A stretch of 64,000 bases of DNA from Carcharhinus longimanus. Its lineage: Eukaryota. Each line of letters begins with the position of its first letter. Positions within the stretch are counted from its first letter, which is position 1. A program made the position numbers and the translations under genes. Below, piece after piece: positions 1 through 64,000 of the stretch. The DNA is taken from contig JASCQW010000128.1 of assembly GCA_030264375.1 (NCBI GenBank), positions 18,529,404 to 18,593,403 of the forward strand, read 5' to 3'. The notes under the pieces were generated by a model. It ran no database searches and had not been told where the DNA came from. It saw only the letters and a list, made by a program, of their open reading frames with translations.

Positions 1-1373
1 ACCTATCTGTCCACTCCACCAGCTTGTCTATGTCCTTTTTTGAAGTTCTATACCATGCTGTTCACAATTTGCAATTCAAGTTTTGCATCATCTAGAAACT
101 TTGAAGTTGTTCCCTGCACACCAAGATCTTGATCACTAATGCAAATCAGGAAAATACCGACCCTGAGGAACACCAGTACAAGCCTTCCTCCAGCCTGAAA
201 AAATCCGTTGACCATTATTCCTTGCTCCCCATTACTTTGCCAATTTTGTATCCACTGCAGTGATCCTTTTATTCCATGAGCAGTAAATTTTGTCACAAGT
301 CTGTCATGTGGCACTGTGCCTTTTGAAAATCCATGTAAACTACAGCAACATCATTACCATTATCGACCCTTTCTGTTACCTCCTTAAAGTCCAGCATGTT
401 AGTTAAATCATGATTTCCTCTTTGGAAATCCATGCTGGCTGTTTCTAATCAATCCACATTTTTCCATGTGATTATTAATTTTATCCCAAATAATTGTTTC
501 TAAAAGCTTTCCTGCACACAAAATTAAACTGTTCTGTAATTGCTGGAGCTATTCTTGCAACCATTTTTGAAGAAAGGTGTAGCGCTTGTAATTTTCCAGT
601 CCTCTGGCACGTCCCTTAAGTCTGAGAGAGATTATGGCCAGTGCCCCTGCAATTTCCACTCTGTCTTCCTTCAGTATCCTTGGATACATCTCATCTGGTC
701 CTGGTGTCTTGTCAACTTTTTAAGTACTGAGAGTTGATCTAACACTTCATCTTTATCAATTTTGAAGCCTTCCAGTGACAGTTTCCTCCTCTATCACCAT
801 GGCCTGGATAGCATCTACCTCCTTGGTAATGACATGCAAAGTATTCATTGAATACCTCAGCCATGCCCCCGCCTCTTTTAATTTCATTAAGCAGTTAATA
901 CAATATACACTTTCCTGGGTTTTAGATTCCTTTTTAGATCCCTAATTTACCCTTCATTTCCTCTTATAGGAGGCTTTGAATTCTCATTTATGTTAGCTAC
1001 CATTGTTTCCTGATAATCCCTTGTTGCTTCTCTAATATGCTTTTCACCTTCCTTCTGAACCGTGTCTTTTTCTCTTGATTTCTCAGTTGTATTTTCTGTC
1101 TAACACTTGCCATAAGTGCCCTTTTTCTCCTTTATCTTAGTATCTATCTAAATTTTCATTCAGGGACTCTGGATTTGTTAATGCTACTTTTCTCTCGTGA
1201 GGAAATATACCTTGAGTGTGCCTGAAACATTCCTTTTTTGAAGGTAACCCATTCTTCAGCTACAGGTTTTTCCTGCCAACCTTTGGTTCCAGTCTATCTG
1301 ACCTAACTCCATTCTTGCCCCATTGAAATTTGTTCTCCCCCAGTTACTTATTTTCTTTTGTCATCTTAGGTCT

Positions 1374-1470
1374 TAGAATCATAGAATCCCTACTGTGCAG
1401 AAGGAGGCCATTCAGCCCATCATGTCTGGATCGACCACAATCTCACCTGGGCCCTATTCCTTTATCCGCA
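1374..1470 (-). mobile_element. HE1-type SINE / CR1 3' tail fragment
   Basis: tagaatcatagaatccctactgtgcagaaggaggccattcagcccatc, the same tail as the full copies at 2663 and 32146. Confidence 0.8.
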
Positions 1471-1825
1471 AGTCTTGTGATACAATGATCACTTTCTCCT
1501 AAATGTTTCCCTATTGATCTTGACCTGCTTGGCCCACATCATTTCCACAGACTAAGTCCAAACAGTGCTTCCTTTCTTGTTGGACTGTTCACACACATTT
1601 TCCTGAACACGATGTAGCTGCACTTGTCCCTCTCTACGCTTTATGCTACCACTGTCCCAGTCTACATTTAGGTAATTAAAGTCCCCCATTAGAACTACTC
1701 TATAATGTTTGCATCCCTCTATAATTTCCCTGCAGATTTGTTCCCCTACATCTTTCTCATTCTAATACTTTTTTTTTGTTCCTTTAGCCAAATTGATTCT
1801 GTCCTTGAACTTTCTGGGACATCCT

Positions 1826-2005
1826 TCTTAATTTTTGCAAAGCCAATGCTAGATGGATCAGTGGACCCCAATCCATTCCTTTCTCCAAAAACAAAACTTA
1901 AATTCCAATTGAATTCAATTCAAGTGAGGCAAGTGAAATCTAAGTTGACCAAATAAGGCATTAAACCCCTTTTTGTGCTTGATCTCAGCCAAAAGGCCAA
2001 GAAGT
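1826..2005 (-). mobile_element. U2 snRNA-headed short retroposon (SINEU-like) with 8-bp TSD
   Basis: 1978-2007 reverse complement TCACTTCTTGGCCTTTTGGCTGAGATCAAG matches 27/30 to U2 nt 2-31; non-U2 body of ~150 bp; GACATCCT at 1818-1825 and 2006-2013. Confidence 0.75.
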
Positions 2006-2662
2006 GACATCCTCTTTCTCCAGCACTGCAATGCTTGCTTAAACAATACTGCTACCCTCCTTTTGTTTTACTTTCCTATCTTTTCTATTGGACCATTTTG
2101 TACTAGCTCGTCTGTTTGCCCTGTTTCATTTTAAATGAAACAACTACTTCCTGAGTCTGCCTATCTTGCCACTGTAACATTGACTTGGCTGACCCCATTG
2201 AGATTTTCATCTGTAACTTTTGGGATTAGATTTATCATAAAATAAATGAAGGGTTTCAAACCATTTCTTCTGGTGAACATTGTCCACCTAGATGCATGTA
2301 CTTTGTAGCCAATGGCCCCTAAACTTTCCATAGCCATGGTCTCCCTGAATAAAGAACTCTAGCCCAGTGCTCTCTTGTTACCCGCACTTGGAGAGCTTCG
2401 TATCCCAAAGCAACACAACACAGAGAATCCCACAAAGCATGGAGTCATCTTTCCCAGGATACATAAGCTGGAGAGTCATTGCTACAAGACTAATGAGACT
2501 GGCCAAGGAAACCCAGCTTCATCAGATGTCTGCAGGGTGTATGCTGGTGTCCCAGCACAAGCTCTTTATTTGGACTGGGATAAGGTACAGGGAAGGAGAG
2601 TTTTTGAGAACAATTTTTGTTGGCTTTTGTTTTATATTAAAAATGTTGCTAAAAGGTATTCT

Positions 2663-2954
2663 GAATCATAGAATCCATACAGTACAGAAAGAAGCCATTC
2701 AGCCCATAGAGCTGCACTGACAATCTCCAATCCAGGTTCTATCCCTGTAACCCCATACATTTTACCTTGCTGATCTCCATGACACTAAGGGGCAATTTAA
2801 CGTGGCCAATCCACCTAACCCGCACACCTTTTGGACTGTGGGAGGAAACCCACGTAGACACAGGGAGAAATGTGCAAACTGTGCACAGACCGTCAATCAA
2901 GACTGGAATTGAACCTGGTGCTGTGAGGCAGCAGTGCTAATGACTGTGCTGCCC
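2663..2954 (-). mobile_element. HE1-type V-SINE (tRNA-derived)
   Basis: Minus strand ttagcactgctgcctcacagcaccaggttcaattcc head, gggtttcctcccacagtccaaa V-domain, ...gattctatgattc tail. Confidence 0.9.
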
Positions 2955-2974
2955 TGAACTCCTGGCCGTTTTGG

Positions 2975-3950
2975 CCTTAAGTGTTCAATAAAATTACTGA
3001 TTGATCTACAGTTCTGACATGCCGCTGCAAGAAACTGCACCAGCCTCAGAAGACCAACATGGGACACGGAGGACAGAGTACCCATCTTCTCCAGAGCCTT
3101 CAACATGTCATTGAAGAAGATGAACATCTTGCCAAAGCCACTGCTACTACTTGCCTTCAAACAACTGCACCATCTCAAACAGACCATTGTCTGCAGCAAA
3201 CTACCCAGCCTTCAGGAGGACAGTGATCACGACGTAACACTGCCACAGCAATCTCTGCAAGATGTGCTGGATCATTGACACGGATGCCATCATCTTGTGT
3301 GAGAACACTATCCACCAGGTACACAGTGCATACACTTGCAACTCGGCCAACATTGTCTACCTGATGTGCTGCAGGAAAGGATGTCCCAAGGCATGGTACG
3401 TTGGGGAGATGATGCGGATGCTATGACAGCAGATGAATGAACACCACTCAACAATCACCAGGCAAGAGTGTTCGCTTCCTGTTGGAGAACACTTCAGCAG
3501 TCACAGATATTTGGCCTCTGATCTTCGGGTAAGCGTTCTCCAAGGCGGCCTTCATGGCATGACAATGCAGAGTCGCTGAGCAGAGACTGATAGTCAAGTT
3601 CCGCATACATGAGGACCGGGATGTTGGGTTCATGTCACACTATATGTAATCCCCATGACTTGCCTAGGCTTGCAAAATCTCACTAACTGACCTGGCTGGA
3701 GCCAATGCAGATCTCTTTAACCTGTGTTTAACCCTCTCTCCACTCTCTGTGTACCTTTTTAAGACCTGACGACCTGTAAGACTTGCATTCCAACCATTAT
3801 TTTGTAAATTGAGTTTGTATCTTTATATGCCCTGTTTGTGAACAGAACTCCCACTCACTTGACGAAGGGGCAGCACTCCGAAAATTAGTGGCTTATGCTA
3901 CCAAATAAACCTGTTGGACTTTAACCTGGTGTTGAGACTTCTTACTGTGT
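2975..3950 (+). mobile_element. Penelope-like element 3' portion: disrupted GIY-YIG endonuclease plus pLTR tail
   Basis: ~3330-3560 translates YTCNSANIVYLMCCRKGCPKAWYVGE..ML*QQMNEH...LPVGEHFSS; tail aaataaacctgttggactttaacctggtgttg. Confidence 0.88.
3851..3891 (+). ncRNA. Degenerate minimal hammerhead ribozyme in the Penelope pLTR
   Basis: ccactcac TTGACGA a gggg cagca ctcc GAAA attagtgg; core C3 is U and the stem III palindrome is altered. Confidence 0.6.
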
Positions 3951-4608
3951 TCATGCTTTTTTTTATCCAGGGAGAATCTTGTGTAGAATTTGAGCTAAAG
4001 GTGAAAATAGCTCCACCAGATTTTTGTCCTCACTGCTAACTTGAGGTAGCAACAGCCTAGTTTAAATTAAATCAATTTAGTCAAGTGACTGCACTGTAGA
4101 TACTTATGATTGTCTGTGATCTGGCTGAGTTTAATAAAGTGATTGCACAGATGGCTCCTCAGTAGAACCCTCGTTGCTCACTAGCTACTAAAGATACTGA
4201 ATACCCTACAAGTCCATGACTTCCAAATTCAGATCGGTGGAATGATTTTGTCCAAAGAGCATACGGTGGGCAGATTGGCAGCAGTTGTTATAATTGACAG
4301 TTCTAGAAAAGATGAGAAATGAATATCCAGTAGATGTGGTCCATTCATGTCATATTTAGTCCATGAATGATTCTATGAAAAAATTACTCTGAAAGTATGA
4401 GACTTGGAACATGTTAATTCTCTAGTCGAAAAGTCCTGTGGCATTTCAATAGCATAGGTTTAAGATGAGGTTCATCCTGTCTGGACTAGATTCGAGTTAG
4501 TTCTGGCATGAGGTGAAGAGAATATTCTTTGAAAATGTGACAATTATGGTCTTTTTTTTTAATGAAAGTGTTTCAGAATTTACCCTTGGTTTTCTTTCTT
4601 TTTCCCAG

Positions 4609-4722
4609 CCATAGACCTCTTGTATGGAGGTATATATTGTTTTATGTGTCAAGATTATATATATGATAAAGACATGGAACAAATTGCCAAAGAAGAACAA
4701 AGAAAAGCATGGAAGTTGCAAG
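4609..4722 (+). CDS. USP22: USP22 coding exon (human exon 3 equivalent), C-terminal part of the ZnF-UBP domain
   Basis: tttcccag|CC ATA GAC ... TTG CAA G|gtatgt; translates (A)[37 protein letters not shown](G); 114 nt, phase 1-1; this frame is absent from the ORF track. Confidence 0.96.
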
Positions 4723-5178
4723 GTATGTGATAGAATGTTTCAGTTCATTTTGGGGTGGGCTATATTGGGTATTTTCTGCTGGGGGAAACCTTGGGGAAAA
4801 CGGTCAGGAAGAATCAACCTGGTGGGGAAAAAAAAGAGAGTTATTGCAGCGCTCCTCTTAATGGTTTTCTTGTGCTTAGTTATGCTAATGAGAGAGACAG
4901 TTTGGCCCGTTGGAGCTCATTCCTCTTATTAAACGTTCAAGTTATAGTATCTAAGAAATGACAGCAAAATCAGAGGGATTTGGTGTGGAAATTTAGACAA
5001 TCCATATATATGGAAGTTGGCAAACAGGAGGCTGGTGAAAAGATCACTGGTATAATTAAATCTGGAGGTGACAAAAAGCATGGATGGTGATTTTTGTGGC
5101 AGAAAATTTGAGGTAAAATGATGCTGGATTTTTTTTTAGTGGAGGCAGATAATCTTTATGATAAAGAGGAGAGAGGCC

Positions 5179-6197
5179 TGTAATGACTCAGGAAATCTGA
5201 CTGGAAAGGGACACGGTTTTTGCATTCTGTAATAAACTACTACTGTGGTGTACACACTAGGACTACAGTTATCAGGGCAGCCTATACTCAACAAGCCTTG
5301 TGGAGATCAATCAGTGATTTCCCCATAGACCTCATGGGGTTTATCTCATTCCTTCCCCGCCCTCACTCCCGGTTCCCCCTTGCTCCCATGACAATGAGGC
5401 TGCCTTTGCCTCTTTGACGGATATATGAACACCTATTCTGCAAAGAGCCATTACAGGGAGCTCGTTCTTGGTTGCAACCTCTGACTGGTATCCACCGCCT
5501 CTGTCTTCATGTCCGAACCCAAATTTGCATTGCCCAGATGACTGGTTCTTGAATTTTTAAAGGGCGGAGTTTCCTGTTGACAGACAGTAACCCAAGGCTG
5601 GAATTGAACCCGGGTCCCTGGAACTGAGAGGCAGCAGTGCTAACCACTGAGTTGCTCACAGTTCTGCAGTCTCATCAATAATTCAGTGACCGGTTCACCA
5701 GGGAATTTAGTTGCCCTGTTAAACTTGTAGCTTGGCAATGTAACAGAAGGTTTAGGTTGTAGTGGTCTGATGCCATATCTAACAATTCGTCAAAAGACTT
5801 TGAATCTGGAGCTGCTGATTTAGGTTAAACTTTTTATGATGCTGATCCTCATGTATCCCTGGAAGAAAATATCACATTCGTTCGGCGTACTGGAGCCAAT
5901 TCTCTACCCCATATTCTAAGTTTCCAGTTTCTCAAACAGTGGCATTTTCAATATCTCCGTCACTGTCTTGCTGGGTTCATTGAAAGGCAAGGCTGTATAA
6001 AACTTTTCTTGTTCCTCATCGCCAATATAATGACTCGGAAAACTCGACTGGAAACAAACATTATTTTATTACTGAATGCAAATTAATGAGTTCCAGCTGG
6101 ACAGGCCACTGCATTTTACCAGGGGAACTTGTACTCAACAAGGCCCACAGGGAAATCAATCAGTGATTTTCCCCATGGACCTTTGGGGGTTATCACA
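5179..6197 (-). mobile_element. Internally deleted Gypsy LTR retrotransposon (~1 kb)
   Basis: Diverged direct repeats 5179-5348 and 6026-6197 (TG/TA...CA); PBS TGGCGATGAGG at 6024-6014; purine tract GAGGCGGGGAAGGAA at 5363-5349; gag remnants MPLFEKLET / VENWLQYAERM*YF / APDSKSFDELLDMASDHY. Confidence 0.82.
5580..5650 (-). mobile_element. HE1-type SINE 5' fragment inserted in the Gypsy remnant
   Basis: ggaattgaacccgggtccctggaactgagaggcagcagtgctaaccact (B and A boxes reversed). Confidence 0.8.
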
Positions 6198-6564
6198 GGG
6201 TCAGAAATATTCAGCTTGAGTTGAGCAAATTGTGAAGTTGCAAACAGTCGGGTTCAACCTAAGATGGTGGCTGTGGTGGAAGATGCATTCAGTTTTTATA
6301 CCAAGTTCGAAGATTGAATTTGGTTTTCTCATTGTTCAACTGAAGAAGTTAAGCCTTTTTATATGTCATGTTTTCTTTTTTTTTTCTAGCAAATGCTTTC
6401 TTCATAATCTTAAAGCTTTGAATCATACCAGTTATTTGTAACTTTCTAGTGTGCATGTGCTCTTNNNNNNNNNNNNNNNNNNNNNNNNNNNNNNNNNNNN
6501 NNNNNNNNNNNNNNNNNNNNNNNNNNNNNNNNNNNNNNNNNNNNNNNNNNNNNNNNNNNNNNNN

Positions 6565-6615
6565 CCCTGGAGTTGCGAGGCAGCGGTGCTAACCACTGTG
6601 GCACCGTGCCACCCA
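6565..6615 (-). mobile_element. HE1-type SINE 5' end abutting an assembly gap
   Basis: ccctggagttgcgaggcagcggtgctaaccactgtggcaccgtgcc. Confidence 0.75.
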
Positions 6616-7289
6616 CAATTATAAAAATATAAAAAGACGCATTTTGAAATCACCTTTGCTTTTTCTGCAGCAGATGGAGACCAACACCCTCCTCCTGCCC
6701 CCACAACATGGACTCCACCACCAGCCCCACCACTGATTTCTGTAGTATCGCTTATGTTTTACATACAGTCCACTGCCCCTCCAGCTGTGCCAATGCTTCA
6801 CATCAGTCAGGTGCCATCCATGAATAAGATCCTTTCATATTTATTGTTATGTTCATTTATGCATTATTCGGTTTTTTGCATTAAAACCTGCATGCCTTGT
6901 CTGAATCTGTGTATTTTCTCTTCTACTCATTACCTGCCATAACTTCGTGCTACCCACTAATTTAGTATTATTCAGAACATCATGATCCATATCAGTAGCA
7001 AATATTGTAAGCAGATCACTGTAGAATATAATTTCGTGACTTTTTTCCTAGGCAAACTATTTTTAATTATTTGTATACTTTTTCTTTTTTTTTTGCTTAA
7101 TTTATTTTCAATCAGTCAACTACAAGCTGAGTCTTAACTTACTACTCTTGTGTGCTGAGTTTCATTTCAAGTAAGCTGCATCTATTGGATTGCCCCTTTC
7201 AGCTACTTTAGCTGCTATAGATTTGTAGCATGTGCTTGAATGGCTGCTCTGTTATACATTTGCTCTTTTTACCTGTAAACTAAGACTTG

Positions 7290-7600
7290 CATTTTTAAAA
7301 TTTATTCTTTTGCAGGATATGGGCGCTGCTGGCTGAGCCAGCATTTTGTTACTCCTCCCTACTTCCTCCCTGAAGGTGGTGGTGAGCTGCTACCACCTTG
7401 AAGTGCTGCAGTCCAAGTAGTGTAGGTACACCAAAGTGGTGATAAGGAGGGGGTTTTAGGATTTTCATTCAGAGACAGTAAAGGAACAAAAGTTTCAATT
7501 TGGCATGGGGTGTGGGTTGGAGGGGATGGTGTCAATCTTCGAGTGTTGATAGAGCTGTACTCTTCCAGGCAGGTGGAGAGTATTCCATCACATTTTGAAC
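7290..7600 (-). mobile_element. 3' end of a second CR1/L2-group LINE family
   Basis: gggcgctgctggctgagccagcatttt...gaaggtggtggtgagctgc...tgtaggtacacc, reverse complement of the tail at 22500-22680. Confidence 0.7.
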
Positions 7601-8647
7601 AGTTTTTTATTTGTAGCTAATTGAATACACAGAACAAATAGATATCTAAAGCCTCTGGGGAAAAATCTGTCTCATTGTAGTGGATGAAGCAGAAGTGCTA
7701 CTATCCTGCTTGTAATGTCTGTGTATCAGACCATGTTTGAGCTGCTGCAGGACATAAGGTTTCCAAGAGATATTGGGTCCAGGTAGTAGGAAAGGATGGA
7801 AAAGGAATAAGGCTGTAAAAGCAGTAAGTGTATTCAAGGGAAATATAAGACGAGAGGGAATCAGACCTGCAGTGAAAGATCTCACTGGAAAGGTGCAGGT
7901 TCTAGCCCATGGTAAGTTATTTTGATTTAAATCTAATAATAGGTTGAAAAAGGGATGAAAAAGAAAAATGTGCATTTATATCTTGGGATGACCTAACTTT
8001 TTGTTTTCAAATGTAGTCGTGTAAAAATTTCAATTGAAGCATAATGCCAGCTACAAGATGTGTGCAGTAGGCATTTCCTTTTATTGGGACTGGCAGAGTG
8101 TCTGTCTGCCTGTCCTTCAAAATATCATGGAATGGGCTTGGATACTCTTGAACTAGCTTGTCTGCTGTGCACACAAAACTGCCAGAGTAATTTTAGATTG
8201 CCTGTTGTGTGATTGTGCATGGTATACAGGACAAAAACATAATTTGACTCACTCAGTCCACGCCTGTTTATGCTCCACTCAATCCTCCATCTTCTCTGCT
8301 AAATCTACCATTATTGCCATGTATTCCCTTTTTCTCTCATGCTTGTCTAGCTTCCCTTTAAATGCATCTATTTGCTTAGCCTCTATCCAGTGGTCTGAAG
8401 AGGGAATGATCTTGTGTTAGGCGAAATTGCTGATGCAACTTTCACAATTTTTAACATTTGAATACTGCAGTTTTAGCACAGTGTTCCATTTGTTAGATAT
8501 CAGCTCCCCAGAAAGAGAACTTCCTCTATGGTGTACTAGTGAAGATTTATGTGCATCCACCTTGAATTTTTTTTGCGCTTATAAAGAATTTGTGCATCAT
8601 TAAAACCGAATCTGATCATATGTCATTAAAATTGAAATCTCTCTTAG

Positions 8648-8749
8648 GGGTTGGTGAAAAGTATTCAACATGGGAACCAACAAAAAGAGAATTGGAATTA
8701 CTACGGCACAATCCCAAACGTAGGAAAATAACTACAAATTGTACCATCG
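8648..8749 (+). CDS. USP22: USP22 coding exon 4 (contains basic KRRK NLS-like motif)
   Basis: ctcttag|GG GTT GGT GAA ... ACC ATC G|gtaagt; (G)[33 protein letters not shown](G); 102 nt. Confidence 0.96.
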
Positions 8750-10219
8750 GTAAGTGAATTCAAGTTCTGGAAAGGCAGGGACCAGAAACTTTGGGTGGCA
8801 CTGACAATGGCTTGGTCAGTACAAAAGTTACATTTATAATAATGGCAGATTCAAAAATTTTTGTATGGTAATGTTATATGGTAGAAGCAAATCACTGTGT
8901 ATTTCAATCTTTGTCATTTTTTTTGTTGTTGCTTTTCCTGTGCATGGAATAATCCTTTATGATGGAAAAATCACCACCTAAGGACATGACATGAACCCAG
9001 TGACCATCCTGTATTTGGAATTGTATGAAAGCTTAGCTTTTTGTATTTTAAGCAACAGCCTTGATTCTTGCTCAGTGTCAGGAATTTGATATCCATCTCT
9101 CTTTTGTAACCATGGATTGTAATAGTATCAGAAAGCTTTATAAAATTTTGTTGAACTTGGCTTGTTTCAACTTGAGATATCCATTACTTGGTATCAAGCT
9201 GAATAATGTCCAATTGAAAGATAACACTAAAATGGGTTTACCGTCCTCCAGAATTGGAGACTTTGGCCAAAATCCTGGCCTTAATTTAGTTTGCTATTGA
9301 ACCTGATTTTAAAACATATGAACACGATCACCATTCTGGCTCTAATTGCAAATCCTGGAATCTTTGGGCAATCAGTTTTGGGATTTTGAGGTACTTGTGG
9401 TATTGGGACAAAGGAGTTTAGGGTTGTAAAGCCTAGTTTTTCCTCATCATCCACATTGCAGAAGTAAACCAGAAGGGAAGCAGACTTGAAATGCCACAAA
9501 ACTGAGAATCCCATAAATCTTGAAATAAACTTCATGTCAGTCAGTATCAGTAGAGAGTACAGGCAAGCTAAAGTTTTCGGTCAGAACAGTTCACGATGTT
9601 TCCAGGTTAGTGCTGTTAGTTACTGTTGTTCAGCTCGCAATAAGTCAGGGATTCTGCTATTGGGTTGATGTTTACTGAACTTTTTATGGACTGTTGCTGA
9701 ATAGAAAACCATATTACAGAGATAATGCAGTTCTGGAGTCTGCACGTGATCTAATCCCTGAAGGAACGAGTTTCTTTTCTGCTTTAATTTGACACCATGT
9801 GAAACATAACTCTAGAAATTACATACAGATCACAACACAAAAGGCTACTGAGACCATCCACAAATTGGATGGGCTGAATTGCCTATTTCCATATTTTTAT
9901 CATCCACAACAAGCTAGTCCCTAATCCCATGTGCTCGTTGGTTCTTCTCCCATTTCCTTAAACCACCTATCTAACTTGTTTTTCAGTACTGAATGACATG
10001 GTTTCTACTTGAATCATTGTCTCCATTAGTCCTAAAATTTCTTGCCAGATATAAAACCCATGGAAGTGAGTAAATTTGCCTGATTAACCGAATGTTTACA
10101 ATTTGCAAACTGTGTTACTATAATTGTTCATTGAATCATGGAATTTGCAACACATGGAATTTGGTCCACCTTGACTGCATGCTCTAGCTCTTCTACTGGA
10201 GCAATACCGTGTGAATTCA

Positions 10220-10590
10220 ATTTTTAAATTAACTTGGGGGATGAGGGCATTGCTGGCTAGGCCAGCATTTATTGTCCATCCCTAATTGTCCTTGACAAGG
10301 TGGTTGTGAGCTGCCTTATTGAACCACTGCAGTTCCTGTGGTGTAAGTACACCCATGGTGCTGTTAAGGAGGGCATTCCAAAATTTTGACCCACTACACT
10401 GAATAAACAGTGATATATTTCCAAGTCAGGATATTGAATGACTTGGAGGGGAACTTCCAGGTAATGGTGTTCCTATGTATCTGCTGCCTGTGTCCTTCTA
10501 GCTGGTAGTGGGTTTGCAAGATGCTGCTTTAGGAGCCTTGAGTTCCTGAAGTGCATCTTGCGGATGGTACTTACTGCTTGCCACCATTTC
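10220..10590 (-). mobile_element. 3' end of the second LINE family
   Basis: gctggctaggccagcatttattgtccatccctaattgtccttgacaaggtggttgtgagctgcc. Confidence 0.8.
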
Positions 10591-11639
10591 GTTATCGCTT
10601 TTTGCAACCTTTTACAGCTTTCTGCTTTGCATGCTTAAGACTTTGTATATTTACAAAAGCAATTTTGTAGTCTTTGCCTTGCCACCGATGACCACATGAG
10701 GTATTCTTCGAACAGTAAACAAAAGAAGAAGTTTGTTTATTTACTGTCACAAGTAGGTTTGCATTAACATTGCAGTGAAATAAACTTCATCACCCATAGC
10801 TGGGATTGTATTTTGCTGTATCGTTTTCCCAGAATTGTGCTTGGTTTGACTTCCATGGTGTGTGGCCTGCATATCATGGAGTGATGTTGTACCGGAAGGT
10901 CAAGAATTTATCACTATGTATCAATTTATCTTTCTTAGGAGTAAATCACACTAGCCCAGTAGCCCTGTAAATGGCGCATTGCCGTTAGAAAAATTTCCCC
11001 AGTGTGGCTCTTGCAATGAGTCATCAATTTCTACGATAAAATCGATGAACTTGGGTGGTGAGTGGTGTTTCTTATTGGACCACTTGTAACCTTCAATTAA
11101 CTGAAAATAAATAGTTTGAAGTCTCTTCTAATGCAAAGGGATATTGAAGAATCTGTTTTGCTTTAGTGTAGTTTGTGGCAGATATTCTCTGCCAACTACT
11201 TGTGCCATCACTGCCACAGGATGTTTGTTTTTGGTGAAAATGTTAAACACCAAAAGATGACTGATTTTCACAATTCATTTTTGATTGCGGTCTCTGCTTC
11301 CTTTATCTCCCCCGCCACACCAAGAATCAGAAGGGGAGAATCAGCTGTGGAACAGAGCAAGGGTATCGATTGAGCTTGTTCCAACCACTATGCTCACTCA
11401 CTATCATCTGTAATTCTTCCATTGTTTTATTCTCCTCAAAAATCAAACAATGACATTAATATCTCTAATTTGCAATCCATTTTCTGAAGATATTGATTCA
11501 TCTCCTTTTAAAGCATCAATTTTCTCCAGATCAATGACAGGAACAGACCAAAACACACACCCCCTGTGCCATCAGGGATGGAATATTCAAATTTCTCCCA
11601 TGCAAATAATTATAGTTGCTTGAAGCTTTTTTCACAATG

Positions 11640-12530
11640 TAGCCTTCTGAGCTTTGTATGTTGTACAAATAATTTTCCATAACCTCATTTTTTTAGATAG
11701 GAGTCTGAAACTTGTGAACCATGTTCTGAACCTGATTTCAACATTGATCAATAGTATTGGGGTAATTTTTGTTTGGTAACCTGATAATCTCCCAGATGCA
11801 TGCTAGTAGCCTATTTGCTGTATAAGTAACTGGTTCATGCCTGCCATATACACTGAGAATGTGATCAATGATCACTCCCAAATTCTTTTTGACTTTGTCC
11901 TTATGTTTCAGTTTGCATGCTATTGACCTTCAGAAAAAAGCCATGGGTTGAATTAAAAGATATGGCCCACTTTTTGGATGATTCGTACATACCAGTTTAT
12001 GACATTTGTCACTACACAATGATTCCCACTGTCTAATTCTTGCTTGGTTTTTAAAAAAAGTAATATATTTTTGAAAAAGTTCCATTTTTAACAAATCCCC
12101 AAAATCTGGTACATAGAAAAGTTTAAAAATCAATGCAATTAGTTCAGATTATTCATTGTAATCAGCACTTCACTGGACAGATAATGGAAGGATATTTCAG
12201 AAAGAGGGATGTTGGGCTAACAGGATAAAGCCACGGACACATGGCACTATGGTACATACCATCGTTTGTAGGATAATAGAGAAGGAGCAACAAAATATAT
12301 GGAAAAACCTGTAGAGTTAAATGCTCAAAGCAGAGCCTAAATTGGCATTCCCAAATATCTAGATAATGAAAGGATATCCGAAAGAGTGAGGAGACCAGGC
12401 TAATGGTCACAATCACCTGACATGCTCTGACAATGCCAACTCTTGCATACAGATAACAAAAACAGAGCTACATCATCTTATAGGAGTGGTTCAGATAATG
12501 TAGAGCCCAAGTTATTCTCAGTCTCCGCAG
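11640..12530 (-). mobile_element. Highly decayed CR1-like LINE fragment
   Basis: Residual RT-region patterns (gacatttgtc, tttttgaaaaagttcc, aaatcccc..aatctgg); weak. Confidence 0.45.
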
Positions 12531-12576
12531 ATAATTGGACTTTTTTCCCACCAGGGAAACCTTACTCATCCTTTAC

Positions 12577-12860
12577 ATAGACTTTCTACAGTGCCGAAGG
12601 AGGCCATTTGGCCCATCAAGCTTGCACCAACAACAGTCCCACCCAGGTCCTATCCCCACAACCCCAAGCACTTAACCTGCTAGTCTCCCTGACACTAAGG
12701 GGCAATTTGGATTGGCCAGTCCACCTAACCTGCACGTCTTTGAGATGTGGGAGGAAACCGGAGTACCCAGAGGAAATTCATGCAGACATGGGGAGAATGT
12801 GCAAACTGCACGCAGTCACAAGGCCAGAATCGAACCCGGGTCCCTGGTGCTCACCACTGT
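12577..12860 (-). mobile_element. HE1-type V-SINE
   Basis: catagactttctacagtgccgaaggaggccatttggccc...gtgggaggaaaccggagtaccc...gaatcgaacccgggtccctgg. Confidence 0.9.
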
Positions 12861-12899
12861 GCAATTGGGAAGAGTTGGATTAACTTCTGAGAACTACAA

Positions 12900-14160
12900 C
12901 AAAAAAAATTAAAAGTTTGCGACCCTAATCTAAATGAGACGTGGCTCAGTAACATCAAAGTTGAGGGGAAAAAGTGAAAAAGATGGAGATAGCTAGGAAA
13001 TCTATTGGGAAGAAACAGTACAATGTTTGCCTGGAACTGGAATAAGAGCATGAAATTTTAGGGGGGGAGAAAAGGCACAAATGGAATTCTGCAACTAATG
13101 TCAAAGAAATCTAATGTAATGGATGCTGTCAGTTTTTTGTGATGGGTGAGAGAGGTGCGAGTCTGAGAGAAGTACCTCAGGATTTGATCCATGGCACTCA
13201 TGGGACATTCTGCAGCATCTGCTGCACTCTTGTTGTAACAAGTATCATTAGAGAATTTCCAATAATGGGTGATGGAGATCCAACTGAATAGTCAAACTGC
13301 CAGTCCCGTGAAAAACACATGAACTGGAGAAATCAGCATTCTGCAAAGAGGCAGAAACTGTCTGAGTGTGCTGCGGAGGACTTAACAATAGACAAAACCC
13401 AAAGAGAACACAACTGTTGAAGCAAGTTGACAATTCAGCAGAATTGTCTAATACATATAACAAGAAGGAGGAGGAAATGTTGAATGTAGAAGTAGAGTTT
13501 GTTGCAACTGCAACAAAACAAACATGCCTGTTCTCTGAAAAATGATGGATACACCTTGGTAGAAACTAAAAGGATTGCAAAAACAGAGTAATGGTTTAAA
13601 TAATTGTGATTCTTTGCAAGAGAAAACTGTTCTGACAGATAACAAAAAACTGCAGTAGTTTCAGGAAGAATTCTGATGCGTTCAATAACAATGATGAAAA
13701 ATATCAGTTGACTGGAAATTTCTTGCAGAGCTGGAAATCCAAGATTGGAATGCTAATGTAACAATGTTTACATAAGACAAATAGTCTAAGAGTAAAACTT
13801 GCACATTCTCTGAATGAGAATCAGAAACCAAGAAGGCCAGCTTAATTATTGGATACAAACAAAATCAGCTCCCAATTGAGTGAGATTGGAAAGGCNNNNN
13901 NNNNTGAATTGGAACAAATTTGGAACCAGTTGAAAACTGCAATCATAGAAAACTCTTAACAAAAATGGAGCTGCAACTAGTGGAGATGAATGCAAAATAT
14001 AGGTGGAGGAGAAAGCAGTTGCATTAAATAAAGAACTCTGGTCTAAGCAGAAGGTTGGTTGATGCAAAGAAGGGGAAATGAAACCACTTGGTTAAAGATA
14101 TGCTAGAGAGGACTAGACAGAGCAGGAATCTGAGATTACATGCCAGAACCAGATTCCTGA
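12900..14160 (+). mobile_element. Decayed CR1-like LINE ORF2 remnant
   Basis: aatgagacgtggctc (ETWL), gattggaatgctaatgtaaca (DW..ANVT), 3' pattern aggggaaatgaaaccac. Confidence 0.5.
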
Positions 14161-14169
14161 ATTGGTCGC

Positions 14170-14400
14170 AATAAAACACTACAGCACAAACAGGCCCTTC
14201 AGCCCATGAGTTGCGCTGATCACATCTATACCTACTAAGCAATAGAACTATCTGTAACTCCCAATCCCATTAGATCCCATGTACTCATCCCGAAGTCTTT
14301 TAAAAGACCCCAGCGGGTTCGCCTCTACCACCACCGGCAGCCGATTCCACTCGCTCACCACCCTCTGAGTGAAAAACTTACCCCTAACATCCCCTATTAT
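14170..14400 (-). mobile_element. CR1 LINE 3' end
   Basis: actacagcacaaacaggcccttcagccc...ccaccctctgagtgaaaaacttacccc. Confidence 0.8.
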
Positions 14401-14709
14401 AACATAATAGAACCAAGATGATAACATGGTCGATGGGAAACATGCTAGGAAGAGAGAATTTTATCAGACCACCCGAGTACCAAAAATAGAATACCTTGGC
14501 CATTTCCTTCATGAGTGACAGTTTGTGAATGAGCTGTCAAGAAATAAAACTGTTGTATTACAATGGTTGCACCTGCATGCATTGTAGAATAAGGTGATCG
14601 ACAGAGAAAAGAATCAACAGTGGATTGGAAATTGATACTATTATATTATTTATACAAAATATTTGTTTTCAACCTTTTCTGCTACTTGTTTAATATTTTT
14701 CTGTTTCTT

Positions 14710-15020
14710 CATCCTTCTCCTAAAGTGTCCAACTCCACTATCACAGCAGGCAGTCTATTCCACACCCCAACCACTGAGTAAAGAATCTACGTCAGACATC
14801 CCTCATATATCTCCTACCATGAACCTTTTATAGTTATGCCCCTAGTAACAGCCATATTCACCTGAGGAAATAGTCTCTGCACGTCCACTCTAGCAATCCC
14901 CCTCATCTTATAAACCTCTAAGTCACCTGTCGTCATCCTCTGCTCCAAAGAGAAAAGCTCCAGTTCCCTCAACCTTTCCCTATAAGACCTACCCTCCAAT
15001 CCAGGCAGCATCCTGGTAAA
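14710..15020 (-). mobile_element. CR1 LINE ORF2 C-terminal fragment
   Basis: ORF 14814..15011 MLPGLEGRSYRERLRELELFSLEQR; same family as 47990-48815. Confidence 0.9.
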
Positions 15021-17189
15021 TTTATGTTAACAAACTGAATGAAACCATTCCACCTTAACACTCCTTTTGGGGATAGTGTTACTGTTCTCCATAGGCGTGT
15101 CCTAACTCCATGCTGTTGCTCTCACCATCCCTGTACCTCTATCTTATCCTCTGTTTTGACTATCAGGAAATGTCAGTCTGGATGTGGGTCAGTCATTTCC
15201 AATGGTGGGATTGTTAGGTTGGATTGCTCAAGTAGAGAAGTTCCTCCTGCATTTTCTGTTTTCTCCCCTCCCTGTCTACTTATAATGTTCCTCCACCGTC
15301 CTTTTCACTGCTCCTCCCTGTGATGGAGGATATAATTATCCGTCACATTGCAGATCACTGAAATCACCTCTGCAAAAGTCAGTTACTGTTAAATTTGAAA
15401 TAAAAGAAAATGCTACAAGTACTCAGCAGGCCAGGCAACACTTATGTGGAGTGAGAAACTGGTGTTTTGTCAGAACTGGATTACACTAAAACCTGCTGGC
15501 TGAGTGCAAAGTCAACATCTTTAACTCTCTGTGATTGAAATTCTGGTATTTATGCTTGTGGAGAGGTAAACATGTTGAGCATGCAGGCTTCTCACTTCCT
15601 ATTCATTCTCCTGTTGAACCTTACAAAATTTTAAATTGTCACAGAAGCCTTTGATGTCTTGTGGAATTGCTGCTCCCTTTCAACTGCTGCAACCCCCCAA
15701 ACTGCCAGTGTGGGGCAGCACCTTCTTTATGGCTGCTGGAATCTGCTAGGAAACAGCAATAATAACTGGAAGCCTGTTAAGCCAGATTTTACGAGGTATA
15801 CAGATCAGTGACAGGATGTAAATACAAATTTTACTTTTTGTTTTTTATTAAAACCTATTTTAACAAGATGTAGTAACCTTCATTGCTATCTAATGTGACC
15901 TGTGATAGATAACAGAACTACTACTATGAAAAAAGCTGCAAGTGCAAATAAAGTTGAAGGAGATTTGCATTTTTACAGACAGGGTAGATACCCTGTTGGA
16001 AATATCAAGATACAAACCCGTGAGGAGTGTAAGGAGTATCATCACCTATCCATGCAACTCCTTTATGTTGGTCTTGTGCTGTAGCCCTTTTTGTTCCAAA
16101 AGACTAAAAATTATTTGATGCCCTCCAGCATAAGTGTATTGAGTTGGCTGTTAGCAAAAAAAGGGGAAAGAATTGACTTATGTATATCAAAAATAATGAG
16201 GTTAGGGAAAAACAAAAAAAATAATGTTTTTAAAGAAAACTGAATTCTCTGCTACAAACTATTGTCCAAGCAAAGCACACAAATTCTCAAATAACGTGGT
16301 CAGCTCTTTTGAAAGAGTAATTGTAGGAAGCATGGAACAGGCTGTGTTGCTTTTAATACACATTTAATAGATGAATGGCTAGTATGCTGTAACCCTCTTG
16401 AGATTTGAAAATGCAAAATATAGTTTTACATTCAATACTCATTTTGAAAAGCTTGTGCCTCGTTGCTCAAAACTCTTGAGACCTGCACATGAGCAAAGGG
16501 AATTTCTGCAGATTTGACTTGAGCATACTGAATGATTTCTGAGAAGCTCAGTGCTCTGCAGGGTTGTGTTATTTTCACAATGTAATTAGACACTTCCTTT
16601 TGATTTTTAAATTTGAGATGCAGCTCCTTGTCAAGGTCACTGCAGAGCTCTGATCATTTCAGTTTTTTCATTCAAGGGATTTGGGTATTGTTAGCAAGGT
16701 TAGCATTTGTTGCCCATACCTAATTGCCCACTTGATCACATTTTGAAGCCCTTGTCCCTGCTGGAACAACTTTTTTCAGTCTAATCATTCTCTTGGTACA
16801 TTCCTCATTTCTTCTCCTTTCAAACCCAAGATATACAGACTTAAATGTTTTTACACAACTAGGTTAATCACTCATCATATCAGGCTAAATCATTGAGTGT
16901 TATTGGGCAATGCTCTTTGTTGCTGTTCAATAGGAAGACAAAAATAATACCCAACTTTTCTTCACCACAAACCTTTTTAAACCACTTTCCCCTGCCTCTC
17001 CACCCTCGCCTTGTCGTCAAAGAAATCTTAGTCCATTTGTCATTGCCCATCTTGAACCTTATTTTCTACTCAAGCCTTTGAGCTGTTGCCTCCCAAACCT
17101 ATGCCTGTCTTTCTCTGAATTTGTTTGAATCCCTTCAGTCAGGCTTCTGCTCTGTTATATTGAAGTGTCTTTTACCAAAACCACAAGTG

Positions 17190-17305
17190 ACATTTGCATG
17201 GTAGTTTTGAAGAACAGTCATATTGGACTCAGTGTTAACTCTGCTTATCTCTCTGCAGATGCTGCCAGACCTGCTGAGTTTTTCCAGCATTTTGTTCTTA
17301 TTTAT
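17190..17305 (+). mobile_element. Short old Penelope-tail-like repeat (related copies ~15395-15500 -, ~24230-24330 +, ~33880-33985 -)
   Basis: gttaactctgcttatctctctgcagatgctgccagacctgctgagtttttccagcattttg; recurs in the window. Confidence 0.55.
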
Positions 17306-17309
17306 TATA

Positions 17310-18460
17310 ATAAGGGTATCTGTGCCAAAGGTAAATGATCCCTCTTTGAATTGTCTGTAGTCTTTGAGATGGTTCACTGAAAACTTCTGCTCTAATGCCT
17401 CCAATGTCATCCAGCTGGATGGAGCTGTTGCTGTTGGATTACATTTTTATCTCTGTGGCTGTAGCCAGAGAATCACCAACTGTAGCTTCCACTTCACTCC
17501 TGCATTATCATCTCACATCCGATAGGATCAGTGTGTCCTTGGCCACCTCTTGTTGTCATGTACTCCCTGGCGACATCCTCTAAATGCAGCATCAATTCCC
17601 ACGTGTGCTGATGATAGCCTCATCTCCCCCTCTTCTGTCTCTGAATTGTCAAACATCTCATTTAACATCCAGTACTAAATGAACAGAAATTTCCTCCTAG
17701 TAAATATTGGGAAGATTCGAACCATTGTCTTCAGATTCTACCACAAACTGTTCTCAAACCTGACTGAAGGGATTCAAACACAAATTCAGAGAAAGGCAGG
17801 CATAGGGAACTCGATTCCTTTCCTAGAATGGTCAGGCTGAAAGACTATTCACAACCTCGCTGTTAAGTTTGATCCTGAGGTGAGCTTCCTACCTCAAAGC
17901 TGCACTATCGTGAAGATCAGCTATTTCCAACTCTGCCCTTACCCATTGCTCAAACCTCATCCATTCCTTTGATTAGTTCTAATGCACTTCTAGCTGGCCT
18001 CCTATGATCTACCTTCCAAAAATTTAGTCATTCTAAATTCTGCTGTCTGTGTCCTAACTTGCACCAAGCCTTGCTCTCGCGTCACCCTGTGCTTGCTGAT
18101 CTGTGTAAACTTCTAGGCAAACTACACTTCTTCCATCTTTTGAACTTCCCCATCCTTGTTTTTCAACACCTTCCATACTCTCCCCCCTCCAGCCTCATTA
18201 AATCTCTGTGCTTTGCCAATTCTGGCTTCTTGAAATCCCTGACTTTAATTGCTCCATGATTGTTGGTGGCCATACCTTTAGCTGTCAAAGTTCCCAGCTC
18301 TAAAATTTCACTGCCATCCTTTTTAAGGAGCATCTCAAAACCAACTCTTGGGCCGAAGGGTTGGTCAATATCTCCTTGTGACTTGTCAGATTTTATTCTA
18401 CTGCTGTATAGTGTTCAAAATATTTCATTGTGTTAAAGGTGCTAAATAAATGGAAGTGAT
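17310..18460 (+). mobile_element. L2-clade LINE 3' portion, decayed
   Basis: tgctgatgat (ADD), aatttcctcctagtaaatattgggaaga, tttgatcctgaggtgagcttc; tail tgttaaaggtgctaaataaatggaagt. Confidence 0.75.
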
Positions 18461-18529
18461 TGGTGAGCTGACATCTTAAAACCATTTTTGCCAATGTGGC
18501 ATTGATACTCTTGCAGTGCTGTTGGCTAG

Positions 18530-19600
18530 GACTTTTGACCCAGTGATAATAAAAAAAAAGATACATTTACAACTTTAAATGGTCTGTAATTCTGAGGTGG
18601 TGGTGTTTCCATGTATTTCTGCCCACATCCCTCCTTTTAGATGGTCAAGGTCACGGGTCGAGAAGTGCTGTTGAAGAAGCCTTGGTGAGTTGCAGTAATG
18701 CATCTTGTAGATGCTACTCCCTGCTCCCACTATGTCGGTGGTGGTGGAAGTGAATATTTGTTATGGTGGATGGAGTGCTGATCAAGCTAGTTACTTTGCT
18801 TTGGCTGGTGTCAAGTTTAACTATTATTGGAATTGCACCTAGGCCATTGGAAAGTATTCCATTATGCTCTTGACTTCTATTTTTATAGATGGTGGAAAAG
18901 ATTTGGAGGCAGGAAAGTGAGATGTTCTTCAGTTCTATGCCCCTGACCTGGCCACAGGTTTATGGAGCTTAAGTTAACTTTCTGGTCATTGTGGAGTTGA
19001 CCAATGTTAACAGTGAGATTTGACACTGGCAATGTCATTGATTGTCATGGGGAGATGGTTAGATTCTTTCTTGTTAGAGATCATCATTGCCTAGAAAGTA
19101 TGTGGTGTGAATGTGAGCTACCACTCATCAGCTCAGCTCTGAATGTTAGCCAGGTCTTGCTGATTGTAAAAGGAACTCAGTGAACATCCCCACTTCTGAC
19201 CTTTTTATGATGGTGGGAAGGTCATTGAAGCAGCTCAAGATGATACTGCCCCGAGGAACTCCTGCAGTGATGTCCAGTGACTGGTGATTGTCCTCCAGCA
19301 GCTGTAGTCATCTCTTTTATGCTAGGTATGACTTAAAAGAGGAACTCTCACTGATTTTATCACAGCCTCTGCCAACGTCAAACATTGACTTCAACTTTTT
19401 AAAAGTTCCTTTTAATGCCAGTTTTCATAAAATTTATAGCTTTTGTGTCAAGAGTTGCCTCACATCTAGATTCCAGCTCTTTGGTTGAGCCTTTACCTAA
19501 TGCTGTAATGAGATCTGGAGCTATTTGTGGAACCCAAACTCTGCATCTGAAGCAGGTTATTGGTAAATGAGTGCTGCTTGATAGCACTGTTAGCAACTCC
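18530..19600 (-). mobile_element. Second LINE family, RT/3' fragment
   Basis: Reverse-complement similarity to 21500-22550 (cttttgacccagtg, catcttgtagatg, ccccgaggaactcctgcagtgatgtcc). Confidence 0.7.
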
Positions 19601-19619
19601 TATTGTGCGACTGTGGCTG

Positions 19620-22600
19620 CTATAATTAATGTGGTTGACTCTTAAATGGCCTAGCAAGCCACTAGGTTGTATTCAACTGATGCAAAGGAAACAAAAAGGA
19701 ATGAAACACATCAAACCATCCATCATCGACCTAGGCACTGGAAACAACAACAGCAAATTCAGCCCAGTTGACCCTTCAAAGTCCTCCTTACTAACATCTG
19801 GGGGGTTTTTGCCAGAATTCGGAGAGTGAGCCCACAAATCAAACAGCCTGATGTAGTCATACTCATGGAACCTTATCTTATGTCCCAGACACCACCAACA
19901 ACAACATTCATGGGTATGTCCTGTCTTGCCATAGAGGTGGCAGCACAGTGGTATACATGTTGGGAGGGAGTTGCCTTGGGAGTCCTCAGTATAGACTCTG
20001 GACCCCATGAAGTTTCCTGGCATCAGATGAAGCATGGGCAAGGAAACCTGCTGATTATTATGTACTGTTTCCCTGCAGTAGTCCTTCTGTTGAACACCAC
20101 TTGGAGGAAGCACTGAGGGTGGCCAAGGTGCAGATAGTACTCTGGAGTCTTCAACATCCATTATCAAGAACGGCTGAGTAGTACCACCACACACTGACCT
20201 GGCCAGGTCCTAAAGGACATAACTGCTAGAGTGGGATTGCAGAAGGTGTTGAGGAAACCAACAAAAGGGAAAAATGAACTTGGCCTCATCCTCACCAACT
20301 TGCCTGCCACAGATGCATCTATCCATGATAGTATTGATAGGAGTGACCACTGCATTGTCTTTGTGGAGATGAAGTCAACCTGAGGAAGCTACAAAACAGG
20401 ACTACTTGCATGTCTGACAATATAAGCAGCAAGTAATTGACGGAGCTAAGTGATCCTACAACCAACGGATTAGATCTAAGCTCTGCAGTCTGCCAATTGT
20501 GAATGGTGGTGGACAATTAATCAGTTGGCTACATCAAACATCTCCATCCTCAGTGATGGAGTGGCCTAGCACATATGTGCAAAAAATAAGGCTGAAGCAT
20601 TTATAACAATCTTCAGCCAGAAATGCAAGTGAATAATCCATCTTGGTTTGAAATGCGTATAAATGCGTATACTTTAAAGCGAGGAGTATTCGCAATAAGG
20701 TGGATGAACTTGCAGCGTGGATCAGTACCTGGAACTTTGAAGTTGTGGCCATTTCAGAGACATGGATAGAGCAGGGGCAGGAATGGTTGTTGCAGGTTCC
20801 GGGGTTCAAATGCTTCAGTCGGAGTAGAGAAGGAGGTAGAAGGGGGGGAGGGGTNNNNNNNNNNNNNNNNNNNNNNNNNNNNNNNNNNNNNNNNNNNNNN
20901 NNNNNNNNNNNNNNNNNNNNNNNNNNNNNNNNNNNNNNNNNNNNNNNNNNNNNNCTAGTTTGGGGGCGTTTAAGAGATCCGTGGATAGGTTTATGGATGG
21001 AAAGGGATTGGTTTAGGTTAGAGGGTCATTTGCTTTTTTAATTGGTCGGCGCAACATCATGGGCCGAAGGGCCTGTTCTGCACTGTAATGTTCTGCGCTG
21101 TAATGTTCTATGTTCTATCTTGGCCTCCTTTTGGAGGTCTCCAGCATTACCTGTTAGTCTTTAACCAATTTGATTCTCTATCACATGGAGTGAAATGGCT
21201 GAAGGCACTGGATACTGCAAAGGCCTGACAATATTCTGGCAAGAGTACTGAAGACTTGTGCTACAGAACTTGCTACACCCCTAGCCAAGCAGTCCAGTAC
21301 AATGCCAAGTAGATGCTAGGTGTTGTAAATGTGGAAAATTGCCCAGCTATGTCCTGTACACAAACAGGACAAATGCAACCTGACAAATTACCAGCCCATT
21401 AGTCTACACTTGATCATCAGTAACATGATAGAAGGAGTCATCAATAGTGTGATCAAGCAGTACTGAATCTGCTGACAGATGCTCGGTTTGCATTCGGCCA
21501 GGGTCACTCAGCTCCTGTCCTTTTTACACCTTGATTCAAATATGGACAAAAGAGCTGAATGCCAGAGGTGAGGTGAAAGTGACTGCCCTTGACATCAAGG
21601 CAGCATTTGACCCAGTATGTCATCAAGGAACATTTAGCAAAATGTCAATGGGAATCAAGGCAAAACTCAGCTGGTTGGAGCCATACCTGGCACAAAGGAA
21701 GATGGTTGTAGAGGTTGGAGGTCAATCATCTCAGGTTCAGGAGATCACTGAAAGAGTTCCTCAGGGTAGTGTCCCAATCACGACTGTCTTTAGCTGTACC
21801 ATCAAGGATCATCCTCCTGTCAGAAATAGGAGTGACCACTGATGACTTAGTACCATTTGCAACTCCTTAGATCTTGAAGTAGTCCATGTCCAAATGCAGC
21901 AAGACATGGATAATATCCAATCTTCAGCTGACAAGTGGCAAGTAACGTGCGTGCCAGGCAGTGACCATCTCCAAATGAGGATCTAATCGTCACCCCATGA
22001 CATTCAATGGCCTTACTATAGCTGAATCCCACACTATTAACATCCTGGGGGTACCATGGATCAGAAACTGAACTGGACTAGCCATATAAATATTGTGACC
22101 ACCAGAGCAGGTTAAAGGCTAAGAATCCTGTGGCAATAACTCACCTCCTTACTTCCCAAAGCCTGTCCACTATCTACAAGGTGCAGGTCAAGAGTGTGAT
22201 GGAATAATCTATCTTGCCTGGATGAGTGCAGCTTCAACAACACTCAAGAAGTTCAACACCCTCCAAACTGAGCAGTTAGCTTGATTACTGCCTCTTCCAC
22301 AAGCACTCACACTCTTTCTACCAGTGTCTAACAGTGGCANNNNNNNNNNNNNNNNNNNNNNNNNNNNNNNNNNNNNNNNNNNNNNNNNNNNNNNNNNNNN
22401 NNNNNNNNNNNNNNNNAGGACAAGAGCAGCAGCTACATGAGAACTTCACCACCTGGAAGTTCTCCAAGTTATTTCTCATCCTAACTTGGAACTTTATCAG
22501 TGTTCCTTCATTGCCGCTGGGTCAAAATTCTGGAACTCCCTCCCTAACAGCACTGTGGGTTTACATGCATTATATGCACCTTGGGGGCTGCTGCGGTTCA

Positions 22601-22680
22601 AGAAGGCGTTCTGAAGGGCATCTAGGGATGGATAATAAAAATGCTGGTCTAGCCAGCAACATCCATGTTCTGTTTTTAAA
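19620..22680 (+). mobile_element. Long decayed copy of the second CR1/L2-group LINE (endonuclease, RT, 3' tail)
   Basis: IKQPDVVILMEPYL (endonuclease), ALDIKAAFDPVCHQG and VPQGSV (RT); tail gggatggataataaaaatgctggtctagccagcaacatccatg followed by an A-run. Confidence 0.88.
20647..21116 (+). mobile_element. Younger CR1 LINE nested in the previous LINE; interior hidden by a gap
   Basis: ARSIRNKVDELAAWISTWNFEVVAISETW endonuclease start, gap, then gggccgaagggcctgttctg...gttctatgttct tail; flanking ATCTTGG at 20640-20646 and 21117-21123. Confidence 0.88.
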
Positions 22681-22929
22681 AAAAAATTAATAAAAACCCT
22701 TCCGTCATTATGCTGTTGCAGATTGATAAAAGGCTGTTGGTGAGGTAACTAGCTGATTTTGAAATTGTCCTTTTTTTTAGCTTTCTGTTGGTTGAAAAAA
22801 TTTTAATGAGTTACTGCACTGGCCAGCCATCGTTTAAACTTTAAATCAAGGTGAAAATTAGTTCAATGCTCTTGTCCTCATCAACCTCCTAATGACTAGT
22901 TGGAATTCCATTTCAGTGAAGTATAGCCA

Positions 22930-23450
22930 CATTAATGGAGAGGAGTTAGTAGGTGAAAGCCACAATAACTTGGTGAGCTTTAGGTTTTAGAAAGTGTCTT
23001 GAGGAGGAAAACAAGGTTGACAGACTGAGAGGAAATTCCAGAGATTGGGATCTGAAGGCATCACATAGTTAAAATTTAAAATCTGGGATGCTCAAGAGGT
23101 TAATCATTGGAGAATTGCAGGGCTGGAGGAGTTGACAGAGCTTGGAAAGGGCAAAGCCATGGAGAGATTTGAAAACAGCGGTAAGAATTTTAAAATGGAG
23201 ATGTTGAAGTACCAGGAACAAATGTAGGTCAACGCGCGAGGAGCAGAATTTGGTGCAAATTAGGACATCAGGAGCAGTGTTTCAGATGATTCAAATTTGT
23301 GGAGATTAGAATGTGGGAATCCAACTAAGTGTGCTGGAATAGTTAAATCTTGTGGTATTGGTGAGAATTTCAGTAGCTGAGCTGAGGCACAGAAGTGCAG
23401 AATGTTCCAGAGATTGAAGTAATCTTCTTGATGGCATGATGGATTTATGA
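22930..23450 (-). mobile_element. L2-clade LINE fragment
   Basis: ttagaaagtgtcttgaggagg..gaggaaattccagagattggga..gccatggagagatttgaaaacagcggtaagaattttaaaatggag. Confidence 0.7.
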
Positions 23451-23820
23451 AGTGAAGGATGGGTGAGTATAAGTTATTCAGAACAGTGACTAGTGGGCTT
23501 TAGGAATCCATGGTAGCACTGTTGCAGTTTACTGTCTATACGTAAATGATCTGGATTTGGGAACTGAGGGAATGGTCTTAACACCAGAATTTTATTCAGT
23601 CAGTACTCAAAATAATCATGAGGTTGCAGCAAGACCAGTAAATGCACTGCTTGGCTAATAAAGTCTCATTCTTACTGAGCTGCAAAATTGCAGTCTTAAA
23701 TGGAACATTTTTGGTCTTTATATAAAGTGTATTAGGTTTAACATTTTACAGCAAATTGTACCGAACATAAAAGAAATGCTACGTGCTTTCACTTTATAAC
23801 TTCACTATTCTCTGTTTCAG

Positions 23821-23990
23821 GTCTCCGAGGCCTAATAAACCTAGGGAACACCTGCTTCATGAACTGCATTGTCCAGGCACTTACCCACACTCCACTACTC
23901 CGGGATTTTTTCCTTTCTGACCGACACAAATGTGAAATGCAAAGTCCCAATTGCTGTCTAGTCTGTGAAATGTCTAGGCTATTTCAGGAG
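23821..23990 (+). CDS. USP22: USP22 coding exon 5, Cys box with catalytic cysteine
   Basis: tgtttcag|GT CTC CGA ... CAG GAG|gtgagt; (G)[56 protein letters not shown]; 170 nt. Confidence 0.98.
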
Positions 23991-25127
23991 GTGAGTGATG
24001 AATGCATTGAATGCAATGCAAGTTGCTGTCTGCAATTCAATCTCCCAAATTCCTGAACCCCAGGAGTGAAGCTGCTTCTGAAGGATGCAAAGTGCACTCA
24101 TGAAGTGTGAAGAATGACATTAAGTCCAAAACTCACTGCACAAAATCCATTTGGATGTTTGAATTTAAAGTGCCTTTTTGTTATAGTGCAAATCTCTTAG
24201 ACTTAAGAAAAATTAGCTGAGAATGTATTTCTCTGTTCTGGCAAAGGATCTTTACCTGAAATATGTAACTGTTCCATCTTCCCTCTTTCAGATGCTGATT
24301 TGGTTTCCAGCATTTTCTGTTTTGAATTCGGATCCTAGCGTTTTTGACTTTTTAAACTCATAACCCAAATTGCACTGGATTTAATTTAATTTAAAACTAA
24401 GAATACATTTTGCATTACCCGTGCTTTTACTCATTTCAGTATCCTGTGCAAAATGTCAACTACTTTTTTTTACATATTTGTCAACAAAGTAACTCCGTCA
24501 TAGATGTATTTCTTGAACTGCATTGAAAGAGCTTAATGTATCCAATCACAACAGGAGAGAGAAATGTTTCCCTTATAAGACAATCTGAGGGTGGAGTATA
24601 AGGAAAGATTTTGTCTGTGACCTTCCTTTCAATCTCTTGAAACATTAATACCTACAAAATAAGCAGGATACAAAAAACATTGGTCTGTTTTTTACCAAAC
24701 TAATGTTGTACTACATCAACTGGGAGATTTTCCTTTTGCAACCTCAGAACTTTTGTCTCCTAAGATACTGTGTTCACAATTTCATCTTTTTCACAAGAGT
24801 GCTTGTTCATGGTTTGCCAGATCTTGTGAAAATGAAACATTATTTCCTCTCAAGGTAGCCCACCATCTGGTTACTGAGGTTTGGACTCCCTAAAACAAAT
24901 GTTTGCGATAGCTACTTACGGATGGCTGCTTTGTCAGCTTGTTCTCAACATTAGCTAAAAAGTCAATGTCTTCACTGTAAATTGCAGCTAAAATGTAAGC
25001 ATGTTTAAGTCTTTTTAATCCCAGTGTTGTGATTTGTGTATATTCAAAGGTTGATTAAACTACAGTGAGAATGGTGAAGTGGATTTCCATTTTCTCAGGA
25101 CAAAAATATTTATTTTCTTTCATACAG

Positions 25128-25275
25128 TTTTATTCGGGGTATCGATCTCCACATATTCCATATAGGTTATTGCATCTGGTGTGGACGCATGCGCGGCATT
25201 TAGCAGGGTACGAGCAGCAGGATGCACATGAGTTTCTGATCGCTGCACTAGATGTTCTACATAGGCACTGCAAAG
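25128..25275 (+). CDS. USP22: USP22 coding exon 6 (QQDAHEF box)
   Basis: catacag|TTT TAT ... TGC AAA G|gtatgg; [49 protein letters not shown](G); 148 nt. Confidence 0.98.
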
Positions 25276-25824
25276 GTATGGACCAATGAGAGAGAGCTGT
25301 TATCAAATCCAAGGTCTTTGTTGTCAGTGAACTTATTCCTTTCCCAGCCCCCCTACCCCTGCAAACGTTATGGATGCTCAGGGACAGTCAGATAACTTGG
25401 TGAATTTTACCAGGAGTTTAAAAAAATTCAAGTGTCCTGGCCCCTGATCAAAGTGTGGTTTTCTTTTTGTTTGTAATAAAGTTACATTCTGCACTCAGTG
25501 TTTTAGTTTGGTCGATTGTTTAATGCTACTTTCAATGTGAAGGATTACATAATTGGAGAAAGAACTAAAGCTGGAGGCACAATTGTCTATGTTTGAGTGA
25601 AGGCATTGAAGGATGCATAAGAGACCAGAGTTGGAACAATACAGGGTTCTCGAAGGGCTTTTGGCTCTGGGAGGGGTGTATTACTGGTGAAGCCACAAAA
25701 GGATTTGAACATCGGGATTGCTTTCATCAGAACATAAGCAAACAACAACTTTTCACACATGCAAGTTTTGTATTAAATAATGGCACCATTATATCTATTT
25801 GCAATTCCTGTATTCATGTAATGT

Positions 25825-25960
25825 AGAATCTTGTGCAGTGGTTGTATACCTACCTCGGGGCCAGAAGCTCAGAGTTCAAGTTCTGCTCTAGGGCACGATG
25901 GCCACAGAAGGGGTTTCATAAACAGTTTCCAAGTCAACTGTTTTACAAAGTGCAGCAACA
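25825..25960 (+). mobile_element. Old tRNA-derived SINE head
   Basis: A-box-like tgtgcagtggt and B-box-like gagttcaagttc; decayed. Confidence 0.4.
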
Positions 25961-26674
25961 AACCCCTGCAATACTTTACAGTGCATAATTACGAACTAAT
26001 TCAATTCCCATCGTTGCCAATGCTCTCTTTGAGGAGGAAGAGGAAGTACTTGCGTATAGGTCATTGGATGGAAGAATAGTAATGTAAAATTCCAACACCA
26101 AGCTGTGGAATGTAAAAATAATATAGTAGGCTCAGTCATGTAGGCATTTCTTTCCCTAAATTTGTTTCAGCATAGGTCCAGTCAAGACTGCACAGATTCT
26201 CATAACTGAAGTCTTGGGGGTGCAAACTTCTCTTTCTGTGGCCAAGCCATCAGATTGCCTCAAATTTTGCTTGTATGTAACACACTAGCAGATTTCATCC
26301 CCAAAAAAAGGTTTTCATATCCATACCTACTGCCTGTGAGAGGAGGCGGAAATGCCTGAATATTTTAAAACCATATAGCACTGAGGAGTCCACTCTTCTT
26401 GTCCTAGCAATTGCACTGAAACTGCAGAGCAGTTTAAAATGAAATAAACAGAATGCACATTAATAGGGCAGCAGACATGAATCTTCCTTGCTAGAAGAGA
26501 TCACAACTCCTTCTACACCACTACTTCTGTCCCTGCATGAGTACAGCCCATAAATGTGCCCATGCTTATGCCTGTCTGTTTTCCTAGTTTTGTAATTTCT
26601 AATAATGCCCTCCTTGATTTGCAGTCCCAGTCCTCTCGTTTTGAGAGCTGTCAAAACTGTGGAGTTTGTTTAAA

Positions 26675-26958
26675 ATGTATTTATTTGTGAGACAAGTAGG
26701 CTTACATTAACACGGCAGTGAAGTTACTGTGAAAATCCCCGAGTCAGCACACTGTGCCAGTTCGAGAATTTAGCATAGCCAATGCACCTGACCAGCATGT
26801 CTTTTGGACTGTGGGAGGAAACTGGAGCTCCCGGAGGAAATCCACGAAGATATTGAGAGGATGTGCAGACTCCGCAGACAGTGACCCAAGCTGGGAATCG
26901 AACCCAGGTCCCTGGTGCTGTGAGGCAGCAGTGCTAACCACTGCTACCATGCCAGCCC
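26675..26958 (-). mobile_element. V-SINE with HE1-like head and an alternative 3' tail
   Basis: Head gggaatcgaacccaggtccctggtgctgtgaggcagcagtgctaaccactg; tail acaagtaggcttacattaacacggcagtgaagttactgtgaaaatcccc. Confidence 0.85.
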
Positions 26959-27604
26959 ACCCAAGTTCCAGTGCTTTGTCCTTAATCCTGTCCATATGTT
27001 TTGGGTGGAATGTCTCTGGACCAAGTAGATCTGTATTCCTGCTTGAACTTTAGTTCTGATTAAAGAAGGCATAACTGGACCAACTTGCCCATTAGGTATC
27101 AAACATTGCCTCAAAATGTTGAAGCTTCAACCATTTCCCAGGGTGAGATTATGTTACTTTATCGAAAAAAAGGCCCAGTGAAAAATTAAATTTCTTACCA
27201 ATGTTCCCTCAAGAAAGCACACCAATCCAAAAAAGCAAAGAACAAACAAATCACATGCAACCATTGTTCCTTTGAGAAGTACATTTGGTGCATCATACTT
27301 AAAGGAACTGTACGTTGCAACCAGCAGACTGCAAACCTACAGGAACATATGTTTCTGATCGCATATAAAACTCAAATCTTTTATTTTGGCTCTTTTAGAG
27401 TAGGCATTTAGCAATTACCCCTCAATCCCTTACGAGGCAGAAGTCTTGGCAAATATTATCCATGCTATTGCAAGTCATATTTGAAATGACTAGATTGTAG
27501 TAATTGTTTATATATATTTTTTCCGTGTTTTAACTTCTGTCTTGACGTTTAACATCAATTCAAGATTTCGCAGTAGGTTTTTATCACATTTTCTTTTTGT
27601 ATAG

Positions 27605-27710
27605 GTGATGATAATGGGAAGAAAGCCAGTAATCCAAACCACTGTAACTGCATTATTGACCAAATCTTCACTGGGGGACTGCAGTCTGATGTCACTTGCC
27701 AAGTCTGCCA
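27605..27710 (+). CDS. USP22: USP22 coding exon 7
   Basis: tgtatag|GT GAT GAT ... TGC CA|gtaagt; (G)[34 protein letters not shown](H); 106 nt. Confidence 0.97.
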
Positions 27711-28849
27711 GTAAGTGAATTACTTTTGTTGCAGGTTTGTAATTGAAGCCTTGTTAAACCACCTGGTGGTGTGGGAGAGAAACAGCTTTGCAGTACTAAA
27801 ATTCACCTGTACAGTTATAACTTGAGAGGGTTAGAAGAATTCTATCTTCGTTAATAGTTTTAGTATTATTTTTGTTAAAAAAAGCGCACTCGCAGGGATA
27901 AAAATACCATGCAAATCATCGACCCTGCCCCATCCAGAATCCATGATTGTCATTGCTTTTCTATCTCTCACTCAATTCCTTTTTTGTTTGTACTAACAAA
28001 AGTTACAAAATGTAATTCCAGTCCTCCTAAATGCTGACAAGATATTTATCTTCTATCACTATGATCCTTGCAGTCTAACTATCCAGGGCACTTATTTCAA
28101 AACAGCCAGTGAATCAAATGCTGCTTAATACTGTACCACTTTGCATTATTTATGCTGTCTAATTGAAATGACTGGATAAATCAATTTTTTGTCACAAAAT
28201 AACCTTGAAATTATAAGAAGTCTTAATTGAAACAATTTAATTGTTGACAGCGCAGAGACCATCCCTCGTCAGCATGCTTTGTATTACAGCCATGGGTTAA
28301 GTCTTCAATCTGCATCATCTTTCTCCCATCTACTGTTTGAAGCACTGCTGTTTTTAGCTTGAACCCACTTGCAAATTTTTCTGTAGCTAAGCACAGTGCT
28401 GCAGAATAACTAAATAGTGATTAAACTTTATACAAAGGTACAAACCTGTCTAAAACCAAGCAAAGCAGCAATTTTGCTCAAATGCTTGAGCCAGAGAGAT
28501 GTGCACCTGGTGCTAAGCTATTCATTGCTGCTTGTTTGTTGAAGAAATGAGCTCAGTCACAGTTTGGCCAGATATATGCACCATTAAATCTGCCGTAGAT
28601 CCAGAGAGTTTTTGGGCTTCTAGCTGTTATTATGATTCAGTCATGGACATGAGATTGGGATTATTACTTGCATGGTTAAATATACCAACATGAACTGGGT
28701 TAAATTTTACTTTTCATCTGTAACTTGCACGTAGCAGAAGATTACTGTTCCTTCTGTGACCTCCCAAGTTAGTTGAGCTGTTGCTTGGTGATGGGACTGC
28801 ATCTGATCGCTGTGTGTTGCTGTGACCATGTGATCTTTTGTTTCTTCAG

Positions 28850-29011
28850 TGGTGTCTCCACTACGATAGATCCTTTCTGGGACATCAGCCTGGACTTACC
28901 TGGGTCTTCCACACCATTCTGGCCCTTAAGTCCAGGCTCTGATGGGAATGTTGTGAATGGAGAAAGCCATATGTCCTCTGGAACCACCACACTTACAGAC
29001 TGTCTACGAAG
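28850..29011 (+). CDS. USP22: USP22 coding exon 8
   Basis: ttcttcag|T GGT GTC ... CGA AG|gtactt; [53 protein letters not shown](R); 162 nt. Confidence 0.97.
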
Positions 29012-29199
29012 GTACTTTCTGATACAGGTTTTCAGTTACAGAGAATTTGAACTGTGTAGATATATACAGCAGTATCAATGTGGCATATAGACCATGTCTG
29101 TTTTATGTAGTGCAGTGTTTCAGCAGCATTGCAGAATTTTAATCCTAAATGATTTGTTGGATAGAATAATCTTTAGTATGTCATTTTAAAGTGTCTTTA

Positions 29200-29540
29200 T
29201 AAATGGGTGGAGTGGAGGCACAATTCTGTCTTGCCTTTAAACGATTTTGTTACTGATCACCTACCTCATTCCTTTTCTATCTCTGTAACCACTCTCAGCT
29301 GTACTGTGCCTACTCAGTTGAGCTTTCTGACTTACTGTTTTGCTTTCCCTATCATTGGTGGTCATGCCTCCAGTTGCTCAAGGTTCCAAGTTCTGAAACT
29401 TCCCCTCTTCCTTAAACTTGATCGAACTTGGTTGTCTCTCCTAACTATAGTACCTACTTTGGCTTGTATCCATTTTTAAATTTCTCTTTATAGAGGCACA
29501 TTGGGTCATTCTTCTACTTTAAAGGTTCTACATAAACTTC
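29200..29540 (+). mobile_element. L2 LINE 3' fragment
   Basis: cattggtggtcatgcctccagttgctcaaggttccaagttctgaaacttccc ... tttaaaggttctacataaac; parallels 18260-18460. Confidence 0.55.
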
Positions 29541-29859
29541 AGCTGACAGTTATACAGATAAAGGGGTGAGAAAGAAAGCAGACCATCAAATTTTCCACTT
29601 TTTTTTTAATCAAAGTCATGACCATCTGCTGCCAATAAGCGCATTTTTGTTGATACATTGCAATTTTATATTTAAAGATCCATATCCTATAATCTTCCTT
29701 TCCTGTTTCTAATTTAGACACTTCAAGTGAATTTTGAAGCTCTGGGTTGATTTGAAAGTGAACTATTTTTCACATAGTTGGTGTTGACCCCATACTCTGA
29801 CTTGAGACTCATAATATTTAATCACATAAATGTTATTGTGTGGGAAAAGGATAATTTAG

Positions 29860-30110
29860 GTTACACAAAACTAGAAGCAGGAGTAGGCCAAATTTCTTCT
29901 TGAAATCAGACAATGTTTTGGCCTCAACTACATTCTGTGGTAGTGAATTCCACACATTCACCATCATCTGGGTGAAGGCATTTCTCCTTGCCTCAATTCT
30001 AACAGGTTTACCCTTTTACACTCTAACTATAATCCCTAGTTCTGGACTCCCCCACCATTGAGAACATTCTTTCTGAATCTACCCTGTTAGAATTTTATAA
30101 ATTTCTATTG
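29860..30110 (-). mobile_element. CR1 LINE 3' fragment
   Basis: ctagaagcaggagtaggcca ... gtagtgaattccacacattcaccatcatctgggtgaagg ... cctagttctggactcccccacc. Confidence 0.75.
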
Positions 30111-30170
30111 CTTTCCCTTTTTAAAGATTCCATTACCTGACCAATTCTGTTTACAATATTCTATCCCCAG

Positions 30171-30297
30171 GTTTACAAGGCCTGAGCATCTTGGAAGCAG
30201 TGCCAAAATAAAATGTAGTGGTTGCCATAGCTATCAAGAATCGACAAAACAGCTTACAATGAAGAAACTTCCCATAGTGGCCTGTTTTCATCTCAAA
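30171..30297 (+). CDS. USP22: USP22 coding exon 9
   Basis: atccccag|G TTT ACA ... CTC AAA|gtaagt; [42 protein letters not shown]; 127 nt. Confidence 0.97.
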
Positions 30298-30991
30298 GTA
30301 AGTTGAGGCTTCAGAAATTTACATTGACTTCTATAGCTGCAGTCAGCATTCCACGATCTGCAACTGAATTGTTGGATTAAAATAAATTTCTNNNNCAAAT
30401 TGAATAGCTTGTGTGAATGCTTGCGATGTCAACTTGAAGAATAAGATTGTTAAATATAATTTACCAACATTCCTTCTGCACTATAATAAAGTTCAAACAA
30501 AGTAATAAAGTAACATCCTTCACTAACCATTTGAGGTATCTGTGTCCCAGGAGTGAGTGGCTCAAAGTGAATGTATGATTAAGTGTTCAGGACTTTTGGT
30601 CTGTGTTGGAGTCTGTGTTTGCCAGAAGCAATTATAGCTTTTGTTAATGCAATGTGCTGTACTTTATTTTAAATCTGTTTTTAAATGGAAACTCTAGTAT
30701 TCCTGAAGGTGTTGCATATTAAAAGGAGACAATACATTGATCTGCTGAGATAGCAAGGAAGTGTCAGTGGTTTTCTGCCAGTGCTTTAGCCAGTGTTGGC
30801 CCAGTGTGACTGTGCTGTAGCTGGTGTGGACCTGAGTTTGGTGTGCAAGTGCTGGCTTTATGCCTCAATATCAGCACTATCCCGAGAGGAAGCACAGTGT
30901 CCAGATCTGGTGCCTAAGAGTTGAGGATGTTTGAAATTGGGGTAGTTGCCGGTAAGAGAATCGAACTGACTCTCTGACTCTACTTGTGTAG

Positions 30992-31126
<135 letters not shown>

Positions 31127-31229
31127 TGAGGTAAAAGAATGACTATTCAGTTTATTTGGCATCTTTTTGTGTTCTGTGGATGTCCCCAGCCAAAAGAATA
31201 CTTTGTGTACATCAAAGTCCTGCAACAAA

Positions 31230-31480
31230 ATAATAAGTAGTTTTGGTGATATTGGTTAATGGGTGAATACTGACCAGAACACCAGATGAAGTCCTTGCTG
31301 TTGATTGGGAAAAGTGCCATCAGATCTTTAATGACTCCTTGAAAGGGCACTTGGTACCTTGGTTTAATGTTTCATCCCAATACCGCTCTTGATAGTGCAT
31401 CACACCTCCACACAACAATGAATTAAGAGCCTGGGAGGATCTACCTTTTTGATTTTGCAAATACTATCACTGAGTCAAAT
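31230..31480 (-). mobile_element. Deu-domain SINE (SacSINE1/AmnSINE1-like), decayed
   Basis: aagtgccatcagatcttt...gaaagggcac...ccttggtttaatgtttcatcc...tgatagtgcatcacacctcc resembles the reversed Deu domain. Confidence 0.65.
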
Positions 31481-32145
31481 TAGTATTTTAAAAAGTAGGT
31501 GATGTAAGTTTGACTTGTAAAAACACATGGATTTGTGGAAGGAGAACAGATTAAATTGAGGTATTCCTTAAAAAGAATGAGATAGGGGAATTTGATGTAA
31601 TGACTCTGATTTCAACACCTTGGATTTGGGGGAAAAGGAAGAATGTATTAAATCTAGGAAGAATGAAAATGATAAAGGTAACCGTGATTAAATTTGAAGT
31701 TCTAAGATGAATCACAGGTGGTGAACCTTTTTTATTGTAGCAATCTGCAAAAGCTTGCTAGTTATTGATTGTGTTCAAAGGAACTATTGGTACTGCTACC
31801 CAGTGTTGCATTTCTGTTAAATTTGGAGTAAGACTCTCTACAACAGTGATTTCAAACCATTTTAAACACACTCTTCTGGCTTCAAAGTGCAGCATGAGAT
31901 CTACTCTTAAAACTTTGACTTTACTAAAAACCCTAGAATGTACTTGACATTTAGTGTGACACACTATCTGCAAGTGCAATGAAGTTTGGGTCGTAGTTTG
32001 AGATGGCCAGTCTCATACAAGTCCATCAGATGGGCATCTGTGAGATGAATGTGATAATTGAACTTGATGACTTTCATCTGGGAAAAAGCCATCTCAGAGG
32101 TATGTGAGACCAAAGTTGACCTTCATCTTGAGTGTACACGATGCC

Positions 32146-32428
32146 AGAATCATAGAACCCTACAGTGCAGAAGGAGGCCATTTGGTCCATTAAGTCTGCA
32201 TCCTCCACAATCCCACCCAGGCCCAATCTCCATTTAGCCTAGCTAGCCCCCCTGATTCTGAAGTCTATTTAGCATGGCCAATCAACCTAACCTGCACATC
32301 TTTGGACTGTGGGAGGAAACTGGAACACCCGGTGAAAACCCACGCAGATTGTGACCCAAATCGGAATTGAACCTGGGTCCCTGGCGCTGTGATGCAGCAG
32401 TGCTAACCACTGTGCCATCTTGCCGCCC
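32146..32428 (-). mobile_element. HE1-type V-SINE, near full length
   Basis: agaatcatagaaccctacagtgcagaaggaggcc...tttggactgtgggaggaaac...gcagtgctaaccactgtgccatcttgccgccc. Confidence 0.92.
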
Positions 32429-33994
32429 CAAAAGAGAGTACTGAAGTCTTTGTCCTTTGACCTAGCTTTCAGCTCTGTCATTTTGCATGGTGATTATTTC
32501 CATGTCAAGTCCACTGCTTTGTTCAAATAACTGTCAAAATGTTGTCTGTTCTCCCGATGTCCACTTGAAGAAAACGATTTGAGACAAACATAATAATTTG
32601 TTCCATTTTATCTAACTCCTGTAATAGCCTGTAAATTCCTTTTTTGTTCAGGTGATCACAGAATTTGTTTGGATGGAACCCTTTGTGTTTGACCTGTTAT
32701 TGAATATACTCCAGATTTGACAAGCGCTCAGGAATTTTGTTCTTTAACTGGGAGGACCACAGGCCCAGTTTCAACTTGAACACATTCACTGTACTGATCA
32801 TGTGTAATAAATCTCTAGCTCTCCCATGCAGTTCACAGTTCAGCTTATCAATTTAGTGCTTATGCCTCTAAGAAATGCCAAGTTTAACAAACATGCATAA
32901 TCTGACAGCTCGATATACACCTCAATTCTTGATTTAAGAAAGGTGACAATTTCAGGGGGCAGATCTAAAAACCTCTGGAGGCCTTTTCCTCGACTTAACC
33001 ACCTCATATCTGCATGAAGGATTAGGTCACTATAGGTGGCATTAAGCTTATCGAACAGACGATGTTGCAGAGCTCTGTCTGGAATTGAATTGATGATCTT
33101 GACGCCAAACTGTCATACATGAGAAAAGTCAACAACCTTGCTCACTAGTGCTCATTGGTGGATAGCAGAGTGGCAGTTGACAAAGGAGAGGAATTCATAA
33201 TCATTTCTGCAAAGTGCAACAAAGCCTGATTGGCACTCAGCATTAACAGTGCACCATCATTTGTGATTGAAAGCAGTTTCATGATTGGAATATTTTTGTC
33301 AGTCACCTACCTTTCTAAATTTATTGTGGGCAAGTTCACCTTTTGTCCTCTCTCTGACAAAAGTGAATGAATCCTCCTTTATTGCATCTTTGTTTTGTTC
33401 GCATGGCATTCAATCATTAAGAAATGTGCCTTTAGTTCATGGTAATAAAAGGGACTTGGTTTCATTGGGTTTATGCTCTCCACTTGGCATACTGACTCTA
33501 CTTATCACTGGACCTCTGCTGGAGCTAAGATCTGGGAGGCAAAGGCTGCAGAGTAAAAGGGTAAGTGAGCAGTAGCAGACAGTAGTTTGTGGACCTGCTG
33601 TGCCAGTGATGGGAAGATCTGGACCCATGCCCATCAAAATGTTTCACTACCTGGTATATCACAGTGAGCTTTTGGTAAGTGTTCTGTGGACATTGTCATC
33701 TGGAATAGACCAAAGTGAAAATAATTTGGGTATTTTCATTCTGCCTCCAAGAGGACAGTGTCTGTCTGGATTTAAAGTCTGCATTCTAATCCGTTACAGC
33801 ATTTTGCACAGATGACTGTTAGGACGTGATGCATAGTGAAAAATTCAGTTGGTTTGAAATGGCTACTGGGTTTCTTGCTGCAATAAAAACAAAACTGCTC
33901 AAAATACTTAGCAAGCAAGCTTGGCGTTATATGTGGAGAGCGAAACAGAGTTAATGTTTCAGGTCTGTGAGCTCTCAAACTTCTCTATGTCAAG

Positions 33995-34280
33995 GTATCT
34001 CAGAAGATTTTACAGCCATTGAAACAGTTTTTTGAAGTAAGTCACTTATAATGTAAGAAGCGTGGCAACCAAACTTGTGCACAAGGTCACACAAATGTCA
34101 ATGGAATAATGACCTGATAATTTGTTTAATTTTTGGGGATAAATATTGATTATGGCAAAGACCTTGGGAGAACTCTTTTTTTTCTTTCAGCATTTCAAAA
34201 CAGCGCTGCCTACCTGAAAGGGCAGGCAAAGCCTCAATTTAATGTTTCATCCAAAAGGCAGAAGCATCTCTAGCGCTCAC
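33995..34280 (-). mobile_element. Deu-domain SINE, decayed
   Basis: ttttacagccattgaa..ttttgaagtaagtcac..gggataaatattg..gggagaactc..cctgaaagggcaggcaaagcctcaatttaatgtttcatccaaaagg. Confidence 0.7.
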
Positions 34281-35261
34281 CAGAACAGGAGTGGATCCTG
34301 AAACCATGTTATCTCATTATTTGTTTGTTAAATCTTTTATTTTACTAGCTTCCACTATTTGTAACATTTAAATCTCTTGGTGAGGAATAAAAAGTATGGC
34401 TAGTGGGTCATATCTTGTGCTTCTCATTGGGATGGTGCCAATATGGCCTTTTAAATATGGTGTTATGAGATGTGGCAAATCCATCAGGTCCATGAAGGTT
34501 ACTCCATTTTTTTAAACTCAGCACTCATCCCTGTGTATTTCCTTCACTTCTGGAGAAGGCAAGAGACCGCTAGATAATTTAGGAGTTCCCTGCCCAAATA
34601 TTCTCCTCTTCACAGGTGATCAAATAAACCTCCATGAATAAACCTAAACTATTTGGGCTCTCTTCCTGAACTGCTAACCTTGTGTGCCAGATGACTCTTA
34701 ATCCTAATAGATTCCTAATCCTGTATGATTGTCAGTAGTAATGGTGTTTGAAAGAAAGCCAACTGACTTTTTAATCTCATTTCGTGATAACTGCAGAACA
34801 GGAAGCCTTCTGATGGTGGGTTCATGTACCTTTTTTGTTATGGCTCTGCAGTTGCCATTCTTCTATTTATACATGGTGGAATTACTACTGACCTGTGGTC
34901 ACCTGCAGTCATCTAATGTAAAAAACCTTGGATTTGTGATTATGTTCTAAGATGCCCAGCACCTATTGAACCTGGATGTAATTTGCAAGCAGTGATTTGT
35001 ATTGCTGCCTCCAAGTTCACATATAGGGCACACAAGGTTTGCCTTCAAAACACCAGCCTTAATCTTTTAATGTTGCTACCTATGTACAAATCATTACTAA
35101 GATACATTAGTGATTATTTGTTGACGGCTTATTCCATCCTTTCTAGCTAGACACAATTTAAGAGTGACACCATAAGCTGTGTTTCTGTATTTGTATAATG
35201 ATTGCGCAAATGAACAGTATTAAATATGCTCTGAATTGTACTTTTTTTTTTCTTTTTGTAG

Positions 35262-35324
35262 TAAAGAGAGCAGGATGAATGGACAGTACCAGCAGCCTGT
35301 GGATAGTCTAAACAATGACAATAA
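35262..35324 (+). CDS. USP22: USP22 coding exon 11
   Basis: long polypyrimidine tract, tttgtag|T AAA GAG ... AAT AA|gtaagt; KESRMNGQYQQPVDSLNNDN(K); 63 nt. Confidence 0.96.
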
Positions 35325-37751
35325 GTAAGTTTTTAAGCAGCTTTAAGTTTGTATTTGCCAAAATGCACAGAATTGCTTCTCTAACACTGCTGTTGGCCAG
35401 TTGCCTGGAGAATACACAGTATGTGGCAGAGGTTAATCACAAGGCAAAGATTTTACAGCTAACTGTGTTTCTGAATACTTACCAGTGGCTTTTAGATCCT
35501 TGGGGACTTCCATTGTGTTGGTAGCACAATGATGGAAACCACCTGTAAAGCTGGCTTCTTTCTAGTTTAATAACTCTGACAAGTAGGGTTGACAGCATGT
35601 TGGCAGTTTGCATCACACCCAAGTGGGTAATGCTGCAAAATATGTAACTTGCTGTTTGACAATATTGAGAGCTTATTTTCTATTTTGAGGAGAGCTTTTA
35701 GCTATCAATGACAATGTTGCTTTAAGGACTGCATTTTAGTAAGCAAATAGTTTCCTTTGATTTAAGCTGACCATAAAATTAACTTGAGAGTGAAAGTAAC
35801 TTTTTGTTTTTCAGTCTCAGTCACTGAAGTTGTTTGGTGTTCACTGTTTCCTCCAGTTTTTTGATGTTTGGTTTAATTTATAAATTGTAGTTGAGTTCAC
35901 TGCCCATCATAAATGCTTTACACGTCAAACACTTCGTCCTTGTATATGAACATCTGCAACAAGTAATCGTATATAGTTGTGGAGCTGAGGCTTGTTCTCG
36001 GAACTTGATTTGGAGATCCCATTGATATATGAGCCTTGCTGAGTATTTTGAGATAATCTGTGTAGTTATGGGAAGGAGAGGCCTGTTCTTAGTGAGTGCA
36101 CTTGTTCATTCCAGAGTCCTATGTGAACAGCACAGGCTGAGAGAGATGCATCTTGTGTGTATGTGTGGGCATGACTTCATAACTGGCAAGCAACCCAATC
36201 ACAAGTGAGTCTTTTCGTTATCCGAACGTATTCAATAAGACTAGTGTCTCACTGGTTAGTGGGTCTCAAATGGGAACATCTCACTCCTGATGGTCACTAA
36301 AATTGTAATACATTTCTGAATAACTGCAGGCGAGTATGTGTTTCATGAGTACTTAAGATAGAATTCCACTGTGTGGGGAGAGAACATATGTAGAACAAGA
36401 AGACCATTGGTTATTTGTCCTAACAAACCTGTTTTTGACTCTGCCAAAATGATTTATTTGAGGAAGTGAACAATCTCGGTCAAACTTCATGGCAAAGATA
36501 ACTAGACAAAATATTTTCAATGTCAACTTAAGGTTGCCACTTACCCTTTGCACTCCATGGAAGGACATTTTTGTTGTTCCAGCGGTGTATGAATCACAGA
36601 TCTCGACGGGGTGAAACATTGATCTTTTATTCGTAAATATCATTCTTAGCCAATATTTATTTAGTTCCTGTATTGATGCGCACAAACCACTATTGAGTCT
36701 GTCCTCTCTTTCTTATCTACAACCATTTATTTTGTGCCTGTGTTTAAAATCCAACCTGCTTTCACCTATTTCATTCATGCATTTTGAGCACTTGAATTCC
36801 ATTCCTTCGGGTTTTCAAGTTGCAAAGACTGTTTAAATTGAAGGTTTTGTATCCATAAAGTCTAGAGGGAGGAAAAACCATTCTGATATCCAGACATGCT
36901 CCGTCCAGAGTGTATCATGGGTCTTCCAACCACACCAGCTGTTGATCCCTCTAAGTACAATAAATATCTTTTCTCTTTTTAGAAAAAAGATTGAGCAGTG
37001 TCATGAATATCTCAATTTCAACATTCAATGCTGGCTCAACCCTTTTATGTTAAGGTTTTCAGCTGAACCCAAGTTAACTCTCTTTCCCTCAAGATGGTGA
37101 ATAAGGAGCAGTTTTCTATCTGTAACCTTACTTGAAGTTGCTGAATATTGTACAAGTGCCCTCCAACCTTGTACTTGTTATACAAGTTCAGTAGTTTGTT
37201 TACTACTTCTATTTCCTTCATTTATGTCTCATTTTAAATGTATGGATTGTGTCTCCCCTCTAAAGGAGTCTTTGTTACTTTCTCTTGAATCCTACCGGAG
37301 ATTGCTTTGCAGGTCAGACTGCCGCAATTGCTTACAACATTTCCAGGTGTGACTTCACCAATGACTTGATGTAGGCTAAAATAATTTGTAGACAATGCTT
37401 CCAGTAATTGCTGATAACCACTTTGCCCTCTGTCAAAATCCTTTGATTTTCCACCCTATTCAGTGTGTACATGTTTGTGTGTAAACGTACAATGTATTGC
37501 GCTTCAAATGTTCTTGATTCTCTCACTTTAGTGTCTCCACGACTGATTTGATGAATTTTGTATAACTACCGAGAGAATCCTTCAGCATATAGTTTAAGGA
37601 ATAAGTACAGGCTTTTAGTCAATGTCTTGACAGAGCCTGCCCTAGTTATTGTCAGTTTTCAACCCAGGGAGAAAATATGACATAAATTCTTCCTAAAAGT
37701 CTCAAATTAATAACCTTCACAAATCCTTTCTGAAAGTCTGGGCAGACAGGT

Positions 37752-37866
37752 GGGGTGGGATTCTCTGGCCGCACTTGCCTGAAAACCGGAGGTTCCTGTC
37801 TGACTTCAATGGAATTTCACGTGGTCCGTCCCGCTGGGTGGCAGGTGGGATGGGAGAATTCCAGCC
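37752..37866. mobile_element. Short MITE-like element with imperfect terminal inverted repeats (family of 39025 and 58425)
   Basis: ggggtgggattctctggcc ... gggatgggagaattccagcc. Confidence 0.6.
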
Positions 37867-38175
37867 ATAGTCTTTGCTTTAAAATGTACTTTGCTTTAAT
37901 TGCCTCCTAAAGATTTTCCCAGAATGTTTCCAAAGTGCTGTTTACAAGCTCAGTAACTTGTTATAACATGTTATAAATCGTCTGATGCAGCAGAGGCAAA
38001 CTAATCTTGTTAATATCTAGCTCTTTGTGAATCTGATGAAGCTCTTAACAGTATTGGCTGGTAGAAAACTATTAATGTAGAATTGTTCAGACAAGAATGT
38101 TGCGAAGGATCCATTTATGACTGAGAAAATTATTGGAATTGAAGTGGAACACACATCCCATCTGCAGGCTGCTGA

Positions 38176-38379
<204 letters not shown>

Positions 38380-39024
38380 TGAGTACCAATGGCTAATGTC
38401 TGTAATTGATTTGATTTGAAAATTACAGATAGAAAAGATTGACTAGTTCTGAATTTCTTCGATTGTGTAGTCTCAATATCTTTCCATTTCTCCTTGGTAT
38501 CTTCTATAATGACTACTTTTAACTCTGTTCCACAATACATTGTACACTTCCTCTTTTTCTGTTTAAAGAGTTAAATCTAAAATGTGTAAGTATCTTCCTT
38601 TTTAGAAGCTTGAACTTGTCTTATTTCCAGGGTTTGTAGCAATCCTAAAATAATTGGGATTTAATTCATCTACTTCCTTTTTAACAATATTAAGTATTTG
38701 ATCAATCTCTTTCCTGAACCTTCACTTCAAAGTAAGCAATTCCAAGATCTTTAACTCTTCTCTAGACTCAATTTTTGGTTTACTTTTTCTGCACTGAGTC
38801 CAATGCCCAAATATCCTTGTTTTAGTGCAATGACCAAAATTGTAAATTGTGTTTTATGTGTGGCCTTACTAGTAAGGTTAAATTCATTGCTGCCTTGATT
38901 GGTAGTCTCTGCATTCCAAAATCCTGATTCAATGAACTAATTAATATTCTGATCAATGTCCTGTCGTTTTGTCATTTAATTGATATTCCCATTAGAATGG
39001 GCGAATATAAGCTCTGCATTAGAT

Positions 39025-39166
39025 GGGATGGGATTTTCTGGCTCCGCCAACCCCAAAACTGGGAAATCGAGGCAGACATCAACAAACCTTTGCAATGTTC
39101 CACCACCCACCCACCCACTCAACCTGCTACAATTCCCATGATGGGCAGGATGGGAAAAGTCCCCCG
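39025..39166. mobile_element. Short MITE-like element
   Basis: gggatgggattttctggc...cctgctacaattcccatg...gggaaaagtccccc; matches the reverse complement of 58425-58541. Confidence 0.65.
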
Positions 39167-39246
39167 TATATTTGATTTGTCACTTGTTAGTTCACCTTCC
39201 CAATCAGTCCTGAGCTCTCCTCTCATTTGTTTTTTCTGTTCCTTAT

Positions 39247-39462
39247 GTGGGGTTGGATAGCTCAGTTAGCTGATTTATGATACAGAGCGACGTCAGCAGC
39301 ACGGGTTCAATTCCTGTACCTGCTGAGGTTTGCCATGAAGATCCCACCTTTTTAAACTTGCCCCTCACCTGAGGTGCGGTGTCCCTCAGGCTAAATCACC
39401 ACCAGTCAACTCTGTCCTCAAAAAGGGAGAGCAGCCTACGGTCCTCTGGGACTTTGACTTTC
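39247..39462 (+). mobile_element. tRNA-derived SINE of a non-HE1 family
   Basis: A box tagctcagttagc, B box gggttcaattcc; body cttgcccctcacctgaggtgcggtgtccctcagg...gagagcagcctacggtcctctgggact. Confidence 0.75.
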
Positions 39463-39897
39463 ATTACTTGAGACTCTACCAGCTTTCATAATTGGACACC
39501 AAAATACATGGATGCTGACGTACTGGAAAGGCACTGATTTTTAATTCACAATTGGGCAGCTTAATTTCTTTGCCAGTTCTTGTTCCATTTATAGATTGTA
39601 TACAAAATCTAAAAAGCATATTGGATTTGATATGCCAATAATCACGGTATTTGCACACTTGCTGTAGTGTCTGCATGGCACCAGTTGGTGTCCAAGTCCT
39701 CATGAAATACTGAAAAGGTTTATTGTTGGTCTTGGTNNNNNNNNNNNNNNNNNNNNNNNNNNNNNNNNNNNNNNNNNNNNNNNNNNNNNNNNNNNNNNNN
39801 NNNNNNNNNNNNNNNNNNNNNNNNNNNNNNNNNNNNNNNNNNNNNNNNNNNNAGTATGGATTAATATGTATTTTTAACTTGCCTTTTTTGTCTACAG

Positions 39898-39940
39898 GTA
39901 TCTCTTGTTTTATCACAAACAGTTCCTTGAATACGAGTAG
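39898..39940 (+). CDS. USP22: USP22 last coding exon (13) to stop codon
   Basis: tctacag|G TAT CTC ... TAC GAG TAG; YLLFYHKQFLEYE*; 43 coding nt. Confidence 0.97.
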
Positions 39941-42750
39941 CCTTATCAGACTGGGGGAAGCCTTCAGAACGATACACAACCTACCTGAAACTCTAAGTAC
40001 TGTCAGCACTGAGTGAACCTACTTGACACTGATTTTGGTCCGAAGCAGTGAGACTGAACACCTGATGGAATGAGATGGGAGGAGGCATGGGTCGTCCTCG
40101 CAGCCACAGCCCGCATGTCCGCAGGGAGGGGGGGAGGGTGCACATCTCAGCTTCTGTTTCCATGGTGCTTGAGCTCCAGCCGACCAAGTGTATAACAACA
40201 ATAACAAACCAACCCATTACTACGCGATGGGTCTGAGAGCATATGGATGGTATTATTGACTTGCAGATACATTTCTGTGGATTTAGATATTGAGTACTGT
40301 ATGAATCTAGTGGGCATCTATTTTCAGAAAATGGCCATTAAAACTGAATGCAGTACTGAGACAGGTTTTCAGTATGTACGCATTGCCGGAGGACTGCAAT
40401 TGATGCAACCCAACAGATCTCTATATCGGGCCCAGGTTTGTTTGCGTTCTAGCTGTGTTCTAATTTTTTTTCCCGGTCAGAGCAAGATTCAGAGCAGCTG
40501 TGCCGTAATGAAACTGTACTGAACTTGGTATTGTTTATCGTACAAATTCTCGTGTTTCGAGATGGCCTTACATCACTGAGTGGTGGAGAAATCTGTGTTC
40601 ATGTCTTAAAAAAAAACACGTGCACGCACGCCCGCACTCTCACATTTGCAGTTTGAATAGCGGCCACAATGACTGCTCTTGATTCTTCCCCTTGGTTTAT
40701 TTTTAAATTATGCAGTCTAGGGTATATCAGTAGATCAATGTTTGGGAGCTTTTGCTGTTTTGTCAGAAAGCAGGATCCATGTGGCAGTCCTAGTGGCCTT
40801 CATTGAATTAAACAATGTGATCAGACCAGAGGGGGTTAAAATGAGGGAATGCCAATGAAACACAGCCTGTTCTGTTCACTTTTACAATTTTCTATTCTAT
40901 ATCAGTTGCTTTTGGAATTATGATTTGTAAGTAATTGAATATTCTGTGCAGTTTTGTTAAGCAAGACAATGTTTGGGAGCAGTTCATGCTGGATAGTTTT
41001 TCAGTTAGCTGATGCTGCTCATTTCAGAATGCCACATAATCTCAGTTGAAGACACAAATTAGTAAATGATTTGAGGTTTTACAAAAAAAATCATAAAACA
41101 AGAGCAGAGTTAGAATTAACTGTTCAGTATGATCAAGCTTCCTGGATGCCACCTTAGTTCTTCGTGAGCAATCCTCAAATCTGGCCTGTTAATATATCTT
41201 TATAGTGTTGTCATCTTTATTGTACCAAACATCCGAATATCCTGTTGATTTAAAAACATGAGGCTTATCCCTCACTGAGATGCTTTATTCACTGCCTACA
41301 TGAGTTGATGCTGCCTTCCCCTACTCTGAGCAAGAAAGCTGCTTGTAATTATCACAGTTATTTTAGAGCTACAGTCTTCATAAAACATCACACCTGGACA
41401 ATTGACCAGTCACTCAAATTTTCAGGAGATGCATAGCATCCATATTGTCGTAACTGTAGCTCAGCGCGTTGTAATGCGGTTCTCTATAGTTAGCCATTGA
41501 GAAATTGCAGTGTAGAGAAGTGCAAGACTCTGTGGAACTCAAATTCCAATTTCTCGCTGTTCTATCCAGTCACGTTAGACAAGGGAACTATTTTTAAGAA
41601 TAAATAGTTGTAAGTCCACTGGGAACTTGACAGTTAACTGTAATTTCTGTCCAGTTTTTTATATGTAGTTATGCTCATCTTTTTTAAGATTAGCATATTG
41701 GATTTTGAAATTTTTGCACTGATTTAATTTGGTTCTTGCGTACATTTACCAACTTTGTTAAACCCACTGTCCCTGTTGAAATATTGAATTTTCTGCTTCA
41801 TCTATTGCATTTTATTTTAATATTCCTGAATCTGAACAATGGTCATGGGGTGTTCCAGGTTATTTTTGCACAAATCGTTGGTATTTTATTTTTAAAATCC
41901 AATATACTTAAACTGAATTTAGCTTGGAATGCACAGCACAATCATGTTTCCAGTTTGATCCCTTAGGTACTTGTGTTCATGCAGCCTTTGTTTCACCTTT
42001 TATGGTGTTGTAGAAAATTTTAAATGATATGGAAATTAGGCCATCTCCAAGATCTTTTGAAGGTTATTCCCAGATCAGAGATATGGCAGATGCTATTTGG
42101 ATCTCCAATGCCTGACCTGCAAACTTATGTACCGGATAATTGGATATTCCCAAATTGAGCTGCATTCGGACTATAGAAATATTTTTAAATTATCCCATTT
42201 TAATGTCGCACTCCTTGCCCCACCAGTGATGTCATTGGTGTAGTTGGGCATTGTCTCGGTCTTTTGTGCCGTGAGAAAAGATTTCACAGTACTTTGCATT
42301 GCTCTGGATTGAAGCTTTGAATAGCAGTGGACAGAAAAAGCCTTTGAAAACTGTGTTTCATTTGTGTTCCTTCTTCTGGAATGGGCCTTCTACTAAGTAT
42401 TGGGTTTTCTTGTAACTGCAGTGAAGTGTAGAACTTGTGCTGTTTACATGTAGGTGAATGCGGTGTAAGTACCATGTGGGCATTTCATATGCCATCCCCT
42501 GTGTATAGTGCAGTGTGGCAGAAACTTAAGTATTTGGGTATGGCATGTGGAATGTCCACACGGCAGTGTAAGCTACATTTTGAGAATCGTTTTCTCTGTG
42601 CATTTAAGGTCAAGTGACAAGATCCCCACTATTGTGGTAAGATATGTTCCCTACATACATTCCCATCTGTACTTTTTAAATGTTACTGTGAAGTTGTACA
42701 ATCAATGATTTATACAACAAAGATTAATAAAGGTTACAGATTTCATGCAT
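39941..42750 (+). other. USP22: Probable USP22 3' UTR (~2.8 kb)
   Basis: Follows the stop; no recognisable repeats, unlike the flanking introns; AATAAA at 41599-41604 and 42726-42731. The 3' end is inferred. Confidence 0.65.
42726..42731 (+). terminator. Candidate distal polyadenylation signal of USP22
   Basis: AATAAA preceded by U-rich sequence with TGTA motifs (ctgtactttt, ttgtacaat). Confidence 0.55.
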
Positions 42751-44724
42751 TCATTGCCTGAAATGATGATGTAATAGCTAATGACTGTCACCAGATTTAT
42801 TAGACCTAAAAGCAAAGACAGGATTACAATGTTCATCATCATTCTGATAATCCTGCTATTACTAAAAGACAGCTGCTAACCATTAGCTACAACATCATCC
42901 ATTTTGGTAGTAAAGTTAGAGAACCTCCAAGGGTAGCATTGCCAGTGATCTTTCCAAAAAGGAGCGTTCCTATTCATTAGTCTTCTGTCCTGCAATTATG
43001 CAAAAATTTCGAGCATGTCACTTGGCCTTCAGAATGTCTGTCAGTCCTGCACTGACTGGCTTTTGCTCAACTTCAACTGATGCGTAGTTCACCGTAGCAG
43101 AATGGATTTAATAACAAGAGGAAAGTGAAAACATCCAACTGTAATATGGACTGCTTTCACACACCTTGCCCTCGAGAGGCTTACAAAACAAAAACAAGCC
43201 TCAGTTTATAGGAGATATGCTCTGTTCATGAGCTTGGATAATCACAGTGCATTTTGGGAGTTGTTGTCCTTTTTTATTTGTGGGTCTTAGTGTTTGGTAT
43301 ACAAAAGCTGCTTAAATGAAACTACATTTCCCGGATTGCCAGGTGGTTCAAGCGTATCCCATGTTAAGGGTCATTTGTCGATGCACTGTCCTCAATATGA
43401 ATTGTAAGGACTCCCATTACTATCCTCCGGACAGGGTAATGTATATTTGAATTCAGCCCCCACTGTGTTATTCTAGTTCTCCATTTGTGGTATTGCCTGC
43501 AGTACCAATTTCATTTGTAATCTCATTTGATTTTTTTTCATGTTCTGGAAAAGCAAAATGTCAAAATAAATCATTTGACTATGGGAGACCTCCTAATGTT
43601 GTCTTCATATTATGGAGACTGTTAGTTCTTGTATTGCATCACATTAGATTTCCCTGTGCTGAATTTACATATTGTCCTGAAAAGATTACTGAAACTTAAT
43701 TTCTCCACTTGGTGGCTCCATGTGAAATACTGAGAAAACTGATCTAATCGTCCCTTAATTGTGGTTGCACTCAAAATCCTGGCAAACATTCTGCAATATT
43801 CACAGTCTCACATCATGCCTATATTTACGAGTATTACCTTTATCCCTATATGTTCTGTATTGCACTTTTATTTCCATCTGCATGAGTAGCTCTGGATTTA
43901 TGCTGTGCATCTTTTTAATTTTTAATATTCCATTGATCTTTAGATTTTTGCACCTCAGTTTCCTTTGGGAATATATCTAAATCAGCATTCTAAATCATCC
44001 ACGTGCGCCCAAAATAACGGGAAACTTTCAGTCTTTGCCCATTTTTATTTCAAATTTATTAATAGAAAAATGGCCATTGTTCTCTCCCCTTCTCCCCCCG
44101 TAACTTCCACCCTGGACTCAGCTTTAAAATTCCTGGTCATTCTGTCTCCCTATTCCCATTTGCAGCATTTGTGGTAATTTTCATAGGTACTTCAAAACAC
44201 CCATTAAAAGTCTGAACTTGCACCCATATTTTACTTTAGAAACTAATATCGTTAAAATCAGTCCTATTCAGTGATTAAAAACACAGGAAGTACACTTCAC
44301 ACTTTTCCAAGTTTTCACTAGTTTCACTATTATTGACACTGAAGTTTCCCACAACCAGGGTAAGACTAACTGACTTAAAAACCTTCTGGTTTGTCTGTTT
44401 CCTATTTCTCATTGGAGGTACAGAACCTCCCATTCCCCACTTCCCTTGTCCTTTACTATTTCCATTATCAATTGAGTTAGATTGGCAGTAAAGCCCTGAA
44501 CTTTAATCTTCAAAGTGAGATGTTTTATTTGCTTTTATCAAAATCTGAAGGTGCAATATTTATCTAATCGGCATAGTAATGCACTTGGGTTACTCCATGG
44601 GAGTAGCATGACTAGATCTGCTTATTATATGTAGGAAGTCATGGGGTACATTATAACGGAGTTCCATTTTCTTTTCAACTCTTGAAGTTGCAAGGTCTTT
44701 GCTGAGAAGCTATTTCAAAAAGGT

Positions 44725-45095
44725 TTTTAATTTTATTTGTGGCCATCACTGGCTAGACCAGCATTTATTGTTTACTTCCAATTGCCCTTGAGCCACTTTC
44801 TTGCACCATTGCAATTTGTGTTGTAGGTCTACCCACTGTGCTATTGGGAAGGGAATTCAGGATTTTGACCCAGTGACAGTGAGGAAATGGCAGTATAGAT
44901 CCAAGTGTGGCTTGGAGGGGAACTTGCAAATGTTCCCATGCATCTGCTGCTCTTGTTCTTCAAGGTAGTAGAGGTTGTGGGTTTTGAAGGTGCTGTCATT
45001 GCTGCAGTGCATCTTGTAGATGGTACACACTCTACCACAGGTGGCCACTGTACACCTATGGTGTGGGGAGTGAATATTTAAAGTTGCAGATGGAG
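44725..45095 (-). mobile_element. 3' end of the second LINE family, downstream of the TACI stop
   Basis: ctggctagaccagcatttattg..aattgcccttgag..gggaagggaattcaggattttgacccagtgacagtgagg. Confidence 0.8.
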
Positions 45096-45619
45096 TTATT
45101 TGGAATTATTTGCAGCTATTTTTAACAAATTTATGGCATGAGTGGCAGGCTATTCAACCAAATGGGGCAGTACATTTTCTATACGTCACTAGATGGTAAT
45201 TAGGAGTAGGACCTTCGCTGATGTCTTCATTACTGTGTTTGTTCAGTTGGCACAAAGATATGATGGCACCTGCAGATCGGTGAACAACCTAGGGATTTTC
45301 CTGCTTGTGTTGGGCAAACTATCATTCTGAGACTCCTCAACTTTTTCTGAAGGCTTTGCAATGGAAACACTTGTGGTGGTATGTGACTACCCATCTTGTT
45401 TCTCTATAGGAGTTTGTGAAGATGATTACTTGGACTCCCCTGCCCCTAATCCTCAAGACAGCTACAACAGCCATATTTTATAAATATGAGACATTGGAAG
45501 GGAGACCTAAATCCTGTGCTTTAACATTAGGATGGAATTTTGTATACCAGTTTTACACTAAGCACTTGGAGATCCAGTCAACTTTCAACAGAGTTGAAGT
45601 GACTTCAGCTCAAAAGTCT

Positions 45620-45930
45620 TCAATACTTCAAGTGCTGCTTCTCTTGGAAGTTCTCAGTTTCTTTTATGCTGGGTTGTGAGGGAGAACAGATGATCTGAAA
45701 TGGCTTCTCTTTGTAAATTACGGCAGAAGGAAGAGCTCTTGTGCTGGCTGCAGGTGGTATTTGAATGCACTGATGAGGTGTTACTGTATTTGATAACACC
45801 TTCCGTTCTTTATCGGGGATCCTCTGATCTGAGAAGCAATAGCTACAAGTTTCAGATGGCTCAGATGATGGATCAGAGGATATACTTTGATTCTGATCAT
45901 CTCCTTCAATACTCAGTTGCAGCAGTCCAT
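45620..45930 (-). CDS. TNFRSF13B: TNFRSF13B (TACI) last coding exon, cytoplasmic tail
   Basis: ctttttcctaacag|AT GGA CTG ... TAT TGA; (D)GLLQLSIEGDDQNQSISSDPSSEPSETCSYCFSDQRIPDKERKVLSNTVTPHQCIQIPPAASTRALPSAVIYKEKPFQIICSPSQPSIKETENFQEKQHLKY*; EPSETCSYCF matches human EPVETCSFCF, IICSPSQ matches IVCVPAQ. Confidence 0.92.
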
Positions 45931-47019
45931 CTGTTAGGAAAAAGACACTATTATTGCAAAAATAGCATGCAACATCTGCACGATTGTCTCGTGGATTTAC
46001 CGGGTGGCAGGAAGGTCATTTCACGCTTTCCGTTTACATCTGGGTTATAGCACTTGTTAAGTATTAACAGATTAAAGTTATTAGGTTTGACATCCAAAGG
46101 TTCTAATTCATTATAACTGCCTGTCATTTGATGATTTCTCCAAATCACACCTACTTTCTTTTTCCACCCCAGAGATTTTGCTGACTTTAAATTCCCACTC
46201 AAGCTTTTAACTATGTTGGTTGCAATCATCCTTTAAACTGCTGCTCTCAAACCTTGAGCACTGAGTGTTGACATCCCTATCTCTTTCACTCCTGACTACA
46301 AGTGATAAGCTAGCTGTACTTTGCTTGATTTTACAACAACTAGCCTGGTTGAATTGAACTATCCAACCCAACAATTGAGTTTACCCAATGGAGTCTAATT
46401 TTGTAGTGAATCTTTTGCAACCTGCACTTGGAGCTGTGGTTGGACACCTGGTCAGGTGAGGCTCCTGCTTGACTGGTGGATTTGGGCAATGGGATGCTGT
46501 TGCCCTGTCATAACAATTTGCCTCATTTGCTCCCTTGCCTCGTTCCTCCTTATCTGACATGGTCTTTAGAAGTTGATACCATAACACATTAAAAATATGG
46601 CAGTTTTAACGTAACTAATCAAATTATTATTATCTAGTAATCACCCATTTGCTCCAACCCTACTTTCCTCCATTCTCAGATGATCTTCCAATTTGACCTT
46701 AACATATCTAGCCTTCATCGGAATTAGTGCAAAGATCCTATCCAGTCTCTTCAAATGAGCACTCCTCTCCATTCTTGTATTCAGGCATGCACCTTACCAA
46801 GACGTGCCCAGTTAAATGTACTGCATATCAGCAAAACACAAACATTCTTGCTTTTTTCCCCTACTGTTGTTCTAACTTTTGAACCTTTGCTTTGCTACTG
46901 GTCATTAAAGTGTTTTGTTTTAACAAATAAGATGTGATCTTTTAACAGATGCCAGGGCCTTGCATGTAAATAACATTTTAAATAAAGTAATTCTTAAGAT
47001 GTGGTCATCACTAGCGCTT

Positions 47020-47950
47020 ATTCCTCAGCTCCATGCTGCTCTGATTTGGCAATGGTGTGCCACATCTTGAACCACTGCAGCCCATAAAGTGAAGATGGTC
47101 CCACAAGGCTTTTGAAGATTCCAGGATTTCACCTAACATTGGCGCAATTGTGTCCAAATTTACTAGGTGTGTTAACTGGAAGGAAACTTGGGTGACTGTT
47201 ACCATGAGCCTGCTGACCTTGTGTCTGAGGCGCTGGTGGTCATGGATTTGGAGGTTGGTGTTGAAGACATGTCAGTGGTGGAGTAAGCAGATGTTTAAGA
47301 TGACGGTGACAAGTGGATTAAATTTTGGCCAGAATTATGTTGCAGTTCTTGATATTCCAGGTGCACCCATCCAGACAACTGAAGAATGTTCCATCATCAT
47401 CTTTGCTTGTGCCTTTTAGGTGATGGAGAACTTTTAGAAATCCAGGAGGTGGTCTTTCATGGAATGTGGGCATTGCTGGCAAGGGCTGTATTTGTTGCCT
47501 ATCCTCAATTACTTTTGAACTGAGTGGCTTACTAGGCCATTTTCAGAGGACCGTCAAGAGTTGACCATATTGCTGTGGGTCAGGAGTCATTTCACCATCT
47601 AAGATGGCAAATTCCCTTCCCTAAAGGGCATTAGTGAACCAGACGGGTTTTTACAACTATTACAGGGACCAGCTTTCAATTCAAAATTTTATTAATTGAA
47701 TATAAATTCCATTAGCTGCCATGGTGAGATTTGAATCTGTTTCCTTTGGATTACTAGTCCAGTGTCAGTGCCATTGTCTTCCCCCAGTGCTGTAGAGTAA
47801 TACCTCTATGCTCTACTAGCAATTACGTGGCTGTTTCAATTGCGTTTGTGCATGCTAATGATGGATGATTTGGCTGATAATGCCACTGAATGTTGAGATA
47901 TGTTTAGACTCTCTTGCAGGAGATCATCATCGTCTGGCACTCGTGTAAAT
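47020..47950 (-). mobile_element. Second LINE family fragment with a nested SINE
   Basis: cttgaaccactgcagccc, gattccaggatttcacc, ctctcttgcaggagatcatcatcgtctggcac. Confidence 0.55.
47455..47785 (-). mobile_element. tRNA-derived SINE sharing its 3' tail with the second LINE family
   Basis: Minus strand cactggactagtaatcca..agattcaaatctcaccatggcagc head; aaatggcctagtaagccactcagttc body; ccagcaatgcccacattcc tail. Confidence 0.75.
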
Positions 47951-47989
47951 GTTATTTGCGACATCATGTACTTGGATCCAAGGATGAGA

Positions 47990-48815
47990 ATTTGAGACAT
48001 CAATGGGATGCAGAGTTGGGCCGAAAAGTGGCAGATGGAGTTTAACTCGAAGTGCGAGGTTATTCATTTTGGCAGGACAAACTTGATTACAGGGTCAACG
48101 GCAGGGTTCTGAGGAATGTAAAGGAACAGAGAGATCTTGGGGTTCATATCCACAGATCTCTGAAGGTTGTCACTCGAGTGGTAGAGCCGTGAAGAAGGCT
48201 TATAGTGTGTTAGCATTTATTAGCAGGGGGTTTGAGTTTAAGAGCTGTGGGGTTATGCTGCAACTATACCGGATGTTGGTGAGACCTTATTTGGAATATT
48301 GTGTGCAGTTCTGGTCATCTCACTATAAGAAGGATGTGGAAGCATTGGAGAGAGTGCAGAGGAGATTTACCAGGATGCTGCCTGGTTTGGAGGGTAGGTC
48401 TTATGAGGAAAGGTTGAGGGAGCTGGGGCTTTTCTCTTTGGAGCGGAGGAGAATGAGACTTGTCTTCATGAAGGTTTATAAGATGATGAGAGGGATTGAT
48501 AGAGTGGGCGTGCAGAGACTATTTCCTCAGCTTGATCTATCTACTAGGGGGCATAACAATAAGGTTCATGGTGGGAGATATAGGAGGAATGTCCGAGGTA
48601 GAGTCTTCACAGAGAGGGTGGTTGGGGTGTGGAATAGACTGCCTGCTGTCATGGTGGAGTCAGACACTTCAGGAACTTTCAAGCGGTTATTGGATACGCA
48701 CATGGAGCACTCCAGAATTATAGGGAGGGGATAGCTTGATCTTGGGATTGGACACAGTTCAGCACAACATTGAGAGCCGAAGGGCCTGCACTGTGCTGTA
48801 ATGTTCTATGTTCTA
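47990..48815 (+). mobile_element. 5'-truncated CR1 LINE, relatively young
   Basis: ORF 48189..48734 LYRMLVRPYLEYCVQFWS..LERVQRRFTRMLPGL; tail agggcctgcactgtgctgtaatgttctatgttct. Confidence 0.93.
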
Positions 48816-49399
48816 TATCAAAAATTGGAGCTGCACGAGGGACCAGAATTGGAAGAACTTAGAGGTCTCGATCGCTTGAAGCAGTTACAATGGTTGGGAT
48901 AGATGCAACCACAGAGAGATTTGTAAACCAGGATGAAAGTTCACAAATGTTATATTACACAAGCTTTCCCAAGAAATGTGGTCTCCTAACCACTATCATG
49001 ATTTCTGCATTGAGACAAACTAACCTCATGAGGTTCATGGGGGTCACAGGCAGCAGTTGACAAGAAGATTTTTGGCAATTGGCCAGATGGGCAGAAATGA
49101 AAAAATGGACCTCTTGAACTGGCATAGGCAACTATCAGATTTCAAAACTTGTTGAACTATTTCAGGCACTGTGACTAACACTGAGGGATCTTTCACAGGA
49201 TGGTTTGTGTTTATACCACATGTGAGAACATTAATCATAGAATAAATGGACTGCACAGTGGGAAAGAGAAACAACATAAGCCACTACAATCCATACTCAA
49301 CATCTCTTCTGCTTAAGCCATTTGGTCAAACCTGCATTCAACTATCTTTATAAAGCAAGTGGTTTAGATTGCATTTTAGATCAAAGGTGATCTTGATGA

Positions 49400-49740
49400 T
49401 ATAAGATACTGAGGGGACAAAGTAGGCCAGTGACAATGACTATGTTTCCACTTGTCGGGCAACGAGAGCCAGGGCAAAAATCTTGAGAATAACAGGTTTC
49501 CCTTTTAAGATGGAGATGAACATGGGTGTCATCTTTCCCAGCGAGCACTGGAGGTTGGGTCATTGAATACACGCAAGGCAGAGAGAGACAGATTTTTGAT
49601 AAACAAGGGAGTCAAGGGTTGTGGGGGAGGTCGACAGGAAGTGGAGTTGAGGCCACCATTCGATGAGCCATGATCTGATTGAATGGCTGAGATGGCTCAA
49701 AGGGACTGAATGGTGTATTCTTACTCCTAAGTCACATGTT
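49400..49740 (+). mobile_element. CR1 LINE 3' fragment
   Basis: tataagatactgagggg..ttttgataaacaagggagtcaaggg..gccatgatctgattgaatggc..ttcttactcctaag. Confidence 0.75.
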
Positions 49741-50014
49741 TCAAGTGCAATGCACCAGATATCTTGCTGTTGAGCCCCATCAAAAGCAATACATGTACTG
49801 AGTTCCACATACACTTTTAAAATATGATTGTTGATCCCCTGTCACATTGAACATGAAGATTAAAGAGGGAGTCATTGGTTGAAACAGAGTTGGAGGGTGA
49901 GAGATAAATGTACACAATACTGCTCAAATTTAATTCAGGCCATACTTTAAAGATCATATATTTTGTCTTTATTTTAATGCAAAACTCATGTCTGATACTG
50001 CTATCTACTGAAAA

Positions 50015-50415
50015 AAAGTAGAACTAGAATGCGGGGTAGACTATTTGCCATTGTTCTCACTTCTGATCTTCGTCCTCAACTCCACCTTACTTCCGAATCT
50101 CCATATCACTTAATTCCCTTCGAGTCCAAAGTTCTACAGATCTGAGTCTTGAATACACTCAATCGTGCACCAACCATAGACCCCCTGGATGAAGCATTTC
50201 CAAAGATTCACTATCCCCTGAGAGAAAATATTTTTCCTCATCTCAACCTTCACTCTCCAACCTCTTACCGGAAATGGTTGTCTCTTTTCCTCAATTTTGC
50301 AGCCAGGTGAAACAACCTCTTACGCACCATTCCTTTCAGTCCTGCTAAGAATTTCATGTATTTCAATAAGATGACCTCTCACTTTTTTCTGAACTCCAGG
50401 CCCATTCTGCTCCAT
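50015..50415 (-). mobile_element. CR1 LINE 3' fragment
   Basis: tagaactagaatgcggggtagactattt..ttccaaagattcactatcccctgagagaaaatatttttcctcatctc..tttcaataagatgacctctc. Confidence 0.7.
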
Positions 50416-50416
50416 G

Positions 50417-50820
50417 TCGACAGACTGGAGGGACTGATTGTGGACAAGTCCCCAGGACCGGATGGAATGCATCCAAGGGTTCTGAAGGAAATGNNNNNNN
50501 NNNNNNNNNNNNNNNNNNNNNNNNNNNNNNNNNNNNNNNNNNNNNNNNNNNNNNNNNNNNNNNNNNNNNNNNNNNNNNNNNNNNNNNNNNNNNATAGTAG
50601 GGATGTCTGAGGTAGGTTCTTTACTCAGAGTGGTTGGGGTGTGGAATGCACTACCTGCTGTGATTAGTGGAGTTGGACACTTTAGGAACTTTCAAGCGGT
50701 TATTGGATAGGCATGTGGAGCACACCAGAATGATAAGGAATGGGATAGCTTGGTCTTGGGTTCGGAAGTAGCTCGGCACAACATCGAGGGCTGAAGAGGT
50801 TGCACTGTTCTATGTTCTAA
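50417..50820 (+). mobile_element. CR1 LINE spanning a gap
   Basis: VDKSPGPDGMHPRVLKEM before the gap; 3' UTR and ctgttctatgttct tail after it. Confidence 0.88.
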
Positions 50821-51245
50821 TTTTAAAATCAAGATTTTGTTGACTGGGAGCCAGTGTAGGTGAACATGGGTGATGAGTGCATGGGACTTTGTTTAAAGGA
50901 GAGAACATAGGAGGTCAGCTAGGAGTGCATAGCATCATCAAGATTAAAGATGTGAATAATAAATACATGAATGAGGATTTCAAGAGGAGATGAGCTAGTA
51001 CGAGGTGGAGTCAGTCAATGTTATACAAAAAATGGACAGTCTTAATGATGGTCTGAATATGTGGTTTGAAGCTCATCTCTAGTTTAAATGTGACCCCAAC
51101 GTTGTGAACAATCTTACTCGACCTCAGATGATTGCCCGGGATAAGGATACAGTCAGTAGTTTGGGAAGGCAATTTATAATGGTAATGAAAAACATTGGCT
51201 TTGTTCTTAATGTTTAATTGGAGGAAATTAGTGCTCATCAGAAAA
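50821..51245 (-). mobile_element. L2 LINE RT C-terminal fragment
   Basis: ORF 51011..51376 NFLQLNIKNKA..VHNVGVTFKLEMSFKPHIQTIIKTVHF is typical of L2. Confidence 0.8.
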
Positions 51246-51416
51246 GCCTGCAGACGAGGAGAGCTGGTCTGAAGGAGTTGAGAATGGAGCAATAAGAGTC
51301 TGGAGGGAAACGTGATCATCAGAACAAAGGTTTGGTTGGTAGGGGGGAGGAGGGTACAAACGCAAATTGAAATCACAGGGAAGGTGCTGATTGGCTGAGA
51401 TTTTTTAAAGTAAAGA

Positions 51417-51999
51417 GTGGCATACTGGTTAGCATTGCTGCCTCTCAGTACGAGAGACCTGGGTTCAATTCCACTTTGGGTGACTGTGGAGTTTGCATGT
51501 TATCTGTGTCTGTGTGGGTTTTCTGTGTTCCGGTTTAAATTTTGTTTGTTAGTGTTACAAGTAGGCTTGCACAGCAGTGAAGTTACTGTGGAAAAACCCA
51601 TAGTTGCCATGCTCCAGCGCCTGTTCAAGTACAGTGAGGGAGAATTCAGAATGGCCAAATCCATCTAACCAGCACACCTTTCGGACGGTCTGAAGAAACC
51701 CACGCAGACGTGGAGAAAGTGTAAAGACTCCATAGTGACCCAAGCGAGATTTGAAACCTGGGTCCCCAGCGCTATGAAGCTAACCACTGTGCTACCATGC
51801 TGTCCAATATCATATTGTCTGTTTCCTCCCACGCTCATTATATGTGGGTTAGGTCGATTGGTCATGCTAAATTGACCCCTATTGACAGGGGGATCAGCAG
51901 AGTAAAGATGTGGGGTTACAAGGATAGGGCTTGGGTGGGATTGTTGGTGCAGACTTGATGGGTTGAATGGTCTCCTGCACTGTAGGGATTCTATGATTC
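51417..51999 (+). mobile_element. HE1 V-SINE (+) split by an oppositely oriented V-SINE (51535-51805, -)
   Basis: Head 51417-51534 ends ..gttccggttt and resumes gtttcctcccac at ~51820 through gggattctatgattct; the insert carries the alternative tail. Confidence 0.85.
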
Positions 52000-52900
52000 T
52001 AATCTTTAAGTTTAATAAAGGCATGGCAAGCATCCCTGTGCTGCGGAACGCAAATTTGTGTGCCATGTGCAAACTCCAGGAAACTATTTTTGCCTTGGCA
52101 GCCAAATATGCACAAAGTTAGCTGAAGGAGCTCAAACGGCAACTTGCGCCACTGTGATGTATCCATGCGGCTGAAAGCTGTTATAGAGCTACGGAGTCAT
52201 TATATGGCACTGAAGGAAGCCACTGAACCCACATGTTGGGTCTTTTGTAGAACAAAGTCTTTCCTATTACCCTGCCCTATCCCTCTAGCCCTGAAAGTTT
52301 TTATTTCCCACAAATGCCTATCTAATTATTTTTTGAAATTATTGATCAGCTTTGACTCCATCCCTCTTTTTCACAGTGGATAGCACAATTGTAGAAGTGG
52401 TTACACACCCCAGCTTGAGTGTTTAGATAGTGCAGAGGTCCCTTGAGTGCATCTCACCCAACCAGAATGCTATTGAGTACTGATCAATGGTGTCTCTGGA
52501 TAATACAATGAGAGTCTAGAGACCATGGCACCACGGAAGCTTAATCAATAGGACATTCAATAGCTGTGAGAACAGACAGGTGTTTTTGTGCCCTCAGATC
52601 TGACTCCAGGGATGGTACTTTGCCTTCCTGGTTCCTAGAGTCAAAAGTATTGAGAGTGGCTGAAGAACAGCCAGAGATCATGGTCCACATTGGGTACAAA
52701 TAGCAGGGGTGAGGCCAAATTTCAGGGAGCTAGGCAACTAATCAAAAAGTAGGACCTCATGGATAACATCCTCCAGATGACTCCCAGAATCATGTGCTGG
52801 CAAGTACAGAAATAGAAAGGATAGTGCAATTGAATTGATGTATGGAGAGATAAATGGTGCTCATTGGAGGGCCTTAGATTCCTGGGAAATCAGGACCCAG

Positions 52901-53182
52901 TAAAAAGTCTGACAACACCAGATTTTAGTCCAACCTATTTATTTGATAATAGACTCACAAGCTTTCGGGGTTAGCCCCTTCGTCAGGTGAATGGAGAGTN
53001 NNNNNNNNNNNNNNNNNNNNNNNNNNNNNNNNNNNNNNNNNNNNNNNNNNNNNNNNNNNNNNNNNNNNNNNNNNNNNNNNNNNNNNNNNNNNNNNNNNNT
53101 GAATGGAGAGTTCTGGCCTCAGACAGAGCATATAAAGCACAGACAGTTTAGAGATTACTGATTAGAATGCGAATCCCACATC
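52901..53182 (-). mobile_element. Short Penelope pLTR-derived insertion flanked by a 13-bp direct repeat
   Basis: Reverse complement resembles the tail at 3770-3950; AAATCAGGACCCA at 52887-52899 and 53183-53195; contains a gap. Confidence 0.8.
52953..52992 (-). ncRNA. Minimal type I hammerhead ribozyme with intact core
   Basis: AUUCAC-CUGACGA-A-GGGG-CUAA-CCCC-GAAA-GC-UU-GUGAGU: 6-bp stem I, 4-bp stem II, palindromic AAGCUU stem III. Confidence 0.78.
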
Positions 53183-54475
53183 AAATCAGGACCCAAACAG
53201 GTTGTACCACAACAGGGCCAGGATATATTTTGAGAAGGTTTGATCATGCTGTTTGGATGTAAATTAATTGAGTTTGGGGGATAAGGATCTCAGCATAGAT
53301 TCAGAAGGAAGAGAAACAAGGCTGTAAACAGATGGCAAAAATTAAGAAGTAAGTATGGAAGGTCAAGGAAGTGAAGACTGAAGATAATTATCAAAGGAGT
53401 TGTTCAGTAATTAATGGTTTGTTTCAATGCAAGGAGTCTAGTGAATAAGATAGAAAGTCTGAAATATGGCAGAGCTATTACCGAAGAGTGGTTTAAAGGA
53501 CAGGAATGGCAGCTCAACATTTGTAGTTACATTTTATTTGATGGGATAGAGATTGATACAAAAGGAAGGAGACGAGGGAAATAATATGTTAGGAGTGTCA
53601 ACTGAGGTAATTGGGTTGGACTGAGGAATAAAGGCACCAGTTGCATTGCTGGGAGTACGCTACACACCCACACCCTCTAACCAGTTCAAGGAAAATAAAT
53701 GAGCAAATTTGTAAGTAAACTGCTGAAAATTGCAGACACAAAAAGGCAATAGTAAGGGATTTCCCAATATAATCTAATAACTGGAATAAAAATTGTTAGT
53801 TTCCAAAACCTCAATATAGCAAAAACCTACCTGAATAGGTGGTTGAAGGGTGAAATATAAAATTGGGGAAGGCAAGAGGGGGAATGGAAAAATATTGACA
53901 AGCAAAATCAAGGGAAACTCAAATGCTTGTGTTTTGGCACAAATTAGGCAACATGGAAGTACACAACAGACATTAATAGGTTAAGTGAATGGGCAAAACT
54001 AGCAAATAGATTTAAATGTAGGCAAATGTGAGGTCATCTTGGGAGGTCCATAGAGCATAGGGAGTCCAAGTCCATAGATCATTAAAAATGTGATGAATAG
54101 GTCTAGAAAATAAAAAAGCTAATGGAATATTAATCTTCCACATCTGGGGGTTTGGAATTCCAATGTAGAGGTCATACTTTAAGATATAAAAAGCCTTGGT
54201 TAAACCAGACCTGGAGTACTGAGCAGTTTTAGACAGCACTCCTTAAAGATATTTTTACCTTGGAAAGAGTGCAATGAAAGCTTACCAGAATGATATCTGG
54301 ACTGAATAGGTTACATTAAGAATTGATTACACCCCTGTAATTTTGAAGGTAAATCAGCAAATCGATCAAAGTTTGAGATCTGCCCTTCCTATTTTTGCTG
54401 GTTGGGAAGTCTCCCCAAATAAAGATTAGAGTCGGACGTTTCAGGAGTCTGATTAGGGAACAAGGTGGTAGGAAG

Positions 54476-54585
54476 CATAGAAACCCTACAGTGCAGATGG
54501 AGGCCATTTGGCCCATTGAGTCTGCACCAACAACAATCCCACCTAGGCCCTATCCCCACATATTTACCCTGCTAATCCCTCTAAT
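54476..54585 (-). mobile_element. HE1-type SINE 3' fragment
   Basis: catagaaaccctacagtgcagatggaggccatttggccc...ctgctaatccctctaa. Confidence 0.82.
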
Positions 54586-54869
54586 TTGTGTATCCCAAAG
54601 TTTGGAACTTTTTTATAAATGGCAATTGATAATAAAAGGTACAATTGATCTATGATTAAAAGTTGATTGTTACCCAACATTATTAAAGGATATGGGATAA
54701 AGGTAGATATGGAGTAAAGTTGCAGATCAGCTATAATGTCACTGAATGATACAACAGGCTCCAGCCCTATCCAGTTTCTAGATCCTAATTTTGTCTCTCA
54801 GCAGCTGGAAAAGCTCTTTCTCCAATAGCCATGCAGTCTGCCACCCTGCTGATCTTCATCACCTGGGTA

Positions 54870-56562
54870 AGTTGCTGGAAGGTATTTTGAGATACAGGAT
54901 CTAAAGGCACTTAGAGATGCAAGGCCTGATTTAGGGACAGTCAGCTTGACTTTGTGAGTGGAAAATGAATGTCTCTCAAATTTGATTGAGTTTTTTTGAA
55001 GGGATAACCAAGAAGGTAGATAAGAGCAATGCAGTTGATGTTGTCTGCATGGACTTTAGTAAGGCCTTTGACAAGGTACCGCATGGTAGGATGATTCATA
55101 AGGTTAAATCTCATGGGATCCAGAGTGAGATATCTAACTGGATACAAAATTGGCTTCTTGACAGAAGCCAGAGGATGGTTGTAGAAGGTTGTTGTTCAAA
55201 CTGGAGGCTTGTGACCAGCAGTGTGCCTCAGGGATCAGCACTGGGTCCACTTTTATTTGTCATCTATATTCTCATCCAAATCATTAACATAAGAGGCATG
55301 GTTAGTAAATTTGTAAATGACACCAAGATTGGTGGCCTAGTGGATAGTGAGGAAAATCATCTCCGATTGCCATGAGAACTTGATCAATTGGGCCAGTGGG
55401 CTGACATGGCAGATGGAGTTTAATTTGGATAAATGCAAAGTGATGCATTTTGGTAGACTGAACCAGGGCAGGACTTGCTCAGTTAATGGTCGGGCACTGG
55501 GGAGAGTTACAGAACAAAGAGATCCAGGGGTACAGGTTCATAGCTCTTTGAAAATGAAGTCACAAGTGGACAGAGTGGTGAAGAAGGCATTCAGCATGCT
55601 TGGTTTCATTGGTCAGAACATTGAATATAGGAGTTGGGAGGTCATGTTAAAGTTGTACAAGATGTTGGTAAGGCCACATTTGGAATACTGTGTACAGTTC
55701 TGGTCACCCTATGATAGAAAGGATATTATTAAACTAGAACGAGTGCAAAAAAGATTTACTAGGATGCTACCGGGACTTGATGGTTTGTATTATAAGGCAA
55801 GGCAGGATAGACTGTAACATTGAGGGAGTACTGCACTATCGGAGTGTCAGTACAGAGGGAGCGCTGCACTTTCAGAACGTCAGTACTGAGGGAGTGCCAC
55901 ACTGTCAGAGGGTCACTACTGAGGGAGTGCCACACTGTCAGAAGGTCAGTACTGAGGGAGCGTCGCACCGTCAAAGGGTCAGTACTGAGGGAGTGCCACA
56001 CTGTCAGAGGGTCACTACTGAGGGAGTGCCACACTGTCAGAAGGTCAGTACTGAGGGAGCGTCGCACCGTCAAAGGGTCAGTACTGAGGGAGTGCCACAC
56101 TGTCAGAGGGTCACTACTGAGGGAGTGCCACACTGTCAGAAGGTCAGTACTGANNNNNNNNNNNNNNNNNNNNNNNNNNNNNNNNNNNNNNNNNNNNNNN
56201 NNNNNNNNNNNNNNNNNNNNNNNNNNNNNNNNNNNNNNNNNNNNNNNNNNNNNTATCTTTTCCCAAAGGTAGGGGAGTCTAAAACTAGAGGGCATAGGTT
56301 TAAGATGAGGGGAGAGATACAAAATTGTCCAGAGGGGCAATTTTTTCACAGAGGGTGGTGAGTATCTGGAACAAGCTGCCAGAGGTGGTAGTAGAGGTGG
56401 GTACAATTTTTGTCTTTCCAAAAGCATTTGGACAGTTACATGGGTACGATGGGTAAAGAGGTATATGGGCCCAATGTGGGCATTTGGGATCAGCTTAGGG
56501 GGTTTTAAAAAAAAAAGTTGGGCCGAAGGGCCTGTTTTCATGTTCTAAACTTTAACTCTATG
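54870..56562 (+). mobile_element. CR1 LINE (RT and 3' UTR) interrupted by a minisatellite and a gap
   Basis: ORFs 54986..55375 (DFSKAFDKVPH, VPQGSALGPLLF, SKFVNDTK) and 55347..55817 (LVRPHLEYCVQFWSP); tail gggccgaagggcctgtttt. Confidence 0.93.
55813..56153 (+). repeat. 33-bp minisatellite with a 99-bp higher-order repeat, truncated by a gap
   Basis: Unit GTCAGTACTGAGGGAGTGCCACACTGTCAGAGG; variants run A-B-C-A-B-C-A-B from 55879, preceded by two diverged units. Confidence 0.95.
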
Positions 56563-57358
56563 ACCCATTCCTCCACAGTAGTTAGGATGGCCAGGATGAC
56601 AATAACTGGAGGGCCACCCATCAATCTCTGTTTGCAACCTCTTCTTGTGGACAATTGACTGAGATGGAATGTGTTGAGAGGATGGAAGGACAACATTTGT
56701 TGAAGATGAAAACTGATATCAAAAAGACAGTGAACTTCGTTGTTGGCTACTCAATTGGGAATGAGAGATGTCTAGAGAAAGAGAAATGGGTAGTACTGCA
56801 ATGTCTTTATATGAAGCATGCTGGAAAGATCAGAATGAGGGAGTTGGTATTTGATCATAATCACAGGACCACACACTCCTGCCCACCAGCTCAATGACTT
56901 GCAACCATGCTTGCTTGTTCTTTTTGAAGCTGTCCTCTTCCTTATGCCTACTAGGAATAATATTTCTATACGTATGCTTACAGCCCATTACATTATCTCC
57001 ACTGATACCTCTGAGAATCAGAAAAGCAGCCTCTTCATTTTGTGACTCCATTGATAATGTTACTGTTTCTGCCCTGGTAAGTGTGGAATGGATCAATTGT
57101 GACTCATACCAGTGTCCCTTTTAAATATTTAATGGTCAGGTACAACGTAATCATGTGCACCCACTCCGATTTGGCTGAGAAATACAGGGATGTTAAATGC
57201 CATGGCTGAGTTTAAAACCCATTCCACTATCTGTTGGGTTTGAACCCACTGGGGACTTCCCCTACTGTGAGTGGGGCTATTGGTTCAAATTTTGCCATCC
57301 CCAAGTTCTGTTGCAGACCAAATAATTTGTGAAATAAATTCTCATTAATATTACTGAC

Positions 57359-57574
57359 CTTTTGAAGATGTATTGTGCTTGTGGATGGACTCCGCAGTGC
57401 CATATGTGGATACAGCCCTCCTCTTGACGCAACAAGCCATCAGCATCAGAAATACACATGTAATAATGCAGAGACCCACTGCCAGGATTACAAAGATGAG
57501 GATGTTGAAATGATCATCATGGGGTAAACAGTGTCTGAGAGCAGCTGAAGGATCCTGATTTGAGTTTGTGATCT
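57359..57574 (-). CDS. TNFRSF13B: TNFRSF13B (TACI) stalk/transmembrane exon
   Basis: ttcccctttcttag|AG ATC ACA ... TCA AAA G|gtcagt; ITNSNQDPSAALRHCLPHDDHFNILIFVILAVGLCIITCVFLMLMACCVKRRAVSTYGTAESIHKHNTSSK; TM resembles human [29 protein letters not shown]; lies within ORF 57351..57788; 216 nt, phase 1-1. Confidence 0.9.
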
Positions 57575-58424
57575 CTAAGAAAGGGGAAAATATCAATTTC
57601 AACAAATGAAATGAGATCAGACTACAGATAATATTGAACAATCCCAAATGCTTAACTTGCATCAATGATGTGGCCACACCTTCTGCCAGGGCAGCTGTAA
57701 AATTTGGTGCTTGAGGATCCTGCTTAATTCTTTTGAGGCGTAATTCGGGTTTTAAGTTCAACTTTGTATGACTTGTGCATACTATCATTTAGTTTTGAGG
57801 GCAAGAAGATAACTGGTGAAATTCTGCCAGATTGAATAAAGCTTCACCTGCAACATTAGCCTCATAAGTACCAGACAGAATATGGTTGCAGCCAGCAAGA
57901 CATTTGTATGTATAGCTTTGGCTAGATTATCATATCATTGGTTTTGGTTGTAAGCATTTGTTTTGTAACCAACTGGATATCCATTTCATTTCCTGTAGAT
58001 TCTTCCCAATATGAGTGACCGAGACAGTGCCATCATAGTTTTTCATACTGCATTGCAAGTTGCATCAAGCAGTTCCCCAGGGCACAGCAACTGCCTAGCA
58101 ACTGATGCCTTAAGCAGGCTTTAGAGAGGTTAAAAAGGGATCACTAAGTTTGCAGGGGTTAGTTTTCACTCTCTTGGGATTTTACTATGTTGATCTTTTG
58201 CACTGTTTTAACTTGAGCTTTGCTGTTCTTTGGCTTCAAAGGGCTAATACCTTAGTTACCTTAGTGCTATATGGGAAATTGGGAGGATGGGTCTGTCACA
58301 ATTTATTGTGCAATCTAGATGAGAAAGACAATTTCATCTATAAGTACAAAGCCATCTTGGGCATTATATGGAGACTACTGTTACCTCAGAATCCAGGCCA
58401 ACAGAGCATGGTACTCCAAACACA

Positions 58425-58541
58425 GGACGGAATTTCCCTGTTCCACCCGCCATGGGAATTGTAGCAGGTGGGGTGTGGACTATGGAAAGTCTGTTGATCT
58501 CGAGCTGGTCTTGGGGTGATTGTGGCCAGAAAATCCCACCC
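58425..58541. mobile_element. Short MITE-like element
   Basis: ggacggaatttccc...catgggaattgtagcagg...ggccagaaaatcccaccc; reversed copy of the 39025 family. Confidence 0.65.
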
Positions 58542-61081
58542 AGTGTCCAATGAGGCCTGTGTACAGTTCCTCTGCTTCACTGAGCATTGCCATTGGTTTT
58601 GCCATGCAGCCAAGCTCTCACTAGGACTGACATATCCATTGCTGTGAAGGCTTTAGTACCTTTTCAGTCAAATGCAAGGAACACCACGATCATTGGCTCA
58701 TCTTCAGTTTACCATTGAAGCAAGGCACAATTACTGTTTGCCCTGGGTTGTTACTTTCTTTGTGGTGGAGGTGGAAACTGCAGGTGGAGTGGGTGTAGAA
58801 TGTTTATAAACTAATGGACCCATTAGGGCACTGAGTTTTGCCTATGCTCTGCAGTCAGTGTGAAAAGGCTGGCTGGCTATTCTAATCTGTCTTTCCTGAT
58901 GTTGGGTGCTGGGTCCTAATGAACTGCTTGCAATGTAGTATGAAAAACTATGATGCCACTGTCTTTTTATTCATGTTGGGAAGAATCTACAGCAAATGAA
59001 ATTGACATGCAATTGGTTGCAAAACATCCCTAATATAATCCTCTAACACAGGTTAAGAACATACTGTGTATTGTAGATCCGTTTTGCAAAAGACACGGGA
59101 ATGGGGAAAAGATATTAAGGAAAGGATGATACTTGCTGGATGGTGGCACCAAATCTCTAAACTCTGTATCCTAGATGCCTTCCCTTGGCAACAGAGTAAG
59201 GCATCTCCTTGTGGGAATGTCTTGCTGGTTGCAAGTCCTTCACCTGTCTGATTCTCCCACTGGTTATGCATAGCCTTGGCCTGCAAGCAGAACACAGTGA
59301 AGGATATTAAAGGGATACATTCTGCACCCCAAGCTGCACTTCTATGCCCTTTAACACATCTCTTCTACAGATATGACTTTGCCAAGGGTCTGGCAAGGTG
59401 CACTGCAAGAAAGTTTGTAGATCTCCAGTGGATGATATTAGGATGGGCCTCTAAATATAGCCTTCACCTCTTATACCATGAATGAGTGCTAGGAGAGGAC
59501 AAACTTTGCCCTCATAATGAATGTTAAGTGGATATGGGGGATAGACGTGTTCAAATCTTGTACGGCACTCTGCAGGGAGAAAAAGGCAAACAGGTGTGCA
59601 AAGGGGAGTCGACTTACCTTGGCACTTCTGTGGATGTGTACAAACTATCTCCTCACTTTTTCATTCTGTTCTGCTGGTCCTAAGGCATAGCATTAACATA
59701 CTCTGCCACCTTCTGTAGCTGGCATTGGTACCTTTGCAAGAGGCTGGGTTACTGCCGGAAAACAGTCATCATCCTTTACTGCACCTAACTAAAGCAGAGA
59801 CATCTCATCTACCGTGGGTCAGAAATTTCAATCCACTTTGAAAGTTGGAAAATTGACTAAGAGCTGCCTTTAAATAAGCTAGCTGGCCCAATGTTATAAT
59901 TGCCAGTCAATTTGCTTGTAAGTATAAATCCATATGCATACTTTAGGTGTATGTGCAATCTGGCCAAATGAGTGGCTGAATTTTTGCATATTGTAAAATG
60001 TGTGCAGTCTATGCTATGAATATGGATGTCTGCAGAATAGTGCGCACTCAAATTTCTCAGCATCAAAATCATGGCTGACATATCTAACACAGTAACTCCC
60101 TCACTGACATTGCGTTTGGTAATTCTGATTCCACATATCATCGAAGGGGGGTGGGGGTGGGGGGGGGGGGCGGGGAGGGGTGCTCTCGATCAGTTCCTTA
60201 GTGTCGTGGAATTCGGNNNNNTTGGTAATTCTGATTCCACATATCATCGAAGGGGGGTGGGGGGGGCGGGGAGGGGTGCTCTCGATCAGTTCCTTAGTGT
60301 CGTGGAATTCGGTCTGTGAACAACAGCAGTTCTACAAATTGGGCAAAGTCGTTCGAAATGTTTCTTCTGTGGCTGAGTCTACTGTTCCTCTTTTATTTCT
60401 TTGCATTGTCAGGTCTACTAAACCCTAGTCTTAAAAAGCAGTGCATTGCAATATATGATGCAGTTCTAACAATTTACTTCCAATAGGCTTCTCTATCTCA
60501 TGTAGATTGCTACAGGGTGGGTAAATAGACAATTTCTTATGGGGATGTAATATGAGAATAAATCAAACTGGTGAGTAGGTTTGGATTGAAAGTTTCACAT
60601 TGTGAGATCCCAATATTAAATGTCCCATGAAGGGGAGATGAGATGTGGTAGCCCTATATTCCTGATTGGAATGGTGGAGGAACAGGGAGAAATCTGGGAG
60701 GCAATAACCTGCAAGCAGTTCAGGAAAATCAGAAAAGCAGGTACACATAACCCAGGATATACTCAGAATATAGAAAAAAAGATTTCCAGAGAAGCATATC
60801 TGCTCTCTCACTACTGAGTGTGGCTATAGGGGGAAAAAAAAATTAAAAGAAATCTTAATCCAAGTTTCAAATATTTCACGAGTTCAAACTGCCATTGCAA
60901 AACTGCTGGGAATGAATATTGTATTCATATACTGGACTATTGCTTTTAGTTTATTTATGTAGCATAGTCCTGTACAGGAAGGAACAAGTACTGTAAAAGC
61001 CAATTATTTGATCATCATTGATCACACTGATGCAGTTATGGTGCTTTCACAGAAAATAAGATTCTATTGTAAATTTCTTAC

Positions 61082-61198
61082 CATAGCAAATTTCTAAACA
61101 TTGTTGAGGAGGTTGTCCACACACATCTGAGCATTTGATGCATCTGCGTAGAAGTTTGTCCCAATAAAATCCTGCAGCCTCGTTGCAACTCCAAATCT
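61082..61198 (-). CDS. TNFRSF13B: TNFRSF13B (TACI) exon, cysteine-rich domain 2
   Basis: ctctttgtcgcag|AG ATT TGG ... TGC TAT G|gtaaga; (E)IWSCNEAAGFYWDKLLRRCIKCSDVCGQPPQQCLEICY(E); aligns to human [37 protein letters not shown]; 117 nt, phase 1-1. Confidence 0.94.
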
Positions 61199-61275
61199 CT
61201 GCGACAAAGAGACAATTACAATGATGGAATCAAATTATTTCCCTGTGAATGGCAAACGAGTCAGTTCAATATATA

Positions 61276-62204
61276 GGGGGCGATTCTTCCAAAAAAATTC
61301 TAGATGCTGATATAGCTGGAAAACTGGTGTAAATCACAATTGTTTTTTCAGTGAGAGTTCATACTAGAATCTCCCACACTGTGTGCAATGCAGAGTCACA
61401 ATCATGAATATAATTAAAAGCTCAGGGGTGAGCCCTGTTCACACCTGGGTCTGGCAGTTCCGGGTGCTGTGCATGCGTAGTGGCAGTAAAAAGTCTGACA
61501 ACACCAGCTTTTAGTCCAACCGATTTATTTGATAGTAAACTCACAAGCTTTCAAGGGGACTCCCTCTTCATTAGGTCACTCTTCATAGTGGCCCAAACCT
61601 GTCAGCCTGCAGTTTGCTGGCCAGCCCAGGACTCTTGCAGTGCTGCCCCTCCCAATACCCCCGTGGCCTAATTGCAGACCCCACCACAATTGCTGGCCTC
61701 TCTCTAGCTCTGAAAGATCCCAATGGCAGCGGGACACCCCACTCCCGCTGATTGCCCTGCCCCCTAGGTCCCACCCCCTTGGCACTGCCCCATGCAGAGT
61801 GGGTGGTTTCAAGATGTCTGCCCAGGGGCACCACCCCCTGCCACCTGACCTCCTGGAGGGCTCTGATTGCCTTTCCTTCACTCTAGCAGGGTCTCCTGCT
61901 AGTTTCCTGAAAGTGGGGAGCTATCCTAAACTCTGCCAGAGTGTAATTGTACTGGCGGGGCAGGAGATGCTATCTGGCCCGGAGACTTCAGTCCTGGGTC
62001 TGATAATGATGTTTAAATAACTTTTAAAAAGATTAAAATGACTTACCCAGTCTTCCTGCCAGTTTCCAGCGTGATCCCAACTGCGCCAGATATTTAGTGC
62101 TGGGAGATGTGCGCACATCAGGAATGCATGAGTGAATCCTGTGAATCGGCGCACACAAGATTCTCTAACAAAAAGTTAGCACGTACGGATGGGAGAATCG
62201 CCCC
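61276..62204. mobile_element. ~930-bp non-autonomous DNA transposon with TIRs and TA flanks
   Basis: Left TA|GGGGGCGATTCTTCC, right GGGAGAATCGCCCC|TA; GC-rich non-coding interior. Confidence 0.75.
61486..61585 (-). mobile_element. ~100-bp Penelope pLTR fragment with a mutated hammerhead, nested in the DNA transposon
   Basis: Closely similar to 52901-52990; core reads CUAAUGA...GAAAGCUUGUGAG; TAGTGGC repeated at 61478-61484 and 61586-61592. Confidence 0.75.
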
Positions 62205-63152
62205 TATAATTTCCATATACAGAACTCAATGCTATAAACATGTAATAAATAAAGAAAGGGAAGACTAAGGGATAGAATTTCCTCTGCTGCTTGAACGGTT
62301 ATCCCATGGAGTGAATTGTTATCCTGTTTCTGTTCGTTTCAACAGAATAAAAATCAGATGGATATAACAACGGATAGGTAACCGGTCCCTCTAGATTAGA
62401 ACTCAGTTATGTGCAGGTAATACTCAATAACTTTTACAGTTATCAAATTAGGCTTGGAGGATTGGGCTTTCTTCACTCGAGCAGCATAGAGGCAACATCA
62501 GTGAGGTTTTTAAAATGAAGGAGGGAAGCTATATTGTTTAGCCAGGTTATTTGAATTAGATAGGGAAGAGAAAACTAGATGTACATTAGTATAAAATACA
62601 ACAAAAAAAAAGCTGATTCCAGTGAAGGCTAGTATTTCATTTCAGAGAATCATTGACCTCTGGAATAGATTACTAGACTTGTGACAGTTATAGATTCACT
62701 CCATGTCTGTAACACATAGTTCAGCAAGTTACATAGAATGGAAGATGTAATGAGTTGTAATCAGTCTCCTGGAGCATGTTTGGTTGGGTTAGAGCAGGAC
62801 ATCCCAGAGGCTTTTCCTAAGTTGGTCTGAAGCTTTTTTCTCTCACTTTTTGCTTCTCCCAGGAGCATATGTGATTTGGTTTGGATTGATGCATGCAGGC
62901 TGAATTAACTTGTTTCATTTTCTACTGTCTTTTTTTGGTAACTTTGTTCTTTCCATCAGCAAGACTAACCATTGTGAATGATTCTTGTTGTTACTGGATC
63001 AGTATGGGAATAAACATGGTCAAAGATTTGATCTATAACTTGCTGACATTGACTTTCTGTGATACTGAGGCATGGAATGTTTTTAATGGTCTATAACTTC
63101 CAACAAATTGCTGCTTACAGACTTCAAAAGAAGGTAGTGAAATGATACGAAC

Positions 63153-63258
63153 CACAGTAGGATTTGCACGCACTATGCCTGTTATGCCCACAATTCATGC
63201 ATTTGGCGCATCGTCGCAGGAGGCTATCCCAGAATTCTTCATCAGAACAGCTGCTCAT
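63153..63258 (-). CDS. TNFRSF13B: TNFRSF13B (TACI) first coding exon, cysteine-rich domain 1
   Basis: Minus strand aaaATG AGC AGC TGT ... TAC TGT G|gttcgt; MSSCSDEEFWDSLLRRCAKCMNCGHNRHSACKSYC(E); six Cys and DxL motif, aligns to human [20 protein letters not shown]...; in-frame TAG two codons upstream of the ATG. Confidence 0.9.
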
Positions 63259-64000
63259 TTTCTACCAACCAAAGTTGCAGTGGGATCTTTAAGGTAACTT
63301 AAAGGAATGGTTTCTGATAATAAAAGTGGATATCCTTATTAAAAAGAAAAAGTTATGTTGACAGAGAACCCTTCATGTCCTCAGAACATCCTAAATAGCT
63401 GCACAGCAAATTAATTGCTAAGTTTGTTCTGTAGGAAAATTCAGCAGCCATGAACAGGAATGAGATGGATAGCCAATTAATCTATTTCTTGATGGCATTC
63501 AACAAACTGATTTATTTTTAAGAAATTGTAGTATATAGCTAAAGGAAATGCAATGGATTTTCAGAAATTTTCTGATAAGGTGTCACTAAAAAGACTTGGT
63601 TACAAAAATTATGGCATGCAGTATAAAAAGATACATATTTATTATTGGAAAATGGATGTGGGGCCAAAAATGGTAACTCTAAACAACTGTTTATCAATTG
63701 GTAAGATGATGGTAATGTGGCTCCTTGCCTAAATCCCTGCAGCATCTCTTTATATAAATCCTTTGAAAGATACTGAAATGTATCGATGTTTGAAGGCATT
63801 ACAAATAATGAAAAAAATGCAGAGATTGCAGTACGACAAAGTGGGTTAAGAGTGGGAAGATTTGCGGTAGGCACAGGAAATGGGTAATAGCACGTTGTGA
63901 ATTAAAAGACAATTGCTTAGTTTAAGAAGGATTTTATTAAACATTTGAGTATGTTGAAGAATGCATGGCAAGGCAGGAAAATGGGGTTTGAATAGAAAAC

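What the first reader, a model, noticed from the sequence alone, without database searches (positions are those of the whole stretch)
1818..2013. U2-snRNA-headed short retroposon with a target-site duplication, inserted into a CR1
Seen: the minus strand starts with 30 nt matching the 5' end of U2 snRNA (27/30; two mismatches are CpG decay). It then switches to a ~150-bp non-U2 body (CACAAAAAGGGGTTTAATGCC...GGATTGGGGTCCACTGATCCATCTAGCATTGGCTTTGCAAAAATTAAGA). The unit is bracketed by GACATCCT, and removing it restores a continuous flank (ctgggacatcctctttctccagcactgc). Known: snRNA-headed SINEs (SINEU) are described from crocodilians, and U2 genes are the targets of the site-specific non-LTR elements Keno (Tx1) and Utopia. 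Inference: this is a mobile U2-chimera, possibly co-transcribed from a U2 promoter after a U2-targeted element inserted and shrank. That would be a SINEU-like family in sharks.
Basis: partly seen in the sequence, partly recalled or inferred. Interest (0 to 1): 0.72.

Follow-up and report, generated by a model that had tools for sequence, protein, structure and literature searches.

The report
Shark SINE rebuilt from U2 RNA
This is one old copy of an abundant short jumping element, probably from a shark, that is built almost entirely from a remodelled U2 splicing RNA; it was likely transcribed from a U2 gene promoter and likely pasted by a LINE enzyme, a design found in print only for crocodilians.

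Summary
The insertion is real. Host-LINE copies elsewhere carry the 8-mer once and lack the insert, so the duplication is genuine. It belongs to a dispersed family ('A'): 499 exact hits of a 20-base motif (control 0), roughly 1,200-7,000 copies, about 87% identical to consensus, no young copy found. It is not non-U2: it is U2 nt 31-160 at about 70% identity, with a shared 24-base insert and an 18-base duplication. The branch-point-pairing motif is gone (0 of 85 copies) and the Sm site is altered (70 of 85). This matches crocodilian SINEU-3 in design. A younger relative ('B', about 2,000 copies) and an L1/Tx1-type LINE both occur at U2 nt 38/39, the Keno/Utopia site. Some B copies look like retroposed read-through RNAs of an interrupted U2 gene, which supports borrowing of the U2 promoter. 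For family A itself that step is inferred: no source gene was found. No shark SINEU turned up in eight paper searches; Repbase and Dfam could not be checked. The scan noted shark U2-headed SINEs before (22 notes, at least 5 genomes, including this one).

The parts
1826..2007 (-). Whole family-A element (U2-derived short retroposon copy)
   Evidence: 144 matches and 26 mismatches to the family consensus over consensus nt 2-204; the only copy in the window
2006..2013 (.). Target-site duplication at the element's 5' end (overlaps U2 nt 2-3)
   Evidence: sequence; single in host-repeat loci
1818..1825 (.). Target-site duplication at the element's 3' end (overlaps the family 3' end by about 4 bases)
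1978..2007 (-). U2 head, nt 2-31 (stem-loop I region)
   Evidence: 27 of 30 identical to U2 gene L031
1967..1977 (-). Remnant of the family-specific 24-base insert; this copy lost 12 bases between two short internal repeats
   Evidence: alignments; the insert is present in 73 of 78 copies that cover it
1923..1966 (-). Diverged U2 nt 31-75, with the branch-point-pairing motif altered; followed by an 11-base deletion private to this copy
1904..1922 (-). Family-specific 18-base duplicated stretch before the Sm site
   Evidence: present in 77 of 83 copies that cover it
1836..1903 (-). Diverged U2 nt 88-160 (altered Sm site, stem-loop III, 5' arm of stem-loop IV)
   Evidence: consensus 69% identical to U2 88-160 over 75 columns, E 2e-7 in a three-sequence blastn
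1826..1835 (-). Short A-rich end; this copy lacks the full family tail
   Evidence: family tail profile, 72 copies: about 5-6 A, 4 T, 5-7 A
2014..2090 (-). Host LINE, upstream part of the ORF2 endonuclease region
   Evidence: 37 non-self hits at 76-95% identity
1555..1817 (-). Host LINE, downstream part of the ORF2 endonuclease region (same strand as the element)
   Evidence: PF14529 E 1.3e-4 on 1555-1761; CR1 clade recalled from motifs, not tested

Best explanation
This is an inert, old copy of an abundant SINEU-type short retroposon made from a remodelled U2 snRNA, whose source copies were likely transcribed from a U2 gene promoter and likely copied into new sites by an L1/Tx1-type LINE enzyme. 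Shown: one shared structure (U2 1-30, 24-base insert, diverged U2 31-160 with an 18-base duplication, A-rich tail), thousands-scale dispersal, unrelated flanks, target duplications in a minority of copies, and loss of the motifs U2 needs for splicing. Inferred (about 0.6): the source was a U2 gene copy that kept its upstream promoter, because copies stop at or just short of U2 +1 and share nothing upstream. Inferred (about 0.65): the enzyme came from the L1/Tx1-type LINE that also lands at U2 nt 38/39. Inferred (about 0.7): family B descends from an A-like element that was pasted into a U2 gene at that site and so gained a fresh U2 1-40 head and a promoter.
For: Family: 499 exact hits of a 20-base 3' motif, reversed-pattern control 0; 4,953 first-look candidates, best non-self identity 91%. 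The first 30 motif hits by position (29 distinct places) average 87% to consensus outside the motif, and 22 of 30 reach the U2 head. Shared insert in 73 of 78 and shared duplication in 77 of 83 covering copies. Retroposition: duplications scoring 9 or more in 8 of 45 full-length A copies against 0.3% of 660 mismatched flank pairs; 5 of 27 against 0 of 234 for B. 5' end: 0 of 1,485 pairs of upstream flanks are similar in 55 headed copies. U2 origin. Splicing motifs lost: GTAGTA in 0 of 85; the Sm-site A reads G in 70 of 85. Keno/Utopia site: U2 resumes at nt 39 after those elements (PMC4640811, passages). A poly(A)-plus-U2-39 pattern gives 9 hits, control 0; by eye 3 are family B and 4 are LINE tails. 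That LINE has zf-RVT (E 2.9e-11) and an L1-like RT region. B is joined to U2 nt 39 in 3 of 47 U2 loci and in two U2 paralog types. L060 and L221 end where plain U2 precursor retrocopies end, and L116 carries U2 39-52 plus a new poly(A), as expected of retroposed read-through RNA.
Against: No family-A copy was found at the U2 target site (0 of 85) or behind a U2 promoter (one promoter searched: 3 candidates, none followed by A or B). The match to U2 at +1 to +4 is only 0.33-0.45, barely above background, so the start cannot be pinned to +1. The LINE is not U2-specific: 0 of 29 further tails sit at U2 nt 39. Tail homology between A and the LINE is inconclusive (P 0.05-0.26 for 25-40 bases; 0.002-0.02 for 55 bases; 16 tests). 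Most copies show no clear duplication (37 of 45). L060 and L221 could instead be insertions into already dispersed U2 retrocopies. The Tx1 clade and the shark identity were not fixed by a tree; the nearest named shark hit is a catshark protein at 63%.
Confidence: 0.72

Rival explanations
1. Family A is the set of processed pseudogenes of one lineage-specific variant U2-like snRNA gene with a cellular role, not a selfish SINE.
For: U2 homology runs to nt 160; a stem-loop-III-like hairpin is still predicted; copies stop near U2 +1; this genome makes many U2 precursor retrocopies (21 of 42 U2 loci carry the 3' extension).
Against: Branch-point motif absent in 0 of 85 and Sm site altered in 70 of 85; the stem-loop III fold is no better than shuffles (z 0.0); no near-consensus or promoter-bearing copy; A outnumbers true U2 retrocopies (48 scored Rfam hits, a lower bound); its sequence was reused in family B.
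Confidence: 0.1
2. It is a SINE, but transcribed by read-through from flanking host or LINE promoters (as Kojima proposed for SINEU-2 in Mariner-N4), not from a U2 promoter.
For: No A source locus in a U2 gene was found; the 5' ends are ragged; PMC4494074 argues for flank-driven transcription in crocodilians.
Against: No shared 5' extensions: 0 of 1,485 A pairs and 1 of 990 B pairs. B's head ends at the U2 target site and B read-through-like copies exist.
Confidence: 0.13
3. One reading: a Keno or Utopia element inserted into U2 and shrank, leaving a non-U2 body.
For: A LINE that lands at U2 nt 38/39 exists here; the last 55 bases of A resemble its 3' end in one of four window sizes.
Against: About 130 of the roughly 165 body bases align to U2; A's junction is at nt 30-34, not 38/39.
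Confidence: 0.03
4. A one-off template-switch chimera, or independent chimeras.
For: U2-headed one-off chimeras do occur here (L271: U2 head on a LINE tail; L090: extra U2 1-52 on B).
Against: 499 exact motif hits and shared internal rearrangements.
Confidence: 0.01

Closest known systems
SINEU-3 of crocodilians (Kojima 2015, PMC4494074; text parts 1-4 of 5 read; figures and supplements not available)
   Same: Nearly all U2-derived; a conserved U2 head of about 30 bases (32 in SINEU-3); a shared internal rearrangement right after the head; a 3' end not from mature U2; A-rich tail; thousands-scale copy number; old (87% here, 89% there).
   Different: Insertion plus duplication here, a ~50-base deletion there; no target preference seen here, against 90% next to Mariner-N4 there; a different vertebrate lineage (the paper found no SINEU outside crocodilians), so probably an independent origin. 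Sequence homology to SINEU-3 could not be tested.
SINEU-1/SINEU-2 (same paper)
   Same: Family B repeats their pattern: a new U2 head added to an older U2-headed unit, partial internal duplication, poly(A), duplications present in some copies only.
   Different: B's added head ends at the Keno/Utopia site and B copies occur in place inside U2 sequences with the 3' remainder attached; no U1 piece seen in A or B.
Keno (Tx1) and Utopia U2-targeting non-LTR retrotransposons (PMC4640811, passages)
   Same: Same junction (U2 resumes at nt 39) used by family B and by an L1/Tx1-type LINE in this genome.
   Different: Family A is non-coding, is not LINE-derived in its body and was not found at that site; the LINE here is mostly dispersed (0 of 29 further tails at U2).
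U2 processed pseudogenes (described in PMC4494074, Discussion)
   Same: Made by LINE machinery from U2-like RNA; present in this genome.
   Different: Those are near-identical to U2 and share no derived rearrangement; A copies share two, and are about 70% to U2 in the body but 87% to their own consensus.

Membership tests
SINEU (Kojima 2015) | 5' head derived from U1 or U2 snRNA | tested here: met
   consensus 97% to U2 1-34; 73 of 85 copies reach the head
SINEU (Kojima 2015) | Short (<500 bases), non-coding retroposon with an A-rich 3' tail | tested here: met
   consensus 219 bases plus tail; tail has an internal T run
SINEU (Kojima 2015) | Copies share derived structure, so they come from source copies, not independent retrocopies | tested here: met
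   73 of 78 and 77 of 83; 499 exact motif hits
SINEU (Kojima 2015) | LINE-type integration (target duplications in some copies) | tested here: met
   8 of 45 against 0.3% control; window copy proven against empty host sites
SINEU (Kojima 2015) | Mobilised by Tx1 elements (shared target preference) | tested here: inconclusive
   shared site shown for B and the LINE, not for A (0 of 85); tail homology inconclusive
SINEU-3 specifically | Internal ~50-base deletion of U2 and targeting of Mariner-N4 | tested here: not met
   insertion and duplication instead; flanks unrelated to each other
SINEU-1/2/3 specifically | Sequence homology to the crocodilian consensus sequences | not testable with these tools
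   no Repbase or Dfam; supplements unavailable
Keno/Utopia derivative | Inserted at U2 nt 38/39 with a LINE-derived body | tested here: not met
   body is U2-derived; 0 of 85 loci at the site
Functional U2 snRNA gene | Intact branch-point-pairing motif and Sm site | tested here: not met
   0 of 85 and altered in 70 of 85; Rfam 29.7 bits against a cut-off of 46
Functional U2 snRNA gene | Upstream snRNA promoter shared among copies | tested here: not met
   no shared upstream sequence; window copy sits inside a LINE
CR1 (host element) | CR1-clade ORF2 by phylogeny | not tested
   only an endonuclease-domain match; clade motifs recalled

The most novel reading that the evidence does not exclude
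Sharks evolved, independently of crocodilians, a lineage of U2-derived SINEs that live inside U2 genes: a disarmed U2 mimic (family A: branch-point motif and Sm site destroyed) spread under a U2 promoter, and a descendant renewed its head and promoter by re-inserting at the Keno/Utopia site of U2 genes (family B), folding back to hide the intact branch-point motif. This would answer how promoter-less SINEU elements are transcribed.
Probability: 0.42. Interest if true: 0.72.

Novelty: new member of a known kind. Interest (0 to 1): 0.52.

Why it matters
SINEs with snRNA heads have no internal promoter, and PMC4494074 names their transcription as an open question. It reports them only from crocodilians. 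An abundant, apparently independent family pair in a cartilaginous-fish-type genome shows the design is repeatable. The B copies sitting at the Keno/Utopia site with the rest of U2 attached make the promoter-borrowing idea directly testable. The window copy itself is an ordinary decayed insertion with no sign of function.

Tried and rejected
1. A-to-I editing as the origin of family A: rejected. Consensus against U2 has 7 A>G and 6 T>C; across 85 copies A>G is rarer than T>C (132 against 224) and no copy has 8 or more A>G. 2. Selection on U2-like stem-loop III: fold z 0.0, no support. The hairpin over the insert has z -3.7, but the region was chosen after seeing the fold. 3. Origin of the last ~30 bases: two candidates, neither settled. 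One is U2 3' flank through the deletion junction of L046-L048 (11 of 16 identical; shuffle P 0.46 for the 3'-only stretch). The other is the LINE tail: the control was faulty (poly(A) left in), and the repeat is inconclusive. 4. Search for a source gene: one U2 promoter (L031 type) searched, only decayed paralogs; other promoter types were compared only against loci already held; U2 arrays have assembly gaps. 5. L046-L048 as source genes: their 3' flank is a common repeat, so they are better read as an amplified retrocopy. 6. Sequencing runs, queried with a family-B copy: no RNA holder listed. 11 of 24 rows hold half or more of the words, from 5 studies and four organism labels plus unlabelled runs; one may be the source sample; none was laid. 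7. Paper searches for a shark SINEU (listings only, swamped by 'SINEUP', one search shows 30 of 2,841) gave none. Passages of PMC5753468, PMC5381603, PMC8455134 and PMC7245038 mention no shark snRNA-headed SINE; their supplements were not read. 8. Look-up of earlier findings by sequence: nothing.

Full report
Observation. The minus strand of window 2007-1978 matches U2 nt 2-31 of this genome's own U2 gene L031 at 27 of 30. An 8-base direct repeat lies at 1818-1825 and 2006-2013. A search with the right flank gave 37 non-self hits. In the 19 fetched, none carries the insert, 11 have the 8-mer once at the junction (7 or 8 of 8) and 12 continue into the left flank. The duplication is therefore real. 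It overlaps the head by 2 bases and the family 3' end by about 4. The host is a LINE endonuclease region on the same strand; the CR1 label is recalled from motifs.

Family. The body has many relatives. A 20-base motif near the 3' end occurs exactly 499 times, reversed control 0. The motif is kept in 12 of 29 and 8 of 29 copies picked by similarity, which gives at least 1,200-1,800 copies. An 87% mean identity implies up to about 7,000; a search with a near-consensus copy had 4,953 first-look candidates. The best non-self identity was 91%, so no young copy was seen among the 40 scored. In all 85 loci were analysed: 29, 29 and 27, after dropping the window copy, the query and three rows taken as duplicates (L129, L179, L181; L181 was not a duplicate of a held locus). 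73 of 85 reach the U2 head. Target duplications scoring 9 or more occur in 8 of 45 full-length copies against 0.3% of mismatched pairs; most copies show none.

The body is U2. The consensus aligns to L031 as U2 1-30, a 24-base insert, U2 31-87, an 18-base duplicated stretch, then U2 88-160. The body scores 60 against a shuffle maximum of 32 and is 71% identical over 116 columns. The match is specific to the L031 type; four other U2 copies scored within the shuffle range. The insert is in 73 of 78 and the duplication in 77 of 83 copies that cover them, so copies come from shared sources. The branch-point-pairing motif GTAGTA is absent from all 85 and the Sm-site A reads G in 70: the RNA would not work as U2. 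The last ~30 bases are unresolved between U2 3' flank and LINE tail.

Sister family and target site. Two U2 hits (L059, L060) carried a longer element ending in poly(A) just before U2 nt 39, the junction given for Keno and Utopia in PMC4640811 (passages). This family B has 672 exact motif hits, is 95% to consensus (30 position-picked loci, 29 distinct) and contains two A-like units behind a U2 1-40 head. A pattern for poly(A) plus U2 from that site gave 9 hits, control 0: 3 family B, 4 LINE tails, 2 other. The LINE has zf-RVT and an L1-like RT region; I call it Tx1-type from these and from the site, without a tree. B is joined to nt 39 in 3 of 47 U2 loci (46 distinct places) and in two paralog types. 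L060 and L221 continue through U2 to the end point of plain precursor retrocopies, and L116 has U2 39-52 and a second poly(A). The simplest reading is that a B-interrupted U2 gene was transcribed from +1 and retroposed; insertion into dispersed retrocopies is not excluded for L060 and L221. Targeting is weak: 0 of 58 other B loci, 0 of 85 A loci and 0 of 29 further LINE tails are at the site.

Mechanism. Shown: structure, dispersal, LINE-type integration, loss of splicing motifs. Inferred: a U2 gene copy with its promoter was the source of A, since copies share nothing upstream (0 of 1,485 pairs) and fade out at about +1. No such source was found, and U2 arrays are gapped in this assembly. Inferred: the L1/Tx1-type LINE supplied the enzyme. 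Inferred: B arose by re-insertion of an A-like unit at the U2 target site.

Comparison. The closest described element is crocodilian SINEU-3 (PMC4494074, parts 1-4 of 5 read; supplements unavailable). Family A meets the general SINEU features tested (snRNA head, short, A-rich tail, shared structure, duplications) but not those particular to SINEU-3. That paper found no SINEU outside crocodilians and calls their transcription an open question. Eight searches found no shark SINEU in the held library; Repbase and Dfam could not be checked, so a catalogue entry remains possible. The scan has noted such elements before: 22 notes in at least 5 genomes and 4 in this genome, unchecked and not independent evidence. 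My target-site result came before I read them.

Verdict. A real, old copy of a SINEU-type family: a new member of a known kind, interest 0.52. The copy is ordinary; the family pair, and B's position inside U2 sequences, are what deserve follow-up.

Noticed in passing
L054 (G000:C122:26933670-26933862), L220, L217: U2 retrocopies with a strong A>G excess against U2 gene L031: 19 against 1 T>C, 18 against 1, and 9 against 1; 3 of 43 loci counted. They look like A-to-I hyper-edited U2 RNA written back into DNA (inferred).
   Followed up: partly
L035-L060, L215-L230: 21 of 42 U2 loci carry the same ~40-base 3' extension of gene L031 and most end at about the same place: retrocopies of a 3'-extended U2 precursor without poly(A).
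   Followed up: partly
L081-L110, L184-L213: Family B: U2 1-40, a ~70-base stretch predicted to fold back on the head, two A-like units (75-76% to A) and poly(A); 672 exact motif hits, control 0; 95% to consensus; about 2,000 copies. Many copies break at assembly gaps.
   Followed up: yes
L150 (G000:C32:64132000-64141999): Tandem L1/Tx1-type LINE fragments and U2 pieces joined at U2 nt 38/39.
   Followed up: partly
L059/L113 (G000:C32:67428400-67429000): A stretch that I recall as 5S rRNA lies directly upstream of the U2 head of a B-interrupted U2 copy; not checked with Rfam.
   Followed up: no
L046-L048: Three unplaced contigs hold a U2 copy lacking most of stem-loop IV, with shared flanks; the 3' flank is a common repeat.
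   Followed up: partly
L153 (G000:C99:26746074-26747209): Two U2 genes about 1,045 bases apart with related upstream regions, running into an assembly gap: a collapsed U2 array.
   Followed up: partly
L271 (G000:C98:60395474-60395624): A U2 head fused directly to the 3' end of the L1/Tx1-type LINE, a one-off chimera.
   Followed up: no
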